The translations under genes and the position numbers were made by a program. A stretch of 64,000 nt of DNA from Barnesiella sp. (GTDB taxonomy: Bacteria > Bacteroidota > Bacteroidia > Bacteroidales > Barnesiellaceae_A). The stretch lies in NCBI GenBank assembly GCA_045645425.1, contig JAZRIS010000004.1, positions 21,817 through 85,816 on the forward strand, in the 5' to 3' direction. Positions 1 through 64,000 of the stretch are shown in pieces (within the stretch, counting starts at the first letter, position 1; every line of letters begins with the position of its first letter). The notes under the pieces are model-generated. The model was given only the letters and a program-made list of their open reading frames with translations, was not told the origin of the DNA and ran no database searches.

Positions 1-369
1 GCCGGCATTGATGATAGGCACTGATGATACTTCAGAAGCGTATCGCGCCGCACCCTCAAGGTGGTGGCGCATGATGATAAGATCGACATAATTGCTCACC
101 ATCATGATGGTATCTTTGAGCGACTCGCCCTTTGAAGAACTGCTGGTTGCCGCATCGCTAAATCCGATGATGCGACCTCCCAAGCGATTGACCGCTGTTT
201 CAAAACTGAGTCGTGTGCGAGTAGATGGCTCAAAGAACAAGGTGGCTATCACCTTGCCTTCCAAGACTCTTCTATTGGGGTTTTCTTCAAAGCTACGAGC
301 TTTTTCAAGCAAATCCATGATCTCTTCTTTACTGAAATCATTGATTGATACAAGACTCTCACATTTCAT
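1..369 (-). CDS. pyrB: aspartate carbamoyltransferase catalytic subunit, N-terminal part (gene runs off the window start)
   Basis: Absent from the ORF track because it is truncated by the window edge. My reverse-strand translation from ATG 369-367 reads [70 protein letters not shown]...[28 protein letters not shown]. It has the STRTR carbamoyl-phosphate motif and the MRH..GAAR...NAG block typical of PyrB. Confidence 0.85.
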
Positions 370-373
370 AGGA

Positions 374-535
374 TTATCGTAATTTTATTGTTGGCATATA
401 AAAAAAACGACCATTCCCATTCTCTGTATGGGTGGTCGCAGTGTCAATGATAGTGTTATAAAATAAGAAATCGACAGTTCGACTCTCACAATAGAGTCTT
501 GACCGATGGGCTGCTATCTCTCTTTTTCTACTCAT
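374..535 (-). CDS. candidate pyrB leader peptide (53 aa), speculative
   Basis: In-frame ATG 535-533 lies inside track ORF 374..586. The ORF reads [53 protein letters not shown], runs through the terminator hairpin, and stops (TAA 376-374) 4 nt before the pyrB ATG. Confidence 0.3.
400..438 (-). terminator. intrinsic terminator / attenuator hairpin in the pyrB leader
   Basis: Minus-strand RNA is CGACCA-CCCAU-ACAGAGA-AUGGG-AA-UGGUCG (408-438), followed by eight U (plus-strand A run 400-407). It lies 30 nt upstream of the pyrB ATG. Confidence 0.6.
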
Positions 536-545
536 AACACAAAAG

Positions 546-553
546 CAAAGGTA
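546..553 (-). promoter_or_regulatory. -7 promoter box TACCTTTG (Bacteroidetes TAnnTTTG consensus)
   Basis: Plus-strand caaaggta is TACCTTTG on the minus strand, upstream of the pyrB leader. Confidence 0.4.
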
Positions 554-628
554 CAAAATTTCTGACAAAACAATGCTTCGGAACATATTTTTTTTGCATA
601 AACTTTTGCGCCGGAAATCTCTTCAGCC

Positions 629-1372
629 CTACTCCCGTTCCGTAATATAAAGATGTTCATCACGCAACAAAATATGGTGTGAGGCATCGAGCAGATAGGT
701 AGAGGGTAAAGTGCGTAAGTCATAAAGGTCTGACACATCTTGGGCATACCCTACAAACCATGTATCGGGATAGCGACTCACGGCCCTGCGCCACGCATCG
801 GTAGGCTCATCGGGATATATCAGCAATACATGGGTGGTGCTATCTATAACCTCTCTGCCCAACTCTCCGGCTGTTGCTATGTGTCGGCACAAGGCTGCAC
901 ACTCTTCACATTCGGGGTCATTGAATATTACAAGTGTTTGATACCCCTTGTGACTATGCAATGTGTGCTCATTTCCCTCCTTGTCATAATAGACAAAATC
1001 GCATGCCTCCTCTCCCTCGTTATTGCGACTCAACGACTCATACATGTATTTGTAACGCATCAGCGCCCATTCGTCGCCACCCGACTGCAAAAGTCGCTCC
1101 AACAACACTCGATAGGCCATGCGACCCTTGTGGGTGCTATATACAGGATATAGTACCTTGGAGGCTTGTGCCGCATAGGCGAGCAAATCTTCTTGGGGAA
1201 TAGCATCTACCCATCGACGGGTTACGTCTGCGACTTCCTCTACCGAGAGGGCATCTTGTTGCTTGGCAAAACGGCATATATCGTTTGCAATACTATCCGA
1301 CGGCTGTTGCGCAACCGAACATAATGCAACAAACAAAACAAGAAGTATAATGCTATATTTTTTCATATCCAT
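629..1372 (-). CDS. secreted thioredoxin-fold protein with a CxxC motif (DUF5106-like)
   Basis: 247-aa ORF. It has an N-terminal signal/lipoprotein-like peptide MKKYSIILLVLFVALCSVAQQ and a CEEC motif in the context VIFNDPECEECAALC. A 3-nt gap to the upstream SGNH gene suggests an operon. Confidence 0.75.
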   Translation of the reverse strand: MDMKKYSIILLVLFVALCSVAQQPSDSIANDICRFAKQQDALSVEEVADVTRRWVDAIPQEDLLAYAAQASKVLYPVYSTHKGRMAYRVLLERLLQSGGDEWALMRYKYMYESLSRNNEGEEACDFVYYDKEGNEHTLHSHKGYQTLVIFNDPECEECAALCRHIATAGELGREVIDSTTHVLLIYPDEPTDAWRRAVSRYPDTWFVGYAQDVSDLYDLRTLPSTYLLDASHHILLRDEHLYITERE

Positions 1373-1375
1373 GCG

Positions 1376-1999
1376 TCAAAAATAGGGTTGTAACAACTGC
1401 GCCCAGAGGGCATATCCCTCTCCTGTCAGATGCAATCCATCGGTTGTATAGGGTGCGGCGAGCCTATGTGTTTCTTTATCTATGAAGTGACAATAGAGCT
1501 CTATAAATGTATAATGGTGCATAGCAGCAGCCTCTTGCAACAGGGTGTTGATACACTCTACATCCCTCTCTTTCCCTGCAAGTGAGGCATAGTGATAGGT
1601 ACTGTCAAAAGGCAACAGACTATGTATATACACACTCGTTTCGGGCGATAGCGTGTGACAATAATCGGCAAGCGAAATGATAGCTTCGGCAATATCGCGT
1701 GGAGCAATATTGTGCGATACGTCATTGATACCCACCATTACAAACACCTTGGCAGGACATGCTGCCATAATAGCCGGCAGTCGATGTCGCACTCCGGCTA
1801 TTGTATCGCCATTGATACCTCGGTTTCTGATGCGGGCTTCTCCCATCAATTCGTGCCATTCGCAGCAATTTATAAGACTATCGCCCAACATCACCACATC
1901 GCCACGCTCTATATTGAGGTGGGCAAAGTGTGACACTCGGCGCCGGTATAAATCGTCCGGCTCAAAGCGCATGATACAATTATCTTCGTTGTACTGCAT
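1376..1999 (-). CDS. SGNH/GDSL-family hydrolase
   Basis: Contains GDS block MLGDSLI, GINDV, and the DGLH catalytic block (DGLHLTGEGY). The track start 2026 is a GTG, so I prefer the first ATG at 1999. Confidence 0.8.
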   Translation of the reverse strand: MQYNEDNCIMRFEPDDLYRRRVSHFAHLNIERGDVVMLGDSLINCCEWHELMGEARIRNRGINGDTIAGVRHRLPAIMAACPAKVFVMVGINDVSHNIAPRDIAEAIISLADYCHTLSPETSVYIHSLLPFDSTYHYASLAGKERDVECINTLLQEAAAMHHYTFIELYCHFIDKETHRLAAPYTTDGLHLTGEGYALWAQLLQPYF

Positions 2000-2373
2000 A
2001 GAAGTGTTTATTACCCAAAGATGCACAGCATCATCGCCGGCATTTTTCTTTATGTTCTTCTCTATATCTCGGCTCGAAATAGATATTATTGGGCAAATAT
2101 AGTGACTAACGAGCTGAAATCTGCAACTTTTTATAAAAATTTAGTACCACAAGGGGGTTATACTTTCGAGATTTTGCCACCCCCTCAAGAAACAACAGAA
2201 AACAATCACACACCACCCATTTACACACAATCACAGCCTATCACATTATCATGTCATACAACCGCATGGATTTTCGGTATTTTTTGGGCAATTTTGAGGT
2301 AAACCTCCAAGATACATTGCACTCGTTGTGAAAAATATTGAAGCAAACTTCACATTTCTCGCCCGTTTATTCG

Positions 2374-2381
2374 TATCTTTG
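2374..2381 (+). promoter_or_regulatory. -7 promoter box TATCTTTG upstream of thrA
   Basis: Perfect TAnnTTTG match 80 nt upstream of the thrA ATG. Confidence 0.5.
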
Positions 2382-2461
2382 CGACCTAATATACACATGC
2401 GCTATATGCGCGATTATTTATTAAGAGGTAAAAAGATTATACACTACTATAACCAACCGGC

Positions 2462-4894
2462 ATGAAAGTATTGAAGTTTGGAGGAACCTCAGTAGGTTCG
2501 ATAGAGAGTATCAAGAACGTTAAGATGATTGTTGAGCAATGCACCGAGAGTATCATTGTTGTCGTTTCGGCATTGGGCGGTGTAACCGACAAACTCATTG
2601 CAACAGCCAATATGGCAAGTGAAGGCAACGAATGTTACAAAGAGAGCATGCAAGAGATACGCACTCGTCACAACAATGTGATAGAGGGTGTTGTACCCCT
2701 GCCATATCGTGCCGAGATATGCAATCGTGTAGATGAAATGCTCAACGAGCTCTCCAATATCTACCATGGCGTATTCCTCATCAAAGACCTCTCTACCAAG
2801 ACTCTCGACACCATTGTGAGCTATGGCGAGCGTCTATCATCTACCATACTCAGCCGTGTAATAGAGGACATAGTACTAATGGATTCTCGCTCTTTTATCA
2901 AGACCGAGACCCAATACAACAAGCATATTGTCGATTTCGATATCACCAATCAACTTATCACAGAAGCATTTGCCCAACAGCCACGACGTGTACTCGTTCC
3001 CGGATTTATATCGGCCGACCTCAAGAGTGGAGAAACCACCAATTTGGGTCGCGGAGGCTCGGACTACACGGCTGCCATATTGGCGGCAGCTCTTGATGCC
3101 AACCGATTGGAGATATGGACCGATGTTGATGGTTTTATGACTGCCGACCCTCGTGTTATCAGCTCAGCTTATGTCATCGAACACCTCTCATTTACCGAAG
3201 CAATGGAGTTGTGCAACTTTGGTGCCAAGGTAATATATCCGCCCACAATATACCCCGTATATCACAAGAATATACCCATCGTTATCAAAAACACATTCAA
3301 CCCCACTGCTCCGGGCACGCTCATCAACAACGACAGCGACCCCAACAGCAAGGTTATCAAGGGTATATCTTCTATCAACGACACCTGTCTTATCACCGTC
3401 ACCGGATTGGGCATGGTGGGTGTAGTGGGTGTAAACTCTCGCATATTCAACTCCTTGGCTCAATCGGGAGTAAGTGTTTTCATGGTATCGCAAGCATCAT
3501 CGGAGAATAGCACTTCGTTTGCCGTGCGCAATGCCGATGCCGACTTGGCTGTCGAGGTTCTCAACAGAGAATTTGCTATAGAGATAGAACAAGGCGAGAT
3601 GAGTCAAGCCCGTGCCGAAAGAGAATTGGCCACCATCGCTATCGTGGGCGAAAACATGAAACAAGCCCCCGGTACTGCCGGCAAGTTGTTCGGAACATTA
3701 GGACGTAGCGGTATCAATACGATTGCTTGCGCCCAAGGTGCACAGAAGATGAATATTTCTATCGTTATCAAATCGTGCGACCTTCGCAAGGCTCTCAATG
3801 CCATTCACGACTCTTTCTTCCTGTCCAGCTCACAAGTGCTCAACCTCTTTGTCATGGGCGTGGGCAGCGTGGGTAGCGACCTGCTCAAGCAGATTGCCAA
3901 ACAGCAAGACAATCTACTCAAAAATAAGGCATTGTGCCTGCGTGTAATAGGTATATCCAATTCTCACCACTGCATTTTTAATCGCGATGGAATAGACCTA
4001 TCAACCTACCGCGAGCAACTCGACAACTCTACAACAATAGCCACACCCTCCTTCTTCAAGGAAGAGATTTTCCGCATGAACATGTTCAACTCGGTATTTG
4101 TCGATTGCACCGACAGTGGCGATGTTGCAGCACAATATTACGACTTACTATCTCACAATATATCGGTGGTTGCAGCCAACAAGATTGCAGCATCAAGCAG
4201 TTACAACAACTACATCCTGCTCAAAGAAACCGCCAATGTACGCGACGTTAAATTTCTCTTTGAGACCAATGTTGGTGCAGGACTACCCATTATCAACACC
4301 ATCAATGCCCTCACCAACAGTGGCGACAGCATTCTACACATCGATGCCGTTCTTTCGGGCACACTCAATTACATTTTCAACACCATCAGTAGCGAAATAC
4401 CATTGAGTCAAGCCGTAAAAATGGCTCAAGAAGCCGGATACAGCGAGCCCGACCCCCGTATCGACCTCAGTGGCAAAGACGTGTTGCGCAAATTGGTTAT
4501 TCTGGCTCGCGAGGCCGGCTATGCCATAGAGCAAGAGGATGTTGAGATTGAGCACCTCATTCCGCAAGAATACTTTGCAAAAGACCTTGACACATTTATG
4601 CAACAGCTCAAGACAATGGATGCCCACTTTGAAAACATGCGCCAACAATACGCTCAAGAGGGCAAACATCTGCGCTATGTGGCAAGTCTTAACGATGGAC
4701 ACGCCAAGATAGGCCTGCAAGCCGTCGATAGCTCACATCCCCTATACCAACTTGAGGGTAGCAACAACGTTATCCTTATTACCACCGAGCGTTATCGCGA
4801 ATACCCAATGATTATCAAGGGATACGGAGCCGGAGCAGGTGTCACTGCCGCCGGAGTCTTTGCCGACATCATCAGCATTGCCAATATCCGATAG
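2462..4894 (+). CDS. thrA: bifunctional aspartokinase / homoserine dehydrogenase
   Basis: 810 aa. The N-terminus MKVLKFGGTSVGS is the aspartokinase signature. The middle has ACT-like regions, and the C-terminal half is homoserine dehydrogenase (VMGVGSVGS Rossmann motif). Confidence 0.95.
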   Translation: MKVLKFGGTSVGSIESIKNVKMIVEQCTESIIVVVSALGGVTDKLIATANMASEGNECYKESMQEIRTRHNNVIEGVVPLPYRAEICNRVDEMLNELSNIYHGVFLIKDLSTKTLDTIVSYGERLSSTILSRVIEDIVLMDSRSFIKTETQYNKHIVDFDITNQLITEAFAQQPRRVLVPGFISADLKSGETTNLGRGGSDYTAAILAAALDANRLEIWTDVDGFMTADPRVISSAYVIEHLSFTEAMELCNFGAKVIYPPTIYPVYHKNIPIVIKNTFNPTAPGTLINNDSDPNSKVIKGISSINDTCLITVTGLGMVGVVGVNSRIFNSLAQSGVSVFMVSQASSENSTSFAVRNADADLAVEVLNREFAIEIEQGEMSQARAERELATIAIVGENMKQAPGTAGKLFGTLGRSGINTIACAQGAQKMNISIVIKSCDLRKALNAIHDSFFLSSSQVLNLFVMGVGSVGSDLLKQIAKQQDNLLKNKALCLRVIGISNSHHCIFNRDGIDLSTYREQLDNSTTIATPSFFKEEIFRMNMFNSVFVDCTDSGDVAAQYYDLLSHNISVVAANKIAASSSYNNYILLKETANVRDVKFLFETNVGAGLPIINTINALTNSGDSILHIDAVLSGTLNYIFNTISSEIPLSQAVKMAQEAGYSEPDPRIDLSGKDVLRKLVILAREAGYAIEQEDVEIEHLIPQEYFAKDLDTFMQQLKTMDAHFENMRQQYAQEGKHLRYVASLNDGHAKIGLQAVDSSHPLYQLEGSNNVILITTERYREYPMIIKGYGAGAGVTAAGVFADIISIANIR

Positions 4895-4897
4895 GTC

Positions 4898-5896
4898 ATG
4901 AAAAAATTCATTCTTCCCATTCTTGGGTTGGCTATATGGCTGGCGAGTTGCTCTCCCCGCAACGAATTTCGCGAAATGGTATGTTACGAGTTGCACACCC
5001 CCTACTCGGTCAAGTATGAGTGTGCAACAAACCTCGACGATAGCATACGCCGAGTCATGCGCGACTACTATCATGCCATCAATCCTTTTGACAGCACCTC
5101 TATCATCTCGCACATCAATCGCAATGAAAGGGTCGTTGTCGATACGATATTTACCATGGCATTCAACACTGCCATGCGCATTGCCCACAATACCCAAGGA
5201 GCTTTCGACGCAACCTGCGCACCATACATCAACGCTTGGGGATTTGGATTTAAAACCGACAGTACTACCGTAACACAACAACTCATCGACAGCTTGAGTC
5301 AATTTGTAGGCTACAACAAAGTTGCCTTAAAAGACGGCAAAGTCATCAAACAAGACCCTCGCATCTTGCTTAACTTCTCGGCATTGGGCGATGGCTGTGC
5401 ATGCGACCTCATTGCACAACTCCTCGACCGCCACAACGTGCCAAATTACATGATAGAAGTAGGCGGTGAGGTGCGCACTTCGGGACACAATCCACGAGGC
5501 ACTGCATGGCACATAGGCATCGTCACTCCCGAAGACGACCCGGATGGCAACAATAACAACCTGCAAGCTATTGCCATGCTCGATGGTCGATATGGATTGG
5601 CAACAAGTGGCAACTATCGCAACTTCTACGAGCGCAACGGTCGCAAGTATGGGCACACTATCAATCCGGCTACGGGCTACCCGGCCGAGCAAGATGTTCT
5701 CAGTGCCACTGTCATTGCTCCTACCACCATTGAGGCCGATGCATACGCCACAGCCCTCATGGTAATGGGCAGAACAGAGGCAAGAAAAATTGCAAAGGAA
5801 CAACCTCAAATAGCCTACTACCTTATCTATATCGACGAAAACGACACCATCCGCACCGAACAATCTCCCTCGTTCGACCGCTTTTTGAAAGAATAA
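4898..5896 (+). CDS. apbE: FAD:protein FMN transferase (ApbE family lipoprotein)
   Basis: 332 aa. Lipobox LASCS, ApbE-like blocks (AFDATCAPYINAWGFG, LATSGNYRNF, HTINPATGYP, and ADAYATAL near the C-terminus). Confidence 0.9.
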   Translation: MKKFILPILGLAIWLASCSPRNEFREMVCYELHTPYSVKYECATNLDDSIRRVMRDYYHAINPFDSTSIISHINRNERVVVDTIFTMAFNTAMRIAHNTQGAFDATCAPYINAWGFGFKTDSTTVTQQLIDSLSQFVGYNKVALKDGKVIKQDPRILLNFSALGDGCACDLIAQLLDRHNVPNYMIEVGGEVRTSGHNPRGTAWHIGIVTPEDDPDGNNNNLQAIAMLDGRYGLATSGNYRNFYERNGRKYGHTINPATGYPAEQDVLSATVIAPTTIEADAYATALMVMGRTEARKIAKEQPQIAYYLIYIDENDTIRTEQSPSFDRFLKE

Positions 5897-5952
5897 TAGG
5901 GTATATAAATAGCTTATATAAACACAGAAAGGGTGTAAGAATGTAAATTTCT

Positions 5953-6252
5953 TCACCTTAACTCTTGCCACATGTGCTTGAGTGCATACCACGGATGATA
6001 CATCAACATACGCGGGCCGGCATAGCGCATCACGGCACGCATCTGCTCGCGCATATCGGGCTTGTAGCAATGTATAGAGCATTTGCGACAAGTGCTCTTC
6101 TTATCGCCAAAAGGGCACTTTGACAAGCGGGCATGGGCATACTCCAGCAACGCCTTGCACGACTCGCACAACTCGGCATTACCCTCTTTGTGGCGACAAT
6201 AGAGCCTTATCATCAACTCTACAACCCTCTTTTCTTCTTCAATTCTACCCAT
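5953..6252 (-). CDS. nitrous oxide-stimulated promoter family protein (YgbA-like, Cys-rich)
   Basis: RIEEEKRVVELMIRLYCRHKEG...CESCKALLEYAHARLSKCPFGDKKSTCRKCSIHCYKPDMREQMRAVMRYAGPRM is the typical family sequence. The track start 6348 is a TTG, so I prefer ATG 6252 (MGRIEEEK). Confidence 0.75.
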   Translation of the reverse strand: MGRIEEEKRVVELMIRLYCRHKEGNAELCESCKALLEYAHARLSKCPFGDKKSTCRKCSIHCYKPDMREQMRAVMRYAGPRMLMYHPWYALKHMWQELR

Positions 6253-6353
6253 AATATTTATTGCACAAAGCATAAAAATATGCTTCCATTTATAAACATG
6301 AGAGAAACCATGCAACAAACACGATTTCTCTCCTATAATGTTATACAATCACA

Positions 6354-9146
6354 TCAGAAACGACCATGAGGCGGGCCAAATCCAGGACCATGCTGTCCGC
6401 GCATCTGGGGCTTATCCTTGCCAAATGTATTGAAACGATAGCTGAACGAAAGCATACAATATCTACCCAGCGTGTTATACTCAACATCCTCAAGGTAGTT
6501 ACCCGTAACAGTACGTTGTATATTGTTTGATTGATTGAGCAAATCTACGCCCTTGAGCATAATCGTTGCATTCTTTCCCGACAAGAACGAGTATGATAGC
6601 TGTGCATTGAGCATCCACACATCTTGGTTATATCCGTCGCTATAACCTTGATTGCCGGTATAAGTGATGTCACTACCCAACGAGAGTCCAAATGGCAAAT
6701 TGACCGTAAAGCTGTACGTACCACCGTAACTATGTATCGTACGGTTGTTGCCGGTTTGTACCGTATTGCGCACATATTGCAGATTGTAACGACCTCGCAA
6801 CTCGGTGTCGAAGTATGTACTGCGGAATGCCAATGACAGGCTCTCTCCGGCGGTAAATTGATTGGCTCTATTCAACTCTCCATTATTCTTACCCACACTA
6901 CTGCTTACACCCAAGCGTGTGAAATTGTTAAATTGCCAACGCTTGTCGCGGAAGGGCAGTGTAATCATAAACATACCATTGACACTCCACACACCATCGA
7001 CATTCTCATACGTTGTAACACGTCCACCTGTTTCGGAGTTGTATTGAGTTGCCGAGATAATACTATTCATGGTATAGTTGGCACGCAAGTGCGCCATGAT
7101 AGAACGCTGTGACTCGCTATCATAATCACTAAATCGCACACGCAAACGATGAGTAAACGTAGGATCCAAATCGGGATTACCGATGACGATATTGAGCGGA
7201 TTGGAAATATCGGGCACCGGTTGCATCTGTGCAATAGTAGGTTGCTCGGTACGACCGTTATAGAACACACGCAATGATGTCTGTTTACCCACTTTATAAG
7301 TAAGCCACATGAACGGAGCCCAATTATATACGGTGTATGTTTCTATATTATTTTGTGGCTTGATAAGGTCTTGCGACGAGGTTGTCGTAGGCTCAAATGA
7401 CAATCCCACATTATAATTAAGATTGCGGGTAACATGACGGAAACCAATCTGGGCACTATTGGTTATGTTCATATTACGGAAACTATTGCTATACGCCGTA
7501 TCGGGTGTCGTCGGATAGATACCATCTTCATCGGCTGTATAGGTATATTTATCGGCATTACGGAAGTTACCCTGACTGCGCAAGGCAAATGTCAAGAACA
7601 TTCCTTTCTCGGGGTTGCCAATAGGCTCGGTATAGGTAACACGAGCCGAGTATCCATTGCTCCACGAGTGATTGTCACTCTCTTGCATCAAGAAGGTACT
7701 GTCTTGCAACAAGTAGTACCATGTCTTATCTATACTATTGCCTGTTTCATTGGTGTTATCAAAGTTGTAACGTCCGTGAACACTGATTGAGCGACCGGGC
7801 TTGGATGTAAGTTGGCGATTGTATATCAACTCTCCCGATGTACGCAAGCTCACTCCATTGCTATTATTGAGATTGTAGTTGCGATTGACTTGCGAGCGTG
7901 CCGCATCGCCGGCAAAGGCATTGCTCTCCTCCAAGAGGCGCGAATCATTGAAATTGACCGAAATGCGAGGACGGAACTCAAATGTATTTAACGAATCGGG
8001 ATTCCATTGTATGCGAAAACGTCCATGTATCTGCTGGCCGATGTCATTGGAATTGGACAACCCGTCACTATAAGATGTACTGTCGGAGAAAAAGTCTTGA
8101 CGATTGCTACGCTTGCGTGTGTCGCGATCGTTATACGAGTACATCACATCACCGCCTACACGGAAAATCTCCTCTTTACCGACATTGAAGTTAAGACCCA
8201 AACTATGCGAGGTTGCTATACCATTATTACCTCCCCAACGACGGAATTGGCCTTGACCCTGATCGGTAAATCCCATGCTGTTTACGTTATTCGAGTTAAG
8301 AATAAGCGTAAATTGATCGTCGTCCTTGATATAGTTTACCATGGCTCCGCCCTGATAACGATGCGGGCTGGTATTGTCGCTGTTCATAAGACGATAACCA
8401 TAACCACCTTGTATCTCACCAAACCAACCTTGCTTCATACCCGGCTTGATGGTGAGATTGATTACCGTTTCTTCTTCGCCATCATCCACACCCGTGATAC
8501 GCGCCAAGTCGCTCTTGCGATCGACAACCTGCAATTTCTGCACCATCTCCACAGGTATATTTTTAGATGCCACTTTGGGGTCGTCCGAGAAGAACTCCTT
8601 GCCATCAAGCAATATTTTTGTCACCTCCTTACCATTGGCTGTTATCTTGCCTGTTTCATCAACCTCCACACCGGGCAGTCGCTTGAGCAGATCCTCGACA
8701 ACAGCACTTGGTTGCGTCTTGTACGAGTCGGCATTAAACTCCACCGTATCTTCCTTCACAACCACTTCAGGAGCTTTACCCACAACCGTTGCCTCGGCAA
8801 GCATCACGTCACCCGTGCTCATCAATATCTCGCCCATGTTATAGCGCGAGCGACCTATGGTGGTGGTAACATTGACACACTGTGTCTGATAACCCAAGAA
8901 AGTAAATTGTGCTATATACTTGCCATGCGGAACAGGATTGAGTACAAATAGACCTTGATTATCGCCTGTTGTTCCGGCAACATAGGCACTATCCTTTGCT
9001 TGCAGCAATCGCACACTCACACGGGGTAAAGGCTCATTATCGACAGCATCGCGCACAACACCGCGTATGGTAACATTCTGAGCCACTGCAACCAACGGCA
9101 ATAAAAAACTTGCTATAAGGAGCAAAACCGATATTCTATTTTTCAT
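6354..9146 (-). CDS. outer-membrane beta-barrel protein with an N-terminal carboxypeptidase-regulatory-like domain (TonB-dependent-receptor-like)
   Basis: Signal peptide MKNRISVLLLIASFLLPLVAVAQN, then a CarboxypepD_reg-like segment VTIRGVVRDAVDNEPLPRVSVRL, a plug-like region, a long beta-rich body, and a C-terminal aromatic residue (..HGRF). Confidence 0.85.
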   Translation of the reverse strand: MKNRISVLLLIASFLLPLVAVAQNVTIRGVVRDAVDNEPLPRVSVRLLQAKDSAYVAGTTGDNQGLFVLNPVPHGKYIAQFTFLGYQTQCVNVTTTIGRSRYNMGEILMSTGDVMLAEATVVGKAPEVVVKEDTVEFNADSYKTQPSAVVEDLLKRLPGVEVDETGKITANGKEVTKILLDGKEFFSDDPKVASKNIPVEMVQKLQVVDRKSDLARITGVDDGEEETVINLTIKPGMKQGWFGEIQGGYGYRLMNSDNTSPHRYQGGAMVNYIKDDDQFTLILNSNNVNSMGFTDQGQGQFRRWGGNNGIATSHSLGLNFNVGKEEIFRVGGDVMYSYNDRDTRKRSNRQDFFSDSTSYSDGLSNSNDIGQQIHGRFRIQWNPDSLNTFEFRPRISVNFNDSRLLEESNAFAGDAARSQVNRNYNLNNSNGVSLRTSGELIYNRQLTSKPGRSISVHGRYNFDNTNETGNSIDKTWYYLLQDSTFLMQESDNHSWSNGYSARVTYTEPIGNPEKGMFLTFALRSQGNFRNADKYTYTADEDGIYPTTPDTAYSNSFRNMNITNSAQIGFRHVTRNLNYNVGLSFEPTTTSSQDLIKPQNNIETYTVYNWAPFMWLTYKVGKQTSLRVFYNGRTEQPTIAQMQPVPDISNPLNIVIGNPDLDPTFTHRLRVRFSDYDSESQRSIMAHLRANYTMNSIISATQYNSETGGRVTTYENVDGVWSVNGMFMITLPFRDKRWQFNNFTRLGVSSSVGKNNGELNRANQFTAGESLSLAFRSTYFDTELRGRYNLQYVRNTVQTGNNRTIHSYGGTYSFTVNLPFGLSLGSDITYTGNQGYSDGYNQDVWMLNAQLSYSFLSGKNATIMLKGVDLLNQSNNIQRTVTGNYLEDVEYNTLGRYCMLSFSYRFNTFGKDKPQMRGQHGPGFGPPHGRF

Positions 9147-9289
9147 ATATGTAGAACGTTCTATTTTTTTAAACCTCACATATGACTATCAACATCGCCA
9201 AAAGTTTAATAAGACATAAAAATTTTTACAAAAATTTATGCCCACAACAAACACCCGATAAACTTATTGTTTCTCCCTCCGATTTGTAT

Positions 9290-9297
9290 TATCTTTG
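9290..9297 (+). promoter_or_regulatory. -7 promoter box TATCTTTG upstream of the ABC exporter
   Basis: Perfect TAnnTTTG match 21 nt upstream of ATG 9319. Confidence 0.5.
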
Positions 9298-9318
9298 CAG
9301 TCACAAAACACCTTCGAT

Positions 9319-11148
9319 ATGAAAGATTTTATTTCCATATTGCGCCGATTTGTACCACCATACAAACATTATCTTGCGCTCAATATACTCTTCAATATTC
9401 TGGCATCTTTTCTCACGCTTTTCTCTTTTGCCACCATCATGCCCATTCTGGAGATGTTGTTCAATACCGGCGACGTAACAACATACACTTTTATGGAATG
9501 GAATAGCGGCAATATCAAAGATGTAGCCATCAACAATTTCTATTACCTGACAGCACAGACCATCGAACAGGTTGGAGCCTCCACTACAATGCTATTATTA
9601 GGCTTGTTGCTCTCTATTATGACAGCCCTCAAGACCGGTAGCGCATACCTCAGTTCGTTCTACCTCATCCCCTTGCGCAACGGTGTTGTAAGAGATCTTC
9701 GCATGCACGTTTACAACAAGATATTGACCTTGCCCATAGGATTTTTTACCAACGAACGCAAAGGCGATATCATGGCTCGCATGACAGGCGATACTGCCGA
9801 GGTTGAAAACTCGGTGATGTCTTCACTCGAAATGATTTTCAAAGACCCCATCATGATACTTGTCTGCATCATAATGATGTTTATCATCAGTTGGCAGCTG
9901 ACACTCTTTGTGCTTATACTCCTACCCACTGCCGGACTCTTGATGGGTCGAGTGGGTCGCTCACTCAAAAGGAACTCCAAGGATGTACAAGACTGCTGGG
10001 GTGTAATCATGTCGTCTATTGAAGAAACTCTTGGAGGCATACGCATCATCAAGGCCTTTAATGCCGAGAGCGGAATTTCACAAAAATTCAATAACACACT
10101 CAATCAATTCTTCAATTTTGCCAACCGCATGTCGCGCCGACAAGCTCTTGCACACCCCATGAGCGAGTTTCTGGGCACAACAACAATAGTGTTGGTATTG
10201 TGGTTTGGTGGCAGCCTCATATTTGCCGGCAACAGTTCCATTGATGCACCTCAATTTATATACTTTTTGATTATTTTCTATAGCATCATCAATCCCGTCA
10301 AAGACCTTTCAAAAGGTATGTATGCCGTACAACGCGGATTGGCAGCCATGGAGCGTGTCGATAAGCTCCTATCTACCCCCAACCCCATAGAAGAGCCCAA
10401 AAATCCCGTTCAACTATCGGAGTTGAAGGAGGGTATAGAATACCGCAACATATCATTTAAATACAGCAACGACTATGTACTCAAGGATGTTACTCTCAAC
10501 ATCAAGCGAGGACAAACAATAGCCTTGGTGGGACAATCGGGCTCGGGCAAAACCACTCTTGCCGATATGCTCCCTCGTTTTTATGATGTAAATCAAGGTG
10601 GCATATACATCGACGGCATCAACATCAAGGATGTCAAGGTGCACGACCTGCGCAACCTCATGGGCAATGTCAATCAAGAGGCTATCCTCTTCAACGACAC
10701 CTTCTTCAACAATATAGCTTTCGGCATGAAAGATGCCACACTCGAACAAGTGCAAGAAGCTGCGCGCATTGCCAATGCTCACAACTTCATCATGGAAACA
10801 GAAAAAGGCTACGATACCAATATAGGAGATAGAGGTTGTATGCTATCGGGCGGACAAAGACAACGCATCAGCATTGCAAGAGCCATTCTCAAGAATCCAC
10901 CCATCCTCATTCTCGACGAGGCCACCTCGGCTCTCGACACCGAGTCGGAGAAGCTCGTACAAGAGGCCCTCGAACAGCTCATGCGCAATCGCACCACCAT
11001 TGTGATAGCACACCGCCTATCGACCATCAAAAATGCCGATGTGATATGCGTTGTACACGATGGCAAGATAGTAGAACAAGGTCGCCACGAGGAGCTTGTT
11101 GCCCTCGACGGATACTATAAACATCTTGTTGATATGCAAAAATTTTAA
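9319..11148 (+). CDS. ABC transporter, fused permease/ATP-binding subunit (MsbA-like lipid exporter family)
   Basis: Six-TM N-terminal half, then Walker A GQSGSGKTT, signature LSGGQRQR and Walker B ILILDEATSALD. The track start 9295 is a TTG inside the promoter box, so I use ATG 9319 (MKDFISILRRF). Confidence 0.9.
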   Translation: MKDFISILRRFVPPYKHYLALNILFNILASFLTLFSFATIMPILEMLFNTGDVTTYTFMEWNSGNIKDVAINNFYYLTAQTIEQVGASTTMLLLGLLLSIMTALKTGSAYLSSFYLIPLRNGVVRDLRMHVYNKILTLPIGFFTNERKGDIMARMTGDTAEVENSVMSSLEMIFKDPIMILVCIIMMFIISWQLTLFVLILLPTAGLLMGRVGRSLKRNSKDVQDCWGVIMSSIEETLGGIRIIKAFNAESGISQKFNNTLNQFFNFANRMSRRQALAHPMSEFLGTTTIVLVLWFGGSLIFAGNSSIDAPQFIYFLIIFYSIINPVKDLSKGMYAVQRGLAAMERVDKLLSTPNPIEEPKNPVQLSELKEGIEYRNISFKYSNDYVLKDVTLNIKRGQTIALVGQSGSGKTTLADMLPRFYDVNQGGIYIDGINIKDVKVHDLRNLMGNVNQEAILFNDTFFNNIAFGMKDATLEQVQEAARIANAHNFIMETEKGYDTNIGDRGCMLSGGQRQRISIARAILKNPPILILDEATSALDTESEKLVQEALEQLMRNRTTIVIAHRLSTIKNADVICVVHDGKIVEQGRHEELVALDGYYKHLVDMQKF

Positions 11149-11155
11149 AGAAATA

Positions 11156-11259
11156 CCCGTCATCACACAACATTGTCACTCAAAAAAAACGCATCACGAG
11201 CGAACATTTTGCCTCAACGATGGTTATAGTAATGTGTGTTATGTGTGTGTGATGACGGG
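11156..11259 (+). promoter_or_regulatory. long-range helix (candidate antiterminator domain) in the mntP leader
   Basis: cccgtcatcacacaacat (11156-11173) pairs with atgtgtgtgtgatgacggg (11241-11259). That gives 14 bp, a 1-nt bulge and 4 more bp, enclosing about 67 nt. Its 3' arm overlaps the 5' arm of the next terminator by 5 nt. Confidence 0.4.
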
Positions 11260-11295
11260 AGATAAAGCTCGATGAGCCGATTTCTCCCGTTTTTA
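11255..11295 (+). terminator. intrinsic terminator immediately upstream of mntP
   Basis: acgggaga...gctc gat gagc...tctcccgt followed by ttttt. It lies 17 nt before the mntP ATG. Confidence 0.6.
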
Positions 11296-11311
11296 ATTTA
11301 AATAATAACAC

Positions 11312-11872
11312 ATGACACTCTTTTCTCTCATCATTCTCGCCATCGGCTTGTGCATGGATAGCTTTGCCGTTTCACTCACCAGCGGCACACTCATGCGCCC
11401 ATTCACCATCAGACGCGCATGCAAGTTTGCCCTCATCATGGCCATCTTTCAAGGCACTATGCCCGTAATAGGATGGTTGCTTGGAGTAGGTTTCAGAGAT
11501 TTTATAGTAGATTTGGATCATTGGATAGCATTGGCATTACTGCTATATTTGGGAGGACGCATGATATACGAGTCGTTGCAAGAAGGCAAAGAAGAGAATT
11601 TCAATCCTTGCTGCACACGCACCGCCATGACAATGGGACTTGCCACAAGCATCGATGCCATGGCTGTCGGTATCTCCCTCTCTTTTCTTCATGTCGATAT
11701 GGTGCAATCGGCTCTTGTCATAGGCATCACAACCTTTATATTCTCAATGGGAGGCCTTCTCATAGGCAAGAAAATTGGGTGCTATCTCAAAAAAGGAGCC
11801 GAGATTGTGGGAGGTATCATTCTCATACTCATAGGTGTAAAAATATGCATAGAGCACCTGTTTTTTGCATAA
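11312..11872 (+). CDS. mntP: manganese efflux pump MntP
   Basis: 186 aa and highly hydrophobic. N-terminal LCMDSFAVSL and a second SIDAMAVGISL repeat are typical of MntP/YebN. Confidence 0.9.
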   Translation: MTLFSLIILAIGLCMDSFAVSLTSGTLMRPFTIRRACKFALIMAIFQGTMPVIGWLLGVGFRDFIVDLDHWIALALLLYLGGRMIYESLQEGKEENFNPCCTRTAMTMGLATSIDAMAVGISLSFLHVDMVQSALVIGITTFIFSMGGLLIGKKIGCYLKKGAEIVGGIILILIGVKICIEHLFFA

Positions 11873-11950
11873 AATACAAAAAATTGCCCGCAAATCATCA
11901 ACTTATCGAACATTAGCCCCTTCCAGCCCTTGTTTTTTAATTATAATATG

Positions 11951-11958
11951 TACCTTTG
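11951..11958 (+). promoter_or_regulatory. -7 promoter box TACCTTTG upstream of speA
   Basis: Perfect TAnnTTTG match 59 nt upstream of ATG 12018. Confidence 0.5.
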
Positions 11959-12017
11959 CAAGTTGAAGCATATAATATTTTTATACACAACTCTTAAAAA
12001 ACAAGTAACTGACGATA

Positions 12018-13913
12018 ATGAGAAGATGGCGCATCGAAGACTCGGCCGAGTTGTATAATATCAACGGCTGGGGTTTGAAATATTTTTCGATCAACGACAA
12101 AGGTCACGTACAAGTAACTCCGCGCGAAGGTCAAGCATCGGTAGATTTACGCGAACTCATGGACGAGTTGCAACTACGCGATGTGACAGCACCTGTACTT
12201 GTGCGTTTTCCCGATATTCTTGACAATCGCATCGAGAAAATCTCCAACTGCTTCCAACAAGCAGCCCAAGAGTATGGTTATACTGCTCAAAACTTCATTA
12301 TATACCCCATCAAGGTCAATCAAATGCGACCGGTTGTGGAGGAAATTGTAAGCCACGGTAAGAAATTCAATATAGGCCTTGAAGCCGGTTCAAAACCCGA
12401 ATTGCATGCTGTATTGGCTATCAATACCGACAAGAACTCATTGATTATATGCAACGGTTACAAAGACGAAGCATACATCGAGCTTGCATTGCTGGCTCAA
12501 AAGATGGGTCGTCGCATCTTCCTCGTTGTTGAGAAGCTCAACGAATTGAGAAAAATAGCCGAAATAGCCAAGCGATTTAAGGTACAACCCAACATCGGTA
12601 TCCGCATCAAATTGGCAAGTGCCGGCAGTGGCAAATGGGAAGAATCGGGTGGTGATGGCAGTAAATTCGGCCTCAACTCAAGCGAGCTCCTTGAGGCTCT
12701 CGACTTCCTCCGCTCTCGCAAGATGAGCGATTGCCTTCGCTTCATCCACTTCCACATCGGTAGCCAAATCACCAAGATACGTCGCATCAAAAACGCCTTG
12801 CGCGAAGCCTCGCAATTCTATGTACAACTACAACAAATGGGCTTCAACATCGAGTTTGTAGATATTGGTGGCGGACTTGGCGTAGATTACGATGGCTCAC
12901 GCTCATCATCGAGCGAAAGCAGCATGAACTACTCGATACAAGAGTATGTCAATGATGCCGTCTTTACACTCGTAGATGTTTGCAACAAGAACAATCTCCC
13001 CCAACCCAATATCATCACCGAAAGTGGTCGCTCTCTCACAGCGCATCACTCGGTACTCATCATCGAGGCTCTTGAAACCACATCATTGCCCATCTGGGAA
13101 GACAAAGAAGAACTCGAAGAGAACGCACACGAGTTGGCTCGCGAGCTATACAATATATGGGACAACATGAACACACCGCGCCTGCTCGAAAGCTGGCACG
13201 ATGCGTTGCAAATACGCGAAGAAGCACTCGACCTCTTCAGCTTGGGTCTGCTCGACCTCAATACCCGTGCTCAAATAGAGAAACTATTCTGGTCTATCGC
13301 ACGCGAGGTCAATCAGATGGCACTCGAAATGAAGCATGCGCCCGAAGAATTGCGCAAAATACAACGTCTTTTGCCCGACAAATACTTCTGCAACTTCTCG
13401 CTCTTCCAGTCGCTACCCGACTCATGGGCCATCGACCAAGTATTTCCCATCATGCCCATCGGACGACTCGACGAGCGACCCGACCGCACTGCCACCTTGC
13501 AAGACATTACTTGCGACTCGGATGGTAAGATTGCCAATTTTATCTCTCCAACCGGTGCTTCATCATCATTGCCGGTACATGGTGTTGGCAAAGAACCCTA
13601 TTACATAGGCGTATTTCTCGTAGGTGCATACCAAGAGATTTTGGGCGACTTGCACAACCTCTTTGGCGACACCAATGCCGTACACATCAGTGTTTACAAG
13701 GATCACTATGAGATAGACCAAATTATCGATGGCGAAACCGTAGCCGAGGTACTCGACTATGTACAATTCTCTCCCAAAAAATTGGTGCGTAGCGTAGAAA
13801 CATGGGCAACAGCATCAATGAAAGCCGGTGTTATCACACCCGAGGAGGGCAGAGAATTTCTTTCCAACTATCGTTCGGGGCTTTACGGATACACCTATCT
13901 CGAAAGCGAATAA
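12018..13913 (+). CDS. speA: biosynthetic arginine decarboxylase
   Basis: 631 aa. N-terminal W.IEDSAELYNINGWG..YFSIN motif, a PLP-dependent decarboxylase core (IYPIKVNQ, HFHIGSQ), and SpeA length. Confidence 0.95.
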   Translation: MRRWRIEDSAELYNINGWGLKYFSINDKGHVQVTPREGQASVDLRELMDELQLRDVTAPVLVRFPDILDNRIEKISNCFQQAAQEYGYTAQNFIIYPIKVNQMRPVVEEIVSHGKKFNIGLEAGSKPELHAVLAINTDKNSLIICNGYKDEAYIELALLAQKMGRRIFLVVEKLNELRKIAEIAKRFKVQPNIGIRIKLASAGSGKWEESGGDGSKFGLNSSELLEALDFLRSRKMSDCLRFIHFHIGSQITKIRRIKNALREASQFYVQLQQMGFNIEFVDIGGGLGVDYDGSRSSSSESSMNYSIQEYVNDAVFTLVDVCNKNNLPQPNIITESGRSLTAHHSVLIIEALETTSLPIWEDKEELEENAHELARELYNIWDNMNTPRLLESWHDALQIREEALDLFSLGLLDLNTRAQIEKLFWSIAREVNQMALEMKHAPEELRKIQRLLPDKYFCNFSLFQSLPDSWAIDQVFPIMPIGRLDERPDRTATLQDITCDSDGKIANFISPTGASSSLPVHGVGKEPYYIGVFLVGAYQEILGDLHNLFGDTNAVHISVYKDHYEIDQIIDGETVAEVLDYVQFSPKKLVRSVETWATASMKAGVITPEEGREFLSNYRSGLYGYTYLESE

Positions 13914-13928
13914 GACAGAAAATAAATT

Positions 13929-13957
13929 GTTAGTCCCATGTACCGCATGGGACTAAC
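13929..13957 (+). terminator. hairpin terminator after speA (no strong U tract)
   Basis: gttagtcccatg / catgggactaac form a 12-bp perfect stem with a 5-nt loop, 16 nt after the speA stop. Confidence 0.5.
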
Positions 13958-13980
13958 TCATATATAACATCTCCAACAGC

Positions 13981-14733
13981 ATGCGATACTTCCTCTACTT
14001 TGCCTACGATGGCAGCAACTATCACGGATGGCAAGTTCAACCCAACGCCATCACCGTACAACTTCGTCTTGAGGAAGCCATATACACCCTCTTACGTTGC
14101 CAAACACCCGTAACAGGTGCCGGTCGTACCGATGCCGGAGTGAATGCTCGTCGCATGGTAGCACATTTCGATACAGAAACCCCACTACCCGACCCATCGG
14201 CATTTGCCGACCGCCTCAATCGCCTGCTCCCCCACGATATTGCCATACAAGATTGTGTGCCGGTTACCGACGAGGCCCATGCTCGTTTCGACGCAACCTC
14301 TCGCACATACAAGTATTACGTTATAGACCATAAGTCGCCCTTTGCCGAACGATATGCATGGCGATACCGAGGCACTCTCGACTATGATGCCATGAACCAA
14401 GCTGCCGAGGTATTGTATCGTTACACCGACTTTACATCTTTCAGCAAGCTACACACCGATGTCAAGACCAACAACTGCCGCATTACACACGCTCGCTGGC
14501 AACAAGAAGGCGAAGGCTACACCTTTACTATTACCGCCGACCGCTTCTTGCGCAATATGGTAAGGGCTATCGTGGGTACTCTCATCGAAGTGGGGCGACA
14601 TAAAATATCGCTCGACGACTTCTGCGCCATCATCGAGGGACAAGACCGATGCTTGGCCGGCACATCCATGCCCGGCAAGGCACTCTTCCTGCACGATGTA
14701 ACCTACCCCGAAGAGATATTTATCAACAAATAG
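13981..14733 (+). CDS. truA: tRNA pseudouridine(38-40) synthase
   Basis: 250 aa. [22 protein letters not shown] and the [11 protein letters not shown] catalytic Asp motif. Confidence 0.95.
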
Positions 14734-14767
14734 AGCATACCCTCACCCGATATTCCCTCTCAAACAC

Positions 14768-15670
14768 ATGTGGTTGTCATTGGCATTTCTATCGGCACTG
14801 CTTTTGGGCGCATACGACACTTGCAAGAAAGCAGCTCTCAATGGCAACGCCGTCATTCCCGTTTTATTGCTCAACACACTCTTCTGCTCGTTGCTCTTCT
14901 CGCCGCTTATTATTCTGTCGAGATTGGCACCCGACACGCTACGAGATACCATCCTATATGTGCCCGAAGCCGACTTTCGCACCCACCTATACATCTTTTT
15001 CAAAGCATGTATCGTGCTATCCTCATGGCTGTTTGCCTATTTTTCTACCAAGCACCTGCCCATCACTATTGCCGCACCCATCAAGGCATCACAACCTATA
15101 CTCACACTCGTGGGAGCCATGCTCTTCTTTGGCGAAGCCCTCAATCTATACCAATGGATAGGCGTATCTATAGCCATTATCGCCTTTATACTACTATCTA
15201 TATCGGGCAAAAAAGAGGGAATAAACTTTGGGCATAACATATGGATTATATTTATTGTACTCGCAACAATAACAGGAGCTATAAGCGGGCTATATGACAA
15301 GTACCTCATGTCACACGGATTTCATCGCATGACTGTGTTGGCTTGGTACTCCTACTACCAACTTGCACTCATGATTGTCATTGCACTCATACTGTGGTAT
15401 CCCAAGCGCAAAGAAACCACCCCATTTGTGTGGCGCAAAAGTATATTTTTCATCTCCCTCTTTCTGGTATGCGCCGACTTTGTCTATTTCTACGCACTCA
15501 GCTATCCCGAGTCTATGATTTCGGTTGTATCGATGGTGCGTCGCAGCAGTGTAGTCGTGAGCTTTACGGCCGGAGCCATACTCTTCCGTGAAAAAAACAT
15601 AGGCAACAAGGCCATCGATGTGCTATTGGTACTATTGGGCATGGTGTTCCTCTATTTAGGCTCACGATAA
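14768..15670 (+). CDS. EamA/DMT-family membrane transporter
   Basis: 300 aa with about 10 predicted TM helices arranged as two similar halves. Confidence 0.8.
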   Translation: MWLSLAFLSALLLGAYDTCKKAALNGNAVIPVLLLNTLFCSLLFSPLIILSRLAPDTLRDTILYVPEADFRTHLYIFFKACIVLSSWLFAYFSTKHLPITIAAPIKASQPILTLVGAMLFFGEALNLYQWIGVSIAIIAFILLSISGKKEGINFGHNIWIIFIVLATITGAISGLYDKYLMSHGFHRMTVLAWYSYYQLALMIVIALILWYPKRKETTPFVWRKSIFFISLFLVCADFVYFYALSYPESMISVVSMVRRSSVVVSFTAGAILFREKNIGNKAIDVLLVLLGMVFLYLGSR

Positions 15671-15733
15671 CATCACATCCTTGTACATTTATATAATACT
15701 TGCTATATTTGTACATTCATAAATAATAAGAGC

Positions 15734-16375
15734 ATGAAACGCCACACCTATATTATATCCCTTCTACTATGCCTGCTTGGCACCATAGAGCTATCGGCAC
15801 AAAAGATTGAAGAGGCATGGATGGATATGCCCGCACACATCACCCCCTACATTGGACAAGGTGCTCTATTGGACATGATAGACCTCTACAACGCCGGCAT
15901 GAAGGCATGCGCAAGCACATTCACCGGCGACACAGCACAACTATACACGCTGGGCGACACCTACTTGCACATGCGCACATCGCGAGCAAGTACCCTGCAA
16001 ATAAAGCAAATAAAAGAAGGTAAAAAGACCCTATACGTTGTCATCACAACTATCGAAGGCCCTGCACCCAATAGTCATATAGACCTATACGACGAACATT
16101 GGCAACTCACAACAAAGCCCCAACGCTTCACCCCCGTCACCATTGCCGACTTTATCGACCCACAGAAGAAGAAGCGCAAAGAAAGAGAATTATTGGTCAA
16201 ACAAATAATCCTCCCCACCATACAATACAGCATGTGCGAGCCGACAAACGACATCATCGCCACACCCTCGTTTATGCAAACACTCGACGAAGAAACACGC
16301 CTGAACATTCAAGAGAACTTCTACCAACAACTCATCTTGCAATGGAAAAGAGGCAAATGGGAAATAAACAAATAA
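15734..16375 (+). CDS. hypothetical secreted protein (possibly DUF3256-like)
   Basis: 213 aa with signal peptide MKRHTYIISLLLCLLGTIELSAQ. I recognise no catalytic motif. Confidence 0.65.
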   Translation: MKRHTYIISLLLCLLGTIELSAQKIEEAWMDMPAHITPYIGQGALLDMIDLYNAGMKACASTFTGDTAQLYTLGDTYLHMRTSRASTLQIKQIKEGKKTLYVVITTIEGPAPNSHIDLYDEHWQLTTKPQRFTPVTIADFIDPQKKKRKERELLVKQIILPTIQYSMCEPTNDIIATPSFMQTLDEETRLNIQENFYQQLILQWKRGKWEINK

Positions 16376-16480
16376 GTTGAAAATCAAACAAATAATTCAA
16401 CAACCAAACACTACGAACACGTCTGCATAATAAAAAAGAAAGTTTAGCAAACAACACACTTGCAGATGTTGATTTTTTAG

Positions 16481-16488
16481 TACCTTTG
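16481..16488 (+). promoter_or_regulatory. -7 promoter box TACCTTTG upstream of fba
   Basis: Perfect TAnnTTTG match 39 nt upstream of ATG 16528. Confidence 0.5.
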
Positions 16489-16527
16489 CAAAAAGATTAT
16501 TTATCAATAAACAAAAATATAGAAGAA

Positions 16528-17523
16528 ATGGTAAGCTACAAAGAATTGGGTTTGGTGAACACCCGTGAGATGTTCCGCAAAGCAATGGAAGGCAAGTATG
16601 CTATCGCAGCATTCAACTTCAACAACATGGAGCAAATGCAAGCAATCATCCAAGCCGCCGTAGAGTGTCAGTCGCCTGTAATCCTTCAGGTATCAAGTGG
16701 CGCACGCAAATATGCCAACCAAACACTCCTTCGCTACATGGCACAAGGAGCTGTTGAGTATGCCAAAGAGTTGGGTTGCGCAATTCCCATCACACTCCAC
16801 CTCGACCACGGTGACACATTCGAGTTGTGCAAATCTTGCGTAGATATGGGCTTCTCTTCAGTTATGATCGACGGCTCACACCACTCATACGAAGAGAACG
16901 TAGAACTCACTCGTCGCGTTGTTGAGTATGCTCACAAATACGACGTTACCGTAGAGGGTGAGCTTGGTGTATTGGCAGGTGTTGAAGATGATGTATGCGC
17001 CGAGCACCACACATACACACGCCCCGAAGAGGTAGAAGACTTTGTATCAAAAACAGGTGTCGATTCACTCGCCATCTCAATAGGTACATCACATGGTGCC
17101 AACAAATTCCGTCCCGAGCAATGCACTCGCAACGAAGAAGGCATCCTCGTTCCTCCTCCCCTACGCTTCGACATCCTCGAAGAAATCGAGAAACGCATCC
17201 CCGGCTTCCCCATCGTATTGCACGGCTCATCAAGCGTTCCCCAAGACAAGGTTGCCATCATCAACCAATATGGCGGCGCCCTCAAAGATGCAATCGGTAT
17301 CCCCGAAGACCAACTCCGTCGTGCCGCTTCATCGTCGGTATGCAAGATCAACATCGACTCTGACGGTCGCTTGGCTATGACAGCAGCCGTTCGTGAAGTG
17401 TTTGCCAACAAGCCCGCCGAGTTTGACCCCCGCAAATACCTCGGTCCCGCTCGCGATGCGCTCAAAGAACTCTACAAACACAAACTCATCAACGTACTTG
17501 GCAGTGCCGGCAAAGCACTCTAA
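16528..17523 (+). CDS. fba: class II fructose-1,6-bisphosphate aldolase
   Basis: MVSYKELGLVNTREMF..YAIAAFNFNNMEQ, LHLDHG and GTSHGA motifs. The track start 16486 is a TTG inside the promoter box, so I use ATG 16528. Confidence 0.95.
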   Translation: MVSYKELGLVNTREMFRKAMEGKYAIAAFNFNNMEQMQAIIQAAVECQSPVILQVSSGARKYANQTLLRYMAQGAVEYAKELGCAIPITLHLDHGDTFELCKSCVDMGFSSVMIDGSHHSYEENVELTRRVVEYAHKYDVTVEGELGVLAGVEDDVCAEHHTYTRPEEVEDFVSKTGVDSLAISIGTSHGANKFRPEQCTRNEEGILVPPPLRFDILEEIEKRIPGFPIVLHGSSSVPQDKVAIINQYGGALKDAIGIPEDQLRRAASSSVCKINIDSDGRLAMTAAVREVFANKPAEFDPRKYLGPARDALKELYKHKLINVLGSAGKAL

Positions 17524-17540
17524 TGCTACACACCAATATC

Positions 17541-17580
17541 AAGAGGTCGCACATCGCTTGTATGTGCGACCTCTTATTTT
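17541..17580 (+). terminator. intrinsic terminator after fba
   Basis: aagaggtcgcacat / atgtgcgacctctt form a 14-bp perfect stem with a 7-nt loop, followed by atttta. Confidence 0.7.
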
Positions 17581-17764
17581 ATGACATGGCTCACAAAAAC
17601 CTCACCGCATAAAAAATATTTTTTACGATATTTGCCAAACAATATCGCTCAACTGCTTGTTATAGAGCCGAAATATACGATATAAAACAAAATTAAAAAT
17701 AAAATTAACTCTATTGTTTAATAAATATCTGCACAAAGATTTGACAAGTACCAATTATTTTTCT

Positions 17765-17772
17765 TACCTTTG
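17765..17772 (+). promoter_or_regulatory. -7 promoter box TACCTTTG upstream of yceD-rpmF-fabH
   Basis: Perfect TAnnTTTG match 26 nt upstream of the start at 17799. Confidence 0.5.
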
Positions 17773-17798
17773 CGCAGTTTTTTAATGATGTATCAGCC

Positions 17799-18371
17799 TT
17801 GGGAAAGTTTACAGAATATAAACTATCACTCAAAACCATGCCTGTAGGCACTTCTACGGCACTTGAGTACAGGCTCGACAACGAGTTCTTTGCAAATATA
17901 GATGGACCCGAAGTACAACGCGGAAAGGTCAATGTAACCCTCAACGTGAAGCGAACAGCAACAGTTGTTGAGTTAAACTTCAACCTTTCGGGCGTTATAT
18001 ACATCCCCTGCGACCGCTGTCTTGACGACATGGAGCACATCATCGACACCGATGAGCAACTCTTCATCAAGTTGGGACACGAATATAAAGAGGAAAGCGA
18101 CAATATGCTCATCATCCCCGAAGATGAAGGAGAAATAAACATCGCTTGGTTTCTTTATGAATTTATCGCACTCACCATTCCCATCAAGCACGTACACCCA
18201 TACGGCAAGTGCAACAAGGAGATGAGTGCAAGGTTGCAACAAATGAGCGCACATCGTATTGGCGACGAAGATGACGATATGGAGATAGAAATCATCGACG
18301 ATGACAATACACAGGAGGAGGAAAAACCAACCGACCCTCGCTGGGATGCCCTCAAAAAACTGAAAAGATAA
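17799..18371 (+). CDS. DUF177 (YceD-like) protein preceding rpmF
   Basis: 190 aa with CxxC...C pattern (CDRCLDD, HPYGKC), an acidic C-terminus, and the conserved position directly upstream of rpmF. The start codon at 17799 is TTG, and the first in-frame ATG (17838) would remove conserved N-terminal residues. Confidence 0.8.
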   Translation: MGKFTEYKLSLKTMPVGTSTALEYRLDNEFFANIDGPEVQRGKVNVTLNVKRTATVVELNFNLSGVIYIPCDRCLDDMEHIIDTDEQLFIKLGHEYKEESDNMLIIPEDEGEINIAWFLYEFIALTIPIKHVHPYGKCNKEMSARLQQMSAHRIGDEDDDMEIEIIDDDNTQEEEKPTDPRWDALKKLKR

Positions 18372-18390
18372 TAATTAAATATATAGTAAA

Positions 18391-18576
18391 ATGGCACATC
18401 CTAAAAGAAAACAATCGAAGACAAGAACAGCCAAGAGAAGAACTCACGACAAGGCTGTAGCCCCCACATTGGCCATTTGCCCCAACTGCGGTGCATGGCA
18501 TGTTTACCACACTGTTTGCGGCGAATGCGGCTACTATCGTGGTAAGTTGGCTATCGAAAAAGAAGCTGCTGTCTAA
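18391..18576 (+). CDS. rpmF: 50S ribosomal protein L32
   Basis: 61 aa. MAHPKRKQSKTRTAKRRTH plus the CPNCG...CGECG zinc ribbon. Confidence 0.95.
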   Translation: MAHPKRKQSKTRTAKRRTHDKAVAPTLAICPNCGAWHVYHTVCGECGYYRGKLAIEKEAAV

Positions 18577-18600
18577 TAGACACTGCTTGCAGAAAAATCT

Positions 18601-18626
18601 AATGCCCTATTTTTAGGGCATTTTTC
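18601..18626 (+). terminator. intrinsic terminator after rpmF
   Basis: aatgcccta tttt tagggcatt followed by tttcttt. Confidence 0.65.
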
Positions 18627-18692
18627 TTTAGAACCCATAGTAGTTGTAAAATACAATTAATTTTACTCAACTATTTTTAATATACACACACT

Positions 18693-19685
18693 ATGCCAAG
18701 AGCAAAAATTACAGGTGTCGCATCATATACCCCCGACTACATCCTCACCAACGAGGAGTTGTCGCAAATGGTCGATACCAGCGACGAGTGGATTACCACC
18801 CGTGTAGGCATCAAAGAGAGAAGAATTTTGAAGGAAGAGGGCGCCGGCTCTTCCGAGTTGGGTGTTAGAGCGCTACAATCTCTTATCGAAAAAACAGGTG
18901 TCAATCCTCTCGAAATAGAGCTCATCATTTGTGCCACCTCCAACCCCGACTATCGCTTTCCCTCGACAGCTTCTATCATTGCCGAAAAAGCCGGTATAAA
19001 AACCACATACGCATACGATATACAGGCCGCATGTGCCGGATTTATTGTCGCACTGCAAGCCGGTGCGGCATATATACAAGCCGGTATGTACAAGAAAGTG
19101 GTTGTCATCGCAGCCGAAAAGATGTCTTCTATGACCAACTACAACGACCGCAACACCTGCCCCCTCTTTGGCGATGCTGCCGCTTGCGTACTTTTGGAAC
19201 CCGGCGACGAGGAGTGCGGTGTAATGGATGCCGTTTTCCACACAGATGGTATAGGACTTCCTCACCTCGTTATGACTGCAGGAGGCTCGGTACGACCCGC
19301 ATCACACACCACTATCGACAAGAACGAGCACTATATATATCAAGATGGACGTTTCGTCTTTAAGCATGCAGTTGCCGACATGATAGAGTCATCAAACGAG
19401 GTCATGAAACGCAACAATCTCTCTATCGACGACATCGATTATCTGATACCTCATCAAGCCAACCTGCGCATAATTGAGGCTATACAAGAGCGATTTAACG
19501 TTCCTCAAGAGAAGCTCATTGTGAACATACAACATTACGGCAACACAAGTGCGGCTACCATACCTTTGTGCCTCGACGAGTTTGAGCACAAATTCAAAAA
19601 AGGCGACAAAATTATCCTCACAGCCTTTGGAGCCGGATTTACATGGGGAGCTGTATATCTCATTTGGGGATACGACGCTCAATAA
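18693..19685 (+). CDS. fabH: beta-ketoacyl-ACP synthase III
   Basis: 330 aa. Active-site context AACAGF, HQANLRI and GNTSAATIP motifs. Confidence 0.95.
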   Translation: MPRAKITGVASYTPDYILTNEELSQMVDTSDEWITTRVGIKERRILKEEGAGSSELGVRALQSLIEKTGVNPLEIELIICATSNPDYRFPSTASIIAEKAGIKTTYAYDIQAACAGFIVALQAGAAYIQAGMYKKVVVIAAEKMSSMTNYNDRNTCPLFGDAAACVLLEPGDEECGVMDAVFHTDGIGLPHLVMTAGGSVRPASHTTIDKNEHYIYQDGRFVFKHAVADMIESSNEVMKRNNLSIDDIDYLIPHQANLRIIEAIQERFNVPQEKLIVNIQHYGNTSAATIPLCLDEFEHKFKKGDKIILTAFGAGFTWGAVYLIWGYDAQ

Positions 19686-19705
19686 TACTCCTCGACACAC
19701 ATCAC

Positions 19706-19740
19706 AAAACGCACCCACTACACAGCGTGGTGCGTTTTGT
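19706..19740 (+). terminator. intrinsic terminator after fabH
   Basis: aaaacgcacc / ggtgcgtttt form a 10-bp stem with a 13-nt loop. The stem's 3' arm supplies the U run. Confidence 0.6.
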
Positions 19741-19787
19741 TATATCATATAATCGCCCAAAAGTTGGCATTTTCAACACTTTTTTCT

Positions 19788-19795
19788 TATTTTTG
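19788..19795 (+). promoter_or_regulatory. -7 promoter box TATTTTTG upstream of era
   Basis: TAnnTTTG match 17 nt upstream of ATG 19813. Confidence 0.45.
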
Positions 19796-19812
19796 CAACA
19801 AAACCATACTTT

Positions 19813-20697
19813 ATGCATAAATCGGGATTTGTAAATATCGTTGGAAACCCCAATGTCGGAAAATCGACCTTGATGAACTCGCTGGTAGGCGAGCGCATCT
19901 CTATTATCACATCCAAGGCCCAAACTACCCGCCACCGCATCATGGGTATTGTCAATACCGATGATATGCAGATTGTTTACTCCGACACTCCCGGCGTACT
20001 CAAGCCCAACTATAAGTTGCAAGAGTCCATGCTCGACTTCTCTCGCTCGGCTCTTGTCGATGCCGACATCCTGCTATATGTGACCGATACGGTAGAAACA
20101 CCGGACAAGAATGCCGAGTTTCTGGCTCGTGTTGCACAAGAGAAGATGCCCGTTATCGTTATTATCAACAAGATAGACCTACTCAAAGGGCAAGCCGAGT
20201 TGGAAGCACTTGTAGATCGCTGGAAAGGACTATTACCCCAAGCCGAGATAATACCCATATCGGCCATGTTGCGATTTAATATCGACAACCTGCTCAAGCG
20301 CATCAAAGAGTTGCTACCCGACTCTCCTCCATTCTTTGACAAAGACGCTCTCACCGACAAGCCGGCACGCTTTTTTGTCAATGAAATCATCCGCGAGAAG
20401 ATACTGCTCACCTACGACAAAGAGATACCATACGCCTGTGAGGTTGCCGTGGAGCGGTTTAAAGAGAGCGACCGACGCATAGAAATATCGGCAGTCATAT
20501 ATGTCGAGCGCGACTCACAGAAAGGCATCATTATAGGCAAGAGTGGCTCGGCACTGAAACGTGTAGGAACACTTGCTCGCAAAGACATCGAAGCATTCTT
20601 TGAGAAACAAGTATATCTGCAACTTTATGTCAAAGTAGAGAAAGACTGGCGCAACAGAGAAAACAAATTGCGCTCTTTCGGATATTTAAACGAGTAA
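19813..20697 (+). CDS. era: GTPase Era
   Basis: 294 aa. G1 GNPNVGKST, G3 DTPG, NKID and a C-terminal KH domain. Confidence 0.95.
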   Translation: MHKSGFVNIVGNPNVGKSTLMNSLVGERISIITSKAQTTRHRIMGIVNTDDMQIVYSDTPGVLKPNYKLQESMLDFSRSALVDADILLYVTDTVETPDKNAEFLARVAQEKMPVIVIINKIDLLKGQAELEALVDRWKGLLPQAEIIPISAMLRFNIDNLLKRIKELLPDSPPFFDKDALTDKPARFFVNEIIREKILLTYDKEIPYACEVAVERFKESDRRIEISAVIYVERDSQKGIIIGKSGSALKRVGTLARKDIEAFFEKQVYLQLYVKVEKDWRNRENKLRSFGYLNE

Positions 20698-20723
20698 AAT
20701 AAACACCCAAACTATATATAATC

Positions 20724-22037
20724 ATGGGAAACATTGTAGCCATCGTAGGGCGACCCAATGTGGGTAAATCGACCCTCTTCAACCGACTCACACAAACACG
20801 ACAAGCCATCGTCAATGAAACTGCCGGCACTACACGCGACCGACAATACGGCAAAGTTGAGTGGGGAGGCAAGGAATTTTCTATTATCGACACCGGTGGT
20901 TGGGTTGTCAATTCGGAAGACATCTTCGAGGAGGAGATAAACAAGCAAGTATCTATCGCCATCGAAGAGGCCGACGTAATCCTCTTTGTTGTCGATGCCA
21001 TAAACGGCGTTACCGACCTCGACGACCATGTAGCAGCCATCTTGCGACGTTCCAAGAAGCCCATCATTCTTGTAGCCAACAAAGCCGACTCCAACCAATG
21101 GATATACAACTCGGCCGAGTTTTACGCATTTGGCTTGGGCGACCCCTTCTGTGTATCGGCCGTCAGCGGCAGTGGAACAGGCGAGTTGCTCGACGAGATT
21201 ATATCTAAATTCAGCAAAGATTTTGAAGAAGAAACCGAGATAGACATCCCCCGTTTTGCCGTAGTGGGACGGCCCAATGCCGGCAAATCTTCTATCATCA
21301 ACGCCTTTATAGGCGAAGAGCGCAATATCGTCACCAACATTGCCGGTACTACTCGCGACTCTATATACACTCGATACAACAAATTCGGTTTTGACTTCTA
21401 CCTTGTCGATACTGCCGGTATTCGCAAAAAAGGCAAGGTAACCGAAGACCTTGAATACTACTCGGTAATACGCTCTATACGTGCCATCGAAAACTCCGAC
21501 GTGTGCATCCTCATGATCGATGCCACTCGCGGTATCGAAGGACAAGACCTCAACATCTTCTCTTTGATACAGAAAAACCGCAAAGGTATCGTTGTATGCG
21601 TAAACAAGTGGGATCTTGTGGAGGACAAATCTACTGCCGCCATCAAAACATTCGAGAAGGCTATTCGCGACCGATTTGCACCATTTACCGACTTCCCCAT
21701 CATATACACATCGGCACTCACCAAACAACGCATCTTCAAGGTGCTCGAAACAGCGGTGGAAGTATATCAAAATCGCAAACGCCTCGTACCCACATCCAAG
21801 CTCAACGAATATATGCTGGCTGCCATCGAGGCCTATCCACCTCCTGCAACCAAGGGTAAGTATATCAAAATAAAGTATATCACTATGCTCAAGGAGGCTC
21901 AAATACCCTCATTTATCTTCTTCTGCAACCTGCCGCAATGGGTCAAAGAGCCTTACAAGAGATACCTCGAAAACAAGATACGCGAAAATTGGTGCTATAC
22001 CGGAACGCCTATTAACATTTTTATGCGAGAGAAATAG
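20724..22037 (+). CDS. der: ribosome biogenesis GTPase Der (EngA)
   Basis: 437 aa with two tandem GTPase domains (GRPNVGKST and GRPNAGKSS; NKAD and NKWD) plus a KH-like C-terminus. Confidence 0.95.
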
Positions 22038-22070
22038 TAGCATAAAATAGGAAAAACGACCGAAAGCACC

Positions 22071-22078
22071 TATCTTTG
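22071..22078 (+). promoter_or_regulatory. -7 promoter box TATCTTTG upstream of the POT transporter
   Basis: Perfect TAnnTTTG match 67 nt upstream of ATG 22146. Confidence 0.5.
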
Positions 22079-22145
22079 CGCAAACATTTGCATAAAGCAA
22101 AAACAAACAAAATCAAATAATTACCTAATCTTAAAAAAAACACTT

Positions 22146-23777
22146 ATGTCACAATCGTTAATTTTGATTGCAGTATTGGTCGTAGTAATACCCTTCTTGG
22201 TATTCTATGTTATCAAAGCTCGTAACGAACACCCCAAAGGTCTTATTTCGGCAGCTCTTGCCAACATGGGTGAGCGTTTTGGTTACTACATTATGAATGC
22301 AGTATTGCTACTGTTCCTCTGCTCTAAATTCGGTATCAGCGACGACGCTGCCGGCTGGATTTATGCTGTGTTCTATTTCTTGATTTATGTATTGAGTCTT
22401 CCCGGCGGTATGATTGCCGACAAAACTCAAAAATACAAAGGCACAATCATTTCGGGCTTGTTGTGCATGGCTATCGGTTATATTCTCTTGTCTATTCCCG
22501 TATTTGCCGAGGCCAACGGCGGTATCTCTTGGGTACTTGTATTTACTTGCATTGCTCTTCTTATCATTGCCTTCGGTAATGGTTTGTTCAAAGGTAACTT
22601 GCAAGCTATCGTTGGTCAAATGTATGACAATTTTGAGGCCGAAGCTGCCAAGAAAGGTCCCGAAGCATTGGCTCTCGCCAAGTCAAAACGCGACAGCGGT
22701 TTCCAAATCTTCTACGTTTTCATCAACATCGGTGGTGTTATTGCGCCCTTCGTTGCTCCTCTTTTGAGAGAGTTCTGGTTGAAGACCAAAGGTTTGCTCT
22801 ACAACTCTGACCTTCCCCGTTTGTGCCACATGTACATCAACAATGGTGGTGAAATGCAACCTACCGACATGGAAAACCTCAACACCCTCGCTGCCAACGT
22901 AGGTCATACAGGCGTTGTTGATGCCACTTTCTGTGCCAACTATCTCGAAACATTCAACACCGGTGTTCACCTCTCATTCATCGCTTCGGTGGCCGCTATG
23001 CTCATCTCTCTCACAATCTTCATGCTTGTGATGAAATCATTGCCCACTCCCGTTAAGAAAGAGAAGAAAGCCGAAGTATCGGAAGCCGAAAAAGATGCCG
23101 ATGCTAAAGAAGTTAAACAACGCCTCATGGCTCTCTATGCCGTACTTGGTGTTGCCGTATTCTTCTGGTTCTCATTCCACCAAAACGGACAATCTCTCTC
23201 GGTATTTGCTCGTGACTTCGTTGCTACCGACTCTATTGCTCCCGAAATTTGGCAATGTATCAACCCCTTCTTTGTAATCGTTCTCACTCCCATTATCATG
23301 TGGATTTTCGGCTCTCTTGCCAAGAAGAACAAAGAAATTTCTACTCCTCGTAAGATTGCCATCGGTATGTTCATCGCCGCTTGCGCCTACATCTTCCTCA
23401 CCATCATTGCTATGGTACAAGGTTATCCTTCGGGCGAAGAATTCAAGAGCCTCAGCGATGCTGCCAAGATGGCTATGAAGTCGAGCCCCGCAGTACTCAT
23501 CCTCACTTACTTCTTCCTTACTGTTGCCGAGTTGTTCATCTCTCCCCTCGGTCTTTCATTCGTATCGAAGATTGCTCCCAAGCACTTGCAAGGTATATGC
23601 CAAGGTTTGTGGTTGTCGGCTACTGCTATTGGTAACTTGTTCATCGCCATGGGTGTAACAATGTTGAACACATTCCCCCAACAATGGATGTGCTGGGCTG
23701 TATTTGCCGGTTTCTGCTTGATTTCTATGGCAGTTATGCTCGGTATGCTCAAGTGGCTCGAAAGAATTACAAAATAA
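22146..23777 (+). CDS. POT/PTR2-family di-/tripeptide:proton symporter (MFS)
   Basis: 543 aa and polytopic. ERFGYYIMNAVLLLF (the ExxERFxYY POT motif) near the N-terminus. Confidence 0.9.
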   Translation: MSQSLILIAVLVVVIPFLVFYVIKARNEHPKGLISAALANMGERFGYYIMNAVLLLFLCSKFGISDDAAGWIYAVFYFLIYVLSLPGGMIADKTQKYKGTIISGLLCMAIGYILLSIPVFAEANGGISWVLVFTCIALLIIAFGNGLFKGNLQAIVGQMYDNFEAEAAKKGPEALALAKSKRDSGFQIFYVFINIGGVIAPFVAPLLREFWLKTKGLLYNSDLPRLCHMYINNGGEMQPTDMENLNTLAANVGHTGVVDATFCANYLETFNTGVHLSFIASVAAMLISLTIFMLVMKSLPTPVKKEKKAEVSEAEKDADAKEVKQRLMALYAVLGVAVFFWFSFHQNGQSLSVFARDFVATDSIAPEIWQCINPFFVIVLTPIIMWIFGSLAKKNKEISTPRKIAIGMFIAACAYIFLTIIAMVQGYPSGEEFKSLSDAAKMAMKSSPAVLILTYFFLTVAELFISPLGLSFVSKIAPKHLQGICQGLWLSATAIGNLFIAMGVTMLNTFPQQWMCWAVFAGFCLISMAVMLGMLKWLERITK

Positions 23778-23805
23778 GAAATATATCTTCTTATATAATC
23801 GACAA

Positions 23806-23830
23806 CGAGGTCGCACATTGTGCGACCTCG
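23806..23830. terminator. hairpin between the convergent POT transporter and glucosaminidase genes
   Basis: cgaggtcgca cattg tgcgacctcg followed by tttg. It shares the 11-nt arm gaggtcgcaca with the fba terminator. Confidence 0.6.
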
Positions 23831-23893
23831 TTTGCTTCTATATTATCCTGTGCATGCCACAAACGGCATTGTATTACAATCAACTACTCTCTA

Positions 23894-24778
23894 CTACCTG
23901 AGCACTATCGTCTGTCCGGCTTGTAAAGTATCGGTATGACGCATCTTATTGCGTCGAGCCAGACGCTTGACATCTATGCCATATATCTGCGCTATGGAAC
24001 GAAACGACTCGCCCTCTCGGACAACATGCTCATCGTACCCTTCATCGGCCTTTATCTTTTTCTTTTCAAGATACACTATCTCTCCTGCGCCAAGCAACAT
24101 GGCACAATCATCGTCGTTATATTGGGCCAACTGCTTGGCTTCAAATCCCGTATCAGCAGCAATTTGCTCATAGGTATCGCCCTCATCGGCAAGGACATAC
24201 AACATACCCCATGCTCTGAAAATATCTCTCTTAATCTCCACTTCGGGCACGACCGGTGCAACGCTTTTACCGCCCTTTACGCCCTTAACATATTGTTGCA
24301 GATTGTATCGTTCTATGATAGCTATGAGTTTTTCGGGATACTTCGGGTCCTCGGCATAGCCATACTTTTTGAGCCCTCTGGCCCACCCTTTATAGTCGGT
24401 CACTTTCAAGTCGAACAAGGGGGCATAGCGAGAGCGCAACAAGAACATCGAGTGATCTTCATACGACTCGGCCACACTCTCGTACATCCTATAACAATCG
24501 CCCTTGTACTTCACTGCATCACCCTCCCAATCATGACACTTCACACCAAAGTGATTGCGGGCAACACGAGCCAATTTGCTCTCACCTGCCGCCGACTCAA
24601 GCAAGCCTTGCGCAAGGGTTATACTTGCCGGTATGCCGTGCAGACGTTGCTGCTCTTGCGCCAATTTATAGTATTGAGCTATATAGCGTTGGTAGCTGTC
24701 TTGCCTATCGGCATAGAGAGGTTGTACCTGCATCAAAAGCCAAAATGCGCAAAAAATGTATGCAATAGAGCGTTTCAT
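23894..24778 (-). CDS. secreted glucosaminidase-domain protein with C-terminal LysM repeats (peptidoglycan hydrolase)
   Basis: Signal peptide, then a glucosaminidase block HGIPASITLAQGLLESAAGESKLA..NHFGVKC, and two LysM-like segments (YVLADEGDTYEQIAADTG; HVVREGESFRSIAQIYG). Confidence 0.85.
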   Translation of the reverse strand: MKRSIAYIFCAFWLLMQVQPLYADRQDSYQRYIAQYYKLAQEQQRLHGIPASITLAQGLLESAAGESKLARVARNHFGVKCHDWEGDAVKYKGDCYRMYESVAESYEDHSMFLLRSRYAPLFDLKVTDYKGWARGLKKYGYAEDPKYPEKLIAIIERYNLQQYVKGVKGGKSVAPVVPEVEIKRDIFRAWGMLYVLADEGDTYEQIAADTGFEAKQLAQYNDDDCAMLLGAGEIVYLEKKKIKADEGYDEHVVREGESFRSIAQIYGIDVKRLARRNKMRHTDTLQAGQTIVLR

Positions 24779-24843
24779 TCTAAAAAATATTTTATTCTAC
24801 CTAAAATTTCACATCATCACATCTTCATTCGGCAAAAAAGCAC

Positions 24844-24851
24844 TACATTTG
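24844..24851 (+). promoter_or_regulatory. -7 promoter box TACATTTG upstream of cdd-dnaX
   Basis: Perfect TAnnTTTG match 28 nt upstream of ATG 24880. Confidence 0.45.
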
Positions 24852-24879
24852 TACTTATAGACCAAGAGAAATATGGTAT

Positions 24880-25359
24880 ATGAAAAATATTGATATCGTT
24901 ACAAATATAGTTGTTTGTGATAACACAGAACTCACCGACACGCAAAAAAAATTGGTAGAGCTTGCCAAGGATGCTTGTAAGCGTGCCTATGCACCCTACT
25001 CACACTTCAACGTAGGCGCAGCCGCCATGCTCGATAATGGTGAGTTTGTAACCGGTAGCAACCAAGAAAATGCCGCCTATCCATCGGGCACATGCGCCGA
25101 GCGAACAACTCTATTTTATGCCGGAGCGCAATACCCCGACAATGCAGTCACCATGCTGGCCATAGCCGCATACAAAGGAAATGCCTTTACCAAAACACCC
25201 ACCGCTCCCTGTGGTGCATGCCGACAAGTAATTCTCGAAACAGAACACCGATACCAAAAACCCATTGAGATAATTCTTTACGGCGAAGAAAAGACATACA
25301 TCATCACATCTATCGAGTCGTTGTTGCCTCTCTGTTTTGGCAAGACCGACCTCGAATAA
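24880..25359 (+). CDS. cdd: cytidine deaminase
   Basis: 159 aa with zinc motifs CAERTTLF and PCGACRQV. Confidence 0.9.
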   Translation: MKNIDIVTNIVVCDNTELTDTQKKLVELAKDACKRAYAPYSHFNVGAAAMLDNGEFVTGSNQENAAYPSGTCAERTTLFYAGAQYPDNAVTMLAIAAYKGNAFTKTPTAPCGACRQVILETEHRYQKPIEIILYGEEKTYIITSIESLLPLCFGKTDLE

Positions 25360-25374
25360 GCACACACTACCACA

Positions 25375-27114
25375 ATGGAAAACTACATCGTTTCTGCACG
25401 CAAATACCGCCCCTCGACATTTCAATCGGTTGTCGGACAAAAGTCTTTGACCCAAACCCTCAAGAATGCCATTGATGCGGGCAAGTTGGCTCACGCCTAT
25501 CTATTCTGCGGCCCTCGCGGTGTAGGAAAAACCTCTTGTGCCCGCATCTTTGCCAAGACCATCAACTGCTTGCACCCCACCCCTACGGGAGAAGCATGCA
25601 ACGAATGTGAGTCGTGCCGTGCTCTCAACGAACAACGTTCTTACAACATATCGGAACTCGATGCCGCTTCAAACAACAGCGTCGATGACATACGACTTCT
25701 TGTCGATCAAGTGCGCATCCCGCCTCAAATAGGCAAGTACAAGGTATATATTGTCGATGAGGTACACATGCTTTCTACGGCAGCGTTCAACGCTTTCCTC
25801 AAGACACTTGAGGAGCCCCCGCACCATGCCATTTTTATATTGGCAACTACCGAGAAGCACAAGATACTACCCACCATCCTATCGCGTTGTCAGGTATATG
25901 ATTTCCAGCGCATCACGATAAACGACATTGCCGAACATCTGCAATATGTAGCATCACAAGAAGGCATACAGGCCGAGGCCGAAGCACTCAGTGTGATAGC
26001 TCAAAAAGCCGATGGAGGTATGCGTGATGCCCTCTCTATCTTCGACCAAATAGCAAGCTTCACTGCCGGCAATATTACCTACAATGCCGTCATCGAAAAT
26101 CTCAATATTCTCGATTACGAGTACTACTTCAGGCTCACCGAGGCTTTTCTTACTGCCAACGTGTCACAAGCCCTGCTACTATACAAGGATATTTGTGACA
26201 AAGGATTTGAGTCACAACACTTCATCAGCGGATTGAGCAACCACTTCCGCAATCTGCTTGTAAGCAAAGACCAAGCTACACTCTCTCTGCTCGAAATGGG
26301 AGAGGGTACAGCCAAGCGATATGGCGAGCAAGCATCTAAATGCGATGTGAGATTGCTATACAAAGCCATGGACTTGAGCAACCGTTGCGACCTCGATTAT
26401 CGTGTGAGCAACAACAAACGCTTCTTGGTAGAACTCATGCTCATACAGATATGTCAGCTCTCTATGCCGGCCGAACCTGTACAAGCACAACAACCCCAAC
26501 TACAATCTATCAAAAATACGACACCGAACGTTGCCACACCGGCACAATCGGCACCTGTCGCATCACCACAAGCCACTGCACAACCTCAACCGGCACAGAC
26601 ACAAGCACAACCGGCTCCGCGCCCATCGGCACAAGCCTACACTCCGCGTACAGCCACCGCCCGCCCCACTGCGCCTCGTAGCGGTATGCCCACTCCGGCC
26701 ATACGCATCAACGCTCAGAAAGCCGAGCAAAACACCGAGCGAGAGAAACGTCGCAAGCCATTCTCTCAAAGCAACCTTGTTGAGGCTTGGCTCAAATATG
26801 CCAACAGCATACCCGACGAAGTTGCCTTGTACAACACCATGCTGTCGCACCAACCCACCCTTAAAGGCGAGGTTATATGCAAAGTAGATGTTGAAAGCAC
26901 CATACAACAATCGCTCATTCTCGTCACCAAAGAGGCTCTGTTACAATTTTTGCACAACGAGCTTGAAAACGACTACATCGACCTCGAAACCGAGATAAAA
27001 GCATCTACCGAACGTCGAGTATCATACAGCACAGGTGAGATTTTATCGGCCATGAAAGAAGATAACCCCAACTTGGTAAAAGCGGTTGATATACTCAAGC
27101 TCGAAATTGAATAA
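25375..27114 (+). CDS. dnaX: DNA polymerase III subunit gamma/tau
   Basis: 579 aa. YRPSTFQSVVGQ, Walker A GPRGVGKTS, a CNECESC zinc module, a Q/P/A-rich linker and a tau C-terminal part. Confidence 0.95.
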   Translation: MENYIVSARKYRPSTFQSVVGQKSLTQTLKNAIDAGKLAHAYLFCGPRGVGKTSCARIFAKTINCLHPTPTGEACNECESCRALNEQRSYNISELDAASNNSVDDIRLLVDQVRIPPQIGKYKVYIVDEVHMLSTAAFNAFLKTLEEPPHHAIFILATTEKHKILPTILSRCQVYDFQRITINDIAEHLQYVASQEGIQAEAEALSVIAQKADGGMRDALSIFDQIASFTAGNITYNAVIENLNILDYEYYFRLTEAFLTANVSQALLLYKDICDKGFESQHFISGLSNHFRNLLVSKDQATLSLLEMGEGTAKRYGEQASKCDVRLLYKAMDLSNRCDLDYRVSNNKRFLVELMLIQICQLSMPAEPVQAQQPQLQSIKNTTPNVATPAQSAPVASPQATAQPQPAQTQAQPAPRPSAQAYTPRTATARPTAPRSGMPTPAIRINAQKAEQNTEREKRRKPFSQSNLVEAWLKYANSIPDEVALYNTMLSHQPTLKGEVICKVDVESTIQQSLILVTKEALLQFLHNELENDYIDLETEIKASTERRVSYSTGEILSAMKEDNPNLVKAVDILKLEIE

Positions 27115-27304
27115 TACAGCATTACAAGCAAACTATCATAGAAATTATCCGAAGGACAATAGCAAGACAGATTTTTATCATTCTTTCGGTAATAAAAATA
27201 GCAGAGGGCAATAATTGTAGCATTTTGCTACAAACAAAATACGCACACCTCAACAACCTTGACATTTTTTTAGTAAAATGATTGTTCTCTTAAAAAGCAT
27301 TTAC

Positions 27305-27312
27305 TAAATTTG
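27305..27312 (+). promoter_or_regulatory. -7 promoter box TAAATTTG upstream of ansA
   Basis: Perfect TAnnTTTG match 26 nt upstream of ATG 27339. Confidence 0.45.
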
Positions 27313-27338
27313 CACACAACAAGAAGAACATAAATGCT

Positions 27339-28385
27339 ATGACAACACCATCAACATCTGTACTCATCATCTATACCGGTGGTACTATCGGTATGACACA
27401 AAATCCGGTAACCGGCTCTCTCGAACCATTTGACTTTAATCATCTGCTCGACAATGTGCCGGAATTGCGTCGCTTGGGCTATTCGGTTTCTACCATGCAA
27501 TTCGACCCCATTATAGACTCTTCCGAAACAGAGCCCTCGCAATGGGCCAAGATTGTACAAGTCATTGCCGACAACTACGAGAAATACGATGGTTTTGTTG
27601 TTCTTCACGGTACCGACACAATGGCCTACACCGCTTCGGCCGTAAGTTTCATGCTCGAAAATCTGGGTAAACCCGTTATCTTCACCGGCTCACAACTCCC
27701 CATCGGCATGTTGCGCACAGATGGCAAAGAAAACCTCATCACAGCCATTGAGATTGCTGCCGACAAAGACGAGCAAGGACGACCTCGTGTACCCGAAGTA
27801 TGTATCTTCTTTGACAACACTCTTATGCGTGGCAACCGCACTTGCAAGGTGAGTGCTCAATTTTTCAACGCATTTGTTTCGCCCAACTATCCTTTGTTGG
27901 CTCATGTGGGTATCAACATCAACTACGACGATGTAGAGATACACTATCCCGACAATAATCAGCCCTTGAAGCCCCACTACAACATGGACAACAATGTTGT
28001 TGTGCTCAAGCTATTCCCCGGCATCAATCGTCATGTCATACATCAAGCGCTCAATATACCCGGGCTCAAAGGCGTGGTTCTTGAGTCGTTTGGCTCGGGC
28101 AATGCTCCCCGATACGATTGGTTCCTCGACGAGTTGCGCGATGCTGTCAATCGCGGTATAGTCATTGTCAATGTTACGCAATGCAGTACAGGCAGTGTAC
28201 AAATGGAACTCTACCGCACAGGCAACACCCTGCGCGATATAGGTGTAATAAGTGGTTACGATAGCACCACCGAGGCAGCGTTGGCCAAACTGATGTTCCT
28301 TTTTGGTCACAACCTCTCTTCGCAAGAAGTTATTCAAGCAATGAAAAAGTCGTATGTAGGCGAAGTGACACTCCCTCGCCATTAA
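27339..28385 (+). CDS. ansA: type I (cytoplasmic) L-asparaginase
   Basis: 348 aa with IYTGGTIGM and HGTDTM catalytic threonine motifs and no signal peptide. Confidence 0.9.
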   Translation: MTTPSTSVLIIYTGGTIGMTQNPVTGSLEPFDFNHLLDNVPELRRLGYSVSTMQFDPIIDSSETEPSQWAKIVQVIADNYEKYDGFVVLHGTDTMAYTASAVSFMLENLGKPVIFTGSQLPIGMLRTDGKENLITAIEIAADKDEQGRPRVPEVCIFFDNTLMRGNRTCKVSAQFFNAFVSPNYPLLAHVGININYDDVEIHYPDNNQPLKPHYNMDNNVVVLKLFPGINRHVIHQALNIPGLKGVVLESFGSGNAPRYDWFLDELRDAVNRGIVIVNVTQCSTGSVQMELYRTGNTLRDIGVISGYDSTTEAALAKLMFLFGHNLSSQEVIQAMKKSYVGEVTLPRH

Positions 28386-28407
28386 CAGCCTACTCTTACA
28401 TACACAA

Positions 28408-28444
28408 CGAGGGCAACCCTTCATCAAGAATTGGGTTGCCCTCG
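28408..28444. terminator. bidirectional hairpin between convergent ansA and asd
   Basis: cgagggcaaccc / gggttgccctcg form a 12-bp perfect stem with a 13-nt loop and T-rich flanks. Confidence 0.6.
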
Positions 28445-28468
28445 CTATTTTATTACTATCGGTTGTGA

Positions 28469-29479
28469 CTACTTTATATCGCCTTTCTTGATAAGATACT
28501 CGGCTATCTGCACAGCATTGAGAGCCGCACCCTTCTTTATTTGGTCGCTCACCAACCAGAAAGTCAATCCATTGGGATTGGTAATATCCTCACGAATACG
28601 ACCCACATATACAGGGTCTTGATTGGCCTTGTCAAGAGGCATAGGATATGACTTTTCCTCGGGATTGTCCTGCAACACCACACCCTCGGCCGATGCAAAT
28701 GCTCGACGAGCCTCCTCGACACTGATAGGTCGCTCGGTCTCTACCCACACGGCCTCGCTATGAGCACGCAACACAGGCACACGCACACACATGGCACTCA
28801 CTTTCACATCCGAGTGCATTATCTTGCGTGTCTCGTGATACATCTTCATCTCCTCCTTGGTATATAGATTGTCGGTAAAGACATCTACTTGAGGTATGAG
28901 ATTGTAAGCCAACTGATAGTAGAACTTCTCAACAGTAGGTTTCTCTCCTGCTATAAGTTGCTCAAATTGATGTTGCAACTCGGCCATTGCCGACGCTCCC
29001 GCACCACTTGCGGCTTGATAGGTAGCCACATGAACACGGGTTATATGCGATAGATTTTCTATTGCTTTCAACGCCACAACCATCTGAATGGTTGTACAAT
29101 TAGGATTGGCTATGATACCGCGAGGACGCACCAAGGCATCATCGCCATTGACCTCGGGCACTACCAAAGGCACATCATCGTCCATGCGGAATGCACTCGA
29201 ATTGTCTATCATCACAGCTCCATGACGAGTTATTGTCTCGGCATACTCGCGCGAGGTATCACCACCTGCCGATGTAAAGGCAATATCTACTCCTTTGAAA
29301 TCATCATTATGCTTCAACTCACGAACAATTATCTCCTTTCCTCTGAAGGTGTATGTCGTTCCTGCACTTCGCGAAGAACCAAACAACAGCAACTCATCGA
29401 TAGGGAAATTACGTTCTTCAAGTACTCGCAAAAATTCCTGTCCTACGGCACCGCTGGCACCTACAATAGCTACTTTCAT
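28469..29479 (-). CDS. asd: aspartate-semialdehyde dehydrogenase
   Basis: 336 aa. [14 protein letters not shown] Rossmann motif and active-site context IANPNCTT. Confidence 0.95.
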
Positions 29480-29509
29480 TTTCAGTTATTCGTTTTTTTG
29501 TTATGGAGC

Positions 29510-29517
29510 GCAAAGGT
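29510..29517 (-). promoter_or_regulatory. -7 promoter box TACCTTTG upstream of asd
   Basis: Plus-strand caaaggta, 30 nt upstream of the asd ATG (29479). Confidence 0.5.
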
Positions 29518-29557
29518 ACAATTTTTTTTTCATCTTCTATACCCTTGCTTCTCTATT

Positions 29558-31036
29558 TTACCTTTTAAACATTTGTATCAACCCTTCGGTTTTTACCGCC
29601 ACTGCCACATATACACACAAGAGTGCAGTGCGACACACGATGCGCCAAAGTGCTGTATCAATGGGAGCATACATACCCACCGCAAACAATACGGCAGTCA
29701 ATATAATATATCCTGCTATCTTACGCAACGGATAGGGCACCGGATAACGCTTGTGTCCTATCGTATAGCTGAGTATCAACATCACGCCATTACATGCCAC
29801 TGTTGCCCATGCACACGCTACATAACCATAGACAGGAACAAACAACACAATGACAGCTATCGTAATAATACATCCTATCACTGTAAACCATGTTCCCCAA
29901 TAGGTCTGGTCGTTGAGTTTATACCAGAACGAAAGGTTAAAGTACAACCCAAACAAAAACTCACCCACCATGACGATAGGCACCACTTTGAGCCCTTCAT
30001 AATAGGCCGGCGATACCAGATACTTGAGTATATCTTCGAGATAAAACGACACACCCAAATATATCAACAATGAGAATATAGTGAAATAGAGCGTTGTGAC
30101 GGCATTACTGCGACGATCATCGGCCTCTCTATTACGCTTGAAGATATAAGGCTCTACGGCATAACGATAGGCTTGTATAAACATCACCATCACTACCGCA
30201 ATCTTGAAACACGCACCATATATACCCAACTGCATCGTCGCCTCGGCCTTGTCGGCAAAGAGAAACGGAAAGAGTATCTTATCGACCGATTGGTTGAGAA
30301 CTCCCGCAATACTTACGCCCAATATCGGTATGGCGTATGGCAACATACGACGCATACGAGGCATATCCATGCGATAGGAAAAACCTCGAAACTCCCTATT
30401 GAGCAACAAGAGATTGACAATAGAAGTTATGACATTCGACACCAAGATATACCCTACACCATATTGCGGAGAATAAAACCAATCTACCGCTTGTGGTACA
30501 TGGCGATAGATAATAGGACATAGTATCAAGAAAAAGATATTGAGCAATATATTCAGCCCTATATTGGCCAACTTGATGCCGGCAAACTTCCATGCCTTTT
30601 CTTCACGCCTGAGTCGAGCAAAGGGAATACTGCAAACCGCATCCAAGGCTACAATAAAGATAAGCATACCCACATACTCGGGATGCGCCGCATAGCCAAG
30701 AAAATCACTGATAGGATGCAGAAAGGCAAAGCCCATGAAAGCAAAAAGAAAAGCTATGATGATGACACTTATGAGCGAATTGGCATACACGCGCATGGGC
30801 TCTTGTTCATCACGGCGTGTCGAAAATCGGAAATAAGTTGTTTCCATTCCGAGTGTAAGCACCGCCAATATCAAGGCTGTCCATCCATAGAGATTGGTTA
30901 CAATACCATATTCGCCCGGCGATGCCAACACACGCACATACATGGGCACCAAGAGCCAGTTGAGAAATCGTCCCACTATGCTACTCAGCCCATATACAAC
31001 GGTATCCTTGACAAGCCCTCTCACTCCGTTACTCAT
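29558..31036 (-). CDS. MOP-superfamily polysaccharide/oligosaccharide flippase (Wzx-like)
   Basis: 492 aa with about 12-14 TM helices and the N-terminal [21 protein letters not shown] typical of the polysaccharide biosynthesis protein family. Its ATG overlaps the ruvB stop (ATGA). Confidence 0.85.
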
Positions 31037-32067
31037 ACCTCATTGTCAAATAGTCCGCCCCATCCGGCTCGTGTGCGACCCAGATGGCTGTATGCCAAGT
31101 CGGTCACCTCGCGACCTCGCGGTGTGCGCTTGATAAATCCCTCTTTGATAAGAAATGGCTCATACACCTCTTCGAGTGTGCCGGCATCTTCGCCCAAGGC
31201 TGTCGCTATCGTTGTCAGTCCTACGGGACCTCCCTTAAACTTATCTATAATGGTTGTCAGTATCTTGTTGTCTATCTCGTCAAGACCATACTTGTCTATA
31301 TTGAGAGCCTCCAACGCATAACGTGCTATCTCTATATCTATACGCCCCGTACCCTTTACTTGTGCAAAGTCGCGCACACGACGCAACAAGGCATTACATA
31401 TACGAGGTGTACCACGACTGCGCATTGCAACCTCAACAGCGGCCTCATGCGTGCAAGGCACTTGCAACAATCGTGCCGAACGCTCTACTATCCTGCACAA
31501 TACATTGTGGTCATAGTACTCCATGTGACAGTTGATACCAAAGCGGGCTCGCAACGGGCTTGTCAGCAAGCCACTGCGTGTTGTCGCACCCACCAGCGTA
31601 AAGGGATTGAGTGTGAGCTGAATGGAACGTGCTCCCGGGCCTTTGTCTATCATGATGTCTATGCGATAGTCTTCCATGGCCGAGTAGAGATACTCCTCCA
31701 CAATAGGGCTGAGGCGATGTATCTCATCTATAAACAACACATCGTTGGGCTCAAGCGATGTGAGCAAGCCCGCTAAGTCGCCCGGCTTGTCCAACACAGG
31801 TCCCGATGTCACCTTAAAACCCACACCCAACTCATTGGCTATGATATTGGCCAAGGTTGTCTTGCCCAATCCGGGAGGGCCATGCAACAGCACATGGTCG
31901 AGAGGCTCTTCACGCAAGCGTGCCGCCATCGTGAACACTCTCAAGTTTTCTATTATCTTATCTTGTCCGCTGAAGTCGTCAAACGACAAGGGACGAAGAG
32001 CCTTCTCAAACTCTCGTTCATTATCGCCATAACGACTGCTGCGTATATCGAAATTGTCGTCTGTCAT
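31033..32067 (-). CDS. ruvB: Holliday junction branch migration DNA helicase RuvB
   Basis: 344 aa. LRP..FDDF.GQ, Walker [10 protein letters not shown], Walker [10 protein letters not shown] and the RGTPRI arginine sensor. Confidence 0.95.
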
Positions 32068-32092
32068 ACCACAAGGTCATATCAATTATGTG

Positions 32093-32100
32093 CAAATGTA
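32093..32100 (-). promoter_or_regulatory. -7 promoter box TACATTTG upstream of ruvB
   Basis: Plus-strand caaatgta, 25 nt upstream of the ruvB ATG (32067). Confidence 0.45.
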
Positions 32101-32240
32101 GTTTTTTTCTCATACATTCGCAACATTACAAGGCACTATTACTCCATTGTGGCATTAAGCGCACGCATTCTGTTTGCCAGCCCGCCATAAGGCGTAATAA
32201 CCATTTCTTTCATCTCTATATATTATTACAATGTATTGTA

Positions 32241-32729
32241 TTATATATGCCATTCATAAGCAATGCGCTTGTCACCATTGCGCGAGAGCGTGATAATACC
32301 ACTGCGCACAAATCCTTGTCGTTCTATGGCCTGCAACATTGTAGCATTGTCACAATGAGTATCTACACGCAGGTAGTGATGCCTACTCTTGCACCAAGCA
32401 AAACAGCAGTCGGCAATACCTTTTACACGACCATTCGATGCCAAACGATGCACCACACCATACGGCTCATCATAGTGCCACATGCCATCTTCTATAACAG
32501 CATAAGTAGGCTCGACAGCCACATCAAACGAAAAGACGGCAACCGGCTCACTTGCGTGTTCCATCACATAAAAGTGTCCATCGACAATCTCCTGCTCGAT
32601 AAGCTCGCGAAGCGGATAGTCGTCGCCCCACTGCATCGTATTACCCACACTATACATATAGGCCTTGGCAGCCTCAAAGATAGACATTATGACATCCAAC
32701 TCCGACAAATAGGCTTGACGTATATTCAT
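32241..32729 (-). CDS. GNAT-family N-acetyltransferase
   Basis: 162 aa with a GNAT-like core (HRLASNGRVKGIADCCFAWC, acetyl-CoA binding region). The assignment comes from overall pattern only. Confidence 0.75.
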   Translation of the reverse strand: MNIRQAYLSELDVIMSIFEAAKAYMYSVGNTMQWGDDYPLRELIEQEIVDGHFYVMEHASEPVAVFSFDVAVEPTYAVIEDGMWHYDEPYGVVHRLASNGRVKGIADCCFAWCKSRHHYLRVDTHCDNATMLQAIERQGFVRSGIITLSRNGDKRIAYEWHI

Positions 32730-32750
32730 ATTCGTGCTACTATAACATCA

Positions 32751-32758
32751 CAAAGGTA
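32751..32758 (-). promoter_or_regulatory. -7 promoter box TACCTTTG upstream of the GNAT gene
   Basis: Plus-strand caaaggta, 21 nt upstream of ATG 32729. Confidence 0.5.
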
Positions 32759-32895
32759 CTCACTTTGCAACATACTATACCCTATTAGTAATATTTTTTT
32801 GCTCCACATCACAAAAAAATCTTTTTTTTGTTTTTTATTTCTCAATTTAATTTCATTATCTTTACCCGCAACAAAAAACCTAATTCTATACAACT

Positions 32896-33999
32896 ATGAT
32901 TATTGGTATTCCCAAAGAAATTAAGAACAACGAAAACCGTGTTTCTTTAACCCCCGCCGGTGCCAAAGAGCTCATTGCTCATGGCCACACCGTATATGTA
33001 CAACACACTGCCGGTGAAAACAGCGGATTTCCCGACGAAGCTTATGTAGCCGCCGGTGCTACTATCCTTCCCACTATCGAAGACGTATATGCCATTGCCG
33101 AGATGATTATCAAAGTAAAAGAGCCTATCAAACCCGAGTACAAACTTGTTCGCAAGGGTCAGCTCCTCTTTACATATTTCCACTTTGCATGCGACCGTGA
33201 ACTGACAGATGCCATGCTCGAAAGTGGTGCCACTTGCTTGGCATACGAAACTGTTGTCGATCGCAATGGAGGTCTTCCTTTGCTCATTCCCATGAGCGAG
33301 GTAGCCGGACGCATGTCGGCTCAAGAAGGTGCTCGTTTCTTGGAGAAACCTCAAGGCGGACGCGGTGTATTGCTCGGTGGTGTACCGGGTGTTAAGCCTG
33401 CCAAAGTACTTGTATTGGGTGGTGGTATCGTAGGTACAAATGCCGCTCTCATCGCTGCCGGTTTTGGTGCCGATGTTACCTTGTGCGACATTTCTCTACC
33501 CCGCTTGCGCTACCTCAGCGAGACTATGCCCAAGAACGTGAAAACATTATACTCTTCACGCTACAACATCGAGCAAGAGTTGCCCACTACCGACCTCGTT
33601 ATCGGTGCTGTTCTCATCCCCGGTGCCAAGGCTCCCCACCTCGTTACTCGCGACATGCTCAAGTTGATGCGTCCCGGCACAGTGCTTGTCGATGTGGCTA
33701 TCGACCAAGGTGGTTGCTTCGAAACTTCTCACCCCACAACTCATGCCGAGCCTATCTTCGAGGTTGATGGTATCGTACACTATTGCGTTGCCAACATCCC
33801 CGGTGCTGTTCCCTGCACTTCTACTCTTGCCCTCACCAACGCTACTCTCCCCTATGCCATCAAGTTGGCCGATATGGGTTGGGAGGCTGCTTGCCGTGCC
33901 GATGCCGGTCTTGCCAAGGGCTTGAACGTTGTAGATGGCAAGGTTACATTCCCCGGTGTAGCCGAAGCATTCGGTATGGAGTGCCACCCCGCTTTGTAA
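32896..33999 (+). CDS. ald: alanine dehydrogenase
   Basis: 367 aa. [21 protein letters not shown]-terminus and the NAD motif [10 protein letters not shown]. Confidence 0.95.
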
Positions 34000-34028
34000 G
34001 AAACAGTATATATCTTGATAAAACGCCA

Positions 34029-34060
34029 AAGAGGTTGCGAAAATTCTTCGCAACCTCTTT
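34029..34060 (+). terminator. intrinsic terminator after ald
   Basis: aagaggttgcgaa aattc ttcgcaacctctt form a 13-bp perfect stem followed by T-rich sequence. Confidence 0.7.
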
Positions 34061-34114
34061 ATGTATATGACATTCCGGGCACCTTTTTCTTCTTGTTTTT
34101 TGCATAAAAAACAC

Positions 34115-34140
34115 CTTTGATGAAACGCGTTTCATCAAAG
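34115..34140. repeat. 26-bp perfect palindrome between convergent ald and pnp
   Basis: ctttgatgaaacg|cgtttcatcaaag. On the minus strand it is followed by GTGTTTTTTATG, so it can act as a second pnp terminator. Confidence 0.6.
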
Positions 34141-34234
34141 ATGTTATAATTACCTGATATATAGTAACTTATATACGGTTTTACCAACTACTTTTTACCA
34201 TTATACCACCATTTAGGAGCCAAGCGTGTAGATG

Positions 34235-34272
34235 CAAAAAAAGAGGAGCATCTTATGGCGATACTCCTCTCT
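34235..34272 (-). terminator. intrinsic terminator after pnp
   Basis: Minus-strand agaggag-15 nt-ctcctct followed by a T7 run (plus-strand A run 34236-34242). Confidence 0.65.
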
Positions 34273-34309
34273 TGACGATTATTGCGATATAGTTATCTTA
34301 TATCTATTT

Positions 34310-36553
34310 TCAATCGTTGTTGGGTGTTTCCTCACGATTTTCACGACGCTCGCCACGGAACTCGCGACGATTGTTGTTGTTGCGACGCTCGCCACGGTCA
34401 TTGCGAGGCTCGCGACGCTCACGACGTTCGGGCTCTACATAGCCTTCGGGGCGGGGTTGAAGAGCTTTCATCGACAAGCGGTATTTACCGGTTTTGGGGT
34501 CGATTTCGAGCAACTTGACAGTGAGTTCGTCACCCTCTTTGATACCCGAAGTTTCCATGCTTTCAACACGGTTCCAGCCTATCTCCGAGATGTGGAGCAA
34601 ACCATCCTTGCCGGGCATAAACTCTACAAATGCACCAAATGCAAGTATCGACTTCACAACACCGGTGTATGTTTCGCCCACCTCGGGTTGAGCCACGATA
34701 GCTTTGATGCGACGCAATGCCTCGTTGATGGCATCGCGACCGGGAGCCGAGATTTCAATGTGACCGGCACCATCAATCTCCTCGATAGTAACGGTTGCAC
34801 CGCTGGCCTCTTGAATACCTTGGATAATCTTTCCGCCCGGGCCTATCACTGCACCGATAAACTCTTTGGGTATCACCATAGTTTCGATGCGAGGAGCATG
34901 GGGTTTAAGGTCGGCACGAGGCTCGGCAATGGTAGCCTCTATCTTATCGAGGATGTGCATACGACCTTCGCGTGCTTGCAACAAGGCTTTTTCGAGAATT
35001 TCGTATGACAAGCCATCTACCTTTATATCCATTTGAGTGGCAGTGATACCATCGCGGGTACCTGTCACCTTGAAGTCCATATCACCCAAGTGGTCTTCAT
35101 CACCGAGAATATCCGAGAGAACGGCATACTTGGCGTTATCGGTAATCAAGCCCATTGCAATACCCGATACGGGTTTCTTTATCTTCACACCGGCATCCAT
35201 CAAGGCAAGTGTACCGGCACATACGGTAGCCATTGAAGACGAGCCGTTAGACTCAAGAATATCCGATACGATGCGGATGCAATAAGGATAATCGGCCGGT
35301 ATCATGCTCTTGAGAGCGCGGTTGGCCAAGTTACCGTGACCTATCTCACGACGACCTATACCACGCACGGGCTTGGCCTCGCCGGTTGAGAAGGGAGGGA
35401 AGTTGTAGTGCAACAAGAAGCGGTCGTGACCTTGGTTGAGCACGTCATCGAGCAACTTCTCATCGAGTTTTGTACCCAATGTAACAGTCGAGAGCGATTG
35501 TGTTTCGCCACGAGTGAACACAGCCGAGCCGTGAGGACCGGGAAGGTAATCTACCTCACACCAGATGGGACGTATCTCGGTTGTTTGACGACCGTCAAGA
35601 CGCATACCTTCATCAAGCACGCAACGACGCATGGCCTCTTTTTCTACATCGTGATAGTAACGACGCACGAGTGCCTCTTTCTCATCGCGCTCTTCCTCGC
35701 TCATGGCTGCGAGATACTCCTCACATACAGCCTCGAAAGCAGCAGCACGACCATGCTTGTCGGCGTTACCTTGGCGAGCTATTGCATAGGCCTTGTCGTA
35801 GCATTTTGCTTTTACATCGGCACGCAACTCCTCGTCATTGATTTCATGGCAATACTCACGTTTCACTGTCGAGCCAACAGCCTCGGCAAGCTCCTCTTGC
35901 ACGCGGCAGTGTACTTTGATAGCATCGTGGGCGGTCTTCAATGCTTCGAGCAAGTCTTGCTCCGAAACCTCGTTCATCTCACCCTCTACCATCATGATAT
36001 TGTCATAGGTAGCACCTACCATCAAGTCCATGTCGGCACGCTCCAACTCGGCATAGGTGGGGTTGATGCGGAACTTGCCATCGACACGGGCTACACGCAC
36101 CTCCGAGATAGGACCGTTGAAGGGAATATCCGATACGGCGATTGCAGCCGATGCTGCCAAACCTGCCAATGCGTCGGGTATATCTACACCATCGGCCGAG
36201 TACATAGTGATGTTTACAAATGTGTCGGCGTGGTAGTTATCGGGGAACAAAGGACGCAATACGCGATCGACAAGACGAGCTGTAAGGATTTCGTAATCCG
36301 ATGCACGACCTTCGCGCTTGGTGAAACCACCGGGGAAGCGTCCTACTGCTGAAAATTTCTCTTTATATTCTACTTGCAAGGGCATAAAATCAACACCCTC
36401 TCCGGCCTCCTTGGCCGAACATACCGTAGCGAGCAACATTGTATTGCCCATGCGCACTTCTACGGCACCATCGGCTTGCTTTGCCAGCTTGCCGGTCTCG
36501 ATGGTAATGGTTCTTCCATCACCCAAATCGATGGTCTTCTTTACGACATTCAT
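34310..36553 (-). CDS. pnp: polyribonucleotide nucleotidyltransferase (PNPase)
   Basis: 747 aa with two RNase PH domains, KH and S1 domains ([20 protein letters not shown]) and an Arg/Glu-rich C-terminal tail. Confidence 0.95.
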
Positions 36554-36587
36554 AAATTCTTTATTTTCTTTCCATTAAAAAATCGTG

Positions 36588-36595
36588 CAAAGATA
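36588..36595 (-). promoter_or_regulatory. -7 promoter box TATCTTTG upstream of pnp
   Basis: Plus-strand caaagata, 34 nt upstream of the pnp ATG (36553). Confidence 0.5.
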
Positions 36596-36802
36596 ACTCA
36601 ATCTCGGTGGAGAACAAAATAAATTTATCTATTTTTTAATATAAGGTATAGATTATCATACCTTTTATCTCGCTCACGCCCTCTTCTTCATCCTTATTTG
36701 CGAGCTTGATGGACACTACACAAATCCCCACTAACACAGCTTCGTCATCACAACTCGCCCTGTGTTAATGGGGATATTTTACCCACAATCGGTGCAAAAA
36801 TT

Positions 36803-39595
36803 CTACATCGCTATCTTACGCACCAATTTTTCTACTTGCACGAAATATACGCCATGAGGCAACTCTACACTCGATGCGCGAGCTACTGTTGTCTTGTGCA
36901 ACAATGCTCCTTGTGCCGAGTATATATTTACTATTGCATCGTCGGCCACTCCTTCTATTGTTATCGTGCCGTTTACGACATTCACTTGGCAGCCATCCGC
37001 TTCTACACCTTCAACGCCCGACAAATCGCCTACGATAGACGAGAAATCGCGCCAATACAAGGCTGCGCTATATGCGCTCTTGGCAGTGGGCTGTGTATGC
37101 AGGGTGGCATTGAGTGTCACTTCTGTGGTGAATGTTCCATCGCAAATAGTAGGAGGAACAACCGGTAGGGCATATACATCACGCAACGATGTACACTTCT
37201 CAAAGCACCATTGTCCTATCTCTGTCAATCTCTCTGGCAATGTAATACTGCGAAGGCTTGAACAACTCCAGAACACCTCTTGGCCCAATGCACTTATGTT
37301 TTTACCCAACTCTACCGAGGCAAGATTTTCGCATCGCGAGAAGGTATAGTTGCCTATGCAAGTAACACCATCGCCAATAGTGGCCGATTGTAAGTTGCTA
37401 CAGCCCCAGAATGCCTCTTCGCCCAATCGTTGCACGCTATTGGGCACAACAATCGACTTGAGATTGGTACAACGTGAGAAGGCATAATTGCCTATCTCTT
37501 GCAACCCCTCGGCAAGTGTTACACGCTCCAACGCCTCACAATTCCAGAAAGCCGATGCTCCCAATACCGACACGCTCGATGGCAAGTCTATCGATTTCAA
37601 TCCGCTTCTATAGAAAGCAAAGTCGTCTATTTCCTTCACACCTTGAGGTATCTCTACCGATTGCAATTTGCTCAATTGCCAACACAATCCGATAGGTATA
37701 ATCTGCACTTCAGAGCCAAACTCAAACTTCTCTATATTCATGACACCCTGCGCCGCTGTAAAGAGAGGATAAACATAACCATTAAGAGCATAAGTTCTGC
37801 AATTTTTCGCATCCCATTTTACCGATGTAAGACCCAAACAATCTTGGAAGGCATTACCACCAACGACAGTTACATTGCGAGGAATAGTGAGTGTTGATAG
37901 CGATGTGCAACCGCCAAATGCCATTTCGCCTATCGAAGTTAGATTTTCGGGTAGAGTTACCGATTGCAACCCTTCGCAATAGGCAAAGGCAAAATCACCT
38001 ATTGTCGTAACAGTTGCAGGTAACTCTATGTTTTTCAACAATTTCATATCGGCACAAAGAGCTGTAGGAATGTCCTGTACCTCGTTGCCAAAAACAATCT
38101 CCTCTACACTGCATGAGCGTGTAGCATAATTGAGGAACGGAGGATATATATTATTCTCTTCTCTATATGTTTGACAATACATAGCATTCCACTCAACACG
38201 CTTCAGGGCAGGACAATCATCAAAAGCATATGCTCCTATATAACTCAAGAAGCGAGGTATAGATATTGATGTGAGCTGTGTACAACCTTTAAAGGCGCTA
38301 TTAGCTATTGAAGTAACGTTATAATTCATATACTCATACTCGACCACCTCAGGTATTACGACATCGCCCGAACAACCGGCACCCGACACTACTTCGACAC
38401 TCGATTCTGAGGTAGTCTTATATGTAATACCATCAAGCGTAAATTCATCTAACAACTCATACACCTTGTTATTCTCAAAGACGAGGTCCTCGGTCTGCTC
38501 TCCGTAACCGTTATTGAAAATAATCATGGGTTGTTTCAATTCATAATCTGTTTGGAAAGTATATATCCATTGTTCATTGCTTTGTTTTGTCATAACCACA
38601 CCCGGCCACGAGCCCAACAGCTCCTTGTTGTTGTCTCCGGCATCCCACATATAGACATACATCGGATAGCCCGATAATTGCGAGTTCTTGAGATAGGCTG
38701 TCCATGTATATTTAGAGGCGCCCTCATTATTGCTTACGATATTGGTAAAATCTTTCCAATATCGGGCATTCTTATACTTTTCCTCACTACCGTTAGGCAC
38801 AATCACAGGAATAGATTTATCAACCCCTTTAAATGTATTTTCATGCACTGCAGGTGGGATAACGGCATCTATAGATATTACTTCGAGTGCATTGCAATAA
38901 TAAAATGCATTATCGTGAATGTAAGAGAGACTCTTTGGCATTGTTATCGATTGTAAATTCTCACATCCTGCAAATGCCCAACGTCCTATCCAAGAAACAC
39001 CCTCAGAAACAGATACATCTGTCACTTGCGCACAATCTTGAAATGCTCTGTGAGCTACACCCATCACATCATAGTCATGACCTTCGTATGTAATAGTAGA
39101 AGGCAATACTATCGAGCCGGCGTACTCATTGGCATGTTCATAGTAGCTCATACCCCTATATGTCACATCTACCTGACTGAACCATTCATTAACAAGCATA
39201 TAGTAGATGCCATCGACACACATATCTTCTATAACATATGTTTTGCCACTGACAAATGTATAATAGGCTGTTTGCTCACTATCACCATTGCTAAACGATA
39301 CGATGGGAGAAATAAGTTCCCTCGAAGTAAATGTATGCTCCCACAAGCCTTGGGCATTGCGTGTCATGGCAGCACCGGGATAGCTACCCACAATATCGCG
39401 ATCTGTGATGGTACCGGCGCTTTCTTGTATAAACACATACATCTGATCACCCGGCAATTTGCGATTGTCAAGATAGACCGAGTAGTTATACTCACCCTCC
39501 GACGTTGCCTCTGTCATAGCTTGCGCCCCAATGGGTACCAAACTGCACAACACGCACACCAATGCAAGTAGTGCAATGCGTAGATTTGTTTTCAT
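36803..39595 (-). CDS. BspA-type leucine-rich-repeat surface protein with two CBM26-like modules and a T9SS C-terminal sorting domain
   Basis: 930 aa with a signal peptide. Many LRR_5-type repeats are present (..AF.GC..L.S..IP.SV..IG..AF..C). Two related modules of about 90 aa (nt 39251-39499 and 38441-38719) carry the G(S)(Y/W)PG..MT...W motif. The C-terminal ~75 aa (nt 36806-37030, ..VNIYSAQGALLHKTTV...LPHGVYFVQVEK) resembles a Por/T9SS CTD. Confidence 0.85.
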   Translation of the reverse strand: MKTNLRIALLALVCVLCSLVPIGAQAMTEATSEGEYNYSVYLDNRKLPGDQMYVFIQESAGTITDRDIVGSYPGAAMTRNAQGLWEHTFTSRELISPIVSFSNGDSEQTAYYTFVSGKTYVIEDMCVDGIYYMLVNEWFSQVDVTYRGMSYYEHANEYAGSIVLPSTITYEGHDYDVMGVAHRAFQDCAQVTDVSVSEGVSWIGRWAFAGCENLQSITMPKSLSYIHDNAFYYCNALEVISIDAVIPPAVHENTFKGVDKSIPVIVPNGSEEKYKNARYWKDFTNIVSNNEGASKYTWTAYLKNSQLSGYPMYVYMWDAGDNNKELLGSWPGVVMTKQSNEQWIYTFQTDYELKQPMIIFNNGYGEQTEDLVFENNKVYELLDEFTLDGITYKTTSESSVEVVSGAGCSGDVVIPEVVEYEYMNYNVTSIANSAFKGCTQLTSISIPRFLSYIGAYAFDDCPALKRVEWNAMYCQTYREENNIYPPFLNYATRSCSVEEIVFGNEVQDIPTALCADMKLLKNIELPATVTTIGDFAFAYCEGLQSVTLPENLTSIGEMAFGGCTSLSTLTIPRNVTVVGGNAFQDCLGLTSVKWDAKNCRTYALNGYVYPLFTAAQGVMNIEKFEFGSEVQIIPIGLCWQLSKLQSVEIPQGVKEIDDFAFYRSGLKSIDLPSSVSVLGASAFWNCEALERVTLAEGLQEIGNYAFSRCTNLKSIVVPNSVQRLGEEAFWGCSNLQSATIGDGVTCIGNYTFSRCENLASVELGKNISALGQEVFWSCSSLRSITLPERLTEIGQWCFEKCTSLRDVYALPVVPPTICDGTFTTEVTLNATLHTQPTAKSAYSAALYWRDFSSIVGDLSGVEGVEADGCQVNVVNGTITIEGVADDAIVNIYSAQGALLHKTTVARASSVELPHGVYFVQVEKLVRKIAM

Positions 39596-39811
39596 AAAGT
39601 ATTAGTTTTACATAGTTAATATTTCAATTTAATTGAAGCGGAGCAAAGAATAATCATACAAATATATGTATATATCTTTTTTTCGGTATGTTAGTAATAT
39701 AAAAAGTTTCAGTGCACTACAAATATTAAATATCTTTAACATTTAATATCATGACATTTTGCATCATGTGGAGTTGGGTGATATTCTCTTCCATAATCCA
39801 ATTTTTTTGTG

Positions 39812-39819
39812 TAGGTTTG
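39812..39819 (+). promoter_or_regulatory. -7 promoter box TAGGTTTG upstream of the thioredoxin-fold lipoprotein
   Basis: Perfect TAnnTTTG match 28 nt upstream of ATG 39848. Confidence 0.45.
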
Positions 39820-39847
39820 CAACCGAAATAAAATTATAATTCACAAC

Positions 39848-40975
39848 ATGAAAAAAATACTCTTCACGGCCATTATCGCCATAGCTACATTGATAACATC
39901 ATGTAACAACACACCGCAATTTACCATTGACGGCACAATAGCCCACGCCGACAGTACTACCCTCTATCTCGAAAACATCACCGGCACACGCCCCATAGTG
40001 ATAGACTCGGTCGTGCTCAATGACAAGGGCAACTACCGATTTACCCACGCCGTGCCCCAACACGCGCAATTCTATCGCCTGCGCATGGGCAATCAGAGCA
40101 TCAATCTTGTTATAGATACAGTCGCACACATCACCTGCAACAGCCAAGCACAAGCCTTTGCCACCAACTACACCATAGCCGGTAGCAACGAGTGCAACAT
40201 CATGCGCGAAGTAGCCATACAAGGCAGCCGCCTCAAAGCCATTGTGGCAGAAGCCATGAACGACAACACCTCGCGACTACTCGCCCTCGATAGCATAGCC
40301 GCCTACAAGCAACGCATGAGCGAGCTGGTATTGCAAGCACCCGCATCGGCAGTATCGTACTACATCCTCATGCAACGCATCAACGGACTGCCCATATTCG
40401 ACACTTTCAACTACGACGACAACCGCATCATTGCCGCCTCGGCCACAGCCCACCAGATATATGCACCCGATGCACCCCGCACCAAGCTACTGCACGACAT
40501 AGCTCTGCAAGGCATGGCTGCCCGCCGCAACGAGCAGAAACAAGCCATAGAAGTAGAAGCCGACGAAGTGAGCTACATAGAAATAGCCCTCTATGACCTC
40601 GCCGGCAACATGCACAAGCTATCGGACATTGCAACCGCCAACAAGACAGTACTGCTCGACTTCACGGCCTACGCCCTCGAATACTCGCCCGCCTACAACA
40701 TCCGCCTCAACGAGATATACGACCAATACCACAACAAAGGCTTGGAAATATATCAAGTCTCATTCGACACCGACCTCAACCGTTGGCAAACAGTAGCCGA
40801 CAACCTGCCTTGGGTGTGCGTGCACGAAGCCGACAACGTACAGTCGCACCTCGTCACACTATACGACATACAATCGCTACCCACTTGCTACATCATAGCC
40901 AACAACGGCACACAACTCATTCGCCCCGAAAGTTTAGACGATTTGATAGCAAAATTGGCACAAATAATGGGCTAA
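39848..40975 (+). CDS. lipoprotein with a DUF4369-like N-domain and a TlpA-like thioredoxin fold lacking the CxxC motif
   Basis: 375 aa with lipobox LITSC. N-terminal FTIDGTI..ADSTTLYLE resembles DUF4369. The C-terminal TlpA-like region has TAYALEYSP where the WCxxC motif normally sits. Confidence 0.75.
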   Translation: MKKILFTAIIAIATLITSCNNTPQFTIDGTIAHADSTTLYLENITGTRPIVIDSVVLNDKGNYRFTHAVPQHAQFYRLRMGNQSINLVIDTVAHITCNSQAQAFATNYTIAGSNECNIMREVAIQGSRLKAIVAEAMNDNTSRLLALDSIAAYKQRMSELVLQAPASAVSYYILMQRINGLPIFDTFNYDDNRIIAASATAHQIYAPDAPRTKLLHDIALQGMAARRNEQKQAIEVEADEVSYIEIALYDLAGNMHKLSDIATANKTVLLDFTAYALEYSPAYNIRLNEIYDQYHNKGLEIYQVSFDTDLNRWQTVADNLPWVCVHEADNVQSHLVTLYDIQSLPTCYIIANNGTQLIRPESLDDLIAKLAQIMG

Positions 40976-41036
40976 CAGCATATATTACAAAAAAGTAAAA
41001 ATATCCACTTTTACTTGCATAAGCCAAAATAAAGCC

Positions 41037-41044
41037 CTACCTTT
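41037..41044 (+). promoter_or_regulatory. -7 promoter box TACCTTTG of the greA leader
   Basis: Perfect TAnnTTTG match. A TTG sits 20 nt upstream (a possible -33 element), and the box is 118 nt upstream of the greA ATG. Confidence 0.5.
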
Positions 41045-41063
41045 GTCCTCGTAATAATAAAGG

Positions 41064-41096
41064 GAGACCCGGTCGCATCGGCGGGGTTTCTTTTTT
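41064..41096 (+). terminator. intrinsic terminator inside the greA leader
   Basis: GAGACCC (41064-41070) pairs with GGGUUUC (41084-41090), with an inner GUCG-CAU-CGGC stem, followed by U6 (41091-41096). It lies about 15 nt downstream of the predicted TSS and 66 nt upstream of greA. Confidence 0.5.
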
Positions 41097-41162
41097 ATTG
41101 TGCCCTGTATGAGATAACATATATCAACAACAATATTAACAACAGATTATATACACCGTATT

Positions 41163-41633
41163 ATGGCTTACAACTATATGACCGAAGAAGGTCTGAAAAA
41201 ACTCAAAGAAGAACTCAACCACATGGAGAGCGTAGAGCGTCCCCGTGTAGTAGCCGCTATTGCCGAAGCACGCGACAAAGGCGACCTCTCGGAAAATGCC
41301 GAGTATGACGCCGCCAAGGAAGCTCAAGGCATGCTCGAAATGCGCATCGCACAACTCAAAGACACCATTGCCAATGCCCGCATCATCGACGACAGCCGAC
41401 TCAACACCGAGGAAGTGCAACTACTCAACCGTGTGAAAATCAAAAACATTGCCAACGGAGCATCAATGGAATACACCATCGTATCGGAAACCGAGGCCGA
41501 CCTCCGTGCCGGTAAAATTTCTATCGCCACACCCATCGCCAAGGCACTCTTGGGACACCATGTAGGCGACATTGTTGAAGTGCAAGCACCCGCAGGAAAA
41601 ATAAAATTTGAAATCCTCGAAATTGCCATCTGA
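41163..41633 (+). CDS. greA: transcription elongation factor GreA
   Basis: 156 aa. MTEEGLKKLKEEL...SENAEYDAAKEAQ coiled coil plus a C-terminal FKBP-like domain. Confidence 0.95.
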   Translation: MAYNYMTEEGLKKLKEELNHMESVERPRVVAAIAEARDKGDLSENAEYDAAKEAQGMLEMRIAQLKDTIANARIIDDSRLNTEEVQLLNRVKIKNIANGASMEYTIVSETEADLRAGKISIATPIAKALLGHHVGDIVEVQAPAGKIKFEILEIAI

Positions 41634-41670
41634 CAAGACACAATCTACAACGAAAAAACAATACAAACAC

Positions 41671-41710
41671 AGAGGCCGCAGCTCACACAGCCACGGCCTC
41701 TTTCTTTTAT
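41671..41710 (+). terminator. intrinsic terminator after greA
   Basis: agaggccg-15 nt-cggcctct followed by ttcttttat. Confidence 0.6.
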
Positions 41711-41778
41711 ACCCCACCCGCCCCCAAAAAATCATTTTAGCGAGTAGCTTATCTAAAAGTCCTTTTTCAATCTATTCA

Positions 41779-44700
41779 TTACGATGCATATACACCCGTG
41801 GGGCTATATCCCGGTGGCGTTATAACATTATGGATATTATCTATATACTTTCCAAGTGGAATCATGTATGGAGTGAATAGCACCAAACGCTCGTCAAATG
41901 GAGATTCGTTCACTACAATTTCCTTTGTAATATCACCATTCTCACACACATACTGCACGATGGTGTTCAAGAAATCCTCCTGTTCAGCATTGAGTTCACT
42001 ATCCGTCAAGAAATCACTAAATTTCTCCAAAGCCTCCCTTCTATCTACACCTATCAGTGAGCGGATAAAGGCTGCCACATTACCCCCACACAACATTCCT
42101 TGTGTATGGACGGCATAATCCTCCTTACTTCCAAGTTCCTCCCACAAGATGCGCTCAAGCTCATTAACATCCTCCAAGGTAAGCTGTTCGAGATTGTATA
42201 TTTTCTTCAGTACGGGTAGGTTTCTATTGGCTGCAAGGAAGTCTATAATGCGCTGCTTGTACGACACTCGCATAGGCACACTCTCGGCACTACCATCATC
42301 GGTTATGATATCTTTGATGTCGATTACAAATTTCTTGCCTTTATCTCCTACAAGGAACTGCAACAACTCTCTCAACTCCTTGCGCACCTTCTCCAACCAA
42401 CCGAGTGATACATTCTCCCACGCTGCTACCGACAATACATCCATCAGCGTTGCCATCTTGGCTTGCACTTGCGGTAGTGTTGCTTTTTTCTCAATGAGTG
42501 TTTCGGCAATGTTTTTTACTTTAGCAATCTTTCTGTCTGCTTTCACTTCGTCGCTCACAAGGCTGAGCTCTATGGCTAATACCAACGCATCGAATATCTT
42601 TGCCGTAGGCTCTAAAGTGTTCTTGGGTAAGAGTTGAGCTATCTCATTCTTCAAGGTGTGCACATCAACTTCCGACAGCGACAGCCATGCATTTTCGTCT
42701 TTGAAGTGGCTTACATCAGCCCATTTGGCACGCACCGATATATGGCTATCCGACAATGCCATTACTTGCTCCTTCAAGATGACTTTCAATTCATCGTGTA
42801 GCGAACGACAATACTCATCCTCTTGATACTTTTGATGTTGCAAGTAGAAAGCTATATCGGCTCTCAACCCAAATATACGTTCGGTAAGCGACATAGATGA
42901 TGGTGCCGTTTGGCCGTTGGGATTCTTCTCAAAATACTCAAAGTTTCGACACCAATCGAAGATGTAGAAACACTCCTTGTCCTTACCATCTCCAAAGATA
43001 TTTTCTGACAAACGAGTGCCACGACCTATCATCTGCATAAACTTAATCTTGCTCTTCACAATCTTAAAGAATACCAAGTTAAGCACATCGGGCACATCAA
43101 TTCCGGTGTCAAGCATATCTACCGATACGGCTATTTGAGGATTATTATCTCTTACCTCAAACTTATCAATCAAATCCTGTGAATAAGTCACATAATTGTC
43201 TATCAGCACACAGAAGTCTGCCCCATATTCGGGATATAGCTTGTTGAAGCGTTCTACTATCAGTTCGGCATGGCTATGGTTGTAGGCAAATATGATACTC
43301 TTACCTATTCGCTCGCCATACTGCACCTTTTGGCCATTCTCCATCAGGTCTTGCAATACTGCATCAACTGTCGAGATATTGAATATATAGCTGAATATCT
43401 CGTTATTGGATATATCACGCACATATTTCGGTGTGCCATAGGTCATTTGAGGTTCGGCAGCAACATTATGCATTTCTTCGGGCTGTTCATAGCCTTTCAT
43501 TGCCTTTGTTATCTGCTCATACTCCCATATCTGCTCCATCTGTTGCTTCTCCTCGGCAGTGAGGTTGGCATATTTGATACCCTCCTTCAGAATCATCGAG
43601 CCCCGCTTGAAGCCATGATAGTTTACCAAATATCCCTCCGATACAGCATCCTCCAACTCGTAGGCATAGTTTGGCACTCCCTGCTCCATCTCAAATATGT
43701 CGTAGGTGCTCTTCTCAACCTCATCTCTTGGGGTTGCAGTCAGACCCACAAGCATTGCATCGAAGTAGTTGAATATCGCTCCGTACTTGCCAAAGATTGA
43801 ACGGTGTGCCTCATCAATGATTATCAGGTCAAACCTACCCACCGAGAATGGTTTGTCATCAGTGTCGATGTAGTTAATCATTGTCTGATAGGTGCTGAAT
43901 GTGATGCGGGCATTCAGGTCTCTATCCCCGTTATCACTCAATACGCAGGTCGTGGTCGAGGGCAACAACTTCACAAAGTTCTTGTGTGCCTGACCTACGA
44001 GTGAGGTGCGGTCAGCAAGGAACAGCACATTTTTCACCCATCCATTCCTCATCAGCACATCCACCAACGATATGGATACTCGTGTCTTTCCCGTACCTGT
44101 TGCCATCACAAGCAGAGCCTTACGGTGTTTCTTGTTCAGGTGCTCACACACCGCCTTGATTGCCATCTTCTGATAGGCTCGGTCGGTGATGTGGTCTTTG
44201 ACCGTGAAATCTGTTATATCCCTCCTGCTCCTCTGTTGAATCATCCACTCCAAGTCGTTAGCCGTATGGAAGCCAAACAATCTGCGAGGAGGATAACCCA
44301 ATCCGTCAATTATATATGTCTCAAAACCATTGGTGTAGTATATCACAGGTCGCACACCATACTGCTTCTCCAAACAATAGGCATATAGTTCTGCCTGATG
44401 CTTGCCCTTGATGGGTGAAACAGATGTACGCTTTGCTTCAACTACTGCTAAAGGTTTGCCGTTACCACCAAACAACACATAATCCACATATCCCACCTCG
44501 TGAGCATTGGGCATACCCTTAACCTCTACCTCAATGCACGCTTTCAAAGGCTGCACAGCACCCTCAGTGGTGAGAATATCCCATCCTGCCTCCTTCAGCA
44601 TCAGGTCAATGTACATCCTTCGTGTCTCTGCCTCCGATATATCACACGCAATCTCCACCACAGGCTCTGGTGCTTTTACTGCCTCCTTGTCGGCAATGGT

Positions 44701-45183
44701 GATAATGGGGTCGGTAGGTTGCAGTACAACCCTTGTAGGTATTATAGTAGCTTGTTCGGTTGTAGAGGGTATTAAACTCTTGTCAAATGGTTTTACATCT
44801 TCAACCACACGCAGTTTCACGAGGATAGCACCCACAACATTATAGATGTTCAGTAGCGAGAAGAAAGCCTCCTTACGACTCACTGGCGAGGCGGCATGAG
44901 CTGCATTATTGCCCACCTTGCGCACATAGTGCACCGCCATCATCACCCTATCATCGCCTATAAACTCGCGAAAAGGCTCGCCATCAACAAGCTCAAACAG
45001 CGATGTGCGCTCACCTATGGGTAGGTTCTTCATTTCATACAGAGCCCTAACAATATACTCCAGCGCCCTGCGAGAGTTGATAGCACTTATCTCAGGGTTG
45101 CACACCTGATTATCCTCTGCCGCCGAACAAAATCGGTAGAGTTCATCAAGACCTAAATCGCGTATGTAGTCGAAATTTCTCAT
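41779..45183 (-). CDS. hsdR: type I restriction endonuclease subunit R (N-terminal DUF4145-like domain, EcoEI-type C-terminal domain)
   Basis: 1134 aa. It has a PD-(D/E)xK nuclease region, SF2 helicase motifs MATGTGKT and IIDEAHRS, the VDMLDTGIDVP motif, and a C-terminal region resembling the EcoEI R C-terminal domain. The N-terminal ~130 aa (..ALEYIVRALY..VRKVGNNAAHA) resemble DUF4145. Confidence 0.95.
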   Translation of the reverse strand: MRNFDYIRDLGLDELYRFCSAAEDNQVCNPEISAINSRRALEYIVRALYEMKNLPIGERTSLFELVDGEPFREFIGDDRVMMAVHYVRKVGNNAAHAASPVSRKEAFFSLLNIYNVVGAILVKLRVVEDVKPFDKSLIPSTTEQATIIPTRVVLQPTDPIITIADKEAVKAPEPVVEIACDISEAETRRMYIDLMLKEAGWDILTTEGAVQPLKACIEVEVKGMPNAHEVGYVDYVLFGGNGKPLAVVEAKRTSVSPIKGKHQAELYAYCLEKQYGVRPVIYYTNGFETYIIDGLGYPPRRLFGFHTANDLEWMIQQRSRRDITDFTVKDHITDRAYQKMAIKAVCEHLNKKHRKALLVMATGTGKTRVSISLVDVLMRNGWVKNVLFLADRTSLVGQAHKNFVKLLPSTTTCVLSDNGDRDLNARITFSTYQTMINYIDTDDKPFSVGRFDLIIIDEAHRSIFGKYGAIFNYFDAMLVGLTATPRDEVEKSTYDIFEMEQGVPNYAYELEDAVSEGYLVNYHGFKRGSMILKEGIKYANLTAEEKQQMEQIWEYEQITKAMKGYEQPEEMHNVAAEPQMTYGTPKYVRDISNNEIFSYIFNISTVDAVLQDLMENGQKVQYGERIGKSIIFAYNHSHAELIVERFNKLYPEYGADFCVLIDNYVTYSQDLIDKFEVRDNNPQIAVSVDMLDTGIDVPDVLNLVFFKIVKSKIKFMQMIGRGTRLSENIFGDGKDKECFYIFDWCRNFEYFEKNPNGQTAPSSMSLTERIFGLRADIAFYLQHQKYQEDEYCRSLHDELKVILKEQVMALSDSHISVRAKWADVSHFKDENAWLSLSEVDVHTLKNEIAQLLPKNTLEPTAKIFDALVLAIELSLVSDEVKADRKIAKVKNIAETLIEKKATLPQVQAKMATLMDVLSVAAWENVSLGWLEKVRKELRELLQFLVGDKGKKFVIDIKDIITDDGSAESVPMRVSYKQRIIDFLAANRNLPVLKKIYNLEQLTLEDVNELERILWEELGSKEDYAVHTQGMLCGGNVAAFIRSLIGVDRREALEKFSDFLTDSELNAEQEDFLNTIVQYVCENGDITKEIVVNESPFDERLVLFTPYMIPLGKYIDNIHNVITPPGYSPTGVYAS

Positions 45184-45197
45184 AAACTCAAGATTTT

Positions 45198-46391
45198 TCA
45201 GAATGGTAAATCATCTCCTTCAACAAAAGTGAAATCACCTTCGTATCTGAAATATTGTTTTAATAATTGACTTACTCTTTTTTGAAGGTACTCATCTTCG
45301 TTAAGTGCTCTCAATACATCATTATTATCTATCAAAGGATGGCAGCTTACTGCTAATTCAAGTATATCGTCTTTTTTAAGTGGAGTTATTGATATACCCT
45401 TAATAGTTGCGTGCGGTATTGCTCCGTTAATTATAATTCTAACATCACCTTTTATGGTATCCTCAAATAATTTCCAAAACATACCTAACTTATCCTTATC
45501 ATCAAAAATATTCTCGTAAAAATATTTGATAAGTTTTGGCAAAGTTCGGGCATTTTCTTGGTGCAGGTAATCAAACAACTTTAATCTATAATCAAAAATA
45601 TCCTTTTTTATAAAATTAACAATATAAAAATCATCTATTTTATTTACAATGTGCCTATTAAGGTAATTGATATGGGTAATATCGGTGCTATCAATCTCAC
45701 CATCTTTATCAAGATGAGATTGAATCATATCTCCATCAAAAATAGATAGAATATGAAATGTATAATACCGATTATATGGTCTATTATTATGGTGCTCTAT
45801 ACGAGAGCGTTTTTCCATATCCAAAGCCTTGATAGGTGTGATAATTGAATCGTGCAACGCCTCATTTTTGGCAATAACCCAATGCCGTTCTTCCTTTGTT
45901 CTATTTTTTTCTTTTACCTTAGTTATATTCTCGGTTAAAACTTGATATGCAAACACTCGTTTGTCAAAATTGTACAAATGTTTTATCGCTCTATGGTCTA
46001 AATACCTGTCAATAATTATTTCACGATGATTTTTGGTCATATATGACAAGACTTTATCATTCGTGCAATAATGATATGGAGTCCAATCGGTATTAACATC
46101 ATTATGGTTTGCATCACGAGTTAAAAAACACCATTTGCTTGCAGAGCTTTTCTTGCAACTAATAATGAGAGATGTTATGTATTCAATCTTTTCAACATCA
46201 TCCTTCTCAACCTTATATGCAATTATATCGATTTCTCGCTCTACTCCTTTTACATCATCGATGTATTGGCGATTCGTAATTGTCTGCCAATCATGTTTGC
46301 GAAGAATCCCATCTACATAGTGTTCCAATGGGAAACCTGAACTTTCAATCGCATCCTTAATATCTTGCTTTAATGCTTCATCCATAATCAT
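45198..46391 (-). CDS. hypothetical protein: N-terminal Mrr-like PD-(D/E)xK fold fused to a ~290-aa domain of unknown function
   Basis: 397-aa ORF that is very AT-rich. It lies 5 nt after hsdS and 14 nt before hsdR. The core ..YIDDVKGVEREIDIIAYK..(22 aa)..LIISCKKSS (nt 46146-46259) resembles the D...(Q/E)xK core of Mrr-type nucleases. I recognise nothing in the rest. Confidence 0.75.
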   Translation of the reverse strand: MIMDEALKQDIKDAIESSGFPLEHYVDGILRKHDWQTITNRQYIDDVKGVEREIDIIAYKVEKDDVEKIEYITSLIISCKKSSASKWCFLTRDANHNDVNTDWTPYHYCTNDKVLSYMTKNHREIIIDRYLDHRAIKHLYNFDKRVFAYQVLTENITKVKEKNRTKEERHWVIAKNEALHDSIITPIKALDMEKRSRIEHHNNRPYNRYYTFHILSIFDGDMIQSHLDKDGEIDSTDITHINYLNRHIVNKIDDFYIVNFIKKDIFDYRLKLFDYLHQENARTLPKLIKYFYENIFDDKDKLGMFWKLFEDTIKGDVRIIINGAIPHATIKGISITPLKKDDILELAVSCHPLIDNNDVLRALNEDEYLQKRVSQLLKQYFRYEGDFTFVEGDDLPF

Positions 46392-46396
46392 TGCAT

Positions 46397-47533
46397 TTAG
46401 TTAAAGTAATACGACATTCTGCTGTTAAACAACTCTTCGGTCTCGGATATGGATTTTTTAATCAACTCCTTTTGCTTCTCTATCGCCTCAATCTTATCTG
46501 CAAACTCTTGTTGGAGAGCAAGTGGTGGTAATATTATTGGTATAGAACTGACAATTTTAAGGTTAAGATTTGCTTGATTTCCACCTTTTGCCATTGCTCT
46601 AATACTTTCATATTTGATTAGCAATAATTCATATATAAAATCCAATATACATCTTGACTCATCTAACATTATGGCTGCACACGCTTGATTTGTCGCTGCA
46701 CTTATCTTTAACTTTGCTATTTGTCCTCTTGTTTTACCTTGGCCATACATAGCCATCAATAAAGTGTTAGGTGGATAAACCTTGCAATTAGTTTGTTCTA
46801 TCGCTAATTGTGTGATAGTTTCTTCTGTGCTATGTATATCACAATTTTGTACTTCAGTTGTTTTCACCCAATGTATCTCTCCCCCATAATATAACTCTTC
46901 TTTTTCTCTGCTTGGAGTTGCACCCGTTCCTATTGTGCTAACATCTCTTAAACATTTGACTTCCCAACCTTTTTCGTTGGTGATGGGGTCGCCAAACATT
47001 TGGTAGAAGATTGACTGCGCCAACGCATCAAGTTCTCGCAACTGCTCACGCTTCTTCTCAATCACACCACTCAAGCAATCCAACTCCACCACTATCCTCT
47101 CCTGCTCCTCACGAGGTGGAACAGGGATAGACAACTCTTTTAATGCTTCTTTGCCAATAGACTTAAATGTTGAACCCGTACCCTGCGCAATCAACTTCTC
47201 CTTATTAGCAATCAGAGCGTGGTAAATATATTCATTTGCAACCTCTGCGTTATTTCTAATAGATGCCAAACCTCGACCAATGCAACATTTACAATCGGCA
47301 ATATTTATTGCTCCAATAGGAGCACGCACAGAGATAAGAATATCATCAACATCTGCAATTCGTATAGGAGCATTGCAATATACTCTAATAGAGGGATGTA
47401 TCTTGCCGAAATCAGCATTGCCTTGAAAGAATGGCAATCCCTCAGAGTCATTATATGTATCAGAACTTGGAGATTGACCCATAGTAATAGAACAAACCTC
47501 TCCGAGTTTCTTTATTTTCCAACCTTGTTTCAT
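46397..47533 (-). CDS. hsdS: type I restriction-modification specificity subunit
   Basis: 378 aa with two target-recognition domains. These are separated by the conserved coiled-coil spacers (..EKKREQLRELDALAQSIFYQMFGDP.. and ..LALQQEFADKIEAIEKQKELIKK..). Confidence 0.9.
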   Translation of the reverse strand: MKQGWKIKKLGEVCSITMGQSPSSDTYNDSEGLPFFQGNADFGKIHPSIRVYCNAPIRIADVDDILISVRAPIGAINIADCKCCIGRGLASIRNNAEVANEYIYHALIANKEKLIAQGTGSTFKSIGKEALKELSIPVPPREEQERIVVELDCLSGVIEKKREQLRELDALAQSIFYQMFGDPITNEKGWEVKCLRDVSTIGTGATPSREKEELYYGGEIHWVKTTEVQNCDIHSTEETITQLAIEQTNCKVYPPNTLLMAMYGQGKTRGQIAKLKISAATNQACAAIMLDESRCILDFIYELLLIKYESIRAMAKGGNQANLNLKIVSSIPIILPPLALQQEFADKIEAIEKQKELIKKSISETEELFNSRMSYYFN

Positions 47534-47760
47534 AGTTTTTTATACTCAATCCACTCAATTTGTGATCTATCTTTACCAATTAAAATAGTTGCCCCAAATT
47601 TGAATTTATATTCTCCTGACAAATCCATATATTTTTGAATTTTATCTTTATCCTCTTTTTGGTTGTTATACCATTCTGTCTTAAATTCTAACACTAACAA
47701 ATTGTCGGTATTCACCTCCCTTTGTGTCAAATCCTGTAACACTTTTTTAGGACGATACAT
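47530..47760 (-). CDS. 76-aa hypothetical protein translationally coupled to hsdS
   Basis: ATG start at 47760. Its TGA overlaps the hsdS ATG (ATGA at 47533-47530). It contains ..TDNLLVLEFK.., reminiscent of a D..ExK strand, and its tail loosely resembles the C-terminus of PDDEXK_9-type domains. Confidence 0.5.
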   Translation of the reverse strand: MYRPKKVLQDLTQREVNTDNLLVLEFKTEWYNNQKEDKDKIQKYMDLSGEYKFKFGATILIGKDRSQIEWIEYKKL

Positions 47761-47783
47761 AATTTATAATGTTAGTATCGGGG

Positions 47784-48494
47784 TTATACATATTTGCAAA
47801 ACTTTTCAATTTTTTCCAGAAAATGCATTTGGCATATATATTTTCTTTCTTGGATAAATTGTAATATGCTTTCTTTCAATGCTCTTTTGTATTCGTCAGA
47901 TGGCGTCCTTTCAACCATGGAGTCTATTAAAAGTACGTAATCGCCATAGCTTGCATTAATTCCAGCTCGGTTATCGTAGTTGTCGATATAAAGAATTTCT
48001 CTATCCATTTCCATGTGTATAAGAAACTGTACAAATAATCGCATAGAATAAACCAAACTTTTATAGTATTCAACTTCCTTTTTATTGTTAGGAAGCCAAA
48101 TTTTGAAGTCTATTGATTTTTCTGCCAATTGAACATCAAATTTTGTTATTTGAGTTTGTAAATGCTCTAAATAGTTTTTATACATTTTACGATGAATGGG
48201 CATTGAAAAATATTCGTACAAACGATTTAGAAGAACTTCTGCAAAGAAATCAATATCTCTAATTATTGCATACATTTGACGATATAATTCATAACCATTT
48301 TGCTTGGTTTGTTGCCGTTGCAGTAGGTACTGTCGCCAGCCCAGCCATGCCATAATGACTGCATTGACTATGGTAATGCCTATAACCCACCAATCGGGGC
48401 CATTTACTGCCTCGATTAGCTGCTCAAGAGTTGCATTGTGGCTATCTACCGCCTCAGCAAGCCTCTCTATTACCTGTCTGCTATCCTCATCCAT
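47784..48494 (-). CDS. hypothetical single-pass membrane protein
   Basis: 236 aa. It has an acidic 34-aa N-terminus and one TM helix WWVIGITIVNAVIMAWLGW (nt 48336-48392) followed by a basic RQYLLQRQQTK segment. A ~180-aa helical domain with no motif I recognise follows. It starts 3 nt after the stop of the AlbA_2 gene. Confidence 0.7.
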   Translation of the reverse strand: MDEDSRQVIERLAEAVDSHNATLEQLIEAVNGPDWWVIGITIVNAVIMAWLGWRQYLLQRQQTKQNGYELYRQMYAIIRDIDFFAEVLLNRLYEYFSMPIHRKMYKNYLEHLQTQITKFDVQLAEKSIDFKIWLPNNKKEVEYYKSLVYSMRLFVQFLIHMEMDREILYIDNYDNRAGINASYGDYVLLIDSMVERTPSDEYKRALKESILQFIQERKYICQMHFLEKIEKFCKYV

Positions 48495-48497
48495 TGG

Positions 48498-49955
48498 CTA
48501 TTGTTTCTTAATCACTACCCATTTGCCGTTTCGGCTACTGCCCTCACGCTTGATTATGCCTTCTTCTCTGAGTTTATCAAGATGCCAACGAATGCCACCC
48601 TTTGAAATTCCAATTTGCTCAGCAAGGGCAATAATCGTAATTTGAGGATTTTTAGTTAGTGCTGTAATAATCTTTGTGCTAGTTTTTGTGCTAGTTTTTG
48701 TGCTAGTTTTTAGGGTAGTTTTTGGGGTAGTTTTTGTGTCAGTATCCCCATCAACTACATCATTTAGCGAAGCATCCTTGATATTTACTCCAAATGTTGT
48801 GATTCTATCGATCACAAAGTTGGCACGACCATTACCATTCTCTTCAAGGAGGGTCTGAACACGGGCTACTCCACGATTAAACATATTCACATAGCCCATA
48901 GTCTTAAGTGCCTCTGCAACTATTGGGTTGCGATAGTCATTCACATTGGGGAAGTTCTCGGGGCGGGCATTGCCATACAAGCCTCCTGCGTTGGTAATCT
49001 CCAAGTGGTCGCTATATTGGTAGAGTTTTGTGGGTGTATGTGTTTTGTAGTCTCTGTGCATTACAGCGTTCATCATCAGCTCACGAACAGCCCACAGAGG
49101 ATAGTTATATTTATTCTCCTCCTTCAAGGCTGATACAGGCACAGGGCGACTCTGAATAATCGAGGTCTCAATGAATGTATCCAACTTTGGAAGTACGGCA
49201 GCCAATGACCCCTTGAACTCAAACTGATTGGTAATATCAGCTGCATTATCCACACCCTTAAAGCGCACAAACTGAATATAATTCCCGAGCAGGAAGTATT
49301 CAGGGCGTTTGCCAAACAAGATGATTGCGGCATTGGTGGGATGGTCGGTCTTCAGGTCATACAAACGGAGTGCTGCCAGTTGTTCCTTTATATTACGAGT
49401 ATCTTGTGACAAAACATCCTCACTAATGGCTCGTGGCAAATAGGTGCGTGTGATTAACTCGGTGTCTATATCATCGATGGTTGCCTCGGCACAAGGGGTT
49501 GTGTCGAATGTGGGAAAGTTGGCACTGCGTCGTTCCACCAAAATATCTTCCTCCTCGCGTGTGGCAATATCCTTGCGTGGGCCTACTCGGATATATGTGC
49601 GACCTCTGTATCGCACGGGGGGCAATATTGAGGGGGTAACTTCTACAACGATTACATCACCATCATCGAAGGTTATATAATCAACTGTCATAACAGGCAA
49701 CGGAAGAATGTGACCGTCGGTGCGAATAGCCGATATTCGCAATAGGATGTCATCGGTTGCTTTCAGCCCACAACGGCTGCCATCGTCATTGACACCTATG
49801 AGCAAATAGCCCTTCTTCTTGCTATTGGGCATATCATTGGCAAAAGCACAGATAGCCTCGCAGAACTTATCCATATTGGTGGTTGAGATAGTTTTCTCAA
49901 CACGATAAGTCTCGGTGCTCTTTAGCAAATCTAACAACTCTTCTCTTGTTATCAT
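48498..49955 (-). CDS. AlbA_2 (Schlafen-like divergent AAA) / HATPase_c_4 / winged-helix DNA-binding protein
   Basis: 485 aa. The N-terminus ETYRVEKT..FCEAICAFANDM...GYLLIGVNDDG is AlbA_2-like. The middle RELMMNAVMHRDY...LEITNAGGL is HATPase_c_4-like. The C-terminus IIALAEQIGISKGGIRWHLDKLREEGIIKR is a wHTH. Confidence 0.85.
   Translation of the reverse strand: MITREELLDLLKSTETYRVEKTISTTNMDKFCEAICAFANDMPNSKKKGYLLIGVNDDGSRCGLKATDDILLRISAIRTDGHILPLPVMTVDYITFDDGDVIVVEVTPSILPPVRYRGRTYIRVGPRKDIATREEEDILVERRSANFPTFDTTPCAEATIDDIDTELITRTYLPRAISEDVLSQDTRNIKEQLAALRLYDLKTDHPTNAAIILFGKRPEYFLLGNYIQFVRFKGVDNAADITNQFEFKGSLAAVLPKLDTFIETSIIQSRPVPVSALKEENKYNYPLWAVRELMMNAVMHRDYKTHTPTKLYQYSDHLEITNAGGLYGNARPENFPNVNDYRNPIVAEALKTMGYVNMFNRGVARVQTLLEENGNGRANFVIDRITTFGVNIKDASLNDVVDGDTDTKTTPKTTLKTSTKTSTKTSTKIITALTKNPQITIIALAEQIGISKGGIRWHLDKLREEGIIKREGSSRNGKWVVIKKQ
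48673..48744 (-). repeat. 12-bp in-frame tandem repeat (3 perfect + 3 degenerate units) encoding a (T-x-T-K)n linker
   Basis: tttgtgctagtt x3 (48673-48708), then tttagggtagtt, tttggggtagtt and tttgtgtcagta. It encodes ..TDTKTTPKTTLKTSTKTSTKTSTK.. between the HATPase_c_4 and wHTH domains. Confidence 0.9.
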
Positions 49956-49958
49956 AGT

Positions 49959-51449
49959 CTATATCATCTTTTTCAGTTCAACCAATGCGTTTTGGATTTC
50001 GTTTTCCAAACGCTCTATACGCTCCATAATGACCTCTGGTGCATCATATACAACCGCCTCACGCTCCACCTCTTTGTATTTGTTCATCGAGAGGTCATAT
50101 CCCTTCTCTCGAATCTCATCTACGGGCACAAGAAATGATTGCTCCTTGCGGGTACGGTCGGCCTCTCCCTCAAGGTTATGGAAGCGGGCAACCACATCGG
50201 GAATATCATTTTCTGCCACCTCGTTACGCTTTTGGTCGAGGGAGTAACCATCAGCCTTCATATCGTAAAACCACACCTTATCAGTACCTCCTGCATTGGT
50301 CTTGGTGAAGATAAGGATTGCGGTACTCACACCCGAATAGGGTTGGAACACTCCCGAAGGCATAGAGATAACGGCCTCCAAACGGTGGTTGTCAATCAAC
50401 TCCTTGCGGATAGACTTGTGACCTGTGCTATTGCCAAACAACACTCCATCGGGAACAATGCTTGCACATCGACCTCCCGTCTGCAACATACGCACAAAGA
50501 GAGCAAGGAACAACAACTCGGTCTTTTTGGTCTTGGTGATGGCAAGCAGGGATTTGCTCACCGCCTCATTGTCCAAACTGCCTGTAAATGGAGGGTTAGC
50601 AAGGCAAAGGGTATATCGGTTCTCATCGGTGTTGTCAGTCGAAAGGCTATCCCGATAGGCAATGTCGGGGTTATCCACACCGTGAAGCATCAAGTTCATC
50701 GCACCGATACGGAGCATAGTTGCATCGGTATCAAAGCCGTGCAACATACCACTCTTGTAGTGCTCGGAGTGCTCCTTCTTGAGCAGTTCACTCTTGTAGT
50801 GCTGTTGTATATACTTGGCACTCTCTACAATAAATCCCGCACTACCCATAGCAGGGTCGCAAATGGTGTCTTTCAAGGAGGGTTGCATCAGTTCGACCAT
50901 CATACGGATAATGTGTCGAGGGGTGCGGAACTGACCATTATTACCCGATGCAGCCATCTTGCCCAATACATACTCATAGACATCACCCATCGTGTCTCGA
51001 TTGTTCATATCAAGGGCATTGATACCCTCAACAATCTTGGTCAGAGTACGAGGGGACTGAATAAGGAAGGTAGCATTTGCCATAAAACGGCTGTATGCAC
51101 TCTCCTTGCCCTCTCCAAGATTCTTGATGAACACAAAAACATCCTTGGAAATGGTACGATACATTGCCTCTGCCTCCATATTGCGGAATACACTCCAACG
51201 AAGTTGCTCGTAAGGAACATCCTTGTCGGTCTCGGGGTTGTGCCACATACCCTCCTTGAACGTAGGATCTTTGATTGCAGTACCCCAAGCATTGGCATTA
51301 GCCTCTTTGGTGCGCTGTGCATCATCCAGCATCTTCATAAAGAACAGATAGGTCATCTGCTCAAGAATGGTAATAGAATTGGTAATACCACCTGTCCAAA
51401 AGGTATCCCATATAGAATCTATACGATTTTTAATCTCGCCTGTAATCAT
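49959..51449 (-). CDS. hsdM: type I restriction-modification DNA methyltransferase subunit M (N6-adenine)
   Basis: 496 aa with an HsdM N-terminal domain, AdoMet motif DPAMGSAGF and catalytic NPPF (LANPPFTG). Confidence 0.95.
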   Translation of the reverse strand: MITGEIKNRIDSIWDTFWTGGITNSITILEQMTYLFFMKMLDDAQRTKEANANAWGTAIKDPTFKEGMWHNPETDKDVPYEQLRWSVFRNMEAEAMYRTISKDVFVFIKNLGEGKESAYSRFMANATFLIQSPRTLTKIVEGINALDMNNRDTMGDVYEYVLGKMAASGNNGQFRTPRHIIRMMVELMQPSLKDTICDPAMGSAGFIVESAKYIQQHYKSELLKKEHSEHYKSGMLHGFDTDATMLRIGAMNLMLHGVDNPDIAYRDSLSTDNTDENRYTLCLANPPFTGSLDNEAVSKSLLAITKTKKTELLFLALFVRMLQTGGRCASIVPDGVLFGNSTGHKSIRKELIDNHRLEAVISMPSGVFQPYSGVSTAILIFTKTNAGGTDKVWFYDMKADGYSLDQKRNEVAENDIPDVVARFHNLEGEADRTRKEQSFLVPVDEIREKGYDLSMNKYKEVEREAVVYDAPEVIMERIERLENEIQNALVELKKMI

Positions 51450-51645
51450 AGTTTAATCTGCTTTAGGAGCTGTTACTAAAACACCCTTGCGGATGGTGCC
51501 ATATTTGCTGCAAGATGTTTTCTTTGCATTTTACCCGAAAGATAGAAAAATTTGGAAAACAATCAAAATATATCACAAAAATATTGACAAAAACTTGGAC
51601 GTGTTAAATAGGCTCTATATTTGGCCAACATGTTGCAAGGGCCAT

Positions 51646-51684
51646 AAAAAGAAAAAGTTGGACACTTCGTGTGAAGTGTCCAAC
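51646..51684 (-). terminator. intrinsic terminator after the tRNA-Gly/tRNA-Leu operon
   Basis: Minus-strand gttggacacttc acac gaagtgtccaac (12-bp stem) followed by tttttcttttt. Confidence 0.75.
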
Positions 51685-51688
51685 TCAG

Positions 51689-51772
51689 TACCCGGAGCGG
51701 GACTTGAACCCGCACAACCGCAATGGTCAAAGGATTTTAAGTCCTTCGTGTCTACCATTCCACCATCCGGGC
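51689..51772 (-). tRNA. tRNA-Leu (anticodon UAA)
   Basis: Reverse complement is GCCCGGATGGTGGAATGGTAGACACGAAGGACTTAAAATCCTTTGACCATTGCGGTTGTGCGGGTTCAAGTCCCGCTCCGGGTA. It folds as a cloverleaf with anticodon loop CTTAAAA, a long variable arm and TTCAAGT in the T-loop. No CCA is encoded. Confidence 0.9.
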
Positions 51773-51780
51773 AACGGATG

Positions 51781-51853
51781 AGCGAAAGACGGGACTCGAA
51801 CCCGCGACCCTAACCTTGGCAAGGTTATGCTCTACCAACTGAGCTACTTTCGC
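51781..51853 (-). tRNA. tRNA-Gly (anticodon GCC)
   Basis: Reverse complement is GCGAAAGTAGCTCAGTTGGTAGAGCATAACCTTGCCAAGGTTAGGGTCGCGGGTTCGAGTCCCGTCTTTCGCT. Anticodon loop is TTGCCAA, with a 7-bp acceptor stem and a TTCGAGT T-loop. Confidence 0.9.
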
Positions 51854-51876
51854 AGTGCGGTTTTGTTTTGCGACGA

Positions 51877-51884
51877 CAAAGATA
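51877..51884 (-). promoter_or_regulatory. -7 promoter box TATCTTTG of the tRNA operon
   Basis: Plus-strand caaagata, 23 nt upstream of the tRNA-Gly 5' end. Confidence 0.5.
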
Positions 51885-51997
51885 GTGCGCTTTTTTGTGA
51901 TAGCAAAATTTTTGACTGTTTTTTCGGCTTTATCTCTTGGGATGTTTCTCTTTGTGCTATCGCTATGGGTTGCATAGGGATAGGGTGATAATGTATA

Positions 51998-53710
51998 TCA
52001 AAACTTGAGTGCGACTCCGGCCATGACTTGTATGCCGGGGGCGGGCATGCCGTAGTAATAGTCGTGATGACGATTGAGCAGGTTGTTTCCATGCAATGAT
52101 ACCGATAGCCAATCGAAGATGCGATAGGTGGCAAAGAGCTGCAGATTGTGTATATCGGCCAACTTGCCATAGATGCCATAATCTCTTTCGAGTTGCATGT
52201 TGTAGTCCAACTTTACATCCAACTGCGCAATGGGACGCACCATTACCGATGCATTGGCTTCCCATCGAGGTCGATGGTAGGTTATCATCCGGCCATCGTG
52301 TTGCCATTGACGGTAGGCGGCATCGGCCGATAGGGTGAGATAGTCGGTTATATCGGCTTCTATGTGTACGCCGGCCTTGACGCATGTTGCATCGAGGGCA
52401 CTCCATGTAAGGGTGGGTGTGAGGCCGTCTATTTGCTGAAACAGGGCTCTATCGGCTATCTCATAGCCTCCGTATAGTGTCATGGCGAGGTCGGGGATGA
52501 TGCGCATGCGCAATCCTAATTGTGCATCTACCGCTGTAAACTCTGAGGCAATGGGCTGTGATGGGTCGAAATAGAAACAACCTTGCGACATATTGCCCCA
52601 CGTATTGAGTCGTTTGCCTCCATTGATGGTGGCAAAGAGGAAGTAGTTCTTTACAAACTCCCAATTATATCGCACATCGGGCGATATATAGACAACAGGG
52701 CCATCACCGCCCGATATTTCTACTTTGGCTCCCAATCGCAGGCTCATGCGCTCTCGACTCCATTGCGCATGTGGCAGAAGTTGCAGTACAAAATGATTGT
52801 GAGATTGCGTGGCAGGGGCTACCTTGCCGCTCAATACCTCTTCGAGCGGTGTTGATGATGACAACATTCCCATGTAATGCAAATAGTCTATCGCTACATC
52901 ACCTCCTACATACCATCGCTCACCGAGCATCTGTGCATAGGAGGCATCGATATAGGCGTGATGCTCGCACGACCCCTCCCGGGTATATAATCCGTTGTTA
53001 TTGCCATAATAGCCATATCCTGCCACAACATGCCACTTCTCATAGTCATAGTGGCGGGCTTCGTTATTATCCACTCGCAACTCGGCTTGATAGCTGTTTA
53101 CTTGTTGCATAGGTTGTATGGCGTATGAAGATGGATTGGCCATCACGCCATAGTAGTTGAAGTCGATATAACGATATGAGGCTTGGGCCGATAGCGTAAG
53201 ATTATTGTCAAATATGTGAGCATAACGCACCGTCGCACCCACATCATAGTATGTTTGCCGTGTCACATCTTGTGTCACATACGCCGCATGCGTATTTACC
53301 GGCACATCGCCATTGAGCGAGGTAAAGCGAGCCGCTACACCCAACTTGTCGTGCGTGGTGTCAAGTATGCTATATCCCGCATTGGCCGCCATGGCCATAT
53401 ACATACCCATATCGAAGGTTGCATAGCCGTTGTATCTTGTAAAGGTGTCTTTATTATCTGCTACACCCGGCACATCAAAGCGAGAGAGAGCCGGAGCAAC
53501 CTCTGCCGAGTAGGCGTCAAAAGAATAGGCAACAGGAGCCACGTGAAATTGGGGTGCAGAGATAGGTGGCAACGTATTGATTTTGTCGGCCGGGCGCACC
53601 ACCGGGGTAAAATTGCGCACTATCGTTACCTCGCGTTGCAAAGTATCGGTGGCATACGCCCTCGCAACCATGGCAAGTATAATGGATAGTAATAGAATAT
53701 ATCGTTTCAT
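51998..53710 (-). CDS. hypothetical outer-membrane beta-barrel protein
   Basis: 570 aa with signal peptide MKRYILLLSIILAMVARAYA, alternating beta-strand-like pattern rich in Y/G/N, and a C-terminal ..GVALKF ending in Phe. It lies 8 nt downstream of the TPR gene. Confidence 0.8.
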   Translation of the reverse strand: MKRYILLLSIILAMVARAYATDTLQREVTIVRNFTPVVRPADKINTLPPISAPQFHVAPVAYSFDAYSAEVAPALSRFDVPGVADNKDTFTRYNGYATFDMGMYMAMAANAGYSILDTTHDKLGVAARFTSLNGDVPVNTHAAYVTQDVTRQTYYDVGATVRYAHIFDNNLTLSAQASYRYIDFNYYGVMANPSSYAIQPMQQVNSYQAELRVDNNEARHYDYEKWHVVAGYGYYGNNNGLYTREGSCEHHAYIDASYAQMLGERWYVGGDVAIDYLHYMGMLSSSTPLEEVLSGKVAPATQSHNHFVLQLLPHAQWSRERMSLRLGAKVEISGGDGPVVYISPDVRYNWEFVKNYFLFATINGGKRLNTWGNMSQGCFYFDPSQPIASEFTAVDAQLGLRMRIIPDLAMTLYGGYEIADRALFQQIDGLTPTLTWSALDATCVKAGVHIEADITDYLTLSADAAYRQWQHDGRMITYHRPRWEANASVMVRPIAQLDVKLDYNMQLERDYGIYGKLADIHNLQLFATYRIFDWLSVSLHGNNLLNRHHDYYYGMPAPGIQVMAGVALKF

Positions 53711-53718
53711 ACATCAAT

Positions 53719-56715
53719 CTATTTTGCATCGTTGGTGAGTAATTCGAGTCGTTTATCTATCAACTCTACTATATCGTCATTACCACCGGGATAGTTGTTA
53801 CGCAGTTGAACGAGGTATTGTCGAGCCATATAAGCATCGTTTTTGGCAATGTATATATCCGACAACAAGATAAAATTGCGTGCCAACCAATAGGCATGCG
53901 GTGTACCCTTTTCTATAAACTCATTGGCAGCGGCCTCGGCCTTGGCCACGTCGTTATTATCATAGTGATATTGAGCCACTCTGTATGCGGCCTCGGCACC
54001 ATATAAGTTGCGTGTATCTTGAGCCAAATAAACAAAATCAGTATATGCGGCATCTACATTTCCCTCGGCGAGGTAGGCTTGTGCTCGGCAATAACGCACC
54101 TCCTGTTCCACCTCCGGCGATATCTTGCTATGTGCCAATATACGATTGGCAACTGCTATAACCTCAACATGCTGTTGCAAAGATATGTAACAACGCATCG
54201 CACCTATTTGAGCATTCCGGCGCACATCGGAGGTTGCAGCCACCTCCTCCAACTGCAGGTATTGAGCTACTGCAAGTTGGTGTTGTCCCCCCTCAAAGAG
54301 TATATCTCCACAACGATAGAGAGCATCCTCAACATACACACCATGCGGATCGGCTTGCAAGGAGTGTTGATAACATGAGAGAGCCTCGTCATACTTCAAC
54401 TCGGCATCGGCAACATTACCCATATAGTAGTATGCTTGTGCGGCATAACCACCTTTGGGAAATTGAGTCACATATTTCCGTAGCGACTCAACATCGCCAT
54501 TAGTCATATAACTGCGCTCGGCTGCCATGTAGGTAAGAGAGTCCAACTCACTACGGCGATAGTCCAAGCCTTGTTGGTGCATAAAATCGGACAGCTCTTG
54601 CACCCTGTTTAGCTCTATGTAAATCGACTTGAGGTCGTCGATTGCCAATTTTGCCTCGCTACTCGTGGGATATTGCACAATGAGCTTTTTGTAGGCCTTA
54701 ATCGAGCTATCATACTCCTTGGTGTTATAATACAAAGCGCCCAGCTGCAACATGGCATTGCGAGCCAATGCATGCTTGGGGTACTTCTCTATGAGAGCAG
54801 CATAGGATTTTATGGCATTGGCATTGTTTTTCAGGGAGATATACGTTGCAGCCATTTCGCTATAAGCCTCGGCACTGTACTCCGAGTGAGGATAATCGCT
54901 GATAAGTCGGCGCAACAATGCTACTTTACGATCATAGTTCTTGTTCACTCCGATCACCACAGCTTGTTGCAACAAGGCATAATCACTACCGGCACATTGA
55001 TATGAAACCGCTTGCGCATAATACTTCTCGGCTTGTGAGTATCCACGTCCCTGAAAATGGCAATCTCCCATGCGACTATAAGCATCGACGAGCAAAGCAT
55101 TGGTAGCCGTCTTTTGTTTGACAAATAGTTCAAATACCGCACATGCACGCTCGTAATTCTCTTGTCGGAAATAGCAATATGCCATATTATATTGCGCCAG
55201 AGCCACAGTAGTAGCATCTATCGTCACATGGGCTTCTATCACCTGCTTATAACACTTTATCGCCTCATTATAGCCACCTCTGCGGTAATAACATTCACCC
55301 AACCAATAGAGAGAACGCACACGATATTCGGGCGCATAATCGCCCATGTTGGAGGCTTGAGAAAACCATTTTTCGGCATCCGAAAGACGATTATTGGCAA
55401 AGCACTCCGTTCCTATCATATAGAGTACTTGTTGCCGTTGTTTGAGCATATCGTTCGAAGGCTTCTTGATGCGGTCTATATAATCAAGAGCCGTAAGATA
55501 ATTGCGAGAATTGATATGTAAGTCGGATATGCGGGTATGCACATCGTCGATATAGACCGATTGCGGATAGTTGCGTGCAAACTTCTCAAATAGTGACAAG
55601 GTGCTATCAAAGAGGTCAAAATTACTTTCATAGGCACACAGAGCCTGATTATACAAGGCTATCTCACTTATTGTCGGGTCGTGACTGCCATCGGCGGCAT
55701 GCGCCAAGGCATTATAGGCATTACGGGCATCTTTGAGTTGCAGATAAGCCATACCCATGTGCATATATGCGTTCTGCGAGAGGTTGTCATCCTCACCTAC
55801 AACACTACCCAGCAATTCTACTGCACGCTCATATTGTCGGGCTCTATACGACAATATACCGGCTATATACACAGTTGTGCGCATCGGGTTGGGACACGCA
55901 TCCATATAACGATTGAGGTATTCATATGCCCTATCATCATTGCCCATGCGATAATGACACTCGCCGGCTATGCGACATAGCTCGGTAGTGTATTGTTGCT
56001 CCAAGTCGGCATTGAGCAACGACTCGCACTGCACGATACAGTCGGCATAATTATTATTGATAAAATCAATGTTTACCAACAAATATTGCGCTCTATTGCT
56101 ATAAATCGAGCCTGCATGTATCTGCTTGAGCACATGACGAGCTTGGTCATAATCGCCATTCTCATAATAGATGCAACCGGCAAGGTAGCGAGCCTCATCA
56201 CGATATTGTGGAGAATTTTGTATTAAAGCCTGCAACAGAGGGAGAGCCTTCTCGGACATATCACTTCGGATGTAGCACATGGCCAATCGATAGCAATAAT
56301 CATCCTGCTCGGCATGCTTGATAGTTTCAAGCTCTATTTTCTGCAATGCCTCGATAGCCTTGTTATACTCACCCACATTGTAGTAATAATAACCCAAGGC
56401 AAGATTTATCTCGTCTGCATGCAACGAATAGGGGTACTCCAACAGATAACGACCGAGCAGGTAGGGAGTGCGTTCAACCGCACGCCGGGCTTGCGACATA
56501 GAGGCATAAAAAGCCGCCTTTTCGTGATATTGCGCCGCATCGTTGCGTTGCAACAATGCCGACATCACATCGCAACATCCGGCATAATTGCCATCGCAAT
56601 ACATGGCAACACCCCTATCATACTCCGATGCGGCATCGGTTGTCGCCAACGATTGAGCACACACGGCAACAACCCATAGCACAAGCATCGATAGTATAGC
56701 ACACAACCTACTCAT
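53719..56715 (-). CDS. large secreted tetratricopeptide-repeat protein
   Basis: About 998 aa with a signal peptide (MSRLCAILSMLVLWVVAVCAQS) and TPR-like A/Y/L-rich repeats throughout. The track start 56724 is a TTG, so I use ATG 56715. Confidence 0.85.
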   Translation of the reverse strand: MSRLCAILSMLVLWVVAVCAQSLATTDAASEYDRGVAMYCDGNYAGCCDVMSALLQRNDAAQYHEKAAFYASMSQARRAVERTPYLLGRYLLEYPYSLHADEINLALGYYYYNVGEYNKAIEALQKIELETIKHAEQDDYCYRLAMCYIRSDMSEKALPLLQALIQNSPQYRDEARYLAGCIYYENGDYDQARHVLKQIHAGSIYSNRAQYLLVNIDFINNNYADCIVQCESLLNADLEQQYTTELCRIAGECHYRMGNDDRAYEYLNRYMDACPNPMRTTVYIAGILSYRARQYERAVELLGSVVGEDDNLSQNAYMHMGMAYLQLKDARNAYNALAHAADGSHDPTISEIALYNQALCAYESNFDLFDSTLSLFEKFARNYPQSVYIDDVHTRISDLHINSRNYLTALDYIDRIKKPSNDMLKQRQQVLYMIGTECFANNRLSDAEKWFSQASNMGDYAPEYRVRSLYWLGECYYRRGGYNEAIKCYKQVIEAHVTIDATTVALAQYNMAYCYFRQENYERACAVFELFVKQKTATNALLVDAYSRMGDCHFQGRGYSQAEKYYAQAVSYQCAGSDYALLQQAVVIGVNKNYDRKVALLRRLISDYPHSEYSAEAYSEMAATYISLKNNANAIKSYAALIEKYPKHALARNAMLQLGALYYNTKEYDSSIKAYKKLIVQYPTSSEAKLAIDDLKSIYIELNRVQELSDFMHQQGLDYRRSELDSLTYMAAERSYMTNGDVESLRKYVTQFPKGGYAAQAYYYMGNVADAELKYDEALSCYQHSLQADPHGVYVEDALYRCGDILFEGGQHQLAVAQYLQLEEVAATSDVRRNAQIGAMRCYISLQQHVEVIAVANRILAHSKISPEVEQEVRYCRAQAYLAEGNVDAAYTDFVYLAQDTRNLYGAEAAYRVAQYHYDNNDVAKAEAAANEFIEKGTPHAYWLARNFILLSDIYIAKNDAYMARQYLVQLRNNYPGGNDDIVELIDKRLELLTNDAK

Positions 56716-56727
56716 GGCGAGCAACTG

Positions 56728-57978
56728 TTATTGTTTACGGTCGGTACTGACCCACTTGTATAGCTTATCGGAAGGACGTATCTTGCGGTCGAGCTTGATT
56801 GAGAAGTGCTGACCCTTGGTAACCTTATCGACACTCTTGAGAGCTACTCGTATCTCCTCAACAACCACAAACAGTGCACCTGTTGTAGGACCGGTAATGA
56901 GTATCTCCTCGCCTACCGACAACTCGCCACTCTCCAGCAAGAACTCGGCCACGCCCAAGTTGGAGAAATACTTGACACCCTTACCCACATACTCCTTGCG
57001 CTTGGTGGCAGAAGAGCCATAGTTCTTCGACCACTCACCAAGGCGTTGTCCCAAGTAATATCCGTTCCAAAATCCTCTGTTGAATACCGTAGCCAAGCGA
57101 GTATCCCATTCTTCAATACGCTCATCGGTAAAGGTATCATTAAGGCATGCCTCTATCGCCTCGTTGTAGCACGACACAACCGTACTCACATATTCGGGAC
57201 CTCTGGCACGACCTTCTATTTTGAAGACGCGTACACCGGCATCGACAAGTTTATTGAGGAAGTGTATTGTCTTAAGGTCTTTGGGCGACATGATATATTG
57301 GTTCTCAATAGCAAGTTCCTCACCCGTCTCACGGTCGGTAACATTGTAAGAACGACGGCATATCTGCATACAACCACCTCTGTTGGCCGAATGATTCATT
57401 TCGTGCAAGCTCAAATAGCACTTGCCCGATACCGCCATACACAAAGCTCCATGACAGAACATTTCGATGCGAATAGGCTTACCGGCAGGACCTACAATAT
57501 TTTCCTCCTCGATAGCACGATATATATGAGCCACTTGCTCCATATTCAACTCGCGAGCCAAAACTACCACGTCGGCAAATTGGGCATAGAAGCGCAACGC
57601 CTCCACATTCGATATATTGAGCTGAGTAGATAAATGCACCTCGACACCTATGCTGCGAGCATACGTCATAGCCGCCACATCACTTGCTATAATAGCCGAT
57701 ATACCGGCATCGCGAGCCGCATTGATAATCTTGCGCATCAACTCCATATCATTGTCATAGATGATGGTATTGACGGTAAGATAGCTCTTCAGCCCGTTTT
57801 CATCACATATTTGAGCTATATTATGGAGGTCGTCAATAGTAAAGTTTACCGACGAGCGCGCACGCATATTCAACCCCTCGATACCAAAATATATCGAGTC
57901 GGCTCCGGCCTGAATAGCTGCTTGCAACGATTCATAGCAACCCACAGGAGCCATAATTTCAAATTCTTCTCTCTTCAT
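56728..57978 (-). CDS. U32-family protein ('collagenase-like peptidase') carrying the Fe-S cluster Cys motif
   Basis: 416 aa from ATG 57978 (MKREEFEIMAPVG). It has a U32 TIM-barrel-like N-terminus and C180-X6-C187-X15-C203-X3-C207 (nt 57358-57441). The longer track ORF begins inside the upstream repeat and is unlikely. Confidence 0.9.
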   Translation of the reverse strand: MKREEFEIMAPVGCYESLQAAIQAGADSIYFGIEGLNMRARSSVNFTIDDLHNIAQICDENGLKSYLTVNTIIYDNDMELMRKIINAARDAGISAIIASDVAAMTYARSIGVEVHLSTQLNISNVEALRFYAQFADVVVLARELNMEQVAHIYRAIEEENIVGPAGKPIRIEMFCHGALCMAVSGKCYLSLHEMNHSANRGGCMQICRRSYNVTDRETGEELAIENQYIMSPKDLKTIHFLNKLVDAGVRVFKIEGRARGPEYVSTVVSCYNEAIEACLNDTFTDERIEEWDTRLATVFNRGFWNGYYLGQRLGEWSKNYGSSATKRKEYVGKGVKYFSNLGVAEFLLESGELSVGEEILITGPTTGALFVVVEEIRVALKSVDKVTKGQHFSIKLDRKIRPSDKLYKWVSTDRKQ

Positions 57979-58003
57979 AATCTTTTGAGGCTTTTTACTG
58001 CAC

Positions 58004-58160
58004 AAAGATAGTGAAAGGCGAGTGAAGAAGCAAATCAAGCTGGCTTGAAATTTGATTATTCCGAGCCGCATCCTATCTTATCTAAAGATAGTGAAAGGCG
58101 AGTGAAGAAGCAAATCAAGTTTACTTGAAATTTGATTATTCCAAGCCGCATCCTATCTTA
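58004..58160 (-). repeat. two tandem copies (period 80 bp) of a 77-bp intergenic cassette carrying promoter-like -33/-7 boxes oriented toward the U32 gene
   Basis: Copy A (58004-58080) and copy B (58084-58160) differ at 4 positions. On the minus strand each unit reads ..CAAATTTCAAGCCAGCTTGATTTG-20 nt-TATCTTT(G/A). The same unit recurs at 62813-62960. Confidence 0.9.
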
Positions 58161-58239
58161 CGAAAAGACAGCAACAAAGGAGCGAGAGAAATGATACTTA
58201 TTACAACATTGTGCACAGCGAGTGCATAGCAACTTTTTT

Positions 58240-59913
58240 TCAATACTTAAAGCTGCTACCACCCAGAAACTCGCGAAGCAACGATGTGGGAGGTATCTCA
58301 TTCTCCGATAGAGAGCGGAAGTAATGCAAAAACTTGAGCAGACGAGAAGCCTCGGCATACTCGGGGCAGTTGCGAGGAACCGAGCGCAACACCGGTATTG
58401 CATAATCTCTGATTACTGCCAACTCAAAGAGCAATGACGAATTGAACATAGCATGCGCATTCTCCTGATAGGGAAATATCCATTTATCCTCACCGCGACG
58501 CACGCTCGGCCAGCGGGCAATAGTATCTTTGGGCGATACACCTCGTGTCTTGGCATCGCGCACAATGCGACGCAAAAGGCGATTGTCGGTAGTGGGAATA
58601 CAGTTGTGGTCGTCGATAGAGAGCGAGGTGAGCGCCGAGGCATAGATACCATACTTTTGCGATTGAGGAATAGAGGCTGTCAATTCGGGATTGAGCGCAT
58701 GAATACCCTCAAGTATGAGCACCGTATGGGGTGTAAGTTGCATACTCTTGGCATTGTCGATGCGAGTGCCACTCTTGAAATCGTAGGTAGGCAAAGCAAC
58801 CAACTCGCCCGCAAGTAGGCGCTGCAAGTCACTGTTGAAACGTGCCAAGTCGAGCGCATACAACGACTCATAGTCATATTCGCCATGTTCGTCCAACGGA
58901 GTATCTACACGATTGACAAAATAGTCGTCGAGCGATATGGCAGCCGGAATAAGGCGATTGGTCATCAACTGCACCGACAGTCGCTTGGAGAATGTTGTTT
59001 TACCCGACGACGAGGGACCCGAAATAAGCACAATGCGAGCACCCCCTTGATGGAACAGCTCGGCAATATCCTCTGCCATAGCGGCTATCTGCTTCTCATG
59101 CAAGGCCTCGGCTACTTTGATAAGGTCCGATGCCCTATCCTCTTCGATAGCTTTGTTGAGTCGCCCCACTCCACTCAATCCTATAATCTGATTGAATGTG
59201 TTATAACGGTCAAAAGCATCGAGCATCTTCGATTGGTCGATAGGTCGGGCGGCAACGGTAAAATCATCCTTAGACGGAGGCAAGAGCAACATACCATTGG
59301 CATAGGGTTGCAAATCAAACACTTTCAAATATCCCGTTGAAGGCACCAACCAACTATAATACATATCGGCAAGGCCATCCAACTCATAATACTCGGTATA
59401 GAGATCTCCCACCGTTTCCAGTAGCTCTACCTTCTTGGTAAGCCCTTGTCGTTGAAATATCTTGACAACATCGCTCGTGTGAGCCATTTTTTGCTCAAAA
59501 GGAAGGTCATCATCAATAATCGCCTGCATACGAGCACGAAGAGCCTCCACCTTATCCTTCTCAACAGGGGTCTTTGAGTCGCCCAACAAGCAATATTTTC
59601 CATTTGAAACAGAGTGCTCTATGCGCAGTGTTTCTCCGGGGAAAAGCTCATGCACAGCCTTATACAACACAAAGCTGAGCGAGCGTTCATAGGCGCGCAT
59701 GCCCGAAGCATCGGTAATATCGACAAATTCGACATCACAAGTGTTGTATATACGATACCGGAGGCTTTCCGACTTGTTATTAACCCTCGCCACAATAGCA
59801 GGATGCAGCATATTGATAGCCATACGATTATAAAGACTGAGCAATGTTTCACCGCCCTCAACATCGATATAGGAGCGTGTATTACGACAATAAATGGCAA
59901 TAGGCTTGTTCAT
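58240..59913 (-). CDS. nucleoside (uridine-type) kinase family protein with an N-terminal TGS-like domain
   Basis: About 557 aa from ATG 59913 (MNKPIAIYCRNT) with a P-loop ISGPSSSGKTTFSKRL in the C-terminal kinase half. Confidence 0.8.
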   Translation of the reverse strand: MNKPIAIYCRNTRSYIDVEGGETLLSLYNRMAINMLHPAIVARVNNKSESLRYRIYNTCDVEFVDITDASGMRAYERSLSFVLYKAVHELFPGETLRIEHSVSNGKYCLLGDSKTPVEKDKVEALRARMQAIIDDDLPFEQKMAHTSDVVKIFQRQGLTKKVELLETVGDLYTEYYELDGLADMYYSWLVPSTGYLKVFDLQPYANGMLLLPPSKDDFTVAARPIDQSKMLDAFDRYNTFNQIIGLSGVGRLNKAIEEDRASDLIKVAEALHEKQIAAMAEDIAELFHQGGARIVLISGPSSSGKTTFSKRLSVQLMTNRLIPAAISLDDYFVNRVDTPLDEHGEYDYESLYALDLARFNSDLQRLLAGELVALPTYDFKSGTRIDNAKSMQLTPHTVLILEGIHALNPELTASIPQSQKYGIYASALTSLSIDDHNCIPTTDNRLLRRIVRDAKTRGVSPKDTIARWPSVRRGEDKWIFPYQENAHAMFNSSLLFELAVIRDYAIPVLRSVPRNCPEYAEASRLLKFLHYFRSLSENEIPPTSLLREFLGGSSFKY

Positions 59914-60092
59914 GGTGTGCAGGTTTGATAAGAATGTTAAAATTTGAAACGATGCCAAAATATATCATTCAATTTTATCACAAATATTTTTATTTGTTTA
60001 TTTTTGCAAATAAATTTGGCGACCTGTTTTTATGGTGCTAAAATAACAAATAAAAGCGAAAAATACAACTAAAATATCCAAAATTAAACGTA

Positions 60093-61856
60093 ATGGAATA
60101 CTCGTTTTTTGACTTTTTGACACTTGTAGGAGCATTAGGAATGTTCCTATATGGAATGAAAATCATGAGTGAAGGCTTGCAAAAAGCCGCTGGCGACCGC
60201 ATGCAGAAGATACTCTCATCGATGACCAACAATCGCTTCATGGGCGTATTTACCGGTATGCTCATCACAGCACTCATCCAATCTTCTTCGGCCACAACCG
60301 TTATGGTTGTAAGTTTTGTCAATGCCGGACTCTTGACACTTACACAATCTATAGCCGTAATCATGGGTGCCAACGTAGGTACTACCGTGACTGCATGGAT
60401 TATCTCCATATTTGGTTTTACTGTAAAGATTGCAGACGTGGTTTTCCCCGTTATGGCTATCTCTATCCCTCTTATCTTCTCAAAGAACAACCAGCGCCGC
60501 TACTGGGGTGAGTTCCTCATTGGCTTCTCGCTACTCTTCTTGGGTATGGAGTTTATGAAAGATTCGGTACCCAATTTGCAAGACAACCCCGGAGCATTGG
60601 AGTTCCTCAACAGATACACCAATATGGGATATGGCTCGGTACTGCTTTTCCTTTTAATAGGCTCCATCATGACCATCATCATGCAATCATCCAGTGCAAC
60701 AATGGCCATCACACTCATTATGTGTGCCCAAGGCTGGATATCATTTGAGATTGCGGCTGCCATGGTACTTGGAGAAAATATAGGTACAACCATTACCGCA
60801 AACATGGCAGCCCTGTCGGCCAATGTATCGGCCAAACGAGCAGCCTTTGCGCACTTCCTATTCAATATATTCGGTGTGTGCTGGATGTTGATATTCTTCT
60901 TCCCCTTCACACGCATGATTATTGCCCTTGTAGGACATATCAATGGTATGACAACCGACGAGGTGAGCTATCTCCTCAACTCATCGGCATCACTTCTCCC
61001 CGCCGACGAAGCTGCTCGCGCCGCAACAACCGTTTCGTTCTCATTGGCCCTTTTCCACTCGGTATTCAATGTATGCAACGTTCTCATCATGATATGGTTT
61101 GTCAAGTTGTATGAGAAGATTGTTACTACCGTTATCAAACAAAAGAGCGCTACCGACGAAGAGTTCCAACTCAAGTATATCAGTACAGGTATGATGGCCG
61201 CATCGGAATTGAACTTGCCTCAAGCACGCCAAGAGATTGTGGTATATGCCGAGCGTGTACGTCGTATGTTTACAATGGTACAAGACCTTTTGCACGAAAA
61301 AGAGGGTAGCGAAGCATACTCAAAACTATACAGCCGCATAGAAAAGTATGAGCAAATATGCGACCGTATGGAGATAGAGATAGCCTCTTTCTTGAACAAA
61401 GTGGTAAGTGGTCGATTGAGTTACGATGGCAAGTTGCAAGTAAACTCGATGCTCACCATGGTTACCGAGATAGAAAGTATAGGCGACTGTTGCTACAACT
61501 TGGCTCGCACACTTGTGCGCAAGCAAGAGGCCGGTGTGAAGTTCAACGAAGAAATCATGGCCAATATAGATGCCCTCATGGCTCTTGATGCCGATGCTCT
61601 CGACAGCCTTATTACCATATTATCAAAGAGCGAGAATAGCGATATTATAGCAGCATACAACAAGGAGAATGAGATAAACAACTTCCGCAACCAGTTGCGC
61701 GCTGCCAATATGGACAACATCAATGCCCAACACTACAACTACCAAGAGGGTATATACTACATGGACATCGTTGCCGAGGCCGAAAACTTGGGCGACTATA
61801 TTGTCAATGTTGTAGATGCTGTCAAGCAACAATCGCGACACAAAATGAAGATTTAA
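60093..61856 (+). CDS. Na/Pi cotransporter family protein with a C-terminal PhoU-like domain
   Basis: 587 aa. The N-terminal half is polytopic with duplicated ..QSSSAT.. motifs (LIQSSSATTVMVV and IMQSSSATMAITL). The C-terminal ~230 aa are soluble and helical. Confidence 0.9.
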   Translation: MEYSFFDFLTLVGALGMFLYGMKIMSEGLQKAAGDRMQKILSSMTNNRFMGVFTGMLITALIQSSSATTVMVVSFVNAGLLTLTQSIAVIMGANVGTTVTAWIISIFGFTVKIADVVFPVMAISIPLIFSKNNQRRYWGEFLIGFSLLFLGMEFMKDSVPNLQDNPGALEFLNRYTNMGYGSVLLFLLIGSIMTIIMQSSSATMAITLIMCAQGWISFEIAAAMVLGENIGTTITANMAALSANVSAKRAAFAHFLFNIFGVCWMLIFFFPFTRMIIALVGHINGMTTDEVSYLLNSSASLLPADEAARAATTVSFSLALFHSVFNVCNVLIMIWFVKLYEKIVTTVIKQKSATDEEFQLKYISTGMMAASELNLPQARQEIVVYAERVRRMFTMVQDLLHEKEGSEAYSKLYSRIEKYEQICDRMEIEIASFLNKVVSGRLSYDGKLQVNSMLTMVTEIESIGDCCYNLARTLVRKQEAGVKFNEEIMANIDALMALDADALDSLITILSKSENSDIIAAYNKENEINNFRNQLRAANMDNINAQHYNYQEGIYYMDIVAEAENLGDYIVNVVDAVKQQSRHKMKI

Positions 61857-61881
61857 ACTTTACCAATCTATACTTGAAAAC

Positions 61882-61920
61882 AAGATGCCGACTACTTCTC
61901 GTGGCCGGCATCTTATTTTA
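61882..61920 (+). terminator. intrinsic terminator after the Na/Pi cotransporter gene
   Basis: aagatgccg-15 nt-cggcatctt followed by atttta. Confidence 0.6.
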
Positions 61921-62002
61921 TCTCACATAGGTGCTATGGTTGCAATGAAATAGCCTCTATGTTATGTATTATTTCTTAAATAGGAGAGAGAAAACTACTT
62001 AT

Positions 62003-62779
62003 TTATCCTGCGACATTGATATCTATGCCAAGAGCTTTGACACGCTCACCTATGGCACGAAGCTCCTCAACGGGTACTTTTTCGAGCGATTGCTCGGGTG
62101 TGGCACGGTCGATAGAGTATATTTGCACCTGACGAGGACGAATGCGCTCTATGGCCTTGAGCCAGTCGGCTATTTCCTCCTCGGTAGTATTATCTACACG
62201 CTGTCCGTTGTGTGTACCGCGAGTAAACATGGTCTGTACAATACAATCGCCCTCAAATCTCTCTATCGCTCTCACAACACGCTCCGGATCGCAATGACCG
62301 GCGGGCACATTGAGCATGCGCATGGTGTCGGCATGCATGGTGTCGAGCTTGAGGCAGTTGTTATCTATCTTGCATAGGGCACGGAAAACACCATCATCCT
62401 CCAATCGGGTAGAATTGGTCAATACTGTAATTTTGGCCAAGGGGTAAAACTCGTCACGCAAGGCAATAGTATCATCGATAATAGCCTCAAACTCCGGATG
62501 CAACGTAGGCTCGCCATTGCCGGCAAAGGTAATAACATCGAGAGGGCTGTCCTCCTCACGCATCCGGGCAAGTTTGTCCTTCAGTGCCTCTCGCACCTCC
62601 TCTCGGGTATGTATTTTACGGTCATCGCGATTATCGGCATTGTATCCACACTCGCAATATATACAATCATACGAACACCACTTACCTTCGAGAGGCAACA
62701 AATTGACACCCAACGAAACACCCAATCGACGACTGCGAATAGGTCCGAAAATGATTTCGTGAAACAGAACAGTAGGCAT
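62003..62779 (-). CDS. radical SAM protein
   Basis: 258 aa. GPIRSRRLGVSLGVNL..KWCSYDCIYCECG contains the CxxxCxxC cluster motif. Confidence 0.85.
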   Translation of the reverse strand: MPTVLFHEIIFGPIRSRRLGVSLGVNLLPLEGKWCSYDCIYCECGYNADNRDDRKIHTREEVREALKDKLARMREEDSPLDVITFAGNGEPTLHPEFEAIIDDTIALRDEFYPLAKITVLTNSTRLEDDGVFRALCKIDNNCLKLDTMHADTMRMLNVPAGHCDPERVVRAIERFEGDCIVQTMFTRGTHNGQRVDNTTEEEIADWLKAIERIRPRQVQIYSIDRATPEQSLEKVPVEELRAIGERVKALGIDINVAG

Positions 62780-62812
62780 ATATCGATATTTTTAGTTTAC
62801 ATTCAATGAGGC

Positions 62813-62960
62813 AAAGATAGTGAAAGGCGAGAGAAGAAGCAAATCATGCTTGCTTGAAATTTGATTATTCCGAGCCGCATCCTATCTTATCTAAAGATAG
62901 TGAAAGGCGAGTGAAGAAGCAAATCATGCTTGTTTGAAAAATAGATTATTGCAAGGTATC
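62813..62960 (-). repeat. second tandem pair of the 80-bp promoter-like cassette, oriented toward the radical SAM gene
   Basis: Copy C (62813-62889) differs from copy A at 3 positions. Copy D (62893-about 62960) matches for the first ~45 nt and then degenerates. Confidence 0.9.
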
Positions 62961-63025
62961 ATAAAGAAGAAGGGTGTGCCATAACAAGTATAGACACACC
63001 CTCGACTATTGTTTCTACTCACACA

Positions 63026-63673
63026 TCAATGGTCGTGACGAATGGCCGATTTACGACCGGCACGGTTTACCATGCGAGTAGGGCCTTTTATCTCTATCTC
63101 GCCACTACCCACGACATTGGCATTGAGGGTATCGGTACAACGGCACTCTATGCTGCCCGAGCCATTTACAGTAGCATCGAGATATTCTACACGAAACTCG
63201 TCGGCATCTATATCGCCACTACCATTCACACTATACTCGGCCTTATCACATGAGCCTGTAATCTCAATATCGCCACTACCCGATAGGGTGGCAGTAAAAC
63301 TTTCATTATTGAGGTTTTTTACATCTACATCGCCGCTACCACCGGCCACTACGCACAACAAGTCGGGAGCTGTAATGATAACTTTTACGCGCGACACTTG
63401 GGTATTCTCCTTATTTCCCACCACAAGAGTCTTTCCCATGAGAGTAAGATTGACATTACCAACCTGTTGAGGATCTCCATAGACACTTACTGTCTGCTCG
63501 TTGCGCTGTGTAAACTCTATATCAAATGAGGCATTTGATATAATATTTTCAAAATATCCTATATTATCGATATTTTGCGTTACATAATTCATGTGATTAT
63601 CATCGTCACTCCATGCCACACCGGTAGAAAGAGCAACTGCCATACACAAGGCAATGAAATTTTTCTTGTTCAT
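63026..63673 (-). CDS. head GIN-domain (DUF2807) protein, secreted
   Basis: About 215 aa from ATG 63673 (MNKKNFIALCMAVALSTGVAWS) with repeated ..GSGDI(E/D).. beta-helix-like motifs. Confidence 0.8.
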   Translation of the reverse strand: MNKKNFIALCMAVALSTGVAWSDDDNHMNYVTQNIDNIGYFENIISNASFDIEFTQRNEQTVSVYGDPQQVGNVNLTLMGKTLVVGNKENTQVSRVKVIITAPDLLCVVAGGSGDVDVKNLNNESFTATLSGSGDIEITGSCDKAEYSVNGSGDIDADEFRVEYLDATVNGSGSIECRCTDTLNANVVGSGEIEIKGPTRMVNRAGRKSAIRHDH

Positions 63674-63699
63674 AGTTCTATTTATTAATATGTTTATAA

Positions 63700-64000
63700 T
63701 CAATCTATATCACGCACCACACGACCTGTTGTTGTCACTTGCAACATAGCAGGGCCTTGATACTTTATCTCGCCCAAGGCTGTGGTATGCGCTTCGAGAT
63801 ACTCAAGCACATAACATTCTATATCGCCGTTACCATCTACCGAAGCTGTCATCTTGGTAGCCTTCATTCTATCGGCATCTATCTCGCCCGAACCATCTAC
63901 TCGCAACACTGCCTCTTGAACGGCACCTTGCAACGATATAGTACCGCCACCTATCACCTCAGCAGTGAGGAAGGGCACATCCAACGCTTGCACTTCAATA
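63700..64000 (-). CDS. second GIN-domain (DUF2807) protein, C-terminal part (gene continues past the window end)
   Basis: The open frame reaches the window edge, with ..VDGSGEIDA..VDGNGDIEC.. repeats like its neighbour. Confidence 0.7.
   Translation of the reverse strand, partial: IEVQALDVPFLTAEVIGGGTISLQGAVQEAVLRVDGSGEIDADRMKATKMTASVDGNGDIECYVLEYLEAHTTALGEIKYQGPAMLQVTTTGRVVRDID

Follow-up and report, generated by a model that had tools for sequence, protein, structure and literature searches.

Three ORFs of 236, 76 and 397 aa lie between the subunit genes of a type I restriction-modification (R-M) operon in the 64,000-nt stretch of DNA analysed here (the window). The initial annotation took them for a single co-expressed immunity or abortive-infection module, which raises the question of whether they belong together or are separate passengers. 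The explanation favoured here, at rather better than even confidence, is that the three are independent passengers in two slots of the Bacteroidales operon, each separately exchangeable. Slot A is the hsdM-hsdS junction and slot B is the hsdS-hsdR junction. This level of confidence applies jointly to the whole explanation: the slots, a nuclease nature for the 397-aa protein (F397), an accessory role for the 236-aa protein (F236) and a 76-aa relic. F397 and F236 would be new candidates for an already known kind of embedded anti-virus gene, which is an ordinary but useful result.

The operon consists of seven co-directional ORFs on the minus strand, from 51449 to 41779 (Table 1). The inter-ORF gaps from hsdM to hsdR are 3, 3, 23, -4 (an ATGA overlap), 5 and 14 nt. 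Every ORF lies where the initial annotation had placed it, and a recount reproduced its gaps and AT-rich interior, including the 10 G+C in 45601-45660 and the 27 in 41401-41460. The GC content is 0.318 in the 397-aa gene, 0.294 in the 76-aa ORF and 0.292 in the variable 3′ part of the 236-aa gene, the conserved 5′ module of which is at 0.497. The corresponding values are 0.383 for hsdS, 0.471 for hsdM, 0.453 for hsdR and 0.454 for the window.

Table 1. Features of the R-M operon and its surroundings, in order from the upstream end (window positions).
Feature	Position	Strand	Basis
tRNA-Leu(TAA) and tRNA-Gly(GCC), immediately upstream of operon	51688..51853	-	ARAGORN, Rfam
Remnant of 74-aa gene	51456..51569	-	tblastn: residues 37-74 only, in-frame stop
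hsdM, type I R-M methyltransferase	49959..51449	-	HsdM_N + N6_Mtase; PADLOC MTase_I 7.6e-183
AlbA_2 (Schlafen-like)/HATPase_c_4/winged-HTH protein, 485 aa; slot A cargo 1	48498..49955	-	
Conserved 5′ module of 236-aa gene	48304..48506	-	96-98% DNA identity to L011, L014, L015
236-aa predicted single-pass membrane protein, F236; slot A cargo 2, mosaic gene	47784..48494	-	
76-aa ORF, deletion relic or fusion	47530..47760	-	91% identity to C-terminus of L010 154-aa protein
Deletion junction inside 76-aa ORF	47723..47757	-	Alignment to both L010 edges
hsdS, specificity subunit, two target-recognition domains	46397..47533	-	Methylase_S, two stretches, 1.9e-49
397-aa protein, F397; slot B cargo	45198..46391	-	At least 174 relatives, AF2 model
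Predicted PD-(D/E)xK-like N-terminal domain of F397, residues 1-100	46092..46391	-	Invariant residues, Foldseek
hsdR, restriction/translocase subunit, EcoAI/IB-like	41779..45183	-	PADLOC REase_I 2.2e-158
Terminator-like hairpin 3′ of hsdR	41671..41701	-	13-pair stem, 8 G-C pairs

Pfam, PADLOC and NCBIfam bear out the domains assigned to hsdM, hsdS, hsdR and the AlbA_2 protein. HsdR carries ResIII, Helicase_C, HSDR_N and EcoEI_R_C domains, plus an N-terminal DUF4145. The 485-aa protein matches SLFN_AlbA_2 (3.8e-17), HATPase_c_4 (1.3e-10) and HTH_24 (6.5e-13) in Pfam, and the same architecture is found at the equivalent position in loci L003 and L109. The 236-, 76- and 397-aa products had been described as belonging to no named defence family, and this holds: they gave no significant match in Pfam, PADLOC 2.0.0, NCBIfam 20 or PHROGs. 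Both F397 and F236 match none of the 5,027 PADLOC models, 145 embedding-derived candidates included, and none of the NCBIfam antiphage models. The hairpin downstream of hsdR is the probable end of the operon. A consensus scan of the minus strand from hsdM to hsdR found no terminator-like site of comparable strength, and together with the spacing this points to a single transcript.

The earlier assertion that canonical hsd operons have no inserts is outdated, as embedding in type I R-M operons is both frequent and published. Defence genes embedded in these operons are a general phenomenon, referred to as ‘guilt-by-embedding’, which extends to BREX, DISARM and Hma operons; the text of that report does not mention Bacteroides (Payne et al. 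2024, 10.1101/2024.01.29.577857). The present operon is similar in having same-orientation extra genes, many with unknown function, nested between defence subunit genes. It is also similar in that known systems (SoFic, AbiL, PDC-M04) occupy the same slots of allelic operons. It differs in that F397 and F236 match no PDC or HEC model in PADLOC 2.0.0, and in that both slots are seen to swap between near-identical strains. The notion of an embedded defence module is therefore retained for the hitch-hiking cargo, in slots that hold recognised defence genes in allelic operons, and abandoned for the single module.

The swapping is visible in L015, a same-species allele with 98% DNA identity to the window over 54000-49952 and 45183-40001. 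The identity runs to 49952, 7 nt beyond the hsdM stop codon, and picks up again exactly at the hsdR start codon, 45183; hsdM and hsdR mark the conserved left edge of slot A and right edge of slot B. The interior of L015 holds SoFic, a 245-aa allele of F236, a different hsdS, a 23S_rRNA_IVP gene and AbiLi/AbiLii. The SoFic gene, shared with L011, takes the place of the 485-aa AlbA_2 gene of the window. A second exchange separates L012 from L011, which are 99.86% identical across 11,864 nt and then diverge in the central region of hsdS. Past this crossover, L012 carries F397 and L011 carries the IVP and AbiL genes. The window hsdS aligns to other alleles only at its start, its centre (about 46940-47130) and its 3′ end (about 46397-46537), and the alignments indicate that these conserved segments serve as recombination anchors.

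The proposed mechanism is homologous recombination at conserved anchors, which would exchange the slot contents and leave strains with different cargo. Anchors would be provided by the 3′ end of hsdM, the first 200 nt of the 236-aa gene, the segments of hsdS that are conserved, and the 5′ end of hsdR. Cargo in the other alleles includes PIN_12/PIN_8 genes, genes of 256, 446, 146 and 166 aa, DUF3800/PDC-M04A+B, and HNH plus PD-lambda-3_A-like genes. SoFic, AbiLi/AbiLii (RloB-type) and PDC-M04 are recognised defence genes that occupy these slots in allelic operons, as are the genes of a PDC-M68A-related HNH protein and of a protein resembling PD-lambda-3_A. AbiL (AAA_21 + RloB), the counterpart of the Campylobacter rlo genes, fills slot B in L011, L015 and L018. 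It does not occur in the window, where F397 is found instead, and in L018 F397 is stacked together with the IVP and AbiL genes.

The F236 family comprises 223 representatives at E<=1e-3, nearly all of 200-265 aa. The AF2 model of F236 is all-alpha (pLDDT 90.4), and structure and family searches with model and sequence gave no family match and no informative fold match. The predicted topology is that of an inner-membrane protein with a short acidic N-tail outside, one transmembrane helix and a cytoplasmic helical domain of ~180 residues. The gene itself is a mosaic. Its 5′ module encodes the acidic N-tail and transmembrane helix and covers about 64 codons plus 12 nt upstream; beyond it there is no detectable DNA similarity to L011, L014 or L015. 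Protein identity of P0126-P0131 to F236 is 86-89% over residues 1-66 and 16-20% over residues 67-236, and P0122 has the opposite pattern, with high identity in the C-terminal part. The comparisons indicate that the N-terminal module is conserved and that the C-terminal domain is hypervariable and shuffled. This build is similar to the shuffling of hsdS target-recognition domains, in which conserved segments likewise flank hypervariable AT-rich ones and recombination falls in the conserved parts. Unlike phase-variable hsdS, the variation here is between strains and not within one genome, and a search of the window turned up no invertase, no inverted repeats and no spare half-hsdS genes.

In 14 of 15 distinct contexts, including that of a distant member at E 1e-14, the family gene lies between hsdM and hsdS or, on short contigs, next to either of them. 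The earlier suggestion that the inserted products use or back up the R-M complex is plausible for this family only, which occurs almost exclusively beside hsd genes. PrrC of the EcoprrI locus is likewise confined almost entirely to type I R-M operons (Payne et al. 2024, 10.1101/2024.01.29.577857). By analogy, so near-exclusive a location suggests functional dependence on the R-M complex. PrrC is a soluble fusion of an ABC-ATPase and an anticodon nuclease; unlike it, F236 is predicted to be a single-pass membrane helical protein of ~220 aa and has no nuclease or ATPase motif.

The favoured explanation treats F236 as an R-M-associated accessory whose variable domain would probably face a fast-changing partner. 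This partner would most likely come from phage and would not be an Hsd subunit; the conserved membrane anchor would act as effector or tether. An unlikely but substantial competitor makes it a genuine accessory to the type I enzyme and no separate defence gene: a membrane tether placing the complex at the inner membrane, at the site of DNA entry, a regulator or an assembly factor. Its fixed position upstream of hsdS even in distant members, its hsd association and the predicted cytoplasmic domain on a membrane anchor would all suit such a role. However, many operons with closely related HsdM and HsdR lack F236 (L001, L007, L019, L021), and tandem duplicates occur in L104 and L108. The C-terminal, cytoplasmic domain also differs between the window and L015 despite 98% DNA-identical hsdM and hsdR, and is 98% identical between the window and L010 despite different HsdS target-recognition domains. 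This pattern is not expected of a dedicated binding partner of an Hsd subunit. The hypervariability could also reflect weak constraint instead of an arms race.

The relatives of F397 number at least 174, all unnamed and lacking any Pfam domain. A pattern-based scan covering 185,579 species, each represented by one genome, located 79 loci, a lower bound, in Bacteroidota, Bacillota, Pseudomonadota, Cyanobacteria, Leptospira, Nitrospirae and one archaeal MAG. On these counts the family is unnamed, rare and patchy, yet spread over many phyla. The AF2 model is of high confidence (pLDDT 94.2, pTM 0.89), and ten residues are invariant in 49 distant homologues: E23, Y43, D45, R52, E53, D55, A58, Y59, S78 and K80. 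The best Foldseek matches are to AF1548 (1Y88, probability 0.99, 60 columns, 32% identity) and to R2 restriction-like endonuclease domains. The resemblance to known PD-(D/E)xK structures is limited to the ~60-90 N-terminal residues, and the structure search with the model found no known fold or relative for the ~300 C-terminal residues. Sub-threshold UPF0102 matches occur in 14 of 74 members, and RE_SinI and NERD also recur. The first ~95-100 residues are therefore predicted to form a PD-(D/E)xK-like nuclease domain with the site E23/D55/S78-x-K80, an assignment based on the 60-column Foldseek match at E 0.02 and the sub-threshold Pfam matches. The motif has a serine in place of the acid of the canonical (D/E)-x-K.

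The description of the 397-aa protein as an Mrr-like fusion holds loosely, for the PD-(D/E)xK fold. As with Mrr and other type IV enzymes, it is a predicted single-gene nuclease of this type, has no cognate methyltransferase and is often hsd-linked; Mrr lies in the hsd-mrr-mcrBC region of E. coli K-12. Unlike Mrr, it has no Mrr_cat or Mrr_N match, its domains come in the opposite order, the nuclease first, and its C-terminal part is without structural relative. Two embedded units offer parallels in position. TgvAB is a tested embedded system of the type I R-M cluster of Vibrio cholerae VPI-2 (10.1101/2024.04.04.588119). DarTG2 lies between hsdS and hsdR in the RRDM island of EPEC, at a site that its authors consider a possible recombination hotspot (PMC12255303). 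Both are independent, experimentally tested defence units embedded in a type I R-M operon, DarTG2 at the very junction used by F397. TgvAB consists of two proteins and is a type IV system of the GmrSD-like kind (DUF262/DUF1524), and DarTG2 is a toxin-antitoxin pair, whereas F397 is a single protein, known from sequence and model, with a putative N-terminal PD-(D/E)xK domain and no similarity to either.

Apart from the window, 8 Bacteroidales loci have F397 at the hsdS-hsdR junction. This hsd-embedded clade may descend from one insertion, so the embedded copies are not independent observations. In L031 it is appended to another type I operon, directly 3′ of hsdR-hsdM-hsdS. In L026 it is flanked by the genes of a Mod-like methyltransferase and of a 1090-aa product and overlaps with both (-4 and -20 nt); this operon is probably a type III R-M system in which F397 was embedded independently. 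Elsewhere it is stand-alone, as are about 45 of the 49 distant members, and no conserved partner gene was found in the neighbourhoods of the family loci. The defence-island signal outside R-M operons is modest because the neighbours of stand-alone copies are mostly housekeeping genes or unknown, with few integrases, resolvases or defence genes.

The preferred role for F397 is that of a self-sufficient nucleic-acid endonuclease serving defence, which in Bacteroidales slot B would be co-transcribed with the R-M genes. It would most likely be modification-dependent (type IV-like) or infection-triggered, because it travels without methyltransferase or antitoxin. Somewhat less probable than the enzyme-accessory reading of F236 is a role for F397 outside defence, as a nuclease that is selfish or belongs to a mobile element (homing or addiction type), or as a DNA-repair or recombination nuclease carried along. 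The stand-alone copies, mostly single-gene islets among housekeeping genes, would be compatible with this, as would the integrases or resolvases adjoining several loci, a copy inside the mtn operon of an Enterobacter plasmid with two HTH genes, and the lack of a PADLOC match. The three separate kinds of R-M association argue against it, as does the replacement of F397 by AbiL or PIN genes at the same site. Moreover, no terminal repeats, transposase or conserved partner were found, a very patchy distribution is ill-suited to core repair, and the family is absent from the 50,697 phage records searched. Its scarcity on plasmids (5 of 72,556 records), together with the phage result, gives little indication of how the gene moves and weighs against the favoured explanation.

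The 76-aa ORF is of another kind. Its residues 11-76 have 91% identity to residues 89-154 of the 154-aa protein of L010. The window is without positions 794-1879 of L010, a segment that spans an HNH gene for 270 aa and takes in the 154-aa gene as far as codon 88. The breakpoints are at 47758 and 47722 (blastn, window vs L010), and the start codon of the ORF coincides in position with that of the HNH gene in L010. The full-length 154-aa relative matches the PADLOC PD-Lambda-3_A model at 3.4e-18; the 76-aa ORF itself has no match to this model. PD-lambda-3 was described by Vassallo et al. 2022 (PMC9519451) and serves in PMC13190303 to exemplify abortive-infection systems. The ORF retains the last 66 residues only and has lost three of the four catalytic-motif elements (the equivalents of E37, D63 and P85-D86), keeping E-x-K, so that its product would be enzymatically dead. 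A deletion of ~1.09 kb that took out the HNH gene, along with the catalytic half of a gene for a PD-lambda-3_A-like nuclease, left this in-frame scar. The ORF forms a singleton cluster from one contig; it is real sequence but a gene fragment, not a gene family. At most it would keep translational coupling into hsdS through the ATGA overlap.

That the three products act jointly in one module, as first proposed, is now very improbable. The co-directional, tightly spaced genes with no strong internal terminator-like site would allow it, and F236 and F397 do occur together in four operons (the window, L003, L012 and L018). In ten others either is present alone: F397 in L001, L007, L019 and L021, and F236 in L010, L011, L014, L015, L097 and L108. 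These co-occurrence data already contradict joint action, the two families assorting independently. The hsdS gene also stands between them, about 45 F397 genes stand alone with no conserved neighbour, and the third member is a deletion relic unique to this genome. Least credible of all is the reading of the three ORFs as decaying pseudogenes or annotation noise within a spacer rich in AT. It suits the relic singleton of 76 aa, the low interior GC and the upstream 74-aa remnant but is ruled out by conservation for the full-length 236- and 397-aa ORFs, which are real genes with 223 and at least 174 relatives, conserved residues, some of them invariant, and models at pLDDT 90 and 94. The 74-aa gene is intact in L001, L003, L011 and L097, directly upstream of hsdM.

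The operon is a type I restriction-modification (R-M) system, in the gene order hsdM, an AlbA_2/HATPase_c_4/winged-helix gene, the 236-aa ORF, the 76-aa ORF, hsdS, the 397-aa ORF and hsdR. The coordinates and spacing of these seven co-directional genes in the initial annotation were exact, and its counts of 10 G+C in 45601-45660 and 27 in 41401-41460 agree with a recount. Its assignments of hsdM, hsdS, hsdR and the AlbA_2/HATPase_c_4/winged-helix gene were upheld by Pfam, PADLOC and NCBIfam. The single operon encodes HsdM (HsdM_N and N6_Mtase; PADLOC MTase_I, 7.6e-183), an HsdS with two target-recognition domains (two Methylase_S stretches; Specificity_I, 3.3e-72) and an HsdR with a nuclease N-terminal domain and an SF2 helicase motor (ResIII, Helicase_C, HSDR_N and EcoEI_R_C; REase_I, 2.2e-158). 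The score against the NCBIfam EcoAI/FtnUII equivalog is 242 bits, under the cut-off of 550, so the host system is EcoAI-like and not an equivalog. HsdM falls in a 90%-identity cluster of 297 members. The GC content is 0.318 in the 397-aa gene, 0.294 in the 76-aa ORF, 0.383 in hsdS, 0.471 in hsdM and 0.453 in hsdR, with 0.454 for the window. A tRNA-Leu and a tRNA-Gly lie just upstream of the operon and are the only RNA elements found by an Rfam scan. A consensus-pattern scan found a strong terminator-like hairpin after hsdR and no site of comparable strength within the operon. Inverted repeats, spare hsdS genes and an invertase, searched for as signs of hsdS phase variation, are all absent.

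The carriage of embedded defence cargo by type I R-M operons is already known. Embedding is common in the operons of type I R-M, BREX and DISARM systems; 96.7% of the embedded genes are oriented as their host is, and over half lack a clear function (10.1101/2024.01.29.577857). TgvAB is embedded within a type I cluster of V. cholerae (10.1101/2024.04.04.588119), and DarTG2 occupies the hsdS-hsdR position, a site termed a possible recombination hotspot by its authors (PMC12255303). All three ORFs qualify as embedded cargo under the definition of Payne et al., which asks for co-oriented genes that are nested within a known defence system of several genes and belong to no mobilome or housekeeping family: hsdM and hsdR enclose them, all are on the minus strand, the gaps range from -4 to 23 nt, and none has a family in Pfam, NCBIfam or PHROGs.

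Two intervals of the operon, hsdM-hsdS (slot A) and hsdS-hsdR (slot B), have exchanged their contents. In an allele of the same species at the same chromosomal site (L015), both flanks are 98% identical to the window, and all that lies between the hsdM stop and the hsdR start is different. Within this interior, similarity is confined to the opening 203 nt of the 236-aa gene and, in hsdS, to its start and its central and 3′ conserved regions. Two other loci, L012 and L011, are 99.86% identical across 11,864 nt, with a break within the central region of hsdS; beyond it, one locus has the 397-aa family and the other a 23S_rRNA_IVP gene with AbiL. In L018, the 397-aa family and IVP with AbiL are stacked together. 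The replaced interior of L015, the L012/L011 break and the L018 stack show that the slots are refilled by homologous recombination at conserved anchors. Such swappable slots agree with the published cases of embedding, and the general idea of the initial annotation, that hsd loci take up hitch-hiking defence genes, is supported. The presence of different cargo in the same chromosomal operon of near-identical strains should make an isogenic comparison of slot contents feasible. The unnamed slot B proteins of L097, L010 and L108, which have no PADLOC match, are further candidates at the same site.

Positions of the features in the window and in related loci, and contents of the exchangeable slots
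Locus	Position	Feature	Match or remark
Window	51449-41779 (-)	Seven-gene hsd operon	Gaps 3, 3, 23, -4, 5 and 14 nt
Window	51456-51569 (-)	Remnant of 74-aa ORF	Between tRNA-Leu and hsdM
Window	48668-48743 (-)	12-nt tandem repeat	In the AlbA_2/HATPase_c_4/winged-helix gene
Window	47784-48494 (-)	236-aa gene	Slot A
Window	47530-47760 (-)	76-aa ORF	Slot A
Window	45198-46391 (-)	397-aa gene	Slot B
Window	41779-45183 (-)	hsdR
Window	54000-49952; 45183-40001	Flanks shared with L015
L015		SoFic gene	PADLOC 6.4e-114 for the L011 homologue
L015		245-aa allele of the 236-aa gene
L015		hsdS	Different target-recognition domains
L015		23S_rRNA_IVP gene
L015		AbiLi/AbiLii (AAA_21 and RloB)	4.5e-61 and 8.4e-11
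L010		270-aa HNH gene, 154-aa gene, 256-aa gene and PIN_12/PIN_8 gene	HNH gene PDC-M68A-like, 1.9e-30
L010	794-1879	Segment absent from the window
L010	1608-2069	154-aa gene
L010	3193-5234	256-aa protein adjoining PIN_12/PIN_8 protein	Slot B; no PADLOC match
L011, L014		166-aa membrane protein
L097		146- and 446-aa unknowns
L097	13774-15114	446-aa protein	Slot B; no PADLOC match
L108		DUF3800/PDC-M04A, PDC-M04B, 284- and 149-aa unknowns
L108	6017-7326	284- and 149-aa pair	Slot B; no PADLOC match
L108	3412-4784	Tandem pair of the 236-aa family	Between hsdM and hsdS
L104	338-1700	Tandem pair of the 236-aa family	Between hsdM and hsdS
L111	6305-8080	Three-gene islet	Enterobacter hormaechei plasmid pMB8072_1
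L026	6421-12357	397-aa homologue with its two neighbours	Christensenellales MAG
L007	3209-7380; 14513-17245	Defence-like cluster	Porphyromonadaceae MAG

The initial annotation had grouped the 236-, 76- and 397-aa ORFs into one immunity or abortive-infection module. The families of the 236-aa protein (F236) and the 397-aa protein (F397) are found together in four operons and apart in at least ten. As the two families occur independently and are separated by hsdS, as F397 is mostly found alone elsewhere and as the 76-aa ORF is a relic, the three ORFs do not form a module. The accompanying claim that no named defence family covers the three products stands, with no significant match for any of them in Pfam, PADLOC 2.0.0, NCBIfam 20 or PHROGs (PADLOC gives only chance-level values of ~0.006-0.007 for the 76-aa ORF). 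F397 and F236 are unnamed in every library searched; at E<=0.1, neither window protein matches a PADLOC family, the embedding-derived PDC/HEC candidates included.

Judged by its alignment with L010, the 76-aa ORF is a deletion scar. Its residues 11-76 align at 91% identity with residues 89-154 of the L010 154-aa protein. Across the 236-aa gene the two loci are 98% identical in DNA, as far as the start codon of the gene that follows in L010; the window then lacks 1,086 nt, in which L010 has the 270-aa HNH gene and codons 1-88 of the 154-aa gene, and beyond this segment the identity is again 98%. The 76-aa ORF begins at the place of the HNH start codon and continues, in frame, as the 3′ remainder of the 154-aa gene. 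The 154-aa family forms 42 clusters (41 of them of 142-226 aa) with the pattern E37 ... D63 ... P85-D86 ... E103-x-K105, and its full-length L010 member matches PADLOC PD-Lambda-3_A at 3.4e-18. PD-lambda-3 was recovered in E. coli by functional selection (PMC9519451) and is cited as an example of an abortive-infection system (PMC13190303). Component A of this system is a full-length protein of ~155 aa with a profile match and an intact E...D...PD...ExK core. The 76-aa ORF was rejected as such a component: it has no PD-Lambda-3_A match, the equivalents of E37, D63 and P85-D86 are gone, and the E-x-K strand only is retained. It is a singleton among ~15 billion proteins. Its sole plausible remaining role would be to keep ribosomes reading into hsdS via the ATGA overlap, and its recognition as a scar avoids a false 'small protein' lead.

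F397 has at least 174 relatives at E<=0.001, with identity down to 33%, none of which is named or has a Pfam domain. A scan of one genome per species (185,579 species) located at least 79 loci, a lower bound as the scan relies on conserved peptide patterns. The taxa include Bacteroidota, Bacillota, Pseudomonas, Dyella, Burkholderia, Limnohabitans, Photorhabdus, Nostoc, Leptospira, Nitrospirae and one Woesearchaeota MAG. The AlphaFold model has a pLDDT of 94.2 and a pTM of 0.89. The comparison of models by Foldseek, which the initial annotation had proposed, gave matches for the N-terminal part of F397 and generic helical bundles only for F236. For F397, nothing in the PDB was matched at E<=0.001 and the best matches span just ~60-70 N-terminal columns. 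These are to the restriction-endonuclease-like AF1548 (1Y88; probability 0.99, 32% identity) and to the restriction-like endonuclease domain of R2 retrotransposons (probability 0.8-0.9). Among viral structures there was no match at E<=0.001, only weak ones to Cas4, exonucleases and restriction enzymes. A Pfam scan of 74 aligned members gave recurrent sub-threshold matches to UPF0102 (14/74), RE_SinI and NERD, all of which are PD-(D/E)xK families. Residues E23, Y43, D45, R52, E53, D55, A58, Y59, S78 and K80 are invariant in 49 distant homologues (24-38% identity), and K188 and E193 are conserved in 98%; E23, D55 and S78-x-K80 are also invariant in the 74 close members.

In the PD-(D/E)xK superfamily, a restriction-endonuclease-like alpha/beta core carries an acid in helix 1, a D at core strand two and (D/E/S/Q)-x-K at core strand three. 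These features are present in F397, with S for D/E in the motif and all matches under curated thresholds. From the AF1548 and R2 matches, the recurrent sub-threshold families and the invariant residues, residues 1-95 were assigned as a predicted nuclease domain of PD-(D/E)xK type whose site would be E / D / S-x-K. This part of the original 'Mrr-like' description holds, and the Mrr part does not. The Mrr class, of type IV enzymes, is marked by a Mrr_cat catalytic domain and an N-terminal winged-helix DNA-binding domain; Mrr_cat and Mrr_N are absent from the window protein and the 74 members even at E<=1, and in F397, unlike Mrr, it is the nuclease-like domain that is N-terminal. The remaining ~300 residues have no recognisable relative, internal duplication or PDB sequence match. 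The PDB sequence search was uninformative as a single sequence, as the family profile, with the N-domain alone and with N- and middle-domain profiles. Profile-profile comparison of the N-domain gave a probability of 0.2 with the middle domain, indicating no internal duplication, and of 0.4 with the 154-aa PD-lambda-3_A-like family, indicating no link. F397 is a compact, single-gene predicted nuclease with ~300 residues of unrecognised fold.

The family lies between hsdS and hsdR in eight further Bacteroidales loci (L001, L002, L003, L007, L012, L018, L019 and L021; L007 shares its contig with L020) and directly after hsdR-hsdM-hsdS in L031. In L026, it is flanked by a Mod-like methyltransferase gene (EcoP15I Mod, 6.7e-9) and a 1090-aa gene and overlaps both (spacing of -4 and -20 nt), probably a type III mod-X-res arrangement with F397 as passenger. 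The assignment of Res is indirect, from one REase_III match in the neighbour set and the adjacent Mod-like gene, and the 1090-aa protein has no match in the PDB. About 45 of the 49 full-length distant members stand alone with sizeable intergenic gaps. An all-against-all comparison of four neighbours on each side revealed no conserved neighbour, and there is no cognate methyltransferase in these ~45 loci, which is indirect support for a possible type IV (modification-dependent) restriction activity. A small HTH gene is upstream in a few loci only (L005/L025 and L111). The neighbours are a mixture of integrases, resolvases, housekeeping genes and occasional defence genes (OLD-like, Tmn, PDC-S15, PDC-S31, SoFic and type IIG), with modest enrichment only of defence and mobile-element genes. 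Of 72,556 plasmid records, 5 contain F397, under the annotation 'hypothetical protein'; none was found among 50,697 phage records.

We infer that F397 is a self-sufficient predicted nuclease; it has neither a methyltransferase nor an antitoxin partner. With this lack of partners, the occupation of its site by AbiL or PIN genes in other operons and its repeated association with R-M operons, the best reading of F397 is a predicted defence nuclease that would be modification-dependent or infection-triggered. On the E. hormaechei plasmid (L111), the homologue and two small HTH genes form an islet that interrupts a methionine-salvage (mtn) cluster in its middle. The F397-bearing hsd operon of L007 is within a larger defence-like cluster containing an SNF2/DEAD helicase, HTH and WYL genes, a 1013-aa N6_Mtase protein, 371- and 910-aa unknowns and an MvaI/BcnI-type type II system.

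F236 is a family of predicted single-pass membrane proteins, nearly all of 200-265 aa. A word-indexed search found 20 relatives, an exhaustive profile search 223 representatives at E<=1e-3 (168 at E<=1e-10), and a metagenome scan 5 loci only. The all-helical model (pLDDT 90.4) consists of an acidic N-terminal helix, a single predicted transmembrane helix (~35-53) that extends to residue 97, and a helical bundle, with no PDB match at E<=0.001. In the N-tail, acidic residues outnumber basic ones nine to two, and basic residues R54, R59, K63 and R71 follow the transmembrane helix; by the positive-inside rule the C-terminal domain is predicted to be cytoplasmic. Sub-threshold Pfam matches of individual members, driven by the transmembrane helix, are to DUF2127 (26/85), Phage_holin_3_6 (10/85) and SLATT_1 (4/85). 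A holin or SLATT-type effector was rejected, as no profile match is significant and F236 has one predicted transmembrane helix where SLATT has two or more.

The family HMM, run over the related loci, placed F236 in 15 distinct contexts. In 14 of them its gene falls between hsdM and hsdS or, where the contig is short, next to either of these. Where hsdS is visible, F236 is directly upstream of it or separated by one small ORF, which is also true of the distant member in L108 (E of 1e-14 to the profile). In L106, it precedes two N6_Mtase-like genes. Tandem pairs in L104 and L108 show that the family can duplicate within slot A. This distribution, almost confined to the neighbourhood of hsd genes, suggests an accessory specific to R-M operons. 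It resembles that reported for PrrC, the only respect in which the two are alike. PrrC carries ABC-ATPase and anticodon-nuclease domains and its activity is masked by the R-M complex, whereas F236 is an all-helical single-pass membrane protein with no ATPase or nuclease domain, and a PrrC-type effector was rejected. F236 could shed light on the ways in which accessory proteins are coupled to type I enzymes or monitor them.

The protein is a mosaic. Relatives P0126-P0131 have 86-89% identity to the window protein at residues 1-66 and 16-20% at residues 67-236, and P0122 has the reverse pattern (65% and 81%). GC content falls from 0.497 in the conserved 5′ module of the gene to 0.292 in its variable part. 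Between the window and L015, the variable domain differs despite 98% DNA identity of hsdM and hsdR; between the window and L010, it is 98% identical despite unlike HsdS target-recognition domains. Its variation therefore follows neither HsdM/HsdR nor the specificity domains of HsdS. The variable, predicted cytoplasmic domain probably faces an external, fast-changing partner, and the conserved anchor may be an effector or a tether.

Both families have confidently predicted folds that, the nuclease core of F397 excepted, lack informative relatives, and the functions that we infer for F397, F236 and the 76-aa ORF are predictions. A joint reading, to which we give little credence, is that F236 is an R-M-dependent, membrane-anchored guard and F397 the founder of a new single-protein restriction family. 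The hypervariable domain of F236 would be a sensor, either of anti-restriction factors made by phages or of the condition of the Hsd complex. Its conserved N-terminal transmembrane module would be the membrane-acting part, either an abortive-infection effector or a tether at the site of DNA entry. Such a guard would be the membrane counterpart of the PrrC-EcoprrI relationship. The C-terminal region of F397 would be a new DNA- or modification-sensing fold. To our knowledge, phage defence in gut Bacteroidales has been little studied experimentally, and the locus offers two well-folded, unnamed families as anti-phage or anti-plasmid candidates.

Other features of the host operon were also recorded. 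The last ~38 codons of a 74-aa ORF (MATDKQER...) remain upstream of hsdM, with an in-frame stop. In L001, L003, L011 and L097, an intact copy of this ORF, which has no Pfam match, immediately precedes hsdM with 93-96% conservation. By position it resembles RptR, the small repressor upstream of gammaproteobacterial type I operons. Residues ~3-116 of HsdR are an N-terminal DUF4145 (Pfam, 2.4e-6), an extra module on the restriction subunit, and HsdR also matches the N-terminus of the PADLOC candidate PDC-M16A (1.3e-13). The repeat within the AlbA_2/HATPase_c_4/winged-helix gene is present in at least five copies and encodes a (T-K-T-S)n-like linker joining the HATPase_c_4 and winged-helix domains, the length of which could vary through in-frame changes of copy number.
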